From Eledone cirrhosa (Eukaryota), in the NCBI GenBank assembly GCA_964016885.1, contig OZ024747.1, positions 66,588,001 to 66,652,000 of the forward strand: 64,000 nucleotides of DNA. The letters run 5' to 3'. The translations under genes and the position numbers were made by a program. Below, in pieces: positions 1-64,000 of the stretch (positions within the stretch are counted from its first letter, which is position 1; each line of letters begins with the position of its first letter). The notes below the pieces were generated by a model. The model was not told where the DNA came from. It did no database searches and saw only the letters and a program-made list of their open reading frames with translations.

Positions 1-177
1 CTATTTTTGGCACAAGGCCAGCAATTATTCCAGTGTATTACTGGTACTTTATTTTATCGACCCCGTAAGGATGAAAGGCAAAGTTAACCTCGGCGGGATT
101 TGAGCTCAGAACATAAAACGCCGTAACTCTTTGCTGCAAAGCATGGCCTCATACCCTTTACCGATACAGCCACAATT
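1..177 (-). mobile_element. tRNA-derived SINE (family A), tail cut by window edge
   Basis: Reverse complement matches the other copies (17814, 18395, 31803), including the B-box-like GAGCTCAAATCC, the CATCCTTACGGGGTCGATAAAATAAAGTACC core and the TGCTGGCCTTGTGCC tail. Confidence 0.85.
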
Positions 178-579
178 AATAAGCCCCTAGAACGCGAAAA
201 TAAGAGGCGTGTGTTCGATTTCCACACAGGCTGATGCCCATTTTTCCATTCAAGAGGCATACATACTATTTATTAGTAGACTAGTTTCTGTAGTCAAGAA
301 ATACGGTGAAGTTACAGAGAGACAGATAGAAAGGTTGATGTACAAAGAGATGATGAAATGCAAAGTGAACCACGGCATTATCTGAACTCAGAACACTCTA
401 AAGACGCTGCGAAATCGACCGCATTAGGAGCATATATAGTATTTAGTATATATTATATACAGGATAGAGAATATATAGTATATATAAAGCATATATAGAA
501 TATATTATTTATAGATACCTGCTGACTGGTTAGACAAGCAGATGTAGAGTGGGGAAAAGAGGGAGAGAGACAGAGGAAC

Positions 580-580
<1 letters not shown>

Positions 581-655
<75 letters not shown>
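581..655. repeat. (GA)n microsatellite, representative of dozens of (TA)n, (CA)n, (GA)n, (GATA)n, (TATG)n and (TAT)n tracts
   Basis: Directly visible. Confidence 0.95.
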
Positions 656-660
<5 letters not shown>

Positions 661-983
661 GGGGTTTACTTGTATGTGTATTCTAGCATACACATTATAT
701 ATCAATTTATATATTATATATAATATAATGCAGCATATATATTATATAGAATGGTGTTTTGATAGTTTTTTGCATAGAATGATTACTAATGAGAGCAGTC
801 CGTGTGAATAGATCAGGCGTTGAGATCCAGCGTTTACTTGACATTACTGAGACCGAGAGACCGATTGGAAATGGTTTAGAATAGCTTTGGTGGACATTGT
901 TGATGTACACACACATATATATATACACACACACACACACATATATATATATAAAAGGATAGAGGTGTAACACACAAGTTATG

Positions 984-1061
984 ATATATTGATAAACGGA
1001 AAAGAAAATGCTGACAAATTGTTCACTGTGAACAATTTGTCAGCATTTTCTTTTCCGTTTA

Positions 1062-1070
<9 letters not shown>
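984..1070. repeat. Fold-back palindrome next to (TA)n
   Basis: 993-1026 is the exact reverse complement of 1028-1061 (34-bp arms, 1-nt centre); pairing extends a further 8 bp after one mismatch. Confidence 0.95.
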
Positions 1071-1132
<62 letters not shown>

Positions 1133-1352
1133 GTATATGTAAATATATATAAATATATTTACTTATATATAAATATATATATATAAATACATTTATAAAT
1201 ATATATATATGTTTATTTTTAGTTTTATTTTTATTTTTTAAATTTTTATTTATACCCACTCCACCGTTTTTCCTCCCTTTCCTCTACCCCCTTTTCTCTA
1301 AATGTCTCTCCTCCACTCCCCTACACACCCTCGGAACTCTCTTCCCACCCAC

Positions 1353-1392
1353 TTTTCGCCTGAAGAAGGGCTTATGCCCGAAACGTCGTTCC
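1353..1392 (+). ncRNA. Minimal type I hammerhead ribozyme motif (Penelope-type)
   Basis: CTGAAGA-A-GGGC-TTAT-GCCC-GAAA-CG-TC; stem I only weakly paired; lies in a ~260-bp island between two (TA)n tracts. Confidence 0.65.
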
Positions 1393-1470
1393 CCACCCCC
1401 CACTCTCAAGAGCGTGAAACTAATAAACCTTTGTTTGTACTGCCTCTCTGTTTTGTTCCCGTTCCATTTT

Positions 1471-1533
<63 letters not shown>

Positions 1534-1539
<6 letters not shown>

Positions 1540-2199
1540 TATGAAGAGAGAAGAAACATTTAGATATAATTAGTAATAAAATGTATCATACCTAAACTGT
1601 TCCTAAATTCCTCGACTACGTAGTTTCGTGGCATAAACAAAAACAATATATCAAAGATATAGAGTCCTTGCGAGGTCTGCCGACTTATCAAGAGGATACC
1701 TCATTTTACTAGTCTCAAGAACGCGTCTACACGACGTGAGAAAGAATCCCAAAAGGCGGAGGGGGAGATAGTCACGCGATATAACGGTCGAGAAACAGAG
1801 CTAAGCCTCTTATAACCACGAAGAAAATACCACGGAGGCGGAGGGGGTATTCATATCGAGGCCGTAGAAGAGGTAGTGAAGAAGGCGAGAAGTATGAGTA
1901 ATGGAAGCTTTCCAGTTGTCCCCACACTTCAAAGATTGCTCGACCAGAGGGAGTTATTAATATATTTAGAAACACACAGATACATGCGGACACACACATA
2001 TATACATGAATGCATCCGCACCCAACTGTGAGTTAAGGGTGCCAACTTCACCGATGTTGCTCAATGAATGACTGGGACAGACCAATTCAGTTTGAACTAG
2101 ACTGAACCAGTATCAGAGTTAAAAATACATTATGAAGAGAGAAGAAACATTTAGATATAATTAGTAATAAAATGTATCATACCTAAACTGTTCCTAAAT
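1534..2199 (-). mobile_element. ORF-less unit with 75-bp terminal direct repeats, embedded in (TA)n, carrying a hammerhead motif
   Basis: 1534-1608 is identical to 2125-2199; TA runs on both outer sides. Confidence 0.65.
1609..1696 (-). ncRNA. Type I hammerhead motif with degenerate core
   Basis: Minus strand: TCCTC-[TTGATAA]-GTcGGCA...TGCCAC-GAAA-CTACGTAG-TC-GAGGA; stems I and II pair and stem III is palindromic. Confidence 0.6.
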
Positions 2200-2205
2200 A
2201 TATAC

Positions 2206-2241
<36 letters not shown>

Positions 2242-2243
2242 TC

Positions 2244-2279
<36 letters not shown>

Positions 2280-2742
2280 GTATATATATAATAAGACAGA
2301 GAGAGAGAGAGGGGGAGAGAGAAAGAGAGAGAGAGAAAGAGACAGAGAGAGGGATAGAGAGAGGGGGGGAGGGGGCAGATTGAATGATGTGAGGATAAGA
2401 TTAAGACGAAAGAAAGAGAGTATGTCACGAAAGGATGAATAAATGAGGGAAAGTTTGCGTAAAATTGATATCAGAGAGTTACAGGTAGATGACATTCTAA
2501 TAATGGAAATAGTGAGAGAGAGGAACGATTGTGTGTGTGTATTTGTGTATGTTTGTGCGAGTGTTTCTGTATGATACAGATATATAGATAGTAGATAGGA
2601 AGGTAGGTAGATAGGAATATAGAGCTGGTAGGGCAGGGAGTAGACAGTAACAGTGAGCTTTTAAGGAGCAGGTAAACCTGAGAAATACGGCATTTGTCTA
2701 AATGTTAACATCATGCATGCATAGATAAATGCACACATACAG

Positions 2743-2818
<76 letters not shown>

Positions 2819-2834
2819 TAAAGTAATATATACA

Positions 2835-2894
<60 letters not shown>

Positions 2895-3115
2895 GAGGTT
2901 ATATTTAATTTGTTGGGATTCAACAAGCTTAAAAATGTTTATAACTGATATAAAGCACTCAACAGATTAGTGGAGTAAATACACAATATATTAATACATG
3001 GAAACTATATTTATAAAACCATAATTATTTTATTATACATATTTCAAGGGCAACCAAGGCAAATTATGCTGTACTTCCATTTGTATATATATATCCGTGT
3101 GTGTGTGTGTGTGTG

Positions 3116-3210
<95 letters not shown>

Positions 3211-3399
3211 ATATATATATATTGCGCTATTGACAGTGTTTATGTATGTTTGACTGCAGATATATGTTTGTCGTGTATGTATGTACAGGTATTTCACGAG
3301 GAGGAACCTCGGTAGGATGCAACGTCTAAAAATTTCGTTGCTCAAGAGAGACATATAAAATCAGTCTACACAAAATCGACTCCCCCGCGATTTATTGAT

Positions 3400-3760
3400 T
3401 AGCTCTTTTAGCGCATCTCCCCCACTCTCGTTCGGGTTAATACATTTGCAATTCTGTTGGCTGGGTCCATGGATTTACATGCATCTGATGCTTTGCAAAT
3501 GAATGTGGATTTACTAATATAAGGAATAGGCCCTGTGCATTTGGTCGGTTCTTACAGCGCACCTCCTTCACAATCCTTCAGGTTAACACATTCACCAATC
3601 TTTCCACTGGGACTATGAAATATATCTATCTGATTGTTTTACGGAAGATATGAGAAGCTGCTCGATTGAGAACGTGTTAGACAGACTCTTTCAGTGCAGC
3701 TCCTTTGCTTTCCTCTTAGATAAAGAACTCGCAATTTGATATACTGAAATCTTATCTACC
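3400..3760. repeat. Old diverged tandem repeat, ~140-bp period, about 3 units
   Basis: Recurring CTCTT(T/A)(T/C)AG(C/T)GCA.CTCC motif near 3404, 3549 and 3686. Confidence 0.5.
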
Positions 3761-4619
3761 TTGAACACCAAAACATTTACCCATTGCAGCGTAGAGGATT
3801 TAAGCTCCCCTTTCTGGCTAATGGATGAGTTGAATTACTGGTAAAATGTTTTTGAAAGAGACGAGGACGTAGAGTTAACATGACTAGAAGAAGCAGACAG
3901 ATTTTCATCCAATTATACCCAATTTATCATTTCCGAATCACGTTGTCAAATCTAGAAAAATTCGTACTTAATTATCTAAGATGAATTATAATTCTGTCTC
4001 TTAGCCGTGGCGTCTCTCAGCGACTTTCTATCTTCCTCTCACATCTCTCACCTTTCACCTATGCATCCGTAAAATATTGTACATTTTTCTTAATTAAAAT
4101 GCTGCAGTTTATTGATTATTTAGAAGGAGCATGTATGTGACCTATTCTACTCTAATATTAAATCCATGCTTTCCGATAAATTCTCATTACTCACATTTCC
4201 CGTAACTGAAAATGCCTATTATTTTCGAACAAATTTTTAAACCGTTATTTTTTCATATACATAATTGTATAATAAAACCTAAAATGGTGGGGAATCTCTA
4301 TGGAAGAATAAATATTCTCATCTCTATTATTATTTTCATGAAAAATTTTGAACAAATGATTTCAGTGTTAATGCACTCTAAATGCTGTCATCTAAGACGT
4401 TTCAGAAACGAGCTAATAATTCTATACTTCTAGAGACTGAGGTGAGAAGTTGCGACCGGCAAATAGTATCTGCAATGGAAATTTGTTTCCTTGATCTGAT
4501 CTGATGATCATACATACATACACACGAGCAAAACCTGGTTTTGCTTTCTGAGTCTCTTTCCTGTTACCAGTGTAGTTTATCCTTGTTAGAGAATTTAAAA
4601 GAGTTTAAATGACTGGGAG

Positions 4620-4800
4620 TGCAAAATCACTCGTTGGATATGACCATGTTCCATCACAGGGTAAGTCCACAGCTACTGCTTCTAGCAATCGTTTTCCTTT
4701 GAGTTGCTTTGAGCAACGTGAAATGGGGTGTTTTCTCTGAGAAATCGAACCCACCACATTACGATCATCAGCTGAACACAACAACCACAAGATCGGGCGC
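4620..4800 (-). mobile_element. Degenerate tRNA-head SINE
   Basis: Minus strand GTGGGTTCGATTTC B-box followed by TTTCACGTTGCTC; resembles the copy at 50520. Confidence 0.45.
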
Positions 4801-6897
4801 CTTCGCTATATGAATAAGTATGTAAAATAACTTTTGGCCAAGTCGTAAATACAGTTATGTCTGTCATAATAATATTTATTACCTGTCATAATGTGTTGCT
4901 TAAGCACGTCTTTTGTTAGTTTCTCTTTTTTCCTTACATTTTTAGTGAAACATTTAATTCTGAAAATGACAAGTCCAGATGTCAAGTTGTTTAGGAAATT
5001 ATAAATATAAAAGACGCAATAATAATAATGCTAATAATAATAATAATCATAATAATAACAACAATGATAATAATAATGATGATGATGATGATGATGAGGA
5101 TGATTTTCGCTAAAGAAAAATAAATATATTTTATTAGAGGCTGACTTTCAATGCTAACTGAAATAACATGAGACTTCTTTTGCATGTGTGTGTGTGTGTA
5201 AGTGGTTATATGTATGTATTTGTGTGTATGTGTGTTTATACATATGTAATTATTTGTGTATGAGAGAGAAAGTGCGTGTGTGTGCATGTGTGAATGAAGC
5301 TTCTGTGGTGACATAAAAAGTAACATTTTCTCTGCATGTTTGTTTGTGAAGGTTGTATATTGTGAGAATGTATCTGTGTTTATGTGTACATTTATTTTTT
5401 GTGTATGTTTTAATGTGTGTGAAATAGACTGAGTACGAAGGCTGTATGTTGTATAATGACATAAAAATTGCAGAGATGATGCCATAAATTTCACTGTAGA
5501 TTAAACGACCAGAAAATGTAACACTTATGTATTATGGAGCTTACGAGAGAAGCTCTATTTTATGCGGAAGCTTGATCTGCTGGAATCAACAACCGGCACT
5601 CCATTAAATCATACACTAAATCTACAGCCAACAGTTACAATCGAATATGTCTTGGTAGTATATACCATGCTTCGCAAAAGGTTTTATTAACCCATACAGA
5701 TGCGAGCAGACATAAAAATAAATCTCTCGACTCTCCTTACTTTGATCCAACTTAACATCCAGCATATGGTAGCTGGGAGGTAAAAAAGCTGGACCAACAC
5801 TAAACTGGTGGTACTTATGTATCAACCCTGATGGGAGAAAAGGCAAAGGGAACCTAAGTAAGACATGAATTCAAAGCGGAAAAAGTTTAAAAAATATTCA
5901 ACGAATCTGCCAACCATTGCAGTCGCGAGCAGACACACAATCTCTCACGATCTTCACTTCCTTGATTCAGTGAAAAATGTGGCAAGTGAAAGCAGAGATG
6001 GCTGTGTCAATACTGGGCTGGTAATTTCTTTACCGATACCGAAAATTTGAAAGGTAAATTGAACCTTGATGAGATTTGAACTCAGAACAAATATGAAGCG
6101 CTCTAATAACTTTCCAAAATCTGAAATATAAGGAAAACCAAATTGAATTATGAGGTACCAGATACATTATTTCTGAAAATATGACAGAATTCAACTCATA
6201 ATTCGCCGGTAAACTGCATGGTGCTGCACAGTAGAATCGAATCTGGAATCACGTGGTCGTGATACGAAATTTTAAATCACACAATTCGGCTATGCTTGCC
6301 CCTTATACACCAGTCAATGTCCTAGAAGGGCCTTAGAAATGTTGGTTAAAGTCAAACCATCTAATGAATTCCAACACAAACATATTAAGAGAGCCAGTAA
6401 GGCGTGAAGTTAGCATTAATTCCTATTGATGTTTTCGTAATGTTTGGAATTGGCGTCAAACCGCTTGATCAGCAGACTGAATACCTAGCAGGAATAACAA
6501 TTTATTATCTTGTCTCTAAACATGTATGATTAATTCTGTTTATAGGTTTGTTGTTTTATCAAGATTGCTGAAGTGCTACAAATTGTAGTGCACCAAATCA
6601 TTTGCAAATTAGAACAGAGAAAGGAAGTTAGGTGTGCCAGTAGGTATTAGCTTACTCCCTCTTTTTTACTTGTCGTTTCCCCGAAGCAACCACAGTGGTC
6701 ACACAACAGCTTTCTAACTCTCTACAGAAATCTTTGTATTTTCATCAAAGCCTGCAAGATTTTTGCATATGCACGTAACGTATATATATATACATGTACA
6801 ACACGTGTAAATGTATATGTATACACCCGCAACACGTGCATAAGGCATGTATTTCGCGGTAAGTAGTAAAATTCTTAATGAACTATCTCAAAGGAAG

Positions 6898-7135
6898 CTT
6901 ACATTTCACATCTGCCCTGGGTCTGTTGCCAACCTTTTCGTGGCGATGAGCTACATTTTACATCTGGCTCGGGTTTATTACCTACTCTGGTGGATTTACA
7001 TTTTGCAGCTGGTCTGTACTTGTTACAAGCATTCCAGAGGGAGGTAACTACAATTTACATCTGTCCTATTACCAATTTTGGAAGCGTACATTTTACATCT
7101 GATCTAGGCCTATCACCAGCTGGACATATTGAACA
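6898..7135. repeat. Degenerate minisatellite, ~45-53-bp unit
   Basis: ACATTTTACATCTG...TATTACC recurs about 5 times. Confidence 0.65.
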
Positions 7136-7574
7136 TTTATTTAGCTATAGAACAGGACTTTAATATTGGGCATAGTTACTGAAACGTATGTAAAACCGAA
7201 AATATAGTGCTGTTTAACTCCTATCACACGGTTAATTTGTAGTGTCGTTAAGGTGTCGGGTTAAATGTGTAGATATTTACTCTGGTTCAAATATCGCCGA
7301 AGCCAACATATTTAATTTTCTTGTCCTACTTCAGTATCTATAAGTTCATTATCCATGTTCTAGTTGTTCAGGTTCTGCCCTCTATTTCCTACTTATATAT
7401 TGATGAAACCTACTTTACTATCCAACCTTACCACCATCTGTTCTGTACTTTCGATTTCAGTAACAAATCAATATTTAGAAACTTTAAGAAATAAACTTTC
7501 AACTAATTTTGTATGTTATATTCTGTAGAAATTATTTTGATTATACACACACACAAAAATAAACATTTACATAC

Positions 7575-7643
<69 letters not shown>

Positions 7644-7850
7644 CCACACACACACACACCCACACACCCACACAGACAAATGTATGAGAATGAGAAAAAA
7701 AAGAGAGAAGGAGAAGGTGATTTAGAGAATTAGACGGAGATGAAGTGGGAGAAAGAGAGAGAGGGAGACATTGATTTTCGCAGGTATTTTACGTGCATCT
7801 TTAGCACGAGTGTGCCACAAACAGCTACGTACAGATAAGTGCCGCAAGAA

Positions 7851-8000
7851 GGCAGCGAATTGGCAGAATCGTTAGACGTCGGATAATGCTTTCCGGTTTT
7901 TGTTCCAGTTCACTGAGTTCTGAGTTCAAATCATGCCGAGTTTAACTTTACCTTTCATATTTTCGAGGGCGATAAATAATGTACTAGTCGAGTACTGGGG
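7851..8000 (+). mobile_element. SINE family A, old diverged copy
   Basis: TTGGCAGAATCGTTAG head, GAGTTCAAATC B-box, CCTTTCAT...GATAAATAA core. Confidence 0.65.
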
Positions 8001-9345
8001 CCACTTCTCTCTCTCTCTGGAAGAAATCAGTTTTGTGAAGTCCTCCAGAACAGTAGGCTCTGCCAGTTTAAATTTCCCTAGATACGCTGACTACAATAGG
8101 AGATAAATGGCCATATATTATGGACATTTATTTTGCTGCAACATTTAACCAATTAATGAAATATTTTTGGTGTCTGTGTGTATACGATTCCTAGTATATG
8201 ACTTTATTGATTAAAGTGGTTTCTATCTATAGAAAATGTACTTTAAGTTATATAAAACATTTATATAAACCAATTTCAACATTAGTTTGTTTATCCGTAA
8301 ATATAATATTACCACTTAATACTATGTCTTACCATTTGGGATATTTGGAAATTAAATTGACAGATCAAACCTTGTATTTACATCTCAACAGGGTGAAATG
8401 TAGCGAGTATATGCAGCATTAACCGCAGCTACTTAGGCACAATGCGAACGTTTAGTTGAAGTAGCCATTAAAAGAGAAAATTTAACACTTTTGTAAAAGT
8501 TCATTTGTTCAGTGAAGCGGTAGATTAACTTAGGTCAACATGAAAGAATGATTAAACGTATCACGGACTACTGAACCAGCCCTAACGCTGTATGTCTCTC
8601 GACTGTTATCTTCACAAAGCATTTCAAATTCTGTGGCTCCAGTAAAATATCGTGCAGACAATATTTCATCATCCTTCAGTAGCCTTGCTATTGCTCAGGT
8701 TCAATACTCAGTAATCATTGCCAACTTTACTGTGTGGATTTTTATTTATTTATTTATTTATTTAGTTATTTATTTATTTATTGATATATGTATGTATCTA
8801 TTTATAAATACATTTATACATTTACTACCTGTCTATTTATCTATTGAAATATCAATACAAGTCTGACCAATATTATTTTTTCCTACTTACATGATTTACT
8901 CCTGTTCGAATAGGCTGAAAGTTTCCATATATTCCTAATGAAGCTAATCAAAATGGCGACGAATCGTCATCGTTAGAGCATCGGAGCAAATACCTCCCGA
9001 TATTTGCTTCCGTTCCCTGCACCTCTGTGTTCGAATCCCAACTCTGGTCAACTCTGCTTATCATCCTTTTGGGATCAATAAATAAAGTACTGGTTCAAGG
9101 TAGTGGATAGTGGATTTTTTATAGAGTTAGACGGGATGGCCTTACCAGTTAGTGGCTACCTTCAAGATTTGGCCTCTTGTGCTTCATATATAAATATATA
9201 TGTATATATAACCGTAAGTGTTAAATGCCTTATTATAAACACAAACAAAATATCTGTAATCCAATGCTACCCATGAACCCAAATAAATACCCACTAAACA
9301 CGTAAATCTGACTTAACATAACATATAAACCCTAGACAAAATAAT

Positions 9346-9530
9346 TGTTTCTATTTTAGGCACAAGGCCAGCAATTACCCAGTACATTACTGGTACTTTA
9401 TTTTATCGACCCCGTAAGGATGAAAGGCAAAGTTAACCTCGGCGGGATTTGAACTTAGATCGTAAAGGGACGTAACTCTATGCTTCAAAGCATGGTGTCC
9501 GACTCTCTACCGATACTGCCAATCCACCGG
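9346..9530 (-). mobile_element. SINE family A, full length with TSD
   Basis: 15-bp target-site duplication CCTAGACAAAATAAT at 9331-9345 and 9531-9545. Confidence 0.92.
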
Positions 9531-10678
9531 CCTAGACAAAATAATAAAAGGTAATTCTGTCATTCAGAGCTATATCCATGTATACCAATAACCAAACTTA
9601 TACTAATTTCTGGTATAGAACAACACACTTCATCAGACTGCAGCTCTCAAACTACGTGCTTTCTATATATTATTTTGTATTACTCTTATATCATCACCAG
9701 GCTACAAAGTTATAAGTGGTGTATGTAATATAGTCCCCATTGTGACATCCTTTCATTTTCTATACTGGAAGAATAAAGGTTAAAAGAACTTAGAAAGTAA
9801 AGGAACAAAACGTGATGCCACATAAGTTTTAGTCCCGGCACCTTTTCAGTGGCTTATATTCTGCCTTGCTTTACACATTAGACCACATGGAAAGTATATA
9901 ACTCGATTCCTAGAAGATTTTCGTTCACACCATGTCACTGTAATCCAGCCAATTTTATAAGGCCATGTATTACACTTTTTACCTCTTGTGTAATGAGTCA
10001 TAACTAGATACCACAGATAATTTAGTCCGGCACTCATCAAACGACTCGCTTTCAATAGTTTATATAATACCCTGTTTCATACATTTTAGCTCTAGTGTAT
10101 TCGTTGACCTTCTATTTTAAACAGATACAATACAAAGTCTATTCAGCCAACACAGATAAGCAGTCTTCATTATTTATTATTATTATTTCATTATCATGTC
10201 AGCTTACTGTCTTTATGTGCATTTTTGTCAATTATGTCAGGTTTTTTTCGTTGCTTATTGAACTTAACACGAATCTATAATCGCCTCCATTGTAATTTCC
10301 TTCTCCTTCTGACATTCTCTGATATTTCCAGTTCAAACAAAGCTGTTGCCTCCACACTCACCTTCATACTACGATGCCTTTTGCTTTAGGTTTTAGCTTT
10401 TATTTTATTTTAGTTTGTTGCTTTTGTTTCCTAATTGTTAGTTGAATAATTATATTTCTTCTGGTGCTATTGATAGAAATAGTCAGGGTTTCGGTGTGAA
10501 ACAGTCAAAGAAAAAACATGAGAATAGAATATCTATTTAAATCGTTGGCTTTTTTCAAATAAATTATCTATAGAAATCTACGTTCTTACGCAGACATACA
10601 CACGCAGGCACACACAAACACACACACACACACACACATATATATACACATACGCATAAACAGACACACACACACACA

Positions 10679-10713
<35 letters not shown>

Positions 10714-10752
10714 CACAGACATAGTCGTACAAAAACAGTCACACACACAAAA

Positions 10753-10826
<74 letters not shown>

Positions 10827-11319
10827 ATATTCTACTGTTATTCAATTGTGTGACTCCAAGAAGTATCAAGGAACACAATACTGTCAGTAATAATTACGAT
10901 ATGTCCGTTTTATTATAACTATTCAACAACCTTCCATTATAATACAGTCATTAAGATAAGTCCATATTTACAGCACGACTATTACAATTGATACTTAACA
11001 GTATATTCCTATGATAATGATGATGATGATGATGATGATGATAATAATAATTATTATAATGTTTTCTTTATTAACCACAAGGGTTGACATAAAGTATAAC
11101 ATTAAGGACAGCACAGGACAGTACAGGACGGTACAAATGGGCATTTCTGCGTCTAAAGATAAAACAATAACAAAGGAAATGACAAAAAAAGAAACAAAGG
11201 AAAATTCCCCATTAGGGGGGAGGCCTCCGAGGGACACTCGTGGAGAAAGCCCATTAAAAAAGCCACGGTGACCCTGACCAGCAGGGCACATCCTCTCTCC
11301 CAGTTTTCCACCTCCAATT

Positions 11320-12875
11320 TACAGGCGCATATTTAGACAGACCCATTCACCCGGGACATGCTTGCCTCTCACACCCATCTTTCAACAAATTGCTGAGAAG
11401 AGAGCACTTCCCTCTCCACCCTGATTTTCCTTTTCATAATTTAATCAGGGCATCACCGAAGAGGTAAGTGCTCGTCTTCAGCCCTTTCAAACGCGTCCAC
11501 CACACGACCTCTTTCTCAATGGCCACCAGGCAGTTAAGAACGGCCTCCCCTTCCCGACTAAAGGATGGCGGCGGGGCAATCCTCACGATGTACTCAGCTA
11601 ATAGCCGGATCCGTCCTACACGCGACATCAGGTTTTCGACATAAACCACAAGTCAGCAATGCTCGGACACTGGACGGGTGCGTGTAGGAAGGGTTTCGTC
11701 GACCTGCACGCATTTCAGACAGGCTCGGCTGACGGCACTTTCATGCCTGTAGAGTTTATTCCGAACTGACAAAGCACCCCGGTAGCACTGCCAGGCCAGG
11801 GATTTCTGGAGATTGTCCATGGGACCCGGCCCGAAAGTTCTCTCAAAGAGATTGGCTAGTTGATTTCCGTTGACGCCCAGAGTCTCCCCAAGAACGTCGT
11901 CACTCTTTCCCGCCACTAACCCTCTATAGAACGCCAAGGTGGAGTTTCCACCGATTGCATCGTCCGATTGGTTGGGGGCTGTGAGCGCTTGAAGACATTC
12001 CAATCTCCAAGCGCTCCCTCTCGGTCTTCACTTGACCCAGGACTGCAGCTCTGGGGTAAAACGCGTCTAGGAAACGGCGACCACACCTGATCACCGTCGA
12101 GGAAGAGGTAGAGATGCCGTAGCCTAAGCGTATATTTGCGCATCAGCAGCTATGGCATGACCAGTCCTCCATGTAGCGGGTGTTGACAACAAATGGACCT
12201 CCTGACCATAAGAGCGCCTTCATTCCACAAAAAACAAAAGAGCAAATGCTCCAACGCAGTCGGGCGAGGCTTAGGACAACTCACAACGGTCAGGTGGTAG
12301 TAGATGACGGACGCGATGTACGCGTTCGCCACCTCCGCTCTACCTTTCAGGGATATCTTCTTCTCGGCCCATTTCAGGTGAGAGTAGTCACCCTGCTCGT
12401 CACCTCATCCCAGATTTTGTCCGTCTTGTGGTCGGGACCGAACCATACCCCTAGCAATTTAACCGGTCCGTCCGTCCAACGCCCGACGATGTTGTTGGAC
12501 GGCATGGACCTTCCTCTCCAGGTGCCAACTTTCCCTGATTAATCAGTGTTCCTGTCACTACCTCGTATTCTCTTAGTGTAGTGTCGATTGCCTCGATGTG
12601 TTTGGCACTCGACATCACTACGCTGACGTCGTCGGTATATGCTGACACGGTTCTCCAGCATCTAAGTTCGCGCGGGACGCCCCTCAATGTCTCCAGTTTG
12701 TGCAGTAATGGCTCGAGAGTCAATACGCATAACAGGGACGAGAGGGGACATCCTTGGCGGATCGAGTGCATGATGTTGAATGGTTCCAAAAGGTGGCCGT
12801 TCACTCTCACCACAGAGCAGATGTCGCTGTGCATGGCAGTGATCCAGCCTCTGAAGACGAGCCCAAAGCCGATGT
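11320..12875 (-). pseudogene. Frameshifted ORF2 (RT C-terminal half and zinc-binding region) of Tx1-like LINE
   Basis: SIRQGCPLSSLL, SAYTDDV, SLAWQCYRGAL and KEVVWWTRL spread over several frames; homologous to the ORF at 61019. Confidence 0.85.
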
Positions 12876-13493
12876 CCTTGGGGAATTTTAATTTTAGGGT
12901 TGTGTATGTTTTTGTGTGATCCGAGTGATTTGTATGTGTGTGGGTGGTGTGAAGTTTTGGGGTATTGTATAGTTTTTCTCTGTGATGCTGGTGTTGTGTT
13001 GAATTTAGTGTAATAATTATTGTTAAAGTTTAATGCTGTGTAGTGTTTCGGTTTGGTCGCTTTGCTGTGTTTGTGTTTGTTGTGGGTTTGTTTCTTTTTC
13101 GCTTGCTGGTGTTTTTTGTGGTGTCGGTGATGGTGGTGTTGGGATTGATGAAGGTGATGGTGTTAGTGTTTGGGGCGATGGGGCTGGTGATGCTGTGTGG
13201 GTGGTGGTGGTGGCATAGCTGTCTTAACTTTCTTGTTATTTTGTTTGTTTGTTTCGCCCTCTATTTTTTGGAGGACGAAGGAAGAGGGTTCTTTCTTTTC
13301 TGGTTTCTCTTTTTTAAAGATACAGTTTTCCACCCCTCCTCCTCGTCACAATCCGTCTCCAGTTGTGAGAGGTTGGAGAGTGGAATGTCCTACATATGCG
13401 CTGGTGTTGGTTGTGGCGGGGTGGATGGTGGAGGCGCTGGTGCTGCTTCTGGCGCGGTGGGCGGTGGGAGTGTTGGTCTTGCGACTGTTGCTG

Positions 13494-14039
13494 CTACAGT
13501 TGCTGCTTCGTTGTTGCTACAGTTGCTGCTGCTGCTGGTTTTGCTGGTTGAGCCAGTAGGATAGGCAGGAGAGGTGGCCTTAATTTTCTAGCCATCCCTT
13601 GAGGGCAGAAGACCTTTGGGTGGGTTCCATCGCCACAAACGACACACCTTGGCCTTCTACCTTCAACGATTACGGTGAGGTGGCTGCCGTCATCGAGGTC
13701 TATCACCTCTGGAATCTCTTGGATGTTTTTCTGGTCTGCTTCGATCAGGAGCTCCATTCCAGATCCGGACCAGCTTTTCTGTTTTACTCTTATCATCTCC
13801 ATCACCTTTGTGTCGTCCTCGATGTTGGCGAGGACGGCAGCTATCAGCCAAGGAATTTCAATGGCCGGCGAAATCTGGGTTACCCTCACTCTCGCGAGCC
13901 TTTGTGCGCAGTAACTTGGGACTAGTATGAACTCGTTGCCTTTAGTGGAGCCATGGAGTGCTGTCTGGCTTCCTGTGGGGTTCCAAAGGACACGGTCCCA
14001 TATCTTTGTCCACGTATGATGTAGGTTTTCTGAGCTCAC
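13494..14039 (-). pseudogene. ORF1 (gag-like) fragment of Tx1-like LINE
   Basis: VEGRRPRCVVCGDGTHPKVFCP = CX2CX4HX4C knuckle, followed by a low-complexity P/A/T tail. Confidence 0.7.
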
Positions 14040-14560
14040 ACATGTCTCAAAGCCTTTTGGATCTGGGATTCGGATGCCCGCTCCACTCGGCGTGTTGTAA
14101 TGTTAATGGTACGGTATGATACCGTACATAACCGCCGATGCTGCATGGTATTTGATGAAGGAATGAGGCTGACCCTGTAACCATTTTTGTCACCATTCTC
14201 CTGGCCTCATTCAGTTCTTCTTGGCTTGCCTCAATTGTTTCGTTTTTGTGACAGCTGGCTTTATTTGTGGAGTTGTATGCCGTCGATGTTTATTTTTTAC
14301 AAAACAAAAATTGTTTGTTTGACAAAATAAAGTTCAAAATTTGGGCTCAAGGCCCAAATATTATAGAAAGCAAATATTATAGAAAGCAATATATATGAAC
14401 TTATAAACAGTTAACAACAAATTTTTTCAAATTACTGGCAATTCAAAACAACTTAAAACAACAAACCTTTAGGAAACCACGATAACACGTTTTCTTACGT
14501 AAGTCGCCAATAATAATAATAATGATGATGATGATGATGATAATGATGATGATAATAGAA

Positions 14561-14690
14561 ATAATTATTTCTAGTATAGGCACAAGGCCAGTAATTTGTG
14601 GGAGGGTGTGGGAGAAAGACGATAATATCAACCTCAGTACTTGATTGGTGCTTCATTTTATCGATCCTAGAGATATGAAAGGCAAAGTTT
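14561..14690 (-). mobile_element. SINE family A (long form), 5'-truncated
   Basis: GGCACAAGGCCAG tail and ATGAAAGGCAAAGTT core. Confidence 0.7.
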
Positions 14691-16533
14691 TCTTTATCAG
14701 TGGTTAAGGGCCCATGACATGGCTTAGAATAAGAAATAGCTATATAATATAATAAGCTATAACTAATAAAGAAATATTTCCAATATAAAGTGGCGTTTTG
14801 AAAATAAAGTTTTAGGAGGTTTGGGCCACGAACTTTACACTAATACCATTTGTAATTTGTTTCGATTTTCGTTACCAAAATTGTAATTGAATCATTGATA
14901 CCCAATAGGATAAGCAACTATTTTAAAACAAATTTTTGCTAGCAATAATTTATATAAATATTTGCAATTTTATAAACATATAATCTCTCTCAGACACAAC
15001 ACATAGACACACATAAATGGCATAATGTAAAATGATATTTCTAAATCAATTTCCTGAACCAGTAAGATATATTATGACTACTAAAGATATTCATTGCAGT
15101 GCATTAATCATTTTCTTTTTAATTGCTATATTATATTTTCTTTTATTCTATAAATGCAAGACTAATTACCTTGTCTGACCTAGGTCACCTTTACTTCGCT
15201 CAGTTTCACAAAAAGAAAAATGTTCTCCCAAATTTTCTTTCAAAGATTATTCAGCTGAGGTGAATTTTATAGATGATCTTGAAATGTTCGGTGAAGTAAC
15301 TAGCATGTATTAAAGACAGCATTATTTATTTCTATTCTAAAGAGACCAAACTCAGAATTACAGAGACATTAATGATATTAGTTCCGTTTGAACAAAACTG
15401 AAGGTTTTTAGAGGTGGACGATTCGCAGAAAATTATGACTTCCTTATGTTTATCAATAGAATATTTTCCTTTTTATGGTTTACTCTGCGGAGTAAAGAGC
15501 AACCCCACCCCCGAGACTCATGAGTTTACTACATTAGGAAGCAGCACAACTAAATATCGAATTATCATCAGACGAATAATGGTCGCTTACCATAAAATAA
15601 TTCACTGAAATCATTCAAGTATTTAATTGTTGTCATTGTTGTGTTAAAGTGTTTGATCGTTGATATCTACTACCAAAGAATAGTTAAATTCAATTAAGAA
15701 CGCTGGTGCTGGTTGATAAATAGAAAAAGAAATACCCAACTCATGGTGTTACTGCAGTAATAAACATATCACAAGGACATCGTGATTTCCTTAGAACAAA
15801 GATACTGGTCTGAATTTTAATAGATGCATTTTGCGAAAGACCTACAATGACCATGTGATGGAACATGTCTACCTCCAACGGACAGGTGTGGGGAAAAAGT
15901 GGAGGGAATAACGTTATATGAATGAGAGTATGCAGATCTTGAGTAGTTCACTGACCGGACATCTGGTCTGAAAGCTTGTAATAACTCTGCCAAATACATC
16001 CTGGCACCAGATAGGGTATTACACAGATGTCGATCTCTGTTGGTACCCCAGATGCAAACCAGCATTTTCCCGTAGAATAACATCCAAACTGTTATTTATT
16101 TACTTATTTTTCTAGTAGGGGGTATGTTTGCGCTAGATATTGATCGCCTTAACCCAAACGCTCTGCATTGCATAGATAAAAACAAAAATAATTCTTACAC
16201 AATTGCATATTTCATGCAACAGCAAACACATAAATTATTGAATATATATTTTTAAAGACGCATCAAAGGGCATTGAAAGCTGTACGAGATAAATGTGGGC
16301 GTGTTATAGCGTTTAACAGCGTCCAACATTTACATTATGACGTTAAGTATAAATGATTTATTTGATGATTCTAGAGTGCCTGGTAACAGTAAATCATTCA
16401 TTTGTTGTGGATTTCAATATTTCAGAGTGGAAGCATGTCCTCGAAGGGAACAACTCTATTGTATTGATCTATTAATTGCTTTTGTAATCTGTTATCTTCG
16501 TCTTTAAACCATATATATATATGTATGTGTATA

Positions 16534-16678
<145 letters not shown>

Positions 16679-16681
16679 ACA

Positions 16682-16719
<38 letters not shown>

Positions 16720-17124
16720 TTGCTTACGATTATTGCTTAGTATAAGGTAAAAAAATTATGTGTGATTTTATACTGGCACAAGCAATGGCGATAACGATTA
16801 CATTCAATATGTTTACACCATCATCACCACCTCTTCCACTGCTTACACCAACACCATTACCACAAAACTTAGATGTGGTAGGAAAATAAAATTATATTAG
16901 TATATATTTCTCATATACAGTTTACCTGAGGTCAAAATAGTTATTACGGGGAGGTCACTCGTTTTATTGTAGAAAAATAAAAGAATTAAAAAATCAAAAT
17001 ATCTCTAAAAAAGAATTGAAAAACCAAAATATTATTAAAAATACATATAAAAAAATTCTCGTATCATTGGTGTTTCAGAAATTCTGGATGGTTCTGAATA
17101 CATTGGTAATGTAATATTAGTTGA

Positions 17125-17460
17125 CCCAGCATGCTCGAATGGATGTTCGCTTCGTGATCACTAAGTCCCGAGTTCGATCTCACAGCCAGGCGTCATTGAC
17201 AAGTGTTATTTCTCGAATCCTCAGGTCGAGCTAAGTGTGGTAAGTGAAACCCAGTAGACAGTAACCGTTTGGAAGTAACCATTGGCAGAATTACTAGCTT
17301 TGTTATACACTGCATTGTGTTGAATATCTCTGATAATGACCATAAGGATGCACCTGTCTGGGAATGTGCAGTCACTTCCATGTAAAATTCACGAGCAGGC
17401 TTTTCCGTTGTTGGACCAACTGGAACACTCATCACCGAAAATGGCAGAAGTTCATTCCAT
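17125..17460 (+). mobile_element. SINE family B (~330 bp)
   Basis: GAGTTCGATC B-box; 3' part TTCACGAGCAGGC..TTCCGTTG..CAACTGGAAC shared with copies at ~28070, 35860, 53330, 55941 and 56850(-). Confidence 0.7.
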
Positions 17461-17813
17461 ATTTGAACAGTGGGGTTTGTCAGTCGAGGGTTAAATATAT
17501 TTCTCTTTGTAAAGCCAATGGAATTAGAGATGAGGGTATCTAGATATCTCTACTTCGGGAAAAGTGTCGGATAAGTTTCAGAATTATGTATGTCACACTG
17601 ACACAGGCTGAGACTTGGTCGTGCTCAGTCGTGTCTCCTTGTTAAGGGTGTATGTTTTAAAACACGAAATACCCGGGTTACCCCCGGATACAACACGGAT
17701 AGTGTACCCAGGGATTTGCATCCGTGGATGTGTGAAGAAGTTGAATGCGCTAACGCTAACTTTATTCTGCGTTTTATTATCTTGTGTTCAGACTAATATT
17801 ATTTATAGTACAT

Positions 17814-18031
17814 GAGGGCGGTGGATTGGCAGTATCGGTAGCGGGCCGGACGCCATGCTTTGCAGCATAGAGTTACGGCCCTTTATGATCTGAGTTCAAA
17901 TCCCGCCGAGGTTAACTTTGACTTTCATCCTTACGGGGTCGATAAAATGAAGTACCAGTCACGCACTGGGGTCGATTTAATCGACTTTCCCCTCCGACAA
18001 AATTGCTGGCCTTGTGCCTATATAAGAAACA
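17814..18031 (+). mobile_element. SINE family A, long form, full length with TSD
   Basis: A-box-like TGGCAGTATCGG, B-box GAGTTCAAATCC; 16-bp TSD ATTATTTATAGTACAT at 17798-17813 and 18032-18047. Confidence 0.92.
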
Positions 18032-18394
18032 ATTATTTATAGTACATTAGTTTCAGAAAGAATTGAATTATTTAGAGAATTTTGTTTTGTCTAAAAGGAG
18101 ATAACTGATATTTTAGGTTAGATTGTTAATTTTCAAACGTTTTAAATCTGTTGCAAAATGCGTGGCTTTCTGAATGTATATTTATGCAAACCATATCGCA
18201 TCTTGGATTGATTTACTGTCATACTGATGTAATATATTCCGTTCTGTTTAACGTTAGATGTGATAGTGGGTACATAGATAAATAAGTTTTCTATGATATT
18301 GGCATTTGCTTGGCATGTGTCCAATGAAATACAGTTGCACTTTCGTATACTAATATGGTTTACGTTCTTCTAATTAGAATTGCCAGTTTTTATT

Positions 18395-18596
18395 GGTGGA
18401 TTGGCAGTATCGGTAGAGGGTCGGACGCCATGCTTTGACGCATAGAGTTACGGCCCTTGCCATTCTGAGTTCAAATCCCGCTGAGGTTAACTTTGCCTTT
18501 CATCCTTACGGAGTCGATAAAATAAAGTACCAGTAATGCACTGGGTAATTGCTGGCCTTGTGCCAAAAAGTAGAAACAATTATTATTATTATTATT
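18395..18596 (+). mobile_element. SINE family A, short form with (TAT)n tail
   Basis: Near-consensus copy. Confidence 0.9.
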
Positions 18597-18644
18597 GGCG
18601 GCGCATTGGCAGTGCCTATATAAGAAACCACTATTATTATTATT

Positions 18645-21600
18645 GTTCTTTGAGTCTCAGTCATTGATGTTAGTTAACTGGAAAGTTTGTTGAAATGAAT
18701 ATCAAGCCACTACCTGCAGCCTCAGATATTCAGGACGTATCGGAGGGTTCTTGCTGTTCCCAGCAAGCATGCCCTTTGAAGCGTTCCAAAAAGCGTGAAG
18801 GGGCCAATTTTCTTTAACCATCCCTGGAAACTTTTTGAGATAGTCCCTAGTGCGCCTATGACAATCGGGATCACTTTGACTTCATGGCAGTTCCAAATCC
18901 TTTTTACCTCCCACTTTAAGTCCTGGTATCGGTTAATTTTCTCCCTCTCCTTCTCTTGCACTCTCGTGTCGAATGGGCAGGCCACATCCACAATCAGGCA
19001 CGATCTTTTTTCCTTGTCCAAAACCACCAGGTCAGGTCTATTGTGTTCCAGTTTCTTGTCCGTCTGTATCCTAAAATCCCACAGCACCTTCACCTGATCG
19101 TTTTCTATTACAGACTTTGGCTTATGCTCATACCACTTCTCAGAATGTGGTAAATTGTTTACTTTGCATAGGTGCCAGTGGATCACCCTGCCCATCACAT
19201 CATGTCTCCAGCCTTTATAGTGAGTCTGGGCTAGGTGTTTACACTCGGATACAATGTGAGCCACAGTCTCCTCTCTCTCTCTCCACAGATCCTGCACAGT
19301 GGGATAGCCTCCTCCTTGTAAATATGGTGTTTCAACCACTTCGTTTTGAGGGCCTGCTCTTGCGCAGCCATTAGCATTCCTTTTGTAGCCTTTTTAAGGT
19401 CTCCGCTTTTCAACCAGTTCCATGTCTGTGGATCTCTGAATTCAGTTTTCTCATGAAGGCTGTTCTTTCTCCTTGTTGTTATTTCCTCCTTGGACATCCC
19501 CTGGTCTATTGTCCTCTCCTTCAGTACAATTCTGAGCATTGGCTCCTTATTATCAGACACGTATTTGTGTAGGTTGTTTTTCTCCATCTGAACACAGTCC
19601 TCTATGCTGATAAGACCTCTTCCACCTTCAGATCTCCTTACGTAGAGTCTATCGACATCACTCCTCTTGTGGAACATGTTGTAGATAGTCAATAGCTTCC
19701 TAGTCTTCCTATCCATTTCTTTTTGTTCAGCAACATTCCATCTCAGAATTCCCGCACTGTACCTAATAATAGACACAGCTCGGGAATCTACTGCACTTAT
19801 GGCATTCCTACTGTTCAGATGTGACTTTAATACGCTCCTTACTCTCCGAATGTATTGAGATCTTATCAATTCCTTCATTTTTTTGTTCTTGATGTAATCA
19901 GCCACAGAACACCCAAATACTTGTATCCTTCTTCAGTGTCAATTTCCTTTATCATCTCACCTGTTGGTACCTAGATTCCGTTGCTTCTGCTCAATTTACC
20001 CATCTTCATCACAAGGACTCCACACTTACTAATACCAAATTGCATACATATATCATTGCTGAAAATACGGACAGTGTCAACGAGCACATCCAACTCCTTC
20101 TCACTCTTCCCGAAGAGCTTAAGATCGTCCATGAAGAGGAGGTGATTCGCAGTACACTGGTCAGGGGCATCAGGGCAAGGACAAACAACAGAGAGGACAG
20201 ACTATCTCCCTCTCTTGATCTTCACGCTTCCCAAGGATTCTCCAGTTGATGTTAACTCTGTCTCCCAGGACTTCATACTTTTGCCCAACAACTGTCTGAT
20301 GTTATCTGCCACCTTGAAGATCTCCAGGCTTTTGGTGATCCAAGAATGAGGCACCATGTCAAATGCCTTTTTGTAGTCTATCCATCCCATGGCAAGACCA
20401 GTGTGTTTCCTCTTGCAATTCCTCATTACCATCTTATCAATAAGTAACTGGACCTTTGTACCACGTGACTTCTTTCGGCGTCCTTTCTGTTCGTCCTGTA
20501 ACAATTGTTTGTGTGGAGGTGATGGTAGATTTCCTGAGACATAATGCTTGTCAACAGTTTCCACATTACGGACAGACATGTGATAGGTCTATAGTTGGTA
20601 ACATCATTACCCTTGATTCGGTCTTTCATTATCAGAACTGTGGTACCTTTTGTCAACCACTCTGGTACATCACCTGACATCAAGCAGTCATTGAACATGG
20701 TTGTCAGTTTCGGGTGGAGGGATGTTATGTTTTTAATCCAATACCCCTGCACACCATCTGCGCCTGGTGATATCCAGTTGGCTAGTTTTTTGGCCTGCCC
20801 CTTAAGAGTTTCAACTGTGATACTCAAATCAGTTTGTTGGTGTGCCTGTTCACTGATCTCCTTCTGTACTGTCTCAATCCACGCTGCCTGGTCATTATGT
20901 TTAACATCCTGCTCCCATATTCCTCTCCAGAATGTTTTAGTTTGTTCCGCCTCAGGGATCAAGTCGTTGCCTCTTTCTTTCCCTTCAAGCTGTCCAAACA
21001 GCATCTTCTGGTTGTTGTCGAACATGCGGTTCTGTCTATACTGACTGACTCTGCTCTCGTATCGCCTGATTTTTGCACTCTTTGCTACAATGCGTTGCTT
21101 CAGTTCCTCTATGATAATATTTAGCTTTTTCCTCCTAGTTTTGTACTTTATTTCCAGTTTTTTTTAGTGTCTATGTTTTTTAGTGTCCCATTCAGTAGGG
21201 ACTCAAGCTTTCCAATGTCATTTCTCATTTCCCTGATTTGACCACTCAGTCGTTTCTTCCACCAAGGCTCTGCTCTTTCTTGTCTGTTGTTTCCTCTCGC
21301 TTTTATACCAAGTAGTTTCCTCACCGTATTTGCTGTTGCTTTTAGGATATTGTTGCACTGGTGGAGGCTCCTCGCCTCAAGGTATGGGATGACTTTGTTT
21401 ACCTTAGCTGTTGTTTCTTTTAACTTTTTCCTGTCTACAAATCTTAGGTTCATAGGTCTCCCACTATCATTGTTCAATTCATCTACCACTAAGTTTAGGA
21501 AATCAACCAAATCTTGTCCTAGCCCGTCAGCATTCATCTCCTCAGTGGACGTATCTCTGTTCCAGGTATTATTTATCTCAGCATTCAGATCATTGTCTGC

Positions 21601-22360
21601 TTCGGGTGGTTCCTCCGTTCTCTCGACCTCTTCACTTTCATTTCCAACTGGCTCGTTTGACTGGCATACTCCACCCTCCATCTCCAAGCTAATCTCTCTT
21701 CTCAGTTCCTCCAGTTCCAGCTCTCTTATCCACCCATTAGTTCTTATTACCCGAGCCTGCCCGGCCAGTTTTTGTTCATCTAATTTAAATGGACCAATCT
21801 CGTTCCAGATGTTATGCATCCTTTTCCTATAGCCTTTCTCCTTGGGGTTACTCTTCAGGTAACATTGCATAACAGTTCCATTCAATTCTTTCGTCCAGTT
21901 GGTTCTGGTCCCTTTCCTTCTTCTTCTTCCTCCGACACCAGCAGTATTTGGTTGACAGCCAGGTCCCTGCTGCTGATCTAGGGAGCACCTGTTGGGTGAG
22001 AGTCTGTCACATGACATTCTAGTCTCCATTTCACCGTTATTCGAACTGTTTAGGTTCGACATTTAAACACTCTTATCGAGGATTGGCAAATGTATCGTTA
22101 CATAACCACCGGTGAATTACTCGTCTCCGGTAGTTTCGTCACTCCACGTGACTTTTCTGTGGCATTATCACGCTGTAGACGAACCCAAATAAACAAACAA
22201 ACAAACAGGCAGAAAAAACCCCAAAAATGAATAAGCATAAGTTTCATTGTAATGAAGTGTTTGAATGTCTGACTTAGTTTTTCCCTTCCCTTCTCTGTCC
22301 GCCCGTTTGTTTTTCTCTTCATTTTTATTTCCTTTACGTTTTTCGTTGTTGCTGTGCTGC
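18645..22360 (-). mobile_element. R4/Dong-clade non-LTR retrotransposon, copy 1 (decayed)
   Basis: Single-ORF RT plus C-terminal CCHC and restriction-like endonuclease; both ends abut (TAT)n; 5' boundary approximate. Confidence 0.85.
18722..22062 (-). pseudogene. Frameshifted RT-REL polyprotein of Dong-like copy 1
   Basis: [33 protein letters not shown] (~20110-20147), CRIC..ETVAHIVSEC, RHD, NRPDLVV and KINRYQDL across five or more frames, with small deletions. Confidence 0.9.

Positions 22361-22431
<71 letters not shown>
22361..22431. repeat. (TAT)n/(TAA)n tract separating the two Dong-like elements
   Basis: Directly visible; forms the 3' tail of copy 2. Confidence 0.95.
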
Positions 22432-25400
22432 GTTGCATTTATCTTGCTTTATGTTCATACGAGTTATCACCAAGTCACAACCAGTGACCTCAAGAGACAA
22501 CAAGGTCCGCCATGTTCAAGAAAGAACATACATATTCACACATGCATCTTTAATGTTTAGACTTGTGATGTAATTATATTGACAGAATCTTCCTTAGTAT
22601 ATGGGCTGTTCCCATTAGTACTATCTTTTGTATTTCTCCTATACGCGGGTTTCCTGGGATTTGCGATATGTAATCATTAGACCCCTTAGGTATCATTCCC
22701 AGAGCGCCTACAACCACTGGTATTGTTTTAGTTCTCAATTTCCACATTTTTCCAATTTCTATCTCCAGGTCCTTATACTTGCTCAATTTTTCAAATGTTT
22801 TTATAGATACATTCTTGTCTATTGGAACAGACATATCAATTAGCAGGCATACCCTCTTTTGAAAGTCCTTCAATATTATATCAGGTCTATTTGCATCTAT
22901 TTTTCGGTCTGTTTGGATGCTAAAGTTCCACAAGATTGAGATGTGATCTTTTTCAAGTATGGGAGGTGGTTGATGCTCCCACCAATTCTTTTGATGGGGC
23001 ATGTCAAAATGCTTACACATTATCCAATGTATGTATTGTGCAGCTCTGTCATGCCTGTTTAGGTATTCGGTTGGAGCTATAGGACTGCACATTGAAATTA
23101 TATGGTCAATGGTCTCTGGTTGTTTTTTGCATACACGGCATAATGGGCTGCACCCATTTTTTATTATGTTGGCTTGGTAATTTTTTGTTGGCAGACACTG
23201 ATCTTGTGCTGATATAATCAGTCCTTCAGTCTCCGATTTCAGTCCAGAGGATGCCAACCACTGATGGGTTAAAGTTTTGTCAACATCAGGATTGTTAGCT
23301 CGCTCTGGGTATTTTCCATACAGAGGCTTTTCTTGCCATTTCTTAGCCAGTTTCTGTAGCAGTTCTTTCTTTGCAGTTACTTTTACCTGCTTTGCTTTTT
23401 CTGTGTTTTCCATTTCAGCAGTAAATGGGACTTCTGAAATTTGTAGTCCATTACTGTATCTTTGTGCATCTTTTGTAATGGAATATGATCTTTTGATGCT
23501 TTCGTGTTTCAAAACGAGTTTGATCATCCAATAACGTGATTCCCTTAGATATGTAGATAATCCAATTGTTGCAGTTTTCAACGCAATGTCTAACTGGATT
23601 AACCCACGTCCTCCTTCTTTCCTAGGGAGATATATTCTATCTATATCTGCCTTAGGGTGATGCATTATGTGCATGGTTAAGAATTTTCGAATTTTTGTAT
23701 CGAGCCTACGGATCTCTGTGCTTGACCAGTTGATGACATTGTAACTGTAGGTTACTACTGGTATGGCAAGCGTGTTTATGGCATCGATCCTATTCCTTGC
23801 ATTCAATTCCGTTCTTAAGATTGCTCTTACTCTGCGGTAACATTCCTTCCTAATCCTTTCCCTCATTGTCGAGTGCTTGATTCCGTCTCCTTCACAAACA
23901 CCTAGATATTTGTAAGTTTTTTCTTGATCAAGTTCTCTTATCACGTTCCCCCGATCAAGATTAATGTCTGAACTCTTCAGCAGCTTTCCTCTGGTGAACG
24001 TTGCTTTGGCGCATTTATCTAGTCCAAACTCCATTTTAATGTCATCACTGAACTGCTCCACAGTGGATAATAGCCCTTGCAATTGTTCATCATTTTTTGC
24101 AAATAGTTTCAGGTCATCCATGTAGAACAGGTGATTAATGGTTTTGTCATAGACTTTATATCCATGTTTTGTTTCATTGAGCATTTTACTTAATGGTATA
24201 AGTGCGATGCAGAATAAAAGCGGTGATAAAGAGTCACCCTGAAAAATTCCACAATTAATATTAACTTCTCCAGCTTCCAGTGATTTTGTTTCACTATTCA
24301 AAAGGAGTGTCGTTTTCCATGTCTTCATACTGAATGACAAACACCTCCTGACAACGGGGGATATTTTGAAAATCTCTAAACATTTTTCAATCCAACTGTG
24401 TGGCAAACTATCGAATGCTTTTTTATAATCTATCCAAGCAATCGATAGATTTTTGTGTCTATTATGACAATCTTCCAGTATCATTTTGTTAACCAGAAGC
24501 TGATCCTTACAGCCATATGAGCCTCGTTTACACCCTTTCTGCTCAATGGGAAATAGGTCATTTGTTATCAGGTGGTCATATGTGTATTCAGTTAGGACTG
24601 ATGTTAAAATTTTATACATTGTGGTCAAGCAAGTTATCGGTCTGTAATTTTTGGGATTGTTTGTCTCATCATTCTTCGGAAGCAGGAATGTAATGCCGTT
24701 AACTAGCCATGATGGTATCTTTTCTGGCTCCTTAACTATTTCATTGTAAAGTTGGGCTAACAGCTCATGAGACTCTGTGAAGGCATTTATCCAAAAGTTT
24801 TGTATTTTGTCTTTTCCTGGGGATTTCCATTTGCTGGTTTTTCTTAGAGCCAAGCGCAGCTATTCAACTGTTATATTTTCCCATATTTGTTCCTCAAGGT
24901 GAGCTGTATCTTTCATTTGTCTGTCTATCCATGGGGCATGTATGTTATGAACTTTTTCTTCGGCCCAGATCTTTTCCCAGAATTCTTGCACTTCCTCCTT
25001 GGGTGGTATTGATTTAGCAGTTATTGTTGACTTACCAATTTTTCTGTAGAAGTTTCTTTGGTTGTTTTTGAACATATTATTGTCCTTATAGAATCTAGAT
25101 CGTTTTTCAAAGCGCCTTATACGAGCAGCTTTGGCCGACACTTTTTGCTTGATTATTTCTATCAGCATGTCTATGTCACATGTTGATTTTATACTGTACT
25201 TTCTTTTCAATTTTCTAAGTTTAGTTTGTTTAACATATTCACCTACTTTATAGTTTGTTAAAATTTCTATGTCAGATCGGAGAAGGTTTATTTGGCGATT
25301 GATGTTCTCTTGCCAAGTAGATTTCTTGTGGGAATTCCTTTGTTTTTTCATCTTCACTCCACATAAGTGAGTGGTGACTTTAGCCGATGCATAATAGAGA

Positions 25401-26340
25401 TGATTTAAATCAGTAATGTTTAGTTTGTTTGTGATGATAATGTTTTTGAGAATTATGTTAGTCTTGTGTATTATCTTTTGGTTCTGTTTGGAGTTCTGGA
25501 TCTTAGGGAGGGTGTCTCGTTGCCCCATGTCAGATTCTTTCATTTTCATCCATTCGATCATAATTTCATCCTTCAAGTTGGCAAGTTCATTCTCATTCAT
25601 TTCTTTATCATTTACAATCTCATTATTTTCATTTGGAGTTTCATCCTGAGCATGCACTCCCTCCACTTTTTCGATCCTTTCTTTAATTTGTTCTGTTGCC
25701 AGTGATTCCGCCCCAACCCTGGGATTCGAAGTGTTACAGTTTACCTCGTTTTCACTGACACATGTTTCATTTTCCCTTCGCTGACTTTGTGCTAATAGCT
25801 TGATCTGATCAATTTCTATATCAGTTAGTAACTTTCTTCTTACAATATTTCTTCGTATATTGGCTAGTTTGTTACTGTCAATATAGCCTCTGTTTTCGGG
25901 ATGTTTCTTTTTCCAGTTGATATATGTCTGTTCTGTATTCGATGTCTTTGATGGGTAGTACATGGCAGTGTAGAAAGCCTCAAGGACTTCTTTATTATCT
26001 TCCCTTGACAATTTTTCTCTCTTTTTCTTTGGATTTCTTGGTGGTGAGCATGGAGGGCCAACAGTAGGAGTATTCCGGTTATGGGAGGTCTCCAGCTCCG
26101 AAGTGATGGGAAGGTTTGAACCATTAGCTGATTTTTCGACCCCAGTCTGGTTCCTCTCTGAGGGACGCGGCCCTTTTTTACCCGGGTGACGGCCGATCCG
26201 GTATGAGACACGGCTATTCCCCGCCGGCCGCCATCCTGGTATTTCTTGGTCACGGGGTTTTCTTTTTGTTGTTTTTTTTAAAATTGTTATTATCATGAGT
26301 GGTTCCTTAATGTGAGCATTGCGTGGCTTAAGAATGAAAT
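22432..26340 (-). mobile_element. R4/Dong-clade non-LTR retrotransposon, copy 2 (nearly intact, different family)
   Basis: ~140-bp 3' UTR followed by (TAA)n; long RT-REL ORF. Confidence 0.9.
22574..26296 (-). pseudogene. ~1240-codon RT + CCHC + REL endonuclease ORF with one in-frame TAG at 24860-24862
   Basis: Track ORFs 24860..26509 and 22574..24853 are in the same frame (…NITVE*LRLALRK…). Motifs [47 protein letters not shown]. Start at ATG 26296 is inferred. Confidence 0.92.
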
Positions 26341-26344
26341 TATT

Positions 26345-26395
26345 AATAACTGTCTCCACTCCAGGCACAAGGCCAGCAATCACCCAGTGCATTAC
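26345..26395 (-). mobile_element. SINE family A 3' tail fragment with clustered A>G changes
   Basis: Minus strand GTAATGCACTGGGTGATTGCTGGCCTTGTGCCTGGAGTGGAGACAGTTAT versus ...GGGTAATTGCTGGCCTTGTGCC(A/T)AAAGTAGAAACAATTAT in the other copies. Confidence 0.8.
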
Positions 26396-26979
26396 AATAA
26401 TATAATATAGTTTTTGTTGTAGTTGGCTGTTATTGTTGTTGGCTATGTCAGTGGTAGTGCCGGGGCTTTTTATATTGTTGGTGAGGAAGGGGTGAGCCAG
26501 CAGTCCCATAGTTGTTGATGTTGACGTTTGGCCGGTGGCCAGGTCACGAAGTCAATCTATTTATATCTTTTGCTAGCCTCTCCCTTGTCTAGTGATACCG
26601 CCACCTTCCTCTTTCTCTCTCAAGTTAACAGGGGAATAGTGGTGGTAGCAATGAAGGAGTGGTGGCGGCGGCGATGGGATAGTGGTAGCAGTGATGGATG
26701 GGGTGGGGTGGTGGCAGCGGTGGCGTTGTGGTTACTGATATGTAGTATCTATGAGTTTGTGTTCGTATGTTTAATATATATTATTATTATATATTGTGTT
26801 GACATATTCCCGTAAAATTGGAATTAAACATTTTGTTAAAATTTGAGACAATAATAATAGTAATTATTATTATGATGCTGGGATTGATGGTGGTGGTGGT
26901 GAAATTGCCGTTATCTGGCTGTTATATTTAATGTGATGGGATAGGTGGTGTATCAAGTTTCTGGTGTTGGTGAAATTTT

Positions 26980-27092
<113 letters not shown>

Positions 27093-27394
27093 TTCTAGTA
27101 ACCAGTGAACGAACTTAAAGACAATCAATAATAACGGTTTCGTTCAAACCAATTAAATATCTTTACATATTACATTCCATGGCGTTTAATTTCACAGACT
27201 TTTAAACATTTTAATGCATCAATGATAGAATTGACAATTTATTATTATATCATTGATATACATATGTATGTATGCATGTATGTTTGTATGTGTATTTGTG
27301 TGTGTGTACGTGATTATATATATATATATATATATAATCACGTACACACACACATATATATATATACAGACTCTCTCTCACACCCCCACATACT

Positions 27395-27451
<57 letters not shown>

Positions 27452-27502
27452 CTGTGTGTGTGTGTATGTGTGTATGTGTGTGTGTGTGTGTGTGTGTGCG
27501 TT

Positions 27503-27533
<31 letters not shown>

Positions 27534-27917
27534 GTATGTATGTATATATCAAGGGAAACAAATATATCTTGAGAAAAATAACATCTGAATAAACCAATTC
27601 AGATGAAACGATAATTAAAAACTATATTCCTATATTTCTTTTTTGCAGTGCGTCAGAGTCATAAAATATACATATGCATACTTAAAGACATTGAATTTGC
27701 AGCATAATATGGCTATTCCACATAGCCTGATGTGCTGCAACTACTGTTGTTGTTGCCATTTGGCTTGTGGTTGTTGATGGTACCGGTGATTGTGTTGTTG
27801 ATTTTGTAGTAGTTGTCCCGTCCATCCCTATAAGCCTAAACCCAGAATTCTTGATGGTTTTAAGCTTGTTGGCGCTCACCCCTCTTCAGCTTTGAACACA
27901 TCATATTTTTTCAAGAG

Positions 27918-27950
<33 letters not shown>

Positions 27951-29379
27951 AAGTAAGAGAGAGAGGGAGATAGAAAGAGGGAGAGAGAGAGAGAGAGAGA
28001 GAGAAAGAAACAAAGAAAGAAAGAGAGAGAGAGAGAGAGATTGAAATCGGATATATGGAAAATATTTGGAAGTCGTCACGACGCTGAATATCCCTTAGAA
28101 ATAAGTTAAGGGTACAGATATCTGTGCAATACTCAACCCTTTACAGTATAATACTAGGCTGATTGTGCTTGTAATTAAAACTGACCAGCCTTGTTACACA
28201 ATGTAATGCTGAATAACATCAAGAATTAGCCATTTGCACGTTCTTCCGTTGGTCAAACAACTGGATGACACCTTGTCGAAACCGATAAAGCTGCATTTTA
28301 TTCCAGATTTAGGACTATTGGAGCTGAATATTTCTATGGATGTTGTGCCTAGTCAAAATAATTAATTCAAATCAATACAGTGGTGTCCATTGCTTACTTT
28401 TACAAGGAGGATATGATCAAAGCACAACAGCAATTATTCCTCCCCACAAGTTTCTTTTTTTGTGAGTGGTGTGTGCTATTTTAGGCAGAATATTTTTGTG
28501 TAAATTTTGTCTAAGGAAGAGAATTACCTCTTACATCGTTACCATATTTCCAACGAAAGCCAGCGTTTCAATTCATTTTAAAAATCATCAAAATTTTGTG
28601 GGAATTCAGTAAATAAATTTTTCATGATTAAGTTCATGTGTGAAACATTAACTAGCCGAAAATTCTTACATCAAAATATGATGGAATGTATTATGAGGAA
28701 AAAGACTTTAAAACGGGCAGTTTTATATCGAAGTTCCGCGGGCGATTTCAGGTGTTTTGGTATCAAAAGTGTTAATAAAAACGTTCTGATAGTATGTTTT
28801 CATCGTTTCTGCCAATATAGAAAAATTCTTCCATAAAAAATCACATTGTCGCATATTATCACACATTTAAAAGAATCTAAGTTCTCGCTCAATAGGTGAC
28901 TGGTTCATAGTCTAAGTTCCATCACCATGTTTATATATTCCACACACACACACACACACACACCCACACCACCACACACACATACACACACACTCACAAA
29001 CACACACACATACACAAATACGTACTCTCACACACACACATACACGCATACGCACTCGCACACACATGGATGAACACCACATGCACAAATACACCTTATT
29101 CCATTGTTGTCTGGATCTTTTCGTTAGGAGAAAAAGATGTATTTCTTCTAACGAAGTAGTAGCATATTTTACCCCACTCTCACACTTATTTCAGATGAGT
29201 TATTATTTGACTATTTACCACCACCAGCTTTGATGTTGCTTTGGGCCGATTGTATTAGGGAATACCGGGTTACAAATAGTAACATATGGCAACTTTAACA
29301 TTTTCATATTATTCCTTGTCATTTCACTACTGCTCGTAGTCCAGGACCTTTCTCAATATTCAGGATGTTTCTGGTTTGC

Positions 29380-29584
29380 ATGGCTTCTGGAGCGTTCTTT
29401 CCCTGGTGCTAATCTATATTCGAGGTGATTTATCAACATACCAACAACACCAATCACCATTGCAAAATTCAGCTCTTCTTGGCTCAGCCCATATCCTAAG
29501 AAAGGTACTGGCTATCTGAAGTTGCCAGACTTGATAGTCAGTGTGTTTACATCACTCTGCTGAAAGCCATGATGTAAAAGCAAA
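29380..29584 (+). mobile_element. 3' stub of a Dong-like LINE
   Basis: 29460-29519 translates LQNSALLGSAHILRKVLAI*, matching the C-terminus IQKIVLMGTAHILRKILSI of copy 2. Confidence 0.7.
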
Positions 29585-29690
29585 ATAATTGTTTCTACTT
29601 TTGGCACAAGGCCAGCAATTACCCAGTGTATTACGGGTACTTTATTTTATCGACCCCGTAAGGATGAAAGGCAAAGTTAACCTCGGCAAA
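29585..29690 (-). mobile_element. SINE family A, 5'-truncated
   Basis: Near-consensus 3' half. Confidence 0.85.
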
Positions 29691-29818
29691 CTTTCCTCGG
29701 CATTCCCGTAGTTATTCGATATTTTGAACGACATATTATTTTTGGTTTCGTTGTAAGTTATGTTGTTCCTTTTATGAGGGGAGTATGTATTATCATTAAC
29801 GCTGCTGTAGTAAATAAT

Positions 29819-29999
29819 TGTTTCTACTTTTTGGCACAAGGCCAGCAATTACCCAGTGCATTACTGGTACTTTATTTTATCGACCCCGTAAGGATGAAAG
29901 GCAAAGTCAACCTCGGCGGGATTTGAACTCAGATCGTAAAGGGACGTAACTATGCTGGAAAGCATGGCGTCCGACCCTCTACTGATACTGCCAATCCAC
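29819..29999 (-). mobile_element. SINE family A with TSD
   Basis: 10-bp TSD AGTAAATAAT at 29809-29818 and 30000-30009. Confidence 0.9.
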
Positions 30000-30565
30000 A
30001 GTAAATAATGATGGTGTGATACAGTTATTATTGGTGCCCATCTGGTTGCTGATATTCACAATGGTGTTGATTCTGTTGTAACAGCTTTTGTTTTTCTAAG
30101 TCACTTCTCGTTGATTGTTCATGAGAAAGAATATTTAACTGTTATCTACCATATTTAATGGATACAGATGGCCAATCCTTTCAATTTATATCACATACTT
30201 GATATTTTATTTTATTCTACGCGAGAGATATTCAAACTTTTCTCTACATTTCTCATACTGGATGATAGTATATATAACTACATATGTGTATACATTTATA
30301 TATCTGTGTGATTGTCAATGTAGTTAACCCATATTCTAACATATAACATTATATATCTCCCATCAATCAGTATAAGCAACATTTTTAAATGAAGGAGGTC
30401 GCATTCAAGTTTTTCGTTTATTTCTCTTTTATCTTTTCATTCCAAATATGTTGGTCAAAATCATATGTTGGTAAACTGCTTGATTTATGTCTATATTTCG
30501 CGAGGATTTACTTATTTAAGGTCAATTCCACGGGCTTCTTCATACGCATAGTAAGTACAATTGTG

Positions 30566-30638
<73 letters not shown>

Positions 30639-30673
30639 ATCTATCTATCTATCTATCTATCTCTCTATTTATC

Positions 30674-30769
<96 letters not shown>

Positions 30770-30800
30770 ATCTATCTAGCTATATGTATATATGTATGTA

Positions 30801-31195
30801 TAATTGGCAGTAGCACTAAGACAGCATTAAGCACAATATGAGTGTGTATGAAATGATATAATATATGTCTAGATACAATGAACTTCTGAGAGCCTCGCTA
30901 TCAAAGGGAAAAAATACTTTTCTATAATGAAAAAAATATTTTTCTCGGTTTTGATCTATGAACAGTTATCTCAGTATAAGTCGGGAATGCCAGGCAGAAT
31001 TGTTCCAGGATCCGTTACCCTCTGATTTGCATATAATGCGAACTTGCCGGATTATAAGTAATTGGCAGTAGTACTAAGACAGCGTTAAGCAAAAAAAGGG
31101 GTGTGTATGAAAACATATACTATATGTTTATATATAATAAACATATGAGAACTTCGCTAACAAAGAAAAATATTTTATTCATTATGAAAAAATTC
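30801..31195. repeat. Diverged direct duplication, 258-bp spacing
   Basis: TAATTGGCAGTAG(C/T)ACTAAGACAGC.TTAAGC at 30801 and 31059, with similarity continuing for ~130 bp. Confidence 0.75.
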
Positions 31196-31802
31196 AGCCA
31201 AGTTCGCTCTATATGCAAATGAGCATTTCTTCAGCAAATTTTTATCACGCGAAATGTATATAAACTCTCGTCTTCTTCTCGGTACTGGCTGAGTGGATGC
31301 CACTGATGAGAGATTAATCTTGAACCATATTCAAAGAATCAAACAGAATCTGAAACAGAAATTTGAGCCATGTTCTTCCAACAAAAACGAATGAATTTTC
31401 AAACTCTTGGATGTGAAAGACTTACGGCACAGTTCAAAGTCCCGCAAACATACACTACTATGACAAATGGAACTAGTTAAATTGATGCAAATAAATCTTC
31501 TTAATGAAACACATGCATCTTTACTTTCTACACGTGCTATTTCAAATTTACATCTTTTAGTTATTTCGGTTTGTTATAATACGTTTTCATAAACTAGTGT
31601 TTTAACGTACTATACATTTTACGGTATCTTTAAACTCGTCTAAAGCACCTGATTAGGTCACAATTTTTATCCCTCTTACAATCTGGAGATATGGTCAATA
31701 TCGAAAACTTAGGCAGAGATTTCGTTCCGTGTATGAATATAAATAAATATAATAATAACAATAATAATAATGATTATTATTATTATTTTATATATATATA
31801 CA

Positions 31803-31995
31803 GGGTGGTGAATTGGCAGTATCGGTAGAGCGTCAGACACCATGCTTTATAGCAAAGAGTTGTGGCCCTTTACATTCTGAGTTCAAATCCCGCCGAGGTT
31901 AACTTTGCCTTTCATCCTTACGGGGTCGATAAAATAAAGTACCAATAATGCACTGGGTAATCGCTGGCTTTGAGCCAAAAAGTAGAAACAATTAT
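31803..31995 (+). mobile_element. SINE family A
   Basis: Near-consensus copy. Confidence 0.9.
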
Positions 31996-32003
31996 ATATA
32001 TAT

Positions 32004-32034
<31 letters not shown>

Positions 32035-32464
32035 CGTACAGATGTGTATGTTTATATCTACTGTGTGTTTTATTTCTTCCGAAATTCTCATCATCTAATC
32101 AAATTTAAATTACTCCTTTTTTTCCTCTTTCTTTCTTTTTCAGACTAATATATAGGGAATGAGAAAGATATAGTGAGAGAGGTTATTTTCATCTAAGATT
32201 CAATAGTATGCATATAAACATCTATACCAAACCGATCACTCGTTCATTCCTTTATTCATTCATTCCATGGTTATTCCTTTCTGTGTTTTATTTTCTTCTA
32301 ATCCATTATTCTACTGTTCTGGAACTATACTCTCTCCATGTATTTTATTCGTGTTTCTTATTCTATATTTTTATTCTCACTTTTTTCCTGTCTCTTCTTC
32401 AGTTTCGGTGCTATCTCAATCGTCTTTGTTCCACCACCCCTCACGTGTGTATTTGATAAATATA

Positions 32465-32760
32465 CTAGCTCCGCAGTGCCATACTGCGGCACCCTATCTT
32501 CAAAGTGCCATATTTTCCCACACTATCTCCCCATTGCCACAGGGGGTTCACCCTAGCTCTATATTTCCATATTGTATCACTGACGCTCCCCAGTTCCATA
32601 GTGTGCCTCCCTAGTTCCGCAGTGCCATGCTGTGGCATCCTGCCTTCTAAGTTCCGTATTTTGTCACCCGATCGTACCAGATCCACAAGGGAGTCACTCC
32701 AGTTCCATATTTTCATCCTCTGTCACTGAAGCTTCCCAGTTCCATGGAGTGCCACCCTAG
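32465..32760. repeat. Tandem duplication, 146-bp unit x2
   Basis: CTAG(C/T)TCCGCAGTGCCAT at 32465 and 32611; both units end CCCAGTTCCAT...GTGCC.CC. Confidence 0.8.
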
Positions 32761-32908
32761 GACTAACTACTGGACTGTTTGTGTTACTGCGGCAAGGTAA
32801 TTTGACTAAATTAGATGCAGTGATGTTATGTGCGATGTTTGAAGTTGTTGAGTAAGATATTTTAACAGCCGTTGTAACGTTTTTTTAAACATTTACTTCT
32901 GCGTCCGC

Positions 32909-32981
32909 AGATTGATTCTTTTCAGTTTCAGAAGATCCCATTAAGGGTGAAAGCAGCTATTCTTTGCTTAAACTTTAATCT
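32909..32981 (+). ncRNA. Type I hammerhead-like motif with CAGAAGA core
   Basis: AGTTT-[CAGAAGA]-tCCC-ATTAA-GGGt-GAAA-GCA-loop-TGC-TT-AAACT, plus distal AGATTGA/TTAATCT pairing. Confidence 0.6.
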
Positions 32982-33012
32982 TATAATAAATATTTACCCT
33001 GCGGGTTTATAT

Positions 33013-33043
<31 letters not shown>

Positions 33044-33300
33044 CACCCCCCCCCCCCCCCCCCACACACACACGCATATATATATATATAAAACTTAAAA
33101 TGCAGTGGGAATACAAAGAAAGCAAGAATGGGGGGGGTCCTCATCAGTTGTCTACTGGGGTCTCGGATATTTCTACGCTTTAAAGACAATATACCTCGCC
33201 CCAGTGTGTGAATAATTGGATAAGTTATTGGGAAATCGGAGGAAGGAGGGAAGGAAAGTAAAGGGGAAGAAAAGAGAAAACAGTAACAAAACAGCGAAAA

Positions 33301-33398
33301 AAACGACCAATGTGTGAGCAACTCAGTCTTGAACTTAAGTTCTCTTATCGAGTGGTCTTAGATTTCCTAACTATAGTTGCTCGCACATTGCTCGGTTT
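33301..33398. repeat. Inverted repeat (hairpin)
   Basis: 33308-33323 versus 33375-33390: 15 of 16 positions complementary. Confidence 0.75.
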
Positions 33399-33766
33399 GT
33401 TGTTGTTTTTTCCACATTACCCCCTTTTTTTTCTTTTTTCTTTTCACTTCAAAAACCTTGTTTCAAAATAACATTATTCTTTCTTCAACATTTCCTTAAC
33501 ATGTTCAACATCACCAATATTTTACACCAATTCAAATTTCCCCCTTTGATAATGCATAAAATGCTGAAACCGGTAATAGACAATTATTAAATATATAAGT
33601 AAATAAATAAATGCCGTTGTTAATTAATAAATAAATAAACTAATACCTTAACATTTCACACAAAGTCAAATATTTTGTTTTAAACATTTTCTAACCCAGA
33701 AAAAATAGAAAAAATAAAAGGGAAAAAAAATATTTTTCTTCCTAATAATCGTCTTTTTCTCCCTAT

Positions 33767-33935
<169 letters not shown>

Positions 33936-34881
33936 ACATATATATATAATCCTCATCGAACCCTCTTCGGATTTTAGTCTTCACATTTATTATTACTATA
34001 TACATACATACATATGTATATATATATATATTTATCAATAAAACACATACGTATCCCACAGTTTAAACTACACTTAGTCTTGTCAAGCTATTTTTCACTA
34101 AAATTCCTCAACTACTTTACGAATTATTTGGGGTTACGACTTAATTCCCTTGAGGGAATAAATAGATAGAAACAGTTCTCTTCTGATACGTGACATAGAC
34201 GAAAGATGCGGGGAACGTATCTCTTCGCTTCCATTCGCGAGCACACAGACACACACACGTAAGTATGTGCACATAATAATAAGAATTTTCGTGTGTCTGG
34301 GTAAAACCGAAGTCATTGGTTGTTTGGGAAAATTTGGTTCTTATTTCCGAAGAGGCAAATCTGTAGATTCGTTACAAAGATGGACAGAATACTTTGAGGT
34401 ATTCATTTCAGCTCTCTGCGCTCTGAGTCCAGGCTCTATCGAAGTCAATTTTATCTTTCATCGTTTGGAGAACTATAATATACCAGTCTAATACTGAGGT
34501 AATTTGTCCCAGATTCTCTTCTCTCCCCTCTCTACCCCCTCTCTCTTTCTTTCTCTCTTCTGCCCCTCTCTCTCTCTTTCGTGGATGTGACCTGACCTGG
34601 AGATGGTTGCGCCCCATCAACTTCAAATTGACTAAGACACGCCGTCTTGAGAAGGCACTACTACGACTTCATCAGTAGATAAAAGTCCAGTATGTTTATT
34701 TACTAATGTCCTAGTTTTGTGCAACTATTATACCCATAATATCTACATAAACTTTTACATTTTCTCTCAAGTAGAATCTATAGTATGGAATACAAAATGA
34801 TTTATATAGATGCATATGCTTAAACTTAGGAACCCATATATAGATAGTTAGATGGATAGATAGATAAATAAGTAGATAGAT

Positions 34882-34953
<72 letters not shown>

Positions 34954-35167
34954 CATAAGTATATATCAGTCCATCCATCTGTTAGGGTGATACAATGGTA
35001 TTCACAATGGACCTGCATATAACACCGATCACACAATCATACAAAAACACACGCACACACATGTAAGTATATATGCGTGCACCTTTATATATAAACAAGT
35101 ATATTTATATATACGTACATATATGTATCTATGTATAATTTAATGCAAGTTGTAACCAACTTATATA

Positions 35168-35252
<85 letters not shown>

Positions 35253-35669
35253 ATATAAATATATATATATATGTATATATGTGTGTGTATGTGTGCATGT
35301 GCGTGTAACTTTTTACATAAACGCGTATATCTGTGTCTCTACTTAATTGACTATAAGCTGCTACCAAGGAAAATACACGTTAAACTAGGAAAACATCAAA
35401 CGCAATCTAAGTGAGCAATTGTAAACGTGGCGAATAAATATATTGAAATGTATAGAAATATATAAAACTAGAAACTACAAGACAATACAATGAATATCCA
35501 CATAATACAAACTAAATAAATAGTTCAATAATAGAAACAATAAAATCAATGATGTGTATCGACTTTTCAATTTAAGCAGCATTTTCTATTGAACGTAATG
35601 TTCCAAATTATTATGTTAACCATGAAACTTTACAACTGTTTTACTATTTCTTATTATTTCTATTTCTAC

Positions 35670-35810
35670 CAATGTTTTCATGTCTAACGTTAGAAATGAT
35701 CAGAATAATAGACCGATCAATGTTTTCACAACTAGCGTTAGAAATGATCAGAATAATAGACCGATCAATGTTTTCACAACTAGCGTTAGAAATGATCAGA
35801 ATAGTGGACC
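35670..35810. repeat. 48-bp tandem repeat x3
   Basis: Units start at 35670, 35718 and 35766. Confidence 0.9.
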
Positions 35811-35859
35811 AAAATATTTGTTTTCTTCGGTTTGTTTTTAAATGCTGTTGTTGGTGAAT

Positions 35860-36150
35860 ACGAAGTTGGCTTCGTAATTCTTACTTCCCGAGTTCGATCA
35901 AACTGCGTAGCATCCTGGGCAAATGTCATTTGTTATAGTCTAGAGCCGACCTATGGTTTGTAAAGTAGCTGAACTGCACCTGTAATTTAAGAAGCTAGCC
36001 TTGTTACACAGTGTGCCGTTCTGAATCTTCCTGATAGTTATTTAGGGTACACGTTTCTCTAGCATGTTCAGCCACCAACATTCATGAGTAGACTCTTCCC
36101 GTTATGAAACAATTGGTACTTTCAACGTCGAAACCAACAGAGGACCATTC
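35860..36150 (+). mobile_element. SINE family B, diverged
   Basis: CCCGAGTTCGATC B-box and shared 3' body. Confidence 0.6.
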
Positions 36151-36439
36151 ATACACTCATAATCTACATCCCTCCTATCAAACCTCATCCACTAGGCTTG
36201 TATAATCAACAATCATGACGGAAGGCAAATCATTAGAGTGACGGAAAGCCGGACAGATTCTCATGTCATATTTGTTCTCTTTTTCTGCTCTCAGGTTTTA
36301 CATGTTACCGAAGGCAAACTTGTGATTATTTCGAATTGTTTTGTAACCCCCGTCTTTGCAGACCTGATTAGTAGACATATGATCAAAGGTTTTGCAATTA
36401 GAAACCACAGAGATAGTTAGCGCTTCAGACAAAATGCAT

Positions 36440-37760
36440 TCCTATTCTTCTTGGGAAGGTCGTGGATGCAGGGTCTTCAGGGACACCTCCACGCCTCCCA
36501 GAGAATCCTATCAGAAGCAACCGTCTCCAATTGATCTGGATCGATCAGCAAGTGAGACCAATATTATCTTACCATCTTCTTCAAGTACTACATCTCGGTA
36601 ATCTGCTGGTTCCCTCTATCCGTAAAATCTATCTGGTGATTTTTTCTTTAGACATTTCAACCACAGTGTGCCGGAGCTACGATCTCCCGGTTCGTACAAT
36701 ACAGCGACTCTCCAATTTACGAGCTACAATATATCCAGAAATGTTCAGAGATCATCTTTCCACAAGTTAAGTAGTATCATGACATCTTCAAATTCCAGTC
36801 GACTGATTTTACACCGACCGGTTTTCAGTACGCACCACTGGCTGAGTGCTACACCCTCATTAAATAATTTCGACTCAGCATCATTGATCCGAACAGAAAT
36901 ACTATGGCATTCATGTTAGGGACATCAAGGCAACAAGAAGCTGACCATCAATCTCATACTCATGTATAACCTTCCAGAACAGGTCACGTGGAATGCGGTC
37001 ATATGCCTTTTCGAGGTCTACAAAAGAAGCATTACCTCTTGACAACGCTCGCACGATTTCTTGACGATCTGTAGCAGAGTGAATATTTGACCAGCTGTGC
37101 TACGTCAAGTGCAAAAACCAAATTTCTCGTCAGCTAGCTTGAACTCGACAATATTCCTACATCGCTATACCAGACACTTTGCATAGACTTTACCGGGGGG
37201 GGGGGGGGGCATAACAAGGAGATTCCTTTATAATTAAAGTAATCTCTCTTGTCTCCCTTTTTATAAAGGAATTCTAGTTTAACTCCAACTTATTATTATG
37301 CCTTAAACTTAGACGTATTTACTGTCTCCCATGTGACCTTTCCTTCAGCTTAAGCTTCAAGTGGCAAATCCTTTCAATAGGTTCCATTCCATAACACATT
37401 CCGACAGCCGGGGGCTTATGAGTATTTCCACTCCCACATGTGTAATCTTTTCTGACACTATGTCTCCATCCAAATCTTCTGTACCAGAGCCACTGAACTT
37501 TGTTGAGGAAACCCGACTATATCTAGCCGGTAGTATCTCGCTTCATCTACTAGTTCCTGCTCTTTGCCTGTAAGAGACGTAACGTTCCAGCTACCAATTG
37601 TCATGGTTTGCTCCCTTCTTGACACTCACTGGGGTCTCGAGATACGTAACCTTTGTGCTTCCATCCCAGGATAGTAACCTTTGTGCCTCCTAGGAGAGGT
37701 CGCCATTCTTTACGGTGTTGAATGGAGACTGCAATATATTTTAAAACAAACCCTCTACCT
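36440..37760 (-). mobile_element. Decayed RTE-clade LINE (RT N-terminal part and C-terminus, internally deleted)
   Basis: Manual minus-strand translation: KKGDKRDYFNYKGISLL, PGKVYAKCL, FVDLEKAYDRIPRDLFWKVIHEY, IDPDQLETVASDRILW; many stops. Confidence 0.75.
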
Positions 37761-39489
37761 AAGTCCTGAACGCTTCCCTTGTTACCTCACGCGAAGAACA
37801 ACGCAGTATGATTGTATTTATTGAATTCGAACATATTGCAGTTTTAGGTAAGCATATTTTCTCAGACTCGCAAAGGCTAGGTTTTTTGAGAGGTGGCCTG
37901 TACTCATCTTATAATTTCTTCGCTGGATTGACTGAGTTTTCTTGAGAACTAACAATGTTACCTTATGCTCCGTTGGTCCATTTATATCGCAGCTAACTAT
38001 CATATCTGTATTGTGATATTTATTCTGGCTTTCAACTCTCTGAATTCACATACCTCAGGGGTCAAACTTGCTTTTTGATTATTTAACCATTTTCTCTCAA
38101 ACTTAATTCACTAGACTTATATTTTCAACACAGAAAAATCATTAGAGCGTCGGAAACCCGCACAAAATGCCAGTTTTCTGTTATCATGTCACCAAGGTCA
38201 ACTTTGCCTTTCATTTATTTCGGGGTCAACAAAAAAAAAATCTATCAACTTGGGGCGGGTATTTTTGGTAAAATTGTTTGAGCGTCAACCTAGTTGCCTT
38301 GCAGTGTTTGTTCTGGTTCTTTGCGTCTCTGAGTTGCCCACTTAGATGTTAGACTTAGTCTAACACCCATTTTATCACCACCGCCTGACGTTTTGGTGTA
38401 AGAGAGCAACTCTCAAACACATTTCAGTACAAGGTGGTACTGTTAAATCTGATGGTAGATTAAATCTAACACGCCAAAATTTGCATGTTTACCCTCAGGG
38501 CTTCCACACAGATTTTGTTAAAGCAGCTTTCATTCTCAAGGCTTTGGTCATCTCGAGTTTATGGTAGAAAATAATTGATCAATATTTCGTACAGTTAGAT
38601 TGAATCTGAAACCTTTTGTGAAGCGAACCTTTTAATCACAAAGGCTGCGCTCTTTTGCCCATCTGAAGAAATACTTTTTTCCAAATATTATATATTTCAT
38701 TATGTACACGTACTATTGTTAAGCTTGATACTTAGAATGAGTGATGTGTCGACGTTTAGAGCCATGAACACAATATATATATGTATGAGTGTGTTTGTGC
38801 TTGGGTGTGTCAGTATCGTGAGCTATTGTATATGTACTTCTATGTTTCACCATTACTGTAAGTGTAGGTTTATTAATCGGTGTATATATGTTTGTAAAGA
38901 ACTCGCTAAGAACCACTCTCCCTCATCTATCTCAACTCTTTTTTGTCCTCCTTCGCCTGCTTTCTCCTCCCTCTCTCTGAGAAATCTTGTTTGTTCAAAC
39001 ATGAAGACGGAGGAATTCCACCAGGTTTTAAATTATCAATACCGCATGTCATGATGTTGCCCAAACGACTCCATCACGAGTTCGGATCTCATGGTTGGGC
39101 ATATACATTCTGTGTGGCTCTGTGTAAAATTTATCTTTCAGTGTAGGCTTCGATCTAGTACGTCTATCTCAAAATAATCGATACAAGTAAATCTGTTAAA
39201 GTGCCATATTCAATTGAAATGCAAATAACAACAACGTTACCACCACCCCTACTACTATTACTACTACTACTGAGGATGATAATAAAAAAGAAGAAGAAAA
39301 AAGAACATAACAAACATATAAAAAAAGAAATAAACAAAGCATATATATGAAAAAAAAAATCAATAGGATTTTATTGATTTTTGTGTAAATCAGAGTAAAG
39401 TTTATCAGTTTTGCTTTGCTGGGAAATTTTCTGAAGAAAAACTACAATTTCTATCAACGAAGGAAATATAAGAAAATGGAGTCTTTTGA

Positions 39490-40860
39490 ATAAGTTTATA
39501 TGGTGGTGGTGTACGTGAGGGAGAGAAGTATGTGAAGATATATGTGAGGGATGGGGCGAGGGTTAGTGGAAGGAAAGAATAGATTTATTTGAGAGAGTGT
39601 ATGTGGCAAAGTTAAGATATCTACGGAAGAGAGAGAGATGAGAGGAGAAATGTGTGTATATGCGCGTGTATGTGTGAAATAGATAGATAAATAGATAGAT
39701 AAATAGATAAATAGATAGATAGATAGATAAGTAGATAGATAGTGGAAAGGAAAAGAAATAAGAAAGAAATATGACAGATAGATGGAAAGTGAGAGTAGAA
39801 TTTTATGAAAGGGGGTGAGAATAGAGAAAGGAGAGAGTGAGGAGAGTGAGGGGCATTTGTGAAGAGATGATGGGAATGGAGAAAGAGGAGACAAATGAAG
39901 ATTACATAGAGAATGAAGTGAAAGAGAGAAACAGAACGTAAGAAGGATCGAAAGTTAAATGGATGTAATAAAATAAAAACAAAAATTTACAAAGAAAAAA
40001 TAAAAGCAAATAAAATACGGAATATACATATATATATATATATGTATATTAAATTTAAGTACAAGAGAAACTTGGTGACGAAGAAGAAATAACTCTAGTG
40101 ATTGACAGACAGATGAGCACGAGAGGAGAGGAATGGATAAAAGGATAAAAATGAAATGGAAAGGAGATTAAAAAGTGTATGGCATGAAAAGAAATGAGAG
40201 AAATAAAAGAGAGAAAAATGTATATAAAAAAAGAGCGTGGGTATAAGTGAAAGGTAGAGAAATATCCACGAGGGGAAATGAATGAGTGATTATGGTGTGA
40301 GGAAATAAAATAATATGGTGTGAGAAGTAAAATGGAGTGGAGGTGTATAAGAGGAAGAAAGAGAGGGGGGGGGGTAATAAGGGAAAATAAATATTAAGGT
40401 GGTGGGGGCGAAAATGAAAGAAAGAGTGAAATAAATTAGGCAAGGTGAATGAAAGATAAAGATAGAGATGTGGGAGGGAGGAATGAAATAGAAAAATAAG
40501 CTGGATAAAAGAATAAAAAGATGAATTAGAAGTTAGCAAAATAAAGGGAGGAATAAAAGGAGGGGTATATGAAAAAGAGGGAGAGAGAGAAGGAAGGAGA
40601 GAGAGAGTGAGATAGAGAGTGAGAGAGAGAGTGTGTGTGAGTAGAGAGAGAGGGGGAGTGTGAGAGAGAGAGGGAGAGAGAATGAGAGACAGTGTGTGAG
40701 AGAGAGAGAGGAGGAGAGGGGGAGAGAGGGGGAGAGGGGGGGGAGAGGAAGAGACAGAGAGAGGGATAGAGATATAGAGAGAGGGAGTGAGGGAGAGAGA
40801 TAGGGAGACAGAGAGAGAGGGAGAGACAGACAAAGAGAGAGAGACAGAGAGAGAGATGGA
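39490..40860. repeat. Long purine-rich (GA/GATA) low-complexity tract
   Basis: Strong strand asymmetry, with almost no C on the + strand. Confidence 0.85.
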
Positions 40861-41154
40861 GTATGAGGGAAGCAGAGGACCTTTTTTCTATGGAGGTTTT
40901 GTGTGAATGGCTGTTGATTGAGTCACAAGACCTGTTAAACACCCTAGCTACGAAGACATAAATGTAATTGATAATGAAAGTATATATAATATGTAAAAGT
41001 GATACGATCAACAACAGTGAAGGCCTAAGAATGAAATGGATTGTTAACCTGTAAGAGTTAAATATAATAGAAAGGTGTCAGCTGTGTTAAGGACCGTATT
41101 CAACATGGCCGCTTCTTTTCATCACCCTCTATTATATATTAAGTATGTGAGTGA

Positions 41155-41203
<49 letters not shown>

Positions 41204-41350
41204 TATTTTTATTTATATATATATATATATTTTTATTTATATATATATATATTTTTATATATATATATATATAACGAAGGAAATGTGGTAAGGAACCAGG
41301 TGGACCATAACGCACCAAAGTACTCAATACTTAGGGTAGTAGAGTGGGTA

Positions 41351-41647
<297 letters not shown>

Positions 41648-41832
41648 TATATATATAGATAGATAGAGATATAGTTTTCTGTATGAGAGTCACTAATGGG
41701 AAATAAATCGATCGGCAGTTGTAGACCACTAGATTAGATACATGGCTAACCTGCTGTATTACTCAACCTTACATATATATACACACATATATATATATAC
41801 ATATATACATATATATATATATATACATATAT

Positions 41833-42357
41833 CTATATATTTCCAGGGGTACTTAGTACATGTGGGGATATTAATCTTTTATATTTACTCCGTTATGTTG
41901 AGAACAAATGTGTTGTTTTATTTAGCTGCTATTTTTAGTGGCGTGATAGACAACACGTCTATGTTTCCTTCTGCTTCTACTAAGGGCTGGTTCATGCATA
42001 GATCAACTTTACGGCCTCATTCGATCCTGTGCTAGCTGGCAGGTGGCAATATATTTTGCCGTTCTTGGGATTTCTGTCCTAGGAAAGGAAAATGCTGTCT
42101 GATGATCCGAACATTTCCATTGGAGATCCCTAGGATCTCCAATCTTTTGTCAGGTGAAACCGTCGGTAAAAGCAAATGGATTAGGTAAATATTTAAATTA
42201 TATTTTTATTTATTTTGAGAAATTGTTTAAATTTTACTTGCTCCGCTTATCACAATTTTTAGTTTTGGTATGTCAAATTAATACCATAGAACAGCACTGT
42301 ATCATAGACACCCTATATATTTCCAGGGGTACTTAGTACCTGTGGGGATATTAATCT
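41833..42357 (+). mobile_element. ORF-less unit with 45-bp terminal direct repeats, embedded in (TA)n, carrying a hammerhead
   Basis: 41833-41877 and 42313-42357 differ at 1 base; 480-bp period; TA-rich runs on both sides. Confidence 0.7.
42093..42174 (+). ncRNA. Type I hammerhead ribozyme motif
   Basis: TGCTGT-[CTGATGA]-long stem II (ATTGGAGATCC/GGATCTCCAAT)-GAAA-CCGTCGG-TA-AAAGCA; predicted cut after 42168; one mismatch in stem I. Confidence 0.72.
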
Positions 42358-42358
42358 C

Positions 42359-42413
<55 letters not shown>

Positions 42414-42536
42414 ATGCTTTGGGAGGGTCATGTTGCCAATAAGAAACACACGCACAGGTTGCTTTCACTCCAATTTATTATAAATTAAATTTATAAATTT
42501 AAGAATTTATAAATTTCCGGTTGGTTGGTTGGTTGG

Positions 42537-42579
<43 letters not shown>

Positions 42580-42800
42580 GATATTTAAAGCTAGGATGTG
42601 GTGTATTCCAGATTAGCGAAGATATTTCAGAGGTAAATCCAGTTAGTAAATCCAGTCATCTTAGATTTATAATCACAGAGCATATACAAAAGACATAGAT
42701 CTCAAAGTTTCAACAACTAATACATTAATACATGTGTGTGTACAGTAGCACCAAATGCTCGAGACCGTATATTTAGAATATTAGTAAGAATAATGATAAT

Positions 42801-43013
42801 GGTTTCTTATGACACAAGGCCAGCAATTTTGGGAGAGGGAAAGTCGATTAAATCGAGCCAGTGCGTGACTGGTACTTTATTTTATCAACCCGTCAGGATG
42901 AAAGGCAAAGTAAACTTCGGCGGTATTTGAAATCAGATCATAAAGAGTCGTAGCTCTATGCAGCAAAGCATGGCGCCCGACTCTCTACCGATACTGCCAA
43001 TCCACCGCCCTAT
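42801..43013 (-). mobile_element. SINE family A, long form with TSD
   Basis: 16-bp TSD TAAGAATAATGATAAT at 42785-42800 and 43014-43029. Confidence 0.92.
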
Positions 43014-43084
43014 TAAGAATAATGATAATAGTAATAAATATGGTAGATGTAATCGAGCAGACGACAATTGTTAGAAGTATGTGT

Positions 43085-43305
43085 GTCCCATCTGATAAGG
43101 AAATCACTACACTCTGTCCAGACATAATAACCAAGAACTGGTTACATGCACACTATCAGACATCGCAATCCATTCTGACCAAAATATTATCTGAAAAGGA
43201 GTGGAGAGCATTGTCAAAATAAAAGGTTCGTGAAATCAAAATATACAGGATGTGGGACTTGAAGGTAAAAACAGTCTCGATGATAAATAGATCACTTGTG
43301 ATTCA
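43085..43305 (+). mobile_element. Highly decayed Dong-like REL endonuclease fragment
   Basis: Translates DKEITTLCPDII and REIKIYRMWDLKVKTV, echoing DRKIDANRPDII and LEIEIGKMWKLRTKTI. Confidence 0.5.
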
Positions 43306-44311
43306 AACTATAAATAGGAATTCACAATGTTCGTCACATGTATGAAAATACACTCTTGACAGGTGTAATGTGTCCGAATAGGGAAGAGCCGAACTCCCAC
43401 CGTTATCGACCTCATCTCTCTCGTCCTCCCCGTCTCTCTGAACAGTGAGCAAATGGGGACCCACGTGCTGGCCGCCCCACAGTCCCGGCCGACAAAAGGG
43501 AGAAGGCGTTTCCCTGGAGAATGGTAAAACAAAAAAAAAACAAAAAAAATAAATAAATAAACTGAACAAAACCTTAGTAGTGACACCAGCGCCGACAATG
43601 TTATTTTCTGTCCTGAAATTATTTCATCACCCTATAAAATAACACAATTCATATTTCTCATATACTACACAATAGAAAAACCATTAACATAACATGGAAA
43701 ACTGCAAACTAAATGCCATAACAAATCAAAATTGTGAGAGTAAACTAATACGGATCTATATCATCTTGATAAAATATAAACGAAAAGAGAAAGAGTAACA
43801 CAGTAATGCAGGGATAATGCACATAGCTAGAGAAGAATAAAATGATAGCAGTAAAGTATGATTACATTTTGCGTAAATATACACACAAAAACATATCTGT
43901 ATGAGCTTCTTTCTTTAGATGCGCACGCGTATATGCACGTGTATAAGCGTGTGTCACACTTATACCCTCTTAGAAATATATAGACCCAAATTGTCGCCAA
44001 GCAACAATAGAGAATTTGACAATACACTAATGGCGGCTTCAACTAGAAACAAGTCAGGTTAGTAAATACAACATATGATTGGTTTGTTAATTCCAGAGAT
44101 AGCATCTGAAAGCTTTGTTAATTCTAATGACATGAATATATTTTATTTAATTTCCTCTGTGGTACAACAGAGAGATATATAACATGTGCAGCTGTCATAT
44201 TCGTCTAGAGGAATAATTTCAACTTCTTGCCAAATACATTTACACTCAACTATCTCTATCACTCCTCTTCTCCCACCTTTATATATATATGTCTATTATG
44301 TATATATATAT

Positions 44312-44436
44312 ACCAACCAAACAGTGAGTGTGTTCTGTTATTAATTCTGGCAATATTACACAAATATGACCCTCCCCAAGTATAACAATATTTGTTTCGA
44401 CACACGATTTCATATAAAAAACCTCGCTAAACTAAT
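44312..44436. repeat. ~125-bp direct repeat (second copy at 46010-46135)
   Basis: Near-identical ACCAACCAAACAGTGAGTG...CCTCGC.AAACTAAT. Confidence 0.92.
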
Positions 44437-44445
44437 TCATCGCCG

Positions 44446-44490
<45 letters not shown>

Positions 44491-44492
44491 TA

Positions 44493-44568
44493 ACAGATTA
44501 AAGTTTAAGCAAAGAATCGGTGCTTTCACCCTTAACGGGATCTTCTGAAACTAAAAAAATAAATCTGT
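44493..44568 (-). ncRNA. Second copy of the CAGAAGA-core hammerhead-like motif
   Basis: Minus strand ACAGATT..AGTTT-[CAGAAGA]-tCCC-GTTAA-GGGt-GAAA-GCA-loop-TGC-TT-AAACT..AATCTGT; island between two (TA)n runs. Confidence 0.62.
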
Positions 44569-44836
44569 GAACGCAGAAGTAAATATTTCGAAAAACATTG
44601 CAACCGAAGGAAGACGGGAAGACGATATATATATATATATATATATATATTAGTAAAAGGAAAAGAAAATGCTGAGAAATTGTTCCCAGTGAAAAATAGT
44701 TTAATTAGGAATAAGTAAAAATTAGTAATAATTATTGGTTAGTATTCAGTTTTAGTCTTAAGTTTTTACCGGTTGCGCATTTCTAATGCTTTTCAAAAAT
44801 AATCTTGAGATAGAACGCCTGTGATGTTTGCTCTAA

Positions 44837-44878
<42 letters not shown>

Positions 44879-44935
44879 ATACGAAGGAGCCATGGAAAAG
44901 TATAAGACCCTCATAGAACTGGACATGAAAGGAAT

Positions 44936-45595
44936 TTGCTCCCATTATACAGGAGCAAATCATGGAATAGCTTAGATAGGGCTAGACATAAGATAGGGAA
45001 AGCCACCTCATGGTACGACAACCAGAGATACCAGAGTGTCATGTTTGTGGACGCCACCCCTGGAGGGAAATTAGCTAACCAGTGTAGAAAGGCCCTGAGA
45101 AAGACCCACTTAAAAATAAAGGTGGTAGAAAAGCCAGGAACCACCATAAAATCCCTGATCAGCAAAACCTACCCTTTTAAGAAAACCCACTGTACCAATA
45201 GGAAATGTATAATATGTAAGGTGAACCCCCGGATAAACTGTAAAACTAGAAACGTAGTCTATAGCATAAGATGTACAGAGGGTACTTGCAGAAACATGAC
45301 AACAACATACATAGGTGAGACAGCTCGTAGCATAGGTGAAAGGATAGACCAACACTGGGGGGAACTAAAAGGACGAAAAAACGGGTCAGTACTATACGAA
45401 CATGCTAGACAACAACATGACGGTAACATAGACAACATAGAAATTAGAATAATATCTAAACATAGAAATGACCCAGCAGATAGGCAAATCAGAGAGGACA
45501 GTGAAATAGAAATTAGAAGACCAAAGCTAAACAGAAAGAATGAATGGAATAACAACAACACCCAAACAAACAACACTGACCTAAGAGAAGTATAA
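44936..45595 (+). pseudogene. C-terminal linker and GIY-YIG endonuclease of a Penelope-like element (RT missing)
   Basis: CTNRKCIIC knuckle, NVVYSIRC...C...YIGETARS..ERI..H, LYEH, R.IRE..EI...P.LN; the listed start is TTG next to a frameshift. Confidence 0.85.
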
Positions 45596-45839
45596 ATAAG
45601 TAAATAAAATAAGAGAAATAAATAAATAAATGAATACATACACAAGCACAATAACAACAAGCACATAAACACACACTAGTCACCCATCACACAACAAACA
45701 TAACACTATACACACACGCAAACGCATGCGCAAAGAAAACAAAATAAAATAAACAAACAAGCAAATAAATAAATAAATAAATATATAGACAGACTGAATA
45801 AAAATGGCGTAGACATACAACACAAGAGGAGGAAAATAT

Positions 45840-45902
45840 AACACCACTGACGATGTTGCAGATGTGCAACGAAAGATTTATGATAAACTATATATATGTG
45901 TT
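45840..45902 (+). ncRNA. Hammerhead motif in Penelope 3' UTR/pLTR
   Basis: CTGACGA-t-GTTGCA-GATG-TGCAAC-GAAA-GaTTTATgATAAAC-TA; stem I imperfect (AACAC/GTGTT displaced by TA units). Confidence 0.65.
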
Positions 45903-46133
45903 TGTGTCTATATTGTATCTGTATTATTTTTTGACCGTCGGTCAGTCAATGGCAACATTGAGGACCGAGTAAGTTAGATTGCAGATATAAAAGACAGCGA
46001 GAAGCGAAAACCAACCAAACAGTGAGTGTGTTCTGTTATTAATTCTGGCAATATTACACAAATATGACCCTCCCCAAGTATAACAATATTTGTTTCGACA
46101 CACGATTTCATATAAAAAAACCTCGCAAAACTA

Positions 46134-46164
<31 letters not shown>

Positions 46165-46376
46165 AGTGTACGTGAATATATATGTGCATATGCATGTGTA
46201 TATTTATATGTATATATATATGTGGATATATATGTGGATATATATGTATATATGTTTATTAAAATAACAGATTAAAGTTTAAGCAAAGTATATATATATA
46301 TATATGTGTGTATATATATGTATATATGTATATATATGTATATATGTATATGTATATATATATATACATATATATA

Positions 46377-46453
<77 letters not shown>

Positions 46454-46490
46454 TTATATCTGTATATGTATAATGTGTGTGTATATATGT

Positions 46491-47050
46491 ACTGGCAGGC
46501 GGAGCTGTCCAAGATGGAAGCAGAGCGACAAAACCGCTCATCCATTGCCCGGGTATTGCTGACTTAAGGAACAACTACTGTCATGTGTAGGGCGGATCCA
46601 GCCATCAGTCGACACCATCGTGAGGATTTCCTCGCAACCTTCTCTTGACAGGAAAGGAGAGGCAATTTTCCCCTGGCTGTGTCGAAAGAAGTTGTGTGGT
46701 GGATGCGGCTAAAAGGACTGAAGGCAGGCACTTTCCTCTTCGGCCAAGCCCTCGCCGCCTTTTTCAAATTTCACTTGGAAATAAAGGTTAGAAGGTGAGC
46801 GGGGAGCGGGTGTGCTGCCCCAATATATTTTTAAAGGGTGAGTTAAGTTAGTGAAGATGGCCCGGGTGAATGACCTTACTCTGACAATGCACCAGTAGGC
46901 TAGAGTGTTTCGGGAGGAGAGGAGCACTTTCTTATGGTGTTCCTGGAGATTAGGGTGATTTAAGATCAGTGGTGTCCCTAAGTTACGCCTGGTTGGTGTT
47001 CCCCCTATTGGAGATTTGTTACTGTTATAAATTCATTGTTTAATGTTATG
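46491..47050 (+). mobile_element. Decayed 3' fragment of Tx1-like LINE
   Basis: Translates [11 protein letters not shown]..., SKEVVWWMRLKGLKAGTFLFGQALAAFFKFHL; homologous to the 61019 ORF. Confidence 0.75.
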
Positions 47051-47192
47051 TTTTATTTCTTTACATATTTTCAACTTTTTTGTAAATCTCCAATGTCCTT
47101 ACCTTTTGTATTGTTCCACATGTTTCAGTGGTGGTTTATGTCATTGGTTTTGGCGTTGCCATTGTTGTTGCATTATTTGTTCTTTCTGTGGA

Positions 47193-47574
47193 TTAGCGAT
47201 GGATTGGAGTATCGGTAGAGGGTCGGACGCCATGCTTTGATGCAAAGAGTTACGGCCCATGCCATTCTGAGTTCAAATCTCGCCGAGGTTAACTTTGCCT
47301 TTCATCCTTACGGGGTCGATAAAATAAAGTACCAGTAATGCACTAGGTAATTGCTGGCCTTGTGCCAAAAGTAGAAACAATCATTTGTTCTTGCTGAATT
47401 GGCGGTGAATTGGCAGTATCAGTAGAGGGTCAGACATGCTTTCCAGCATAGTTACGCCCCTTTACGATCTGAGTTCAAATCCCGCTGAGGTTAAACTTTG
47501 CTTTTCATCCTTATGAAATAAAGTACCAGTAATGCACTGATATAATTGCTGGTCTTGTGCCAAAAGTAGAAACT
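47193..47574 (+). mobile_element. Two head-to-tail SINE family A copies
   Basis: Copies at ~47193-47379 and ~47399-47574, separated and flanked by a repeated ~17-bp target. Confidence 0.88.
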
Positions 47575-48313
47575 ATTATTTGTTTTGTCTGATGTTAATG
47601 CCGTCGTTGTTGTTCGTCTTCGTCACTAACTTCAGCATAAAAAATATTATGATAGAAATTCGAAGAAATATCTTATTAACTGGATTGGAGGTTTCTCTCT
47701 TCTTCTTCCTCAACCACCTTTCGTTTCCATGTTCAATGTAAAATGTTATTAGGTCAATTAGTAATACGACATTTCTTTGCTGTTCGAAAAGACCCTTCAC
47801 ACACCTCTCCATCGTAAATTACTTCATATATTGACATATAAAAGTAGACACTCACTTGTTCATATACTGACATAGTATGAAATCTCGGTTTCTGTCTTCG
47901 TATAAATTTTGATGTCTATATTATATTAGTGAAGTCATGTAGGATGGAAAATCGTATTTATTTTTTGATTGGCAGAATGGTGAAGAAGCTCAACTCGCAG
48001 TTATGTGGTCCTATTTTCGATTCGTCTGCTTGACATCGTGTTCAAGTGTCATTTATCATAAAATTGGGACAACCGAAGCATTGTGAGAGAATTTTGATAG
48101 TAGGAAACTACAAAGAACCGTCAGATGGATTGTATCTGTAATGCCAAAGGATGGTCTTGTCACACACTGTCACGGTGAAGATCACTGAGAATTACTTTTA
48201 GGGTGCACTTGTACATTAATGTTTCCAAGGTTTATCAAAGCAATGTGCTTTTGATAAGACAGTAGCGTTCACGAAACATTCGACATAAATAGTTACCATT
48301 AAAATCGTCTGTG

Positions 48314-48345
<32 letters not shown>

Positions 48346-48414
48346 TTATGTATGTATGTATGTATGTATGTATGTATGTATGTATGTATGTATGTATGTA
48401 TGTATGTATGTATG

Positions 48415-49027
48415 TCCAAAGTCACCCTCCTCACCAAGAAACCTTGGTAGGGTTGCCAGTTTAGTCGCCAACGACCCGACCATGAGACAGGTTGTACTGG
48501 GATACATGTTACCAGTAGCACCAAGTGGTGACCTGCAGGACTAAAAACAAAACCTGTCAAAGGACAAAGGAGCTCTTAAGAGTCAATGGCCATCCAAAAT
48601 CACTGGGAGAGATGACCCCTTAGCCTTTGTCAAGGCAGAATTCTAGGAGAAGGAAAACTCTGATATAACACCTGCAACCCTGATGGTATCCAATGATGTT
48701 GACTTGTTCTTCTTTTTGGTAAATATCATCTTGGTTAAGAGAGTGAGACTGGCTTTGTGCAGTGCCTTTGCTCACTATAAAAGCTTCACGGCACAGGCAT
48801 TGCTTTATATCTGGAGATCTCTCTGCACTTGTCGTCACATGGTACCATGGGCCCAGCACTATGTGTCAATAATTGTCACAAGTGTAGTGTTTGTATCAGA
48901 GTTTTCAAGTCGCTGGCTGGACTAAAAAGTCACACTCGTTCAGCGCATCGGTAGGGGTTCTCCTGCATGGATATAAAGTAGTGGCCGTACTCGAAAGCGA
49001 GTTGGCAGCCACCATGTATGTATGTAT
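48415..49027 (+). mobile_element. Short internally deleted RTE-clade element in (TATG)n
   Basis: RTE-type 5' UTR motif CTAGGAGAAGGAAAACTCTGA (~48643); C-terminal C2H2 finger CSVCIRVFKSLAGLKSHTRSAHR* (48883-48954); (ATGT)n tail; (ATGT)n upstream. Confidence 0.65.
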
Positions 49028-49549
49028 AGACCTGTAACTCATGGTAGAATCAAAGGGGTCTAATAGTGTCATACAGCGTGTTTGGGGCATTTTAAACCTA
49101 TTGAGCCCATTGCATTTCCAAGTCTGATCACGGCTAATTTCTTCCAGATAATAAAAAGGAGAGATATATTGTGTGTGAGAGAGAGAAATTGGGAAGAATC
49201 GATCCCCGAAATTCACTAGGACGTTTTTAGAGAGGGAGGGAGTAGAAAGAAAGAAAATAAGTGAAAATAAGATCTGAAGAAAGAAGATAGGAAAAGAAAG
49301 AAACTGTAAGGAGAGAGGGCGTATCGAGATGTTTGAGCTTTTCTGGCAGGGAATAGGTTTTGTATTATTTAGTAAAACAACTTGAATCACTTACTATAGG
49401 TATCTATGACAGGATTTGAAAATAAGAAAGAAACGGTATTGTTAATTCTTTAGATGCTATGCTTCTACACTAAACTTGTCATTTGAAGTTAAGAATTCTA
49501 TTCGTGTCTTTGTGGGCTGCTCAAAAATGTTCCTGCCTGTTGTAAATTG

Positions 49550-50130
49550 TTTTTGATGGGATACTTTAATGCCAGCCTTCTTTTGCTATTACTTTGTACA
49601 TAATTTAATTTTCTAACAGTCAAACCATTTGAAGACAAGCTGGAAACACCCAAGACCTTGTCACAATAATTTAATTGATTATATAATTACAAGTCAGACC
49701 AGCCGGCATGATGTAAATCTCTCTCGCCCTCTTTCAATAAGAAAAATATAGCCTGATCACTCGTTCGTTGTCACATAAAGAAGAAAATTCAAAAGCCCAT
49801 TCTAACGCAACGAATTATTCCACGTAGAAAAATAATTGTCAGCAGGTTGAAAAATGAAAGTATCGCACAGTCCTTAAGTGACTCTTTTGAAGCAATGTCA
49901 ACTCCAATTATTATAAAGGATTTTGAGGCTTCGTGAACTAGTCTGAGAGACGCACACTTTGAGACAGCCAAAGAAACAGTAGCTTATGTCCATCTTAAGC
50001 ACCAGAACTGATTTTATTCAAATGATTCACAAATCTAATCACTTCTTGGGGACATGCATAAACGTCACCGTTCTTGGATGCCTGATAAGAACTCAACGTC
50101 TAAATATAAAAATTTTAAACAAGCATAAAA
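49550..50130 (+). mobile_element. Decayed RTE-BovB-like fragment (end of AP endonuclease plus linker)
   Basis: Manual translation: KTSWKHPR..HNNLIDYII, DH, RRKIIVSRLK, KHQN*FYSND. Confidence 0.7.
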
Positions 50131-50519
50131 CCATACTCTGACCAAACCTGTTGAAATAAAACAAAATTAATGAAATGAAACAATAAAAGCCCTCTAAGAA
50201 GCAGCTGATTTGAAATCATTTTATCAGAAGAAATGGTTCATTTTTAGTCCTTACTATAGAGAACGAATTATTAACCGACAAGTGTGACATATCTCAAAGA
50301 TGGGCTGAACACTTCTCACTAGAGATTCAAACGTTAATATGGATATTTCTAACAATATTTCGCAGCAGCCTGTATTGTAATATCTATCAAACAATTCTGT
50401 CCAACTCCAAGACCTCGGGTTATAATAGCATGACAACTGCAGCATAAAAGACGCGCGTCAAACTCTGGTGAAAAAACTCTTTGAGTTCTTAACATGTATA
50501 TGGAACTGAGGTTATATAT

Positions 50520-50860
50520 ATATGGTAAAGACCCCCTTAGGTCACACATGACCAAGGGATTTGCAGCTAGAAAGTTCTCCCTCCAAAGCATAAGTCCGAG
50601 CAAGTTTGATTGTGGAAGACCAACAGTTGCTCATGCAACCTCTCCTATCCACGCCACCGATGTTGTTCGTGGGAAAGGCAATGGCCGATACAGCTTGGCA
50701 CTAATGACGTCGCAACTCATTTCTACAGCTGAGTAAAATGGAGCAATGCGTAATAAGGTATCTTTCTCAAGGACACAACACCTTAGCCGATCCGAGAATC
50801 GAACTCACAACCTCCAGATTGCAAACCAAATGCTGTCACTATTAAGCCATATACCTTCAC
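50520..50860 (-). mobile_element. tRNA-head SINE (family C)
   Basis: Minus strand ATGGCTTAATAGTG..GAGTTCGATTC..TGTGTCCTTGAGAAAGATAC..TACTCAGCTGTAGAAATGAGT. Confidence 0.65.
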
Positions 50861-51013
50861 ACACACACACATACACACACACTCACACTCACTCAGACAC
50901 ACACATCCATCTATCTATCTATCTATTTATCTATCTATCCATCTATCTATCTATCTATCTATATATATATATATAGATAGATATATAGATATATATATAC
51001 ATATATATATACA

Positions 51014-51149
<136 letters not shown>

Positions 51150-52048
51150 TGTTGTGTATATATATGTTGTATGTGTACCTTATTCAAGTAATCTACAAAC
51201 TATAATGAAATTGCAATATCAAATATACAATGCATGAATGATATGTAAATATGTGTCTATATCTGTACATATGTCATTCAGTGAGATGTGTGTGTGTGGG
51301 GTGGGGGTGGGGGGCTGTTTGTACATGCGTTGAGTCGGGTGGAGAATGTGCATCTGAATGTTGATTTTGATTCCTAATTAATTTTCATTTTCATTATACT
51401 TTTCTTCCTGCAATATCATTTTCTTCGTTCGTATCAACTTCCTATGCACGAAGACTACGCATTAGAATACATTATGTCACATTTGCTTTAAGCACTTTAA
51501 CACAATTGAATTAGTATAACAGCAAGAACCATTGAAATGTAACAAATTAACGCACATCCATTTTTGTCAATGATTCTTATTCCGAGAAACAATGAAATCA
51601 AACGTAACATAACTTCATTCCCATTGCAAACATGTTTACATATGTTTAGTAATATCGACTATTTTGTTGTGTCCGTTTTGTCTTGTTTCTATATTTTTAA
51701 TATATTGTTAAATTCTAGGATTTAAACATTGATATAATTAATAAATATTTTAGTATAATTACGACCACCTGCTGGGTTTAACATTGTTAAAATAGCGACG
51801 ACTTCTATTTTTGCATCGTTCTCTGTGGTTTTATGTAATATTATCGTGTTGTCTTGTATTGTGTGTAATATTGGAAACAAAACAAATATTAAATACTTTT
51901 GTTGCATTTCACTTATATCATATGTAGTAAATTAACAGAAGTCTTGGGGTATCAAATGAAATGACTTACGCTAATATATCCAACGATCTCAGTTCAAATC
52001 CTGTAGAAGGCAATTTTGCTGTTCATCCACCCGCCAGATTGGTTAGAA

Positions 52049-52800
52049 CAGGTATGGGGCAAACTGCGGCCCAATTAACTTTCTGAATGTTATGCTTAGA
52101 ACGGCTCACTCAATGTCTGCCGGGGTGTATTGGAAACGCTTATGTCTGCCAACATATATCAGAGTCTCAATTTAAATGTGCAGCTTGTATTTTAAAAGAA
52201 TCTAGTATTAACGATAAAAAATTGATTAGGATTTTCCAACTTGCTTCGCTAAAATAATTAAGATACGTTCGAAAGATGGGAATTAAAGTTGAAATCTTAA
52301 TTGGAACTAAATCTATAATTATTCTCTCTATGCAGCAAGTATCGACGCCATATAAATTTCACAGCTTGAATTCAGAGTTGACACAATGCCTTTGAAAGAG
52401 GTGAAAGACAGAAATTTTCCTTCACAAATGCAAAAAGTATATTACTTCAACATTAATATGTTTCACCGCATCTTCCACACTAACCCCGGGGGTAGCACAT
52501 ATGCAATTCTTTTAACCGGAAGGACGTAGCAACTTCAGCATCTATTTGATGTTTTCAAAGAGAATATCTCATATCGAAATATACACGAAAAATAAAGATA
52601 TTGGCAGAATACTTTTGAATGCATATATTCCTAATGGATATATTTCTATGTATTTAAATTTACTAAAAAATAAGACCAAACTTGTATAAAGTGACATTGA
52701 TAATATTAAAGTTCATTGGTAATATTTTTTTAACGTCCATGAAATCAACAATTGAGCTGGACATATATTGCAAATTTTGTAAAAATTATTTACAAAATAT
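52049..52800 (+). mobile_element. Possible hAT (Charlie-like) DNA transposon relic
   Basis: CAGGTATGGGGCAAACTGCGGCC resembles a Charlie terminus; no partner TIR or clear ORF found. Confidence 0.3.
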
Positions 52801-53329
52801 ACAATTCAAGTTCAGACAATATATTATTTCACAGTAGTGAATATTTCCAATCTTCTGTAATATAGTACGTTATACTTCCTTTAGAAACGGTGAAACAAAT
52901 GATTTCTAAAATTGACAATTAGTTAGCAAAGATAGAATTAACGTTTATAATTGTATTAATATATCCTGTTGATCATCAGTAGTTTGTCCTCCGGTATATC
53001 TTCTTGTGTGGTATCATTAATAAGAACGTAGGTTCCACAAGTTGATGTAATTGTTATTGTGTTCTTGTTATTGAGCCTCCTCCTGAGAGGGCGCTGGGGA
53101 CCAGTGAATGCTTTACTCGTTAGAGAGCTGGACAAAATGCTTTAGGCTATTGAGTTACTCCATTTTACATTGTTATTTCAAAAGACGATGATTAAATAAG
53201 TACCAGTTATATACTGGAGTCGATTGAGGTCATTAGTTCATTTTCTCAAAAGAATTTGTTCCATATTGAGAAATCTATAAATGCGTAATACCAGATGATA
53301 TTTTGCTCTGCAATTCTTCATTCGATTAA

Positions 53330-53640
53330 TTCTGCGGCTTTCATCAACAGTGACGCCGGGTCGCACGTTTCTCTGAATTCAATTCCATTGTGTGACATTT
53401 TGAGAAAGTGTCATTTACCATAGTCACGAAACGAGTCAAATTGGGTAGATAAAAGAGTTTGGAAACCCATCGAATGGAATCTACCTCTAATTTAAAACGC
53501 GAGCCTTGCTACACACTGCCACACTGCATCTCCCTAATGTGATGTTCAGCCACTTACACGTCAAGTTCGCGAGCAGGGTGTTTTATTGATCAAACAATTG
53601 GAAAACACATTGTCGAAACTGATAGATGTCTATTCCAGTC
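53330..53640 (+). mobile_element. SINE family B, diverged
   Basis: Shared body TTCAGCCACTTACACGTCAAGTTCGCGAGCAGG...CAATTGGAA. Confidence 0.6.
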
Positions 53641-54832
53641 CTCTGAACTCATGTGTATACATCATAATTACTGTTACTATACTCTGATATCTGATTCTCA
53701 GACTTCCAGAGCTAAAGAGAGAACATATTTTGGTTTTAGGTTTTTATTTCAATAAAACTCTATTGCAACATATTGTATCTATTTGCTGTTGTTCTATAGC
53801 AAAAGGTCTCGATACCAAAATGATGTGTGGGCAAGGGAACATTTGTTTCATGTAAATACATTAAAACGGGTGAAGTGTTTCGAAACAATTCATGGCTTTT
53901 AAAGGATCTAATATATAATATGGCTGCTTAAGTAAAGCCAGTTGTTTGGAATGTAAAATCATTCGAAGACACACATACATTAACAAATTCATTTAGTTTA
54001 CCTTTCTCTTCACATATATATTAACACACACGTACAAACAGGCGCATAACTCTTAACTTACACATGTACTATTCAGACAAACACATAGATATTGAGATAA
54101 TCACATATACTGTATAGTTCACCTGTTTGTACACACATGTACAAACAGACATATACATATACATTGACATATTTTAAGTTCTCACTTATACACAAACAGA
54201 CACGATCATATTCATATTAACACACACACACATCTTTCTCCCCAGTTATTTCACACACGTGGAAGTATATACATATGCATACATTCACACACACGTACAC
54301 TACATTCTCAATTATACATGTACCCACGCGCACAAACAGATAAATATATACACATTAACACATATATACTACCTTCTCCGCACTTATACATGTACACACA
54401 CGTGCAAACATATTCATGAGTCTCGAAAAGCAAAGCTTTAAACATGCAATAAAATCTAAATATATTCCAGCTGTACCAATATTGAAATACCGTGAGAGAT
54501 AAACAAAAGGAAAGATAGGTGTAGTGAGGGAGAGATAAAAAAAGGAAAGTTGTGTGAGAGAAAGAGATGGAGAGAAAAGGAAAGAAAAAAGGGATAGAAA
54601 TTAAGAGAGAGAGAGAGAGGAAGACTGAGAGGGGGAGAGAAAGGAGATTTAAATATATTGAGTGAGATAATCAAACAAAGAAAAAGATAAGAAAAGGAAA
54701 AATATAGTGAGAGAGAGAGAGAGAGGGGGGGGGGGGAGAAAATGATAGATATTGAGTGATAGTGAGAAAGGGATAGGTAGGAAAAAAATGAGCGATAAAA
54801 ATAGTACATGTGTGTGTGAGCAGAGAGAGAGG

Positions 54833-54874
<42 letters not shown>

Positions 54875-55185
54875 CAAATAAGTGGTAATAACGATAAAGT
54901 AAGAGCTGAGGTAGATTCGATTAAGCTAGTATTTTATTGATTAAAGCTGACGACAAATATTTATTATTGAGTTTTTCATTGCTTTACAAGTTTCCAGTGA
55001 ATGAAATAGGTGCTGAGAGCTGTTGGTATCTCTTATAATAGAATTAAATACAGCTGAAGGCTAACGAAGCTGTTTCTGGAATAAAGCTAACGGTAAACAG
55101 ATAGCAGTGCAAGAGCTAGAGTTCAGTTTAGAATGTCGGTGCAGCATGGCTGAATCTATAATTATTTATTACTATTATTATTATT

Positions 55186-55940
55186 GTGAATAAAGTAAAG
55201 TACCAGTAATGTACTGGTGATTTGCTGGCCTTGTGCCAAAAGTAGAAACAATTATTATTATTGTGAATGCAATAATAAAGATTGGTGGATTAGCAGTATC
55301 TGTAGAGCGTCGGACAACAGGCTTTGCATCAGAGAGTTACAGACCTTTATGATCTGAGTTCAAATCCCGTCGAGGTTAACTTTGCCTTTCATTCTCCCGG
55401 GGTCGATAAAATAAAGTACCAGTAATGTACTGGAATCAATTTAATCGACTTTCCCCTCTTTCAAAATTACTGGCCTTTTGCCTATATAAGAAACCATTAT
55501 TATTATTGTGGATGCACTAATAAAGGGCGGTGGATTGGCAGAATCTGTAGAGCGTCGAACATGCTGTACGGCATATAGTTACGTCCCTTTACGTTCTGAG
55601 TTCAAATCCCGTCGAGGTTAGCTTTGAAAGTACCAGTAATGCACTGGCGTGGATTTAATCAACTTTACCCTATCCTTAAATTGTTGGCCTTGTTCCTAAA
55701 TCGGAAACCATTATTGTGGATGCAAGGGCGGTGTACTAGCAGTATACGTAGAGCGTCGAACATGCTATGCGACATATAGTTACGTCCCTTTACGTTCTGA
55801 GTTCAGTTCCCACTGAAGTTAACTTGGCCGTTCATCCTTACAGGGTCGATAAATAAAGTACCAGTAACTCAGTGGGATCGATATAATCGATTTTCCTATT
55901 TCCTTCAAATCGCTGGCCTTCAGTAGAAACCATTATTATC
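55186..55940 (+). mobile_element. Head-to-tail array of four SINE family A copies (first is tail only)
   Basis: Copies separated by TTATTGTG(G/A)ATGCA. Confidence 0.88.
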
Positions 55941-56290
55941 GTGGATGCAGTGGGACTGAATGTTTAAGAAGTTTGCTTCGTATTCATTAGGACCGGGTTC
56001 AATCCCATTGGTGGCATCTTGGACAAATGTCATTTACCATAGGCTCTGGTTTGATCCGTGCTTTATGAGTGAATCTGAGTAGACGGCAACGGGTGGACTG
56101 TACCTGAAGTTCAAAGGACCAGACTTGTTATACAATGCCATGCTGAATCTCCCTGAAAATTTTATTAAGGACACACATGTCTTTGGAATCCTCAGTCACT
56201 TACAGATTAATTTTATGAGCAAGGTGTTCCGTTGATCGGACAACTAGAACATTCTTCGTTCTTCGTTGAAACCGTTGGACGTCTATTCCA
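55941..56290 (+). mobile_element. SINE family B
   Basis: GGGTTCAATCCC B-box and shared 3' body. Confidence 0.7.
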
Positions 56291-56951
56291 CTTTACCTTT
56301 TTTTTTAAATTTTATTTTTCATCTCAATATTTCAGCAATACGACTTGAAACCTTCGCGGATATCAGTTGGAGATTTATATTTCAATTTCATTCGATAAAT
56401 AAATAAATTATTGCAGCATTATGTTAGGACAATGAGTCATTACTTTAGTACCTAACGATTGTCAGAATCGTTACAACATCGGAAAAAATAGTTTGAGGTA
56501 TTTCTTTGCCTGTCTTTACGTTCAAAGTTCAAATCCCAGAGTTCAACAGTGGTTTCATTGTCCCATGGTCCATAAAATTAAATACTAGGGTTGATATAAC
56601 CAACGTCCCACCACTTAAATTACTGGCCCGGTGGCTAGCTTAGAAAGTGTGTTATTAATAATAAAAAAAGTTGTTTATTAAATTTCTTTAATATTGTAAG
56701 TTCAAATCCCTGTGAGGTTCGACTTTAGTAACATGAGATTTATTAATGTTACTATTGTCATGTTTTGTGAAGAAAGGCCATTTTCTATCTTTATTGACGA
56801 TTTTACAGGAGTGATTATGTGTTATTTACAGGAGTCATTATGCGCTATTGGAATGGTCCTACGTCGGTTTCGACTATGAATGTTCCAGTTGTTCGATCAA
56901 CGGAGCCACCTGTTCGTGAAATATACATGCGAGTAGCTGAGTATTACAATT

Positions 56952-57367
56952 CAACCAATCTTGCTATATGGAAGTGAACCATGGACGCTTTCATCCAAAC
57001 AACAAAAGCACCTTGATGGCACCTACACTCGCCTGCTTCAACGCATTCAAAACATAAGCTAGCGACATCTGACTTTGAGAGAGATATATGCCGGCCTCCC
57101 ACGCATATCTGTTGTTTTACGTAAAAGGAGAGTAAGATTTGCTGGCCACTACCATCGTGCCACCTATGAGGCTGTGTCTCCATTAGTGCTTTGGAAACCA
57201 CAAACAGTCACTAATAACAGGAGGCGCAAGCTCTCCTATCCCGATGTCATCTCCAGAGATTCTGGTATTGAAATCCAGGACTTGGCAACGGCAATGAACG
57301 ACAGACCTACGTGGAGATCAATTGTTGAGTCGATTTCGGCTGAGGCTGCCGGATAATGATGATGATG
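56952..57367 (+). mobile_element. 5'-truncated RTE/RTEX-like LINE 3' end with (GAT)n tail and TSD
   Basis: LLYGSEPWTL..LDGTYTRLL..IS*..RRVRFAGH..MNDRPTWR; 9-bp TSD ATTACAATT at 56943-56951 and 57368-57376. Confidence 0.8.
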
Positions 57368-57379
57368 ATTACAATTGTT

Positions 57380-57760
57380 TTGGACTATTTGGTGTGTATC
57401 TCAATGTTGGGTGACTCTTTAGTGTATGGTAGTGTTAGAGGGACTATTTAGTGTTTGGCAGTATTGCAAGGGGTTATTTAGTGTACGGTAGAGTAGCAGA
57501 GAAGTATTTAGTGTATGGTAGTATTGGAGGGAAGTATTCAGTGTAGGTCAGTGTTGTGGGGGGCTATTATTGTATGGCAATGTTCAATAGGATTACAAGG
57601 TGTATGTCAATGTTCAGTGGCACTATGGTGTATGGTAGTATTCCATGGGACTACGCGGTGTATGGAAATGTTAGGGGGAATACCTGGTGTATGGTAGTGT
57701 TCAGTGATACTACGTATTTTATGGCAATCTTTAGGCCATTCATGTAGGACATTATTCAGC
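57380..57760. repeat. Degenerate ~30-bp minisatellite
   Basis: Recurring TATTTAGTGTATGGTAGT(G/A)TT. Confidence 0.75.
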
Positions 57761-58189
57761 TGGACTAGTTGGTGTATAATACTGACAAGGGAAATTTTCT
57801 GAATATGTGACTCATCAATTTCTGTAATGGAAATAATTAACGTCATTTGCCATTATTGAACTTTTTCTAATATCAAATCATCATCATCCTCATCATCATT
57901 ATTACAATGCTCATCACCATCATCATCAACCAACACTATAGGCACTGGTCTCTTCTTCTTCCTCCCCCGCATCACGATCATTATCATTACAATGACGATC
58001 ATCAGCATTGCGATCATTACCATTAACACCAGTTCTTCAGATATATTTAATAACCGATGAAGATTGAGAGTCCTCCTTTAATCTGTCTCATTAATTACTA
58101 CCATACTGCCCAGTACAGTTAAATACACAGCGACTTCTATTCCAGTTATAATATTCTTCATATAATAATGGGTGCCACTGTAATGTTTG

Positions 58190-58390
58190 GTCTACCTGGT
58201 CAATTACTGTGTAGCGTCTTGTCTTCTTGGTCATTTATAGTTCAGCGTGCAGTCTTCCTGGTTATTTGAGGGAGTGGCCTCCCTGGTCATTTATAGCTTA
58301 GTACGCAATCTACCTGCCAATTTGCTGTACAGCGTGCGGTTTACTTGATCATTTATAATACAGCGTGCGGTCTATCTGCTCATTTTTAGT
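58190..58390. repeat. Degenerate ~30-bp minisatellite
   Basis: Recurring GTCTACCTGGTCATTTATAG..CAGCGTGC. Confidence 0.7.
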
Positions 58391-59513
58391 TTAGCTTCTG
58401 ATATCCATTATTATGTAAAAAAAGAAGATAATGAGAAAAAGGTAACTTTGTCAAAGTCATGCGAAGGCATTTTTATTGCATTAGCCAGAAACCGAAAGAA
58501 AACTGTGGTTTTAGAATCACCCCAAGACTTTCTGCAATACTCAAAAAGTACGAGAATTAAGAGGAATTTTGTTACCATCTCTATAAGGTCTAACAACATA
58601 ACCATGGCTTCCCTCTAGTGATTCGACCACTGGCATCACTTGTTCTCTTTTATGTACAAAAACTTTAAAGAACAAATATACTTTTGTCTCTCATTTTATT
58701 AGTCTCTTTAGACGCATTTTTTAGCTCGACTCACTAAATACGGCTGCCATAAAAACAAACTAGGCTTCATAACATATCAATCGGTTTGATTGCTCAGTCA
58801 CTTTATAGATATCTATCTGTTTGGTCGGCCACTTTATAGAGAGATATCTGGAGTGCATTAAACCAGAACGCCTATATACTTAAATGCGTTAATCTATTCT
58901 TCTTTATAAACTTCTACTAGAAGAAAAAACTATACTGTTTACATCAAGCTTTATCTATTAATGTAAGTCAACAGAGCATGGAGATCGTAAACTGTTTTGA
59001 CAATGATTAGAAGAAATATAACAATGCAATACGAATAGTTAAATAAACTAGAATGTGAATGGGAAACAATGAAGTTTACATGCTTCCAAAGCAAGACAGC
59101 GTTTCTCTAATGTATTTGACAAAGAAAACCATTCGATCAATACATCCAGTTCTTATCATATGTTCATACATGTCCATCTTGTTTGGGCAAATATTGACTT
59201 GTGAACTATTTAGATTCGGGTAAACATGTCTGCAAAAACTAATGCAGAATGGAGTTTGATTAAAAATGTGTACAATGTACATATCATAACAAAAGAGACG
59301 GGCCTTTTAACATTCTGTTTAAAGACAACATTGGATTAGTATAAAAATGAAAAAAAGACAATATATACGCATAATATTAATGAGGAGCAAAGAGGTCTCA
59401 TGAGATAGAAATGAAATTGAAAGTTTACCTATATTTTAGTTGAAACGGGGAATAAATTTGTGTGCTATATGAAATTAAAAAAAAAAGCCTTTGTTTCAAT
59501 GAGAACTTCTTCG

Positions 59514-59683
59514 ACAAAAAGCTCCATATCTCTCCTTTCTCCGATGAAGAGGCCTACGTTTCTCCAACAAAAAGCTCCACATCTCTCCTGTCTCCGATGA
59601 AGAGGCCTACGTTTCTCCAACAAAAAGCTCCACATCTCTCCTTTCTCCGATGAAGAGGCCTACGTTTCTCCAACAAAAAGCTC
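59514..59683. repeat. 53-bp tandem repeat x3.2
   Basis: Units start at 59514, 59567, 59620 and 59673; nearly identical. Confidence 0.92.
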
Positions 59684-60060
59684 AACCCTGTTCAATGCTA
59701 GAAGATCTGTCTTCTTTGTGGTAATATCATTTACCCGATTTCTGGAATATTTAGCCTGAGAAACTACGGACACAGACGATCTTTAGGATCCTTGGATCTA
59801 ACTGATTTGCTCAAAGACGACCATACGACAACGAGTTTAATAACGTAAATCTCGTAGAAATGCGCCTTCAATATGTATGTACGTATGTATGTATGTATGT
59901 ATGTATGTATGTATGTATGTATGTATGTATGTATGTATGTATGTATGCATGTATGTTTGTATGTATGTATCTGTGTGTATATATATATATAGTGGTAACA
60001 AAAAAGGGAGGTTATATCAGTAGTTGGGAGAGCACTAAGTCCAAAGAACGAGTTAGGTTT

Positions 60061-60199
60061 AGAGTTAGTTCCACAACAAATTAGCAAACCATACTCGAGG
60101 GCGCGTGTTTCACCGGTCGTATTTTCAACCCGTATATGGCTGCGGTGAGTACAGAAGTATATATACCTCGAGTATGGTTTGCTAATTTGTTGTGGAACT

Positions 60200-60205
<6 letters not shown>
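60061..60205. repeat. Inverted repeat, 40-bp arms, 65-bp spacer
   Basis: 60061-60100 versus 60166-60205: 39 of 40 positions complementary. Confidence 0.92.
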
Positions 60206-60275
<70 letters not shown>

Positions 60276-60298
60276 TATGTATGTGTGTGTGTGTGTGC

Positions 60299-60333
<35 letters not shown>

Positions 60334-60780
60334 GAACAATGAATGCAAAAGGCGAAGTTTAGTGCTTAATCAGTTCTTTGTTTTACGATCGTTTCAGAAA
60401 GTTGATTGTTCATGATAAATCGATATAGTGACTAATGGGTAGTAGTCATGTAACTCCATATTATTATTCTCGATATAACTCCTACCATTACTTTATTTAA
60501 TGTTACATTAATTAAAATTAGTTAGAAGTATTCTCTACTATATTTTCTTTAATCATTATCAATCATATATCCCTTAAATTGCGATGCATTTGTCCTATAT
60601 ACCTATCTATCTACTTCTTTATCAACTCACTACTATAGGAACTTGCGGGTGTTGTTATTGTGGTTCTTATCCACAGATTGGTACACTGGTAAGTATATAT
60701 AAATAGCAAGGTATGTAGATAGTTAAACATGTTCATAGATAGAAAGATAGGTAGATAGATAGATAGATAGATAGATAGAT

Positions 60781-62359
60781 TTCTTTATTAGCCACAAGGG
60801 CGCAACAAGAAAGGGGACAATACAAAGACATGCCGGGGATTTTACATACAGTCGTGTAAAAAATATAAAAACAAACAATTTCAACAATCGAAATCCCCAA
60901 TAGGGGGGGGGGGGGGCGCCACAAATGGGTTGTTTAATACCCCGTCGATAGAACAACCCTCAACTCAAGGAGCGTGTTGTGCAAGTGCTCCTTTCTTCCT
61001 TTTGCTCTCTTCCTCAACCTACAAGCTTATAAACAGAGAAGGCCCAATCACTCGGGCCATTTTCGCTTCATTCACCCAGCTTTCAGTAAATTTACTGGGG
61101 TGCAGTGCCTCTCTCTCCACCCTGATTCTCCTTCTAAAGTGATACTTAAAGAATGGAATCAATTGTTGTCCGGAGAGAAAGGCATCTGTCCTCAGTCCTC
61201 TCAACCTCGTCCACCATATAACTTCTTTCACCATAGCCACCGTACAGAGGAAAACCGCCTCTCTTTCGTTTTTGAAAGAGTCTGGCGGTTTGATCCTTAC
61301 TATGGACTCGGCAGTCAACTGTATTTGTCCCATACGCGACAGCAGTTGTTCTGCATAGTTCCACAGGTCGCTTACGCCCGGGCAGTGTACAATTGCGTGC
61401 AGAACTGTTTCAATGTCCTGCGCACATCTTGGACACGTCCTCTTGGAAGGATCCCTGCCAGGGCGTCCGTGCCTGTAGATCTTGTCACGAACCGGTAGAG
61501 CTCCTCGGTAGCACTGCCAGGCCAGGGACCTCTGGAAGTTGTCCATAGGTCCCGGGCGGAAAGTCCTACCAAACATACTGGTGAGCTCATCGTCTTCGAC
61601 GCCCAGAGTCTCTCCGAGCACGTCGTCGCCCTTGTAACGTACAATCCCTCTATAGAATGTCGAAGTGGAGTCTCCACTGATTGCTGCGCCCGCTTGCCAG
61701 AGGACTGTGAGCGCCTGAGCGCATTCAATGTGCCAGGCGCCCATCGTTTTCGGTCTTTTCTTCACCCAGGACTGCAGCTCCGTTAGCGAGACGAGCTGTG
61801 GGAAAGCCTGTCTCACAAACGGTGCCCACACCGGTTGGGGGTCGGTGAGGAATACCTGGAGATGCCGCAGCCTCAGCGCATGTTTGCGCATCATCAGCCA
61901 CGGCATTCCCAGCCCTCCGTTGGAAGGGTGCTGACAGCAGACAGATCTCCTCACCAGCGGAGCCTGCTTCTTCCACAGAAACTGGAAGAGCATGCGTTCC
62001 ATCTTGGCGAGGTGTTCACGGGGACAAGGCACGACAGTCAAGCGGTAGTAGATGACGGACGCTATGAAAGTGTTCGCCACCTCCGCTCGACCTTTCAAGG
62101 ACAGTTTGCACTCTGCCCACTTCTGAGTGAGTGCAAACACCTTGGCCGTGACCTCGTTCCAGTTTTTCTCCACCTGGAGGTCTGGACCGAACCAGACCCC
62201 GAGCAATTTCACCGGTCCGTCCATCCAGCGTCCAACGACGCTGTCGGATGTCATCGGTTTGCCTCTCCACGTACCGAGTTGCAAACCGACAGACTTGTCT
62301 GGGTTTAGTTTTGCTCCCGTCAGCGTTTCGTATTCTTTCAGTATGTTGCCGATCACCCC

Positions 62360-62360
<1 letters not shown>
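60781..62360 (-). mobile_element. 5'-truncated Tx1/L1-clade LINE inserted in (GATA)n
   Basis: GATA tracts abut both ends (to 60780 and from 62361); AATAAA immediately before the (TATC)n tail. Confidence 0.88.
61019..62360 (-). pseudogene. Uninterrupted C-terminal ~447 codons of ORF2 (RT thumb and zinc-binding region)
   Basis: GAKLNPDKS, VKLLGVWF, LSLKGRA, GGLG.P, CPRC..ETVLHAIVHC; the track N-terminus is microsatellite. Confidence 0.88.
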
Positions 62361-62401
<41 letters not shown>

Positions 62402-62843
62402 GAGGGAGCGAGAGAAATAGAGATACAACTAGAGATACAGACAGGCAGATATGTAGGTAGACAGATATATACAAACGTAGATAGTTATATATTGTTGTTG
62501 TTATAAACTATAGGCCCCCGAGTTGGATATGTCTTGTAATCGCTGTGTTTAAGAGAGTGGATTAGGGAGGAAAATATCAAACCTCATACATATAATATAC
62601 TATATTATAATATATTATATGTATAGACACATACATTATATGTATAGACACATATATTATATGTATAGACACATATATATATATGTGTGTGTGTGTAGTA
62701 TATGTATAGACACATATATTATATGTATAGATACATATATATATATGTTTGTGTGTAGTATATGTAATAAATACATAATTATATATATATATGTATATAT
62801 GTATATATGTATGTATATATATATACACAAACACACATACATA

Positions 62844-62977
<134 letters not shown>

Positions 62978-63175
62978 GCATCCATTGTTATTATCAAGAG
63001 ATAAGAAGATAAAATCGCCTGAAACAAAATATCGATCTTCAAATAAACCAGAAAATATACAAAACTTTACAAAAGAATCTCTTTTCTAAAATTTACTTTG
63101 CGTGTGGATTTATGTAAACATAGTATCATCCTTATTATCATTAGTATTATTCTCATCGTTATTATTATTATTATT

Positions 63176-63347
63176 GGGGAATTTTTCTTTGTTATTTTAT
63201 TACATCCTCTGTTTTTTTTACACGCAGAAATGCCCATTTGTACCGTCCTGTATTGTCCTGTACTGTCCTTAATGTCTACTCTATGTAAACCCTTGTGGTT
63301 AATAAAGAAAACATTATGATTATTATTATTATTATTATTATTATTAT
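63176..63347 (+). mobile_element. 3' stub of the Tx1-like family at 11061, within (ATT)n
   Basis: GCAGAAATGCCCATTTGTACCGTCCTGTA..CCCTTGTGGTTAATAAAGAAAACATTAT matches the reverse complement of 11056-11150. Confidence 0.85.
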
Positions 63348-63567
63348 TGAATGCTATGGTTGACGGAGGCTCGGCTCTGTAAGGTATTGTAAATTTTGAA
63401 CACTATAACAATTGTAAATTGTTTAAAACTTTAACGAACTTGTAGACAAAAACACCCTCCTCCTCGTGAGAGGGGTCTTTCTGCCCGTTATTTGGTCCTT
63501 CGGGGTTAAATAACTGCTTATTGGGGTTTTGTACCCAATATTTATTTTAAACAAAAAAAAAAACAAC

Positions 63568-64000
63568 ATGGCTACGAAAAAGAAATTTCATAGGTCACTC
63601 CCACTCATTCCGTCTTCTTCTTCCTCAATCATCACTACAGCAGAGAGAAGATTGTCTCTCTCCCTCCCTTCTTTAAATGTGTCTCTCTCCCTCCCTTCTC
63701 TTTCGCAAGCGACGAAAGAAAAGAAAAGTCTCGTGCAAAGCGTGCAAGGTTTCTCCACGACGACGACGACAGCGACGAAACAGGTGTGCGGGAAATACGA
63801 AAACCCAGTTCATTCGTCTGACGTCAGGAATAATAGCAGTAGCAGCCGTAATAACAACAGCAACAGTGACAATGAAAACAACAGTAGCAGCCGCAACAGC
63901 ATCACCAGCAGCATAAACAACAACAGCATTAGCAGCAGCAACACAAACAACAACCACAGCAACAGCGGCGGAGGCAGTAGTCGTAGTACCTGCAGCAACA
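63568..64000 (+). CDS. Open frame running off the window end (S/N-rich); possibly ORF1 start of a LINE
   Basis: AACAACATGG start context; MATKKKFHRSLPL... with no stop before 64000; begins ~220 bp after an (ATT)n tail. Confidence 0.35.
   Translation, partial: MATKKKFHRSLPLIPSSSSSIITTAERRLSLSLPSLNVSLSLPSLSQATKEKKSLVQSVQGFSTTTTTATKQVCGKYENPVHSSDVRNNSSSSRNNNSNSDNENNSSSRNSITSSINNNSISSSNTNNNHSNSGGGSSRSTCSN

Follow-up and report, generated by a model that had tools for sequence, protein, structure and literature searches.

Marks left by host deaminases in retroelements are usually described from single, disabled copies. The closest precedents for the locus considered here are the ADAR-hyperedited avian retroviruses and the APOBEC-edited LTR elements. 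ADAR-linked A-to-G hyperediting has been described for RAV-1 (Felder 1994) and avian leukosis virus (Hajjar and Linial 1995), both as cited in the accessible sections of PMC8586724. APOBEC enzymes edit the DNA of vertebrate LTR retrotransposons, leaving G>A changes via cDNA deamination; the accessible sections of that account stress deactivation, and report only noise in invertebrates (Knisbacher and Levanon, PMC4866542). Hyper-editing of RNA is known from octopus, where, according to the available text of PMC5625713, the substrate is repeat-derived dsRNA and a 5′ G is depleted at the edited sites. A literature search covering titles and the beginnings of abstracts found no description of an animal LINE family in which ADAR edits have been fixed.

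The DNA analysed (the window) is a stretch of 64,000 nucleotides from Eledone cirrhosa (contig OZ024747.1, positions 66,588,001 to 66,652,000). An earlier note on this window had drawn attention to six A>G changes in the tail of a SINE, and had proposed that an inosine-rich RNA was reverse-transcribed into the genome at this place. It was of interest, therefore, to determine what the piece is, how its changes are distributed in the genome, and whether ADAR or some other process provides the better explanation for them.

The SINE tail and its host LINE

The minus strand of 26345–26395 corresponds to the final 51 nt of the family-A SINE, as judged by alignment to the copies in the window. It is a 5′-truncated tail whose limits are defined by LINE copies in which the same site is empty, and it is flanked by a 6-nt AT-rich duplication or microhomology. 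The alignment places a G where family A has an A at window positions 26381, 26362, 26361, 26357, 26354 and 26350, referred to below as piece positions 15, 34, 35, 39, 42 and 46, respectively. It is apparent that the six changes are real, and that they lie on the SINE-sense strand, as had been claimed. The sole other difference, a T for A at position 33 (window 26363), is shared by approximately one-quarter of 81 sampled SINE copies and, again as claimed, is not private to the piece. When the young SINE variant is taken as the reference, all of the family-wide differences of the piece are A>G on the sense strand of both LINE and SINE. The statement that each changed A follows a T or an A is literally accurate, but it carries no evidential weight, because the tail contains 15 As, of which 12 follow T or A in any case (P=0.18 for a neighbour preference within the piece). 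A search for a named SINE family corresponding to family A gave no usable match in the accessible portion of PMC4824008.

The earlier reading, in which a lone SINE had inserted beside a Dong-like element downstream, does not hold; the piece instead lies inside the 5′ UTR of that element. The window copy of the LINE (minus strand, 26977–22431) is a damaged but otherwise ordinary member of its family, 5′-truncated, with its start codon lost and with an internal stop. The remnant of its 5′ UTR occupies 26209–26977 (minus strand), with the truncation at 26977; the full UTR of other copies begins approximately 0.3 kb farther upstream. A deletion of about 124 bp at 26205–26208 (minus strand), private to this copy, removed the start codon of the ORF and fused an ATG within the insert in frame to it. 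Domain and protein matches point to a single RLE-type (Dong/R4-like) ORF at 22574–26204 (minus strand; stop at 24860–24862), encoding a reverse transcriptase and then a zinc-knuckle and endonuclease-like C-terminus. This is followed on the same strand by the 3′ UTR (22431–22573) and by a (TAA)n tail or target at the 3′ end of the LINE (22361–22430), and a (TAA)n/(CTA)n microsatellite is situated at the 5′ junction (26978–27091, minus strand).

The reverse transcriptase domain matches RVT_1 with an E value of 8.9e-30, and the protein matches R2 proteins with an E value of 2e-25 over query residues 7–705 of a 761-aa frame. The translation contains what we take to be CCHC and endonuclease-like motifs. 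TAA repeats follow 87 of the 87 copies that retain a 3′ end and are present at 58 of 64 full-length 5′ ends, and an intact ORF of 1215–1216 aa was found in 7 of 100 sampled copies. A scan of the UTR of one copy for a 5′ HDV-like ribozyme gave no Rfam ribozyme match at E values up to 1. Judging from the single reverse transcriptase ORF, the R2-like C-terminus and the TAA junctions, the host element would be classified as a Dong/R4-type LINE.

The piece is situated some 250–300 nt 5′ of the real start codon of the LINE. Coding constraint was rejected as an explanation for its composition, given this position in the 5′ UTR and the fact that its in-frame appearance is a product of the private deletion in the window copy. 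In intact copies, the ATG of the insert (window 26393 onward, minus strand; L002:1518–1631 and L010) opens an upstream ORF of approximately 37 codons. Other features of the element were also observed. A second RLE-type LINE family is joined to it head to tail via TAA tails in the window (18722–22360, minus strand), at L002:1–650, at L010 and at many other fetched loci. At L005 and L009, a different 5′ UTR, approximately 80 % identical, is present upstream of a breakpoint that the two copies have in common, some 280 nt 5′ of the piece; this represents a UTR swap.

Genomic census and order of the changes

When the genome was searched with the piece and its flanks, at least 40 scored matches were obtained at 99–100 % identity, and the same LINE continued at all 30 of the loci that were fetched. 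A 35-mer diagnostic of the filled state gave 716 exact matches, and the empty junction gave 154 with up to two mismatches allowed. Among 100 copies sampled from one chromosome by means of a flank motif, 84 were filled and 14 empty, one carried an antisense SINE at the site and one was truncated there. The filled lineage outnumbers the empty one by approximately 5:1. The earlier note had asked whether other Dong copies carry the piece; they do, in their hundreds, and a single-locus event can be rejected on the basis of the 40 flank-containing matches and the 716 filled copies. Nor was an edited RNA inserted at the window locus, as had been supposed, since at least five of the six Gs in the window copy came from its family.

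The empty-site copies are more diverged and carry the ancestral states of the LINE backbone. Five copies of the empty type have acquired independent sense-oriented SINE insertions at the site, from 26 nt to full length, and have A at all six positions. The G-rich tail joined to a SINE body gave no match in the genome with up to two mismatches allowed, and was found in none of the 81 sampled SINE copies, so that a common G-rich SINE subfamily, which the earlier note had named as an alternative, is rejected. Taken together, the empty older copies, the unedited independent inserts and the lack of a G-rich SINE indicate that A is ancestral at these positions and that the Gs belong to the LINE lineage. 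Assembly error was likewise rejected for the G state of the family; three further public studies yielded contigs that extend across the piece in its G state and that differ at 1 to 6 other letters over 290–450 bases.

The insertion site itself is a near-palindromic, AT-rich stretch of the Dong UTR that has been struck repeatedly by the SINE in both orientations (L031, L032, L033, L035, L036 and L159). The SINE has also inserted at a similar site in the short element described below (L311–L336). The repeated insertions in both suggest a sequence-specific target. It was also observed that seven empty-site Dong copies are arranged in tandem, with a spacing of 4.9 kb, at G000:C2:353612393–353641881.

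The six changes were not acquired simultaneously, contrary to the implication of a single event. Early filled copies mostly have G at positions 34, 35, 39 and 42 and A at position 15; A15 was found in 54 copies, and G15 was fixed later than the other four. G46 is present in only 36 copies, approximately 5 %. A few early copies carry rarer haplotypes, with G at 15 and 35 (L034), at 15, 34 and 35 (L037), or at 34, 35 and 39 (four copies), and these haplotypes are not nested. A42 is commoner among the early copies (4 of 54) than among the later ones (5 of an estimated 660; P=0.003). At the five derived Gs, an A was read in 15 of 419 instances versus 5 of 993 at native Gs (P=3e-5). The intermediates retaining A are mostly contiguous at the 3′ side. 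Position 35 (window 26361) has A in 7 of 84 copies, on scattered backbones, placing it among the highest of the element's non-CpG G sites.

Heterogeneous editing would produce both non-nested haplotypes and an excess of A at the derived Gs. The odd early haplotypes may also have arisen by recombination or by SINE-driven conversion, given that the LINE backbones are mosaic and the trees weak. Those trees retained 161 and 122 copies (at least 1300 or at least 3300 aligned bases, respectively; six poorly aligned loci were dropped elsewhere), were rooted on an empty copy by assumption, had weak support and took no account of recombination. The frequency of G46 is 13 times the mean per-site rate, and it had at least five origins versus about 2.7 expected, a figure based on the approximately 22 of 36 G46 copies that could be placed. 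G46 was nonetheless set aside as evidence of recurrent editing, as many of these copies may descend from one sub-master.

Chance and edited retrocopies of the same SINE

Between empty and early filled copies, no more than 14 backbone columns changed in 4.5 kb, two of them by A>G, versus four A>G changes in the 51 nt of the piece. Ordinary SINE copies, with columns having a common second allele left out, show A>G at 1.03 % of sites (33/3202) and T>C at 1.22 % (44/3611). Among 81 SINE tails, 74 have no A>G change, six have one, and a single old copy has three. At the time-matched rate, four or more changes among 15 As have a probability of 2e-5; the most conservative rate, which combines the whole later history of the UTR with donor divergence, raises this to 2e-3 and gives 1.6e-4 for five or more. 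The region was chosen after the fact, but no other 51-nt interval in the element has more than three lineage changes of the same type over its whole history, and no other type of substitution is fixed in the piece. The A>G cluster exceeds chance and is strand-specific and clustered, in agreement with the earlier note.

As a control, the genome, with an estimated 180,000 copies of the SINE, was searched for copies of one SINE segment in which G replaced at least four of seven As, and for its T>C counterpart. Four matches were obtained in either case. The earlier note had proposed that equally frequent T>C clusters would count against editing; the two counts are indeed equal, but three of the four T>C matches come from inverted SINE pairs, in which they form the antisense arm and the sense arm has A>G changes, and this is consistent with A>G on the RNA strand; the fourth is a lone antisense arm. 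The inverted pairs are carried by a short element with a tail of (ATGT)n repeats, in five of its copies (in oriented coordinates, L299:1300–1556, L300:1276–1556, L302:1475–1755, L305:1475–1755 and L308:1603–1883). Each copy bears 18–28 A>G changes on one strand, extending over both arms and in a pattern that differs from copy to copy; these comprise 9–18 A>G on the sense arm and 8–11 T>C on the antisense arm. The pair is predicted to fold as a long hairpin.

The changes are concentrated in the paired part of the hairpin. In 15 edited arms, pooled, 159 of 393 As were edited there, as opposed to 9 of 111 in the SINE head (P=6e-12). Grouped according to the base on the 5′ side, the edited fractions were 76/118 after T, 53/145 after A, 27/82 after C and 2/35 after G. 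The control hairpins bear the ADAR signature known from octopus RNA and not a WA-only pattern. Copies of the short element with a single SINE were edited in only 1 of 25 cases (P=4e-5). That one copy, L311, shows that a lone SINE can be edited without a retained partner. These results show that edited RNA carrying the family-A SINE is retrocopied in the E. cirrhosa genome, which supports that part of the earlier proposal, and the five-copy short element is a much stronger ADAR fossil than the Dong piece.

Further edited segments were noted in the course of this search. At L311 (oriented 1602–1787) and L303:1475–1555, a SINE segment stands alone in antisense orientation, with 15 and 12 T>C changes, respectively, and with no partner in the DNA fetched. 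Within the 1.6 kb of L301:468–2044, three SINE segments, not all in one orientation, have 13, 10 and 6 A>G changes on one genomic strand; a fourth segment situated between them is unedited. L301 looks like a retrocopy of a longer edited RNA. For the L300 hairpin, a 70-nt contig from another sample matches exactly across seven edited sites and the arm junction, and a second contig has one difference; no contig from other runs spans the whole hairpin, so these matches provide only partial support for it.

Origin of the changes and comparison with known systems

The A>G cluster in the Dong piece was probably caused by ADAR, a reading based on the indirect evidence of the statistics and the hairpin control. 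It would begin with the insertion of a short SINE tail into the 5′ UTR of one Dong/R4-type source copy. Older copies retain the empty AT-rich site, at least six other independent SINE insertions have unedited tails, and relative to the young SINE variant the family-wide insert has only RNA-strand A>G. The 51 nt would then have formed a duplex with the tail of an antisense SINE, probably within a read-through transcript. Editing of positions 34, 35, 39 and 42 by ADAR would have taken place when the tail was captured or shortly afterwards, with position 15 probably following in a further round. The inosines were likely fixed as G by reverse transcription in the founder copy of a subfamily of more than 700 members, and the G state spread with the LINE lineage. 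Position 46, the sixth G of the window copy, changed late, in about 5 % of copies, by editing or by ordinary mutation. The earlier idea of reverse-transcribed inosine-rich RNA survives in that ADAR is the likeliest cause, and falls in that there was not one edited SINE RNA at the window locus.

Several observations bear on this reading. The piece has passed through RNA and reverse transcription, lying as it does within a multi-copy element that encodes a reverse transcriptase. Unedited antisense SINE tails are situated near many Dong copies (44 matches, duplicates included); no edited antisense arm was found at 233 Dong loci, some of them fetched twice, and no long local hairpin was found around the piece. 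In the sense arms of the controls, positions 34, 35, 39 and 42 were edited in 0–1 of 8 cases and positions 3, 8 and 16 in 7 of 8, so that the positions edited in the Dong piece are the reverse of the control preference. The other nine As of the piece show no G in 84 copies. Elsewhere in the LINE there are no A>G clusters, and singleton A>G is only slightly above T>C (P=0.06); an element-wide ADAR bias was accordingly not found, there being neither clusters nor a clear strand bias. Editing of Dong copies is not ongoing. The predicted duplex with an antisense SINE is maintained by G:U pairing (−91.3 vs −90.9 kcal/mol). Since the duplex would remain intact, the end of editing calls for the loss of a partner in cis; a partner present only episodically at the founder locus would account for it. 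Selective escape from antisense pairing is unsupported at the level of G:U pairing.

The main rival to ADAR is error-prone DNA synthesis at the time of insertion, in which a polymerase of the eta or iota type, acting on the sense strand of the insert, would have misincorporated G opposite T at WA sites during a single event, and later differences would stem from mutation and recombination. Pol eta mutates A at WA motifs, according to the accessible text of PMC4686820, and its preference for such motifs lends this explanation support, as all six sites are WA. No partner RNA would be necessary, and four changes lie within 9 nt already at the earliest stage. The likelihoods of the six contexts, 1.1e-4 under an empirical ADAR model and 2.4e-4 under a WA-only mutator, slightly favour the latter, and the context of the piece itself cannot separate the two. 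Error-prone synthesis is nevertheless rather unlikely. The five other sense insertions at the same site are unedited at the six positions, ordinary SINEs have no sense-strand excess of A>G (the rates given above), position 15 changed in a separate step, and every hyper-A>G SINE segment found combines hairpin or transcript-strand geometry with edited CA sites. Alternatively, ADAR may already have edited the donor RNA, a SINE within a different long transcript, before a single capture by template switching or insertion, the Dong RNA itself never being edited. This places the same enzyme at another stage and is partly counted within the preferred explanation. It draws on the retrocopied, edited SINE-bearing RNAs at L301, L303 and L311, on the lack of ongoing editing of Dong copies, and on the 3′-contiguous A-state intermediates, which fit later SINE-driven conversion. 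The 54 early copies with A15 and G at 34–42 would, however, require a second event, and position 3, edited in most control arms, is untouched, which fits a duplex starting at the truncation point; as a separate account it is decidedly unlikely.

Ordinary mutation and reverse transcriptase errors in the master lineage, noticed because clusters were sought, are very unlikely to be sufficient. The lineage-level changes are rich in A>G (23/82) and T>C (17/82), the UTR evolves fast, the region was selected post hoc, and the origins of G46 require no special cause. Even at the whole-lineage UTR rate with donor divergence, however, the cluster of four or five remains improbable, and neither a comparable 51-nt interval nor another fixed substitution type was found. 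An extremely unlikely explanation is that the Gs were driven by selection on RNA structure or on the upstream ORF created by the insert, or by a template switch at a quasi-palindrome. The numerical predominance of the filled lineage would fit selection, and in older copies a 10-mer that matches the G-rich core at all but one base is present in inverted orientation some 0.3 kb upstream. Against this, the haplotypes have no stable fold in common, there is no longer inverted template, antisense pairing with the SINE is barely altered, and by inspection the upstream ORF is open in both the A and the G states. No convincing candidate for a local hairpin or a quasi-palindromic template was identified.

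It is possible, if somewhat doubtful, that the ADAR reading extends further: that ADAR edited active germ-line LINE RNA over more than one round of retrotransposition, only at the SINE-derived dsRNA part, and that the Gs were ratcheted through successive masters until they became diagnostic characters of a subfamily at hundreds of loci. If ADAR made the changes at all, edits to RNA entered a replicating lineage and turned into markers by which a subfamily is known, giving RNA editing a path to heritable sequence change in a heavily editing animal; ADAR activity in the germ line would be implied, and repeat dating based on divergence would be biased. The effect is small, five or six UTR bases to which no function is assigned. 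The empty, early filled and late filled copies, together with the unedited independent insertions at the same site, provide a dated series in which these ideas can be tested.

The host LINE resembles Dong/R4-clade elements, namely Bombyx Dong, as described in the accessible text of PMC3774820, and the recently active Dong-R4 families of Octopus vulgaris (PMC13282606, available sections), in its single reverse transcriptase ORF, its RLE-type C-terminus, its TAA-repeat junctions and in being a young family of high copy number. A SINE-derived, A>G-marked UTR insert is mentioned in the accessible text of neither account, and the words 'editing' and 'ADAR' do not occur in that of the latter. The hairpin controls share a repeat substrate and 5′ G depletion with the hyper-editing of the octopus transcriptome, as set out in the available part of PMC5625713; there the changes are confined to RNA, whereas in E. 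cirrhosa they are in the genome. As in RAV-1 and avian leukosis virus, to the extent that these are covered in the accessible sections of PMC8586724, clusters of RNA-strand A>G in a reverse-transcribing element have been fixed in DNA. The E. cirrhosa case differs from them in concerning an endogenous non-LTR LINE, with four to six sites confined to a captured SINE fragment and present in more than 700 copies. With the APOBEC-edited LTR elements, as presented in the accessible text of PMC4866542, it shares a putative host deaminase, strand-biased genomic clusters and diversification in one step; unlike them, the Dong changes are A>G at the level of RNA, and the marked lineage stayed active. What is new relative to these systems is that the edits likely entered an active LINE lineage and were amplified with it, leaving an inherited, family-wide mark and not a one-off scar.

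Follow-up and report, generated by a model that had tools for sequence, protein, structure and literature searches.

We found that the plus-strand insertion at 41833..42363 of the window (the whole 64,000-nt stretch of Eledone cirrhosa DNA analysed) is probably an animal non-LTR retrozyme seated in (TA)n. The RT/GIY-YIG protein of a Penelope-like element (PLE) likely moved it in trans, and its template was likely a circular RNA. We are highly confident that the element is non-autonomous and moved by a PLE, and reasonably confident that its template was a circle.

The insertion is a single arm made of one full non-coding unit (41878..42363, GC 36 %) and, upstream of it, a 5'-truncated piece of another (41833..41877). 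A degenerate (TA)n tract lies on the left (41770..41840) and a (TA)23.5 tract on the right (42363..42409), with no target-site duplication discernible inside (TA)n. The original prediction had described a non-coding unit with recurring ends in TA runs, and this is borne out: at a period of 480 the copy gives 47 of 60 matches, compared with 10-22 at periods of 470-489, and the upstream piece agrees with 42313-42357 at 44 of 45 positions. The longest ATG-started frame in the unit is 46 aa, no ORF with RT and GIY-YIG domains was found in it, and units abut directly in the family; ARAGORN returned no tRNA genes. The predicted fold of the unit (41878-42357) has a z-score of -5.9 relative to shuffled sequences.

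Two boundaries had to be redrawn. The right end, formerly placed at 42357, lies at 42363, where the element stops (...CTCCTTTT then ATAT) as do most family ends of this type. This junction between CCTTTT and ATAT (42358..42367, plus strand) is the second of two fixed 3' ends of the family and is termed site B. The first, site A (42255..42261, plus strand), a putative start of reverse transcription about 90 nt past the predicted ribozyme cut, is read through in the window copy, and the "tail" of ~100 nt between the two sites (42262..42363) contains two predicted hairpins with a weak z-score of -1.8. What had been taken for a 45-bp terminal redundancy is no defined terminal repeat. The upstream piece begins at an internal TATATA matching the target. 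The 5' ends of the family spread across the unit (7 of 197 arms begin at unit position 434-440, like this one), so this start is simply the place where a partial tandem was truncated on its 5' side. We infer that the window copy results from one pass primed at site B, of about 1.1 rounds.

The type I hammerhead spans 42093..42174 on the plus strand. Motif inspection places the core at 42099-42105 (CUGAUGA) and 42156-42159 (GAAA), the near-palindromic stem III ACCGTCGGT at 42159-42167 and the predicted cut after 42168 (GUA), exactly where each had been announced. The core is intact, as described, but in the window copy stem I (42093-42098/42169-42174) has one G.A mismatch (42097/42170), and the 50-nt stem II (42106-42155), which ends in an 11-bp distal hairpin, has U.U at its base. 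Predicted energies are -19.0 kcal/mol for the catalytic fold vs -28.3 kcal/mol for a non-catalytic fold, while the 9-nt stem III is predicted to self-pair as a dimer at -11.3 kcal/mol. The dimer pairing and the weaker catalytic fold of the monomer would fit cleavage as a dimer or with the help of a protein, both of which have been described (PMC4209133, PMC11167929). No Rfam match at the gathering score was found within the window.

Stem statistics were taken from 98 motifs passing a core-based pattern, which are related copies and not independent events. Pair 1.2 of stem I is C.A in 54, T-A in 25, A-T in 11, C-G in 4, G-C in 2, another combination in 1 and G.A in the window copy alone. Pair 10.1 of stem II is U.U in 77 and G-C in 12, and pair 10.3 is C-G in 57, T-A in 25 and T-G in 10. 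The core and the GUH triplet are conserved in these motifs while stems I and II covary, and on sequence comparison the hammerhead stems covary across sister families. Axolotl HHR_Amex2, with the same U.U at the base of stem II, cleaves nonetheless (PMC7229834), and for Xenopus retrozymes eight of nine dimers are reported uncleaved in vitro (10.64898/2026.07.22.740005). Any self-cleavage activity of the window copy may be low.

A first look over the 3.0-Gb genome of the species (G000) gave 2425 candidates, and the best 40 of them, when scored, had main matches 88-96 % identical to the unit. Exact patterns matched 76 times at the right end and 208 times just past the cut, the latter corresponding to ~320 segments after correction for pattern capture (27/42), and a looser pattern found 1173 hammerheads of related type genome-wide. 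We mapped the unit, ~485 bp long in this family, on 140 loci drawn from the first look and both patterns and obtained, with duplicates removed, 135 elements comprising 197 arms. Long copies, and those carrying the motifs searched for, are over-represented in this sample; in addition, the mapping script mis-joined a few arms that have internal deletions (L023, L066, L126) and failed to pick up inverted arms that are very short. Among the 135 elements, four clean arms (L021, L097, L191, L205) carry at least two consecutive complete hammerheads, L023 and L066 having been dropped from this count for their internal deletions; the window copy carries no such pair.

The 3' ends of the arms are confined to two places. 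Site B ends 95 of the 197 arms (unit 474-480, then CCTTTT), 91 of them into (TA)n, and site A, ~100 nt away, ends 87 (unit 370-385), 82 of them into (TA)n. Together the two sites account for 182 arms, the remaining 15 ending elsewhere, and 173 of the 182 continue into (TA)n. The 135 mapped elements and these TA flanks bear out the proposal of a multi-copy, TA-targeted, non-coding, retrozyme-like family. The differently permuted ends anticipated for its copies were found on the 5' side, where ends are scattered over the entire unit; the 3' side is instead fixed at two sites, which fits PLE priming.

Inverted copies pair the two sites with each other. Inverted elements make up 59 of the 135, and among the 56 with two arms 47 combine A with B, one is A+A, none is B+B and eight have one other end; in 40 loci chosen without an end motif we counted ten A+B and one A+A. 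The two 5' ends of an inverted copy mostly meet within a few bases. Two fixed 3' ends, 5' truncation, partial tandems and inverted A/B arms form the insertion signature of PLEs, in keeping with the Penelope-type mobilisation originally suggested.

In the window family, we counted 168 arm passages across the predicted cut site and four arm stops lying 3 nt or less from it, compared with 3.7 stops expected. One in 100 among the just-past-cut matches listed begins at the predicted cut; L006 and L024 start exactly there and were considered as a sign of 5' ends piling up at the cut, a reading we rejected as the counts equal chance. The lack of such a pile-up suggests that a cleaved linear monomer is not the usual template and agrees with the uncut multimeric or circular RNA of the original prediction. 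Units of one insertion also share subfamily alleles, with a mismatch of 0.075 for direct (25 pairs) and 0.096 for inverted neighbours (48 pairs), compared with 0.40 for random partners and with lowest values of 0.23 (direct) and 0.25 (inverted) in 1000 random draws. No column in this comparison has more than three changes in one direction. At unit position 417, upstream units seemed to differ in allele from terminal ones (p = 3e-6), but this was discarded as a gap-placement artefact of a 1-nt indel. One locus (L126) extends over parts of three units; of 30 junction matches, none has a second junction beside it. This family has short arms, averaging 329 nt and reaching ~770 nt in the longest clean one, so the strongest evidence for a circle comes from a sister family.

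This young sister family has a 457-bp unit, 63-70 % identical to that of the window, and was studied on 19 loci, fetched with multi-unit ones first from among 100 of the 1173 hammerhead matches. In all eight of its two-arm loci whose outer ends both lie at fixed sites, one end is A and the other B. One insertion, at C1:156,425,693-156,438,639 of G000 (L319, L320), is 12.95 kb long and consists of 19 units in an arm that stops at site A and nine in an inverted arm that stops at site B; (TA)n follows both ends. Its units measure 456-457 nt, with 17 differences across 12,953 nt. Two variants are present in all 28 units of both arms, and a T>G change occurs in six non-adjacent units scattered over both arms. 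When one of the two variants was searched genome-wide, a search that covered one of eight locus-wide variants in one assembly, 28 of 28 matches fell inside this locus. Twenty-eight units sharing a private variant are the footprint expected of a reverse transcriptase going round one circular RNA, and the simplest reading of the insertion is repeated copying of one unit-length template, i.e. a circle. This favours the circular over the merely multimeric template among those first proposed. A master array outside this assembly, or an assembly error in the number of units, may also lie behind the locus.

Similar variants are found elsewhere in the sister family. In the ten youngest loci, five of the eight multi-unit ones have locus-wide variants of their own, three of them in both arms. 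Read on the RNA strand, the eight locus-wide variants include four A>G and two C>T, with no T>C or G>A. The older family of the window has no strand bias of substitutions (p > 0.3 for all six pairs), so the idea of RNA-level changes draws on these eight variants.

Another sister family contains an older tandem array of ~29 units (13.3 kb) at C3:162,363,033-162,376,347 of G000 (L231, L275), whose start lies at a truncated position within (TA)n and whose end is site A. Its hammerhead, with canonical G-C and GUC, has 227 pattern matches genome-wide. The array is mostly star-like, with a mean divergence of 8.8 % between 23 units and 177 singleton alleles, and contains a few later local duplications (two units are 0.4 % apart); by itself it is not decisive. 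A distant non-coding hammerhead family of ~660 bp (L230:6288-6995, L289-L318; 3988 first-look candidates) also forms partial tandems and inverted arms, with one fixed end at 561.

We considered it unlikely that this PLE-mobilised element is copied from linear, uncut multimers transcribed at tandem master loci, with the hammerhead as a passenger or late cutter and arrays growing after insertion by unequal exchange. Such a template would leave 5' ends without trace of the cut site, as seen here, and uncut RNA is the main substrate of an anole PLE in vitro, where cleavage is not needed (PMC11167929). Local amplification has been proposed for retrozymes (10.64898/2026.07.22.740005), and the array of ~29 units has some later local duplication. 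However, a linear multimer requires that 19 or more units of a master carry these variants, and for the variant tested no such master is present in the assembly. Local expansion, for its part, leaves unexplained both the private variants found in the two inverted arms of three loci and the T>G change scattered over six non-adjacent units. Locus-wide private variants and homogeneous units would equally be expected if the reverse transcriptase jumped repeatedly from the 5' end to the 3' end of a linear unit-length RNA, mimicking a circle. We regard this as very improbable: at least 26 flawless jumps would be needed in one insertion whose units remain 456-457 nt long, and neither 5' ends nor indels are in excess at the cut. 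A circular template remains our preferred reading.

Another alternative is that each copy is nothing but the pLTR of a long autonomous PLE whose 5' truncation stopped short of including the ORF; PLE copies mostly are 5'-truncated (PMC8557442). An autonomous PLE family in the same genome has ends at +82 (12 copies) and +148-150 (16 copies) past its own hammerhead, the two being paired in five of five inverted copies. Its protein scores 28 bits with RVT_1 (cut-off 29.6) and 28.3 with GIY-YIG (cut-off 22.6), and in a full-length copy both end sites immediately precede the ORF. The mini-element has the order of that pLTR, namely hammerhead, site A, tail and site B, minus the ORF. We nevertheless give the pLTR explanation almost no credence: in 64 of 197 arms one unit passes into the next with no ORF in between, and the precise junction (30 matches) largely refutes it. 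No PLE ORF was found joined to the unit; PLE protein matches occur in 16 of 199 family loci, and the two closest, read base by base, belong to other PLE families, one situated beyond a TA tract and the other joined by its own end. In the loci examined the copies are thus not fragments of a longer pLTR, the outcome named beforehand as adverse, despite their fixed 3' ends.

To look for the PLE acting in trans, we examined ~40 of 150 listed GIY-YIG loci. Five PLE 3' regions compared with the unit gave z-scores of at most 1.8 over shuffles, so that no autonomous PLE with similarity to the unit was found among them; in the same comparison sister units scored 54-60 and the distant ~660-bp family 4.2. 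By blastn the unit had AT-rich matches only in 30 GIY-YIG loci and none in 30 loci of the PLE family neighbouring it in the window. A sister tandem beside a PLE ORF (L239) was rejected as a joined partner, with ~220 bp of (TA)n lying between the two. At L216:1240-1592 a unit arm and the end of a PLE copy, in the same orientation, are fused with no TA tract in between; this fusion may be a template switch or an insertion with deletion. PLEs with a cysteine (Zn-finger-like) linker also carry the GAAACCG..GTA hammerhead end, one group having the U.U base as well, and on these shared motifs they appear to be the likelier partners. By their cysteine linker these PLEs may belong to the clades Neptune/Nematis.

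Several other elements lie in the window. At 42410-42540 (minus strand) the end of a related PLE family stands tail-to-tail with it in the same TA tract. A 5'-truncated PLE at 44875-46135 (plus strand), with a GIY-YIG-like C-terminus at 44906-45595 and a minimal hammerhead near 45846-45885, belongs to a very large young family (37,757 first-look candidates, the best 150 at 96-100 % amino acid identity, open frames to 1218 aa); it has no similarity to the mini-element, and Pfam gave no match on the fragment. PLE 3' ends with a U3-A8 variant of the hammerhead core and a CCGG stem III are found near 44802 (minus) and 33540 (plus), and a further short hammerhead-like motif matches the pattern at 1354-1396 (plus). 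The 190-bp TA-flanked element at 41274-41463, which has a long internal inverted repeat and is present in 55 of 277 sequences compared, is probably another TA-targeted repeat. Long RT-like ORFs at 18722-22062, 22574-26551 and 61019-62428 (all minus) may represent LINE retrotransposons, which they resemble by their motifs.

Under the circular reading, tandem loci would be transcribed, the ribozyme would cut as a dimer or helped by protein, and the cut unit would be ligated to a circle. A PLE protein would nick AT-rich DNA and begin reverse transcription at an internal position of the RNA, from site B for one strand; where copies are inverted, the opposite strand would be primed from site A. The enzyme would read across the sealed cut site until falling off, and the free end would join the target or the other cDNA by microhomology. 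In its most specific form, which we put forward tentatively and hold to be somewhat less than an even bet, both strands of a (TA)n break are primed on one circular ribozyme RNA at the two fixed sites, with up to 19 rounds per arm and changes in the RNA copied into every unit. If so, retrozyme satellites would be born full-length in a single step, and RNA-level changes would feed their variation.

PLE mobilisation of animal retrozymes and circular-RNA templates for PLE-type tandems have been proposed since 2014 (PMC4209133, PMC7229834), and the link between PLEs and retrozymes is supported by co-occurrence and trees (10.64898/2026.07.22.740005). In these sources, circular templates and PLE mobilisation are proposed or deduced from such evidence and not from insertion structure (PMC7229834; 10.64898/2026.07.22.740005). 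New here are the direct reading of the PLE end signature from retrozyme insertions and, in a young insertion, a molecule-level footprint of one template copied repeatedly. Among the papers listed by our literature searches, no title or abstract opening reports PLE ends together with a single-template footprint on retrozyme insertions; supplements, which lie outside that search, may hold similar structures, and hammerheads are not mentioned in the available text of PMC13282606. The question becomes testable in vitro with a defined RNA of 457 nt, its two start sites and the young PLE families that this genome also contains.

As far as the consulted parts of the reports describe them, EN+ PLEs likewise have partial tandems, 5' truncation, inverted copies, a tail at one end, two internal RT starts past the hammerhead, microsatellite targets and a palindromic stem III (PMC8557442, PMC11167929, PMC4209133). 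For PLEs in general, the tail is given as 30-40 bp at one end, next to partial tandems, inverted 5' copies, a (TA)n bias and non-autonomous derivatives (PMC8557442), and the anole PLE in vitro nicks AT-rich DNA on both strands and starts reverse transcription at two internal sites bounding the tail (PMC11167929). The mini-element differs in having no ORF and a tail of ~100 nt instead of 30-40 (PMC8557442), and arms of its sister family reach 19 units (compare PMC8557442, PMC11167929, PMC4209133). Chlamys PLEs such as MRC1 are also non-autonomous and form pLTRs and multicopy head-to-tail insertions; they are algal and have 3' sequence in common with their partners, whereas no sequence-sharing partner was found here and our unit has a canonical-core hammerhead (PMC8557442). 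Animal non-LTR retrozymes, as described in the same limited set of sources, are likewise non-coding with a GC below 50 % and one type I hammerhead per unit, range from monomers to long tandems and co-occur with PLEs (PMC7229834; 10.64898/2026.07.22.740005). Compared with them, the units here are 457-489 nt long with a 50-nt stem II; partial copies predominate, inversion is frequent, and there are two fixed ends of the PLE type in (TA)n. In its testable features the unit is an animal non-LTR retrozyme and not an autonomous PLE, an element of a kind already known.
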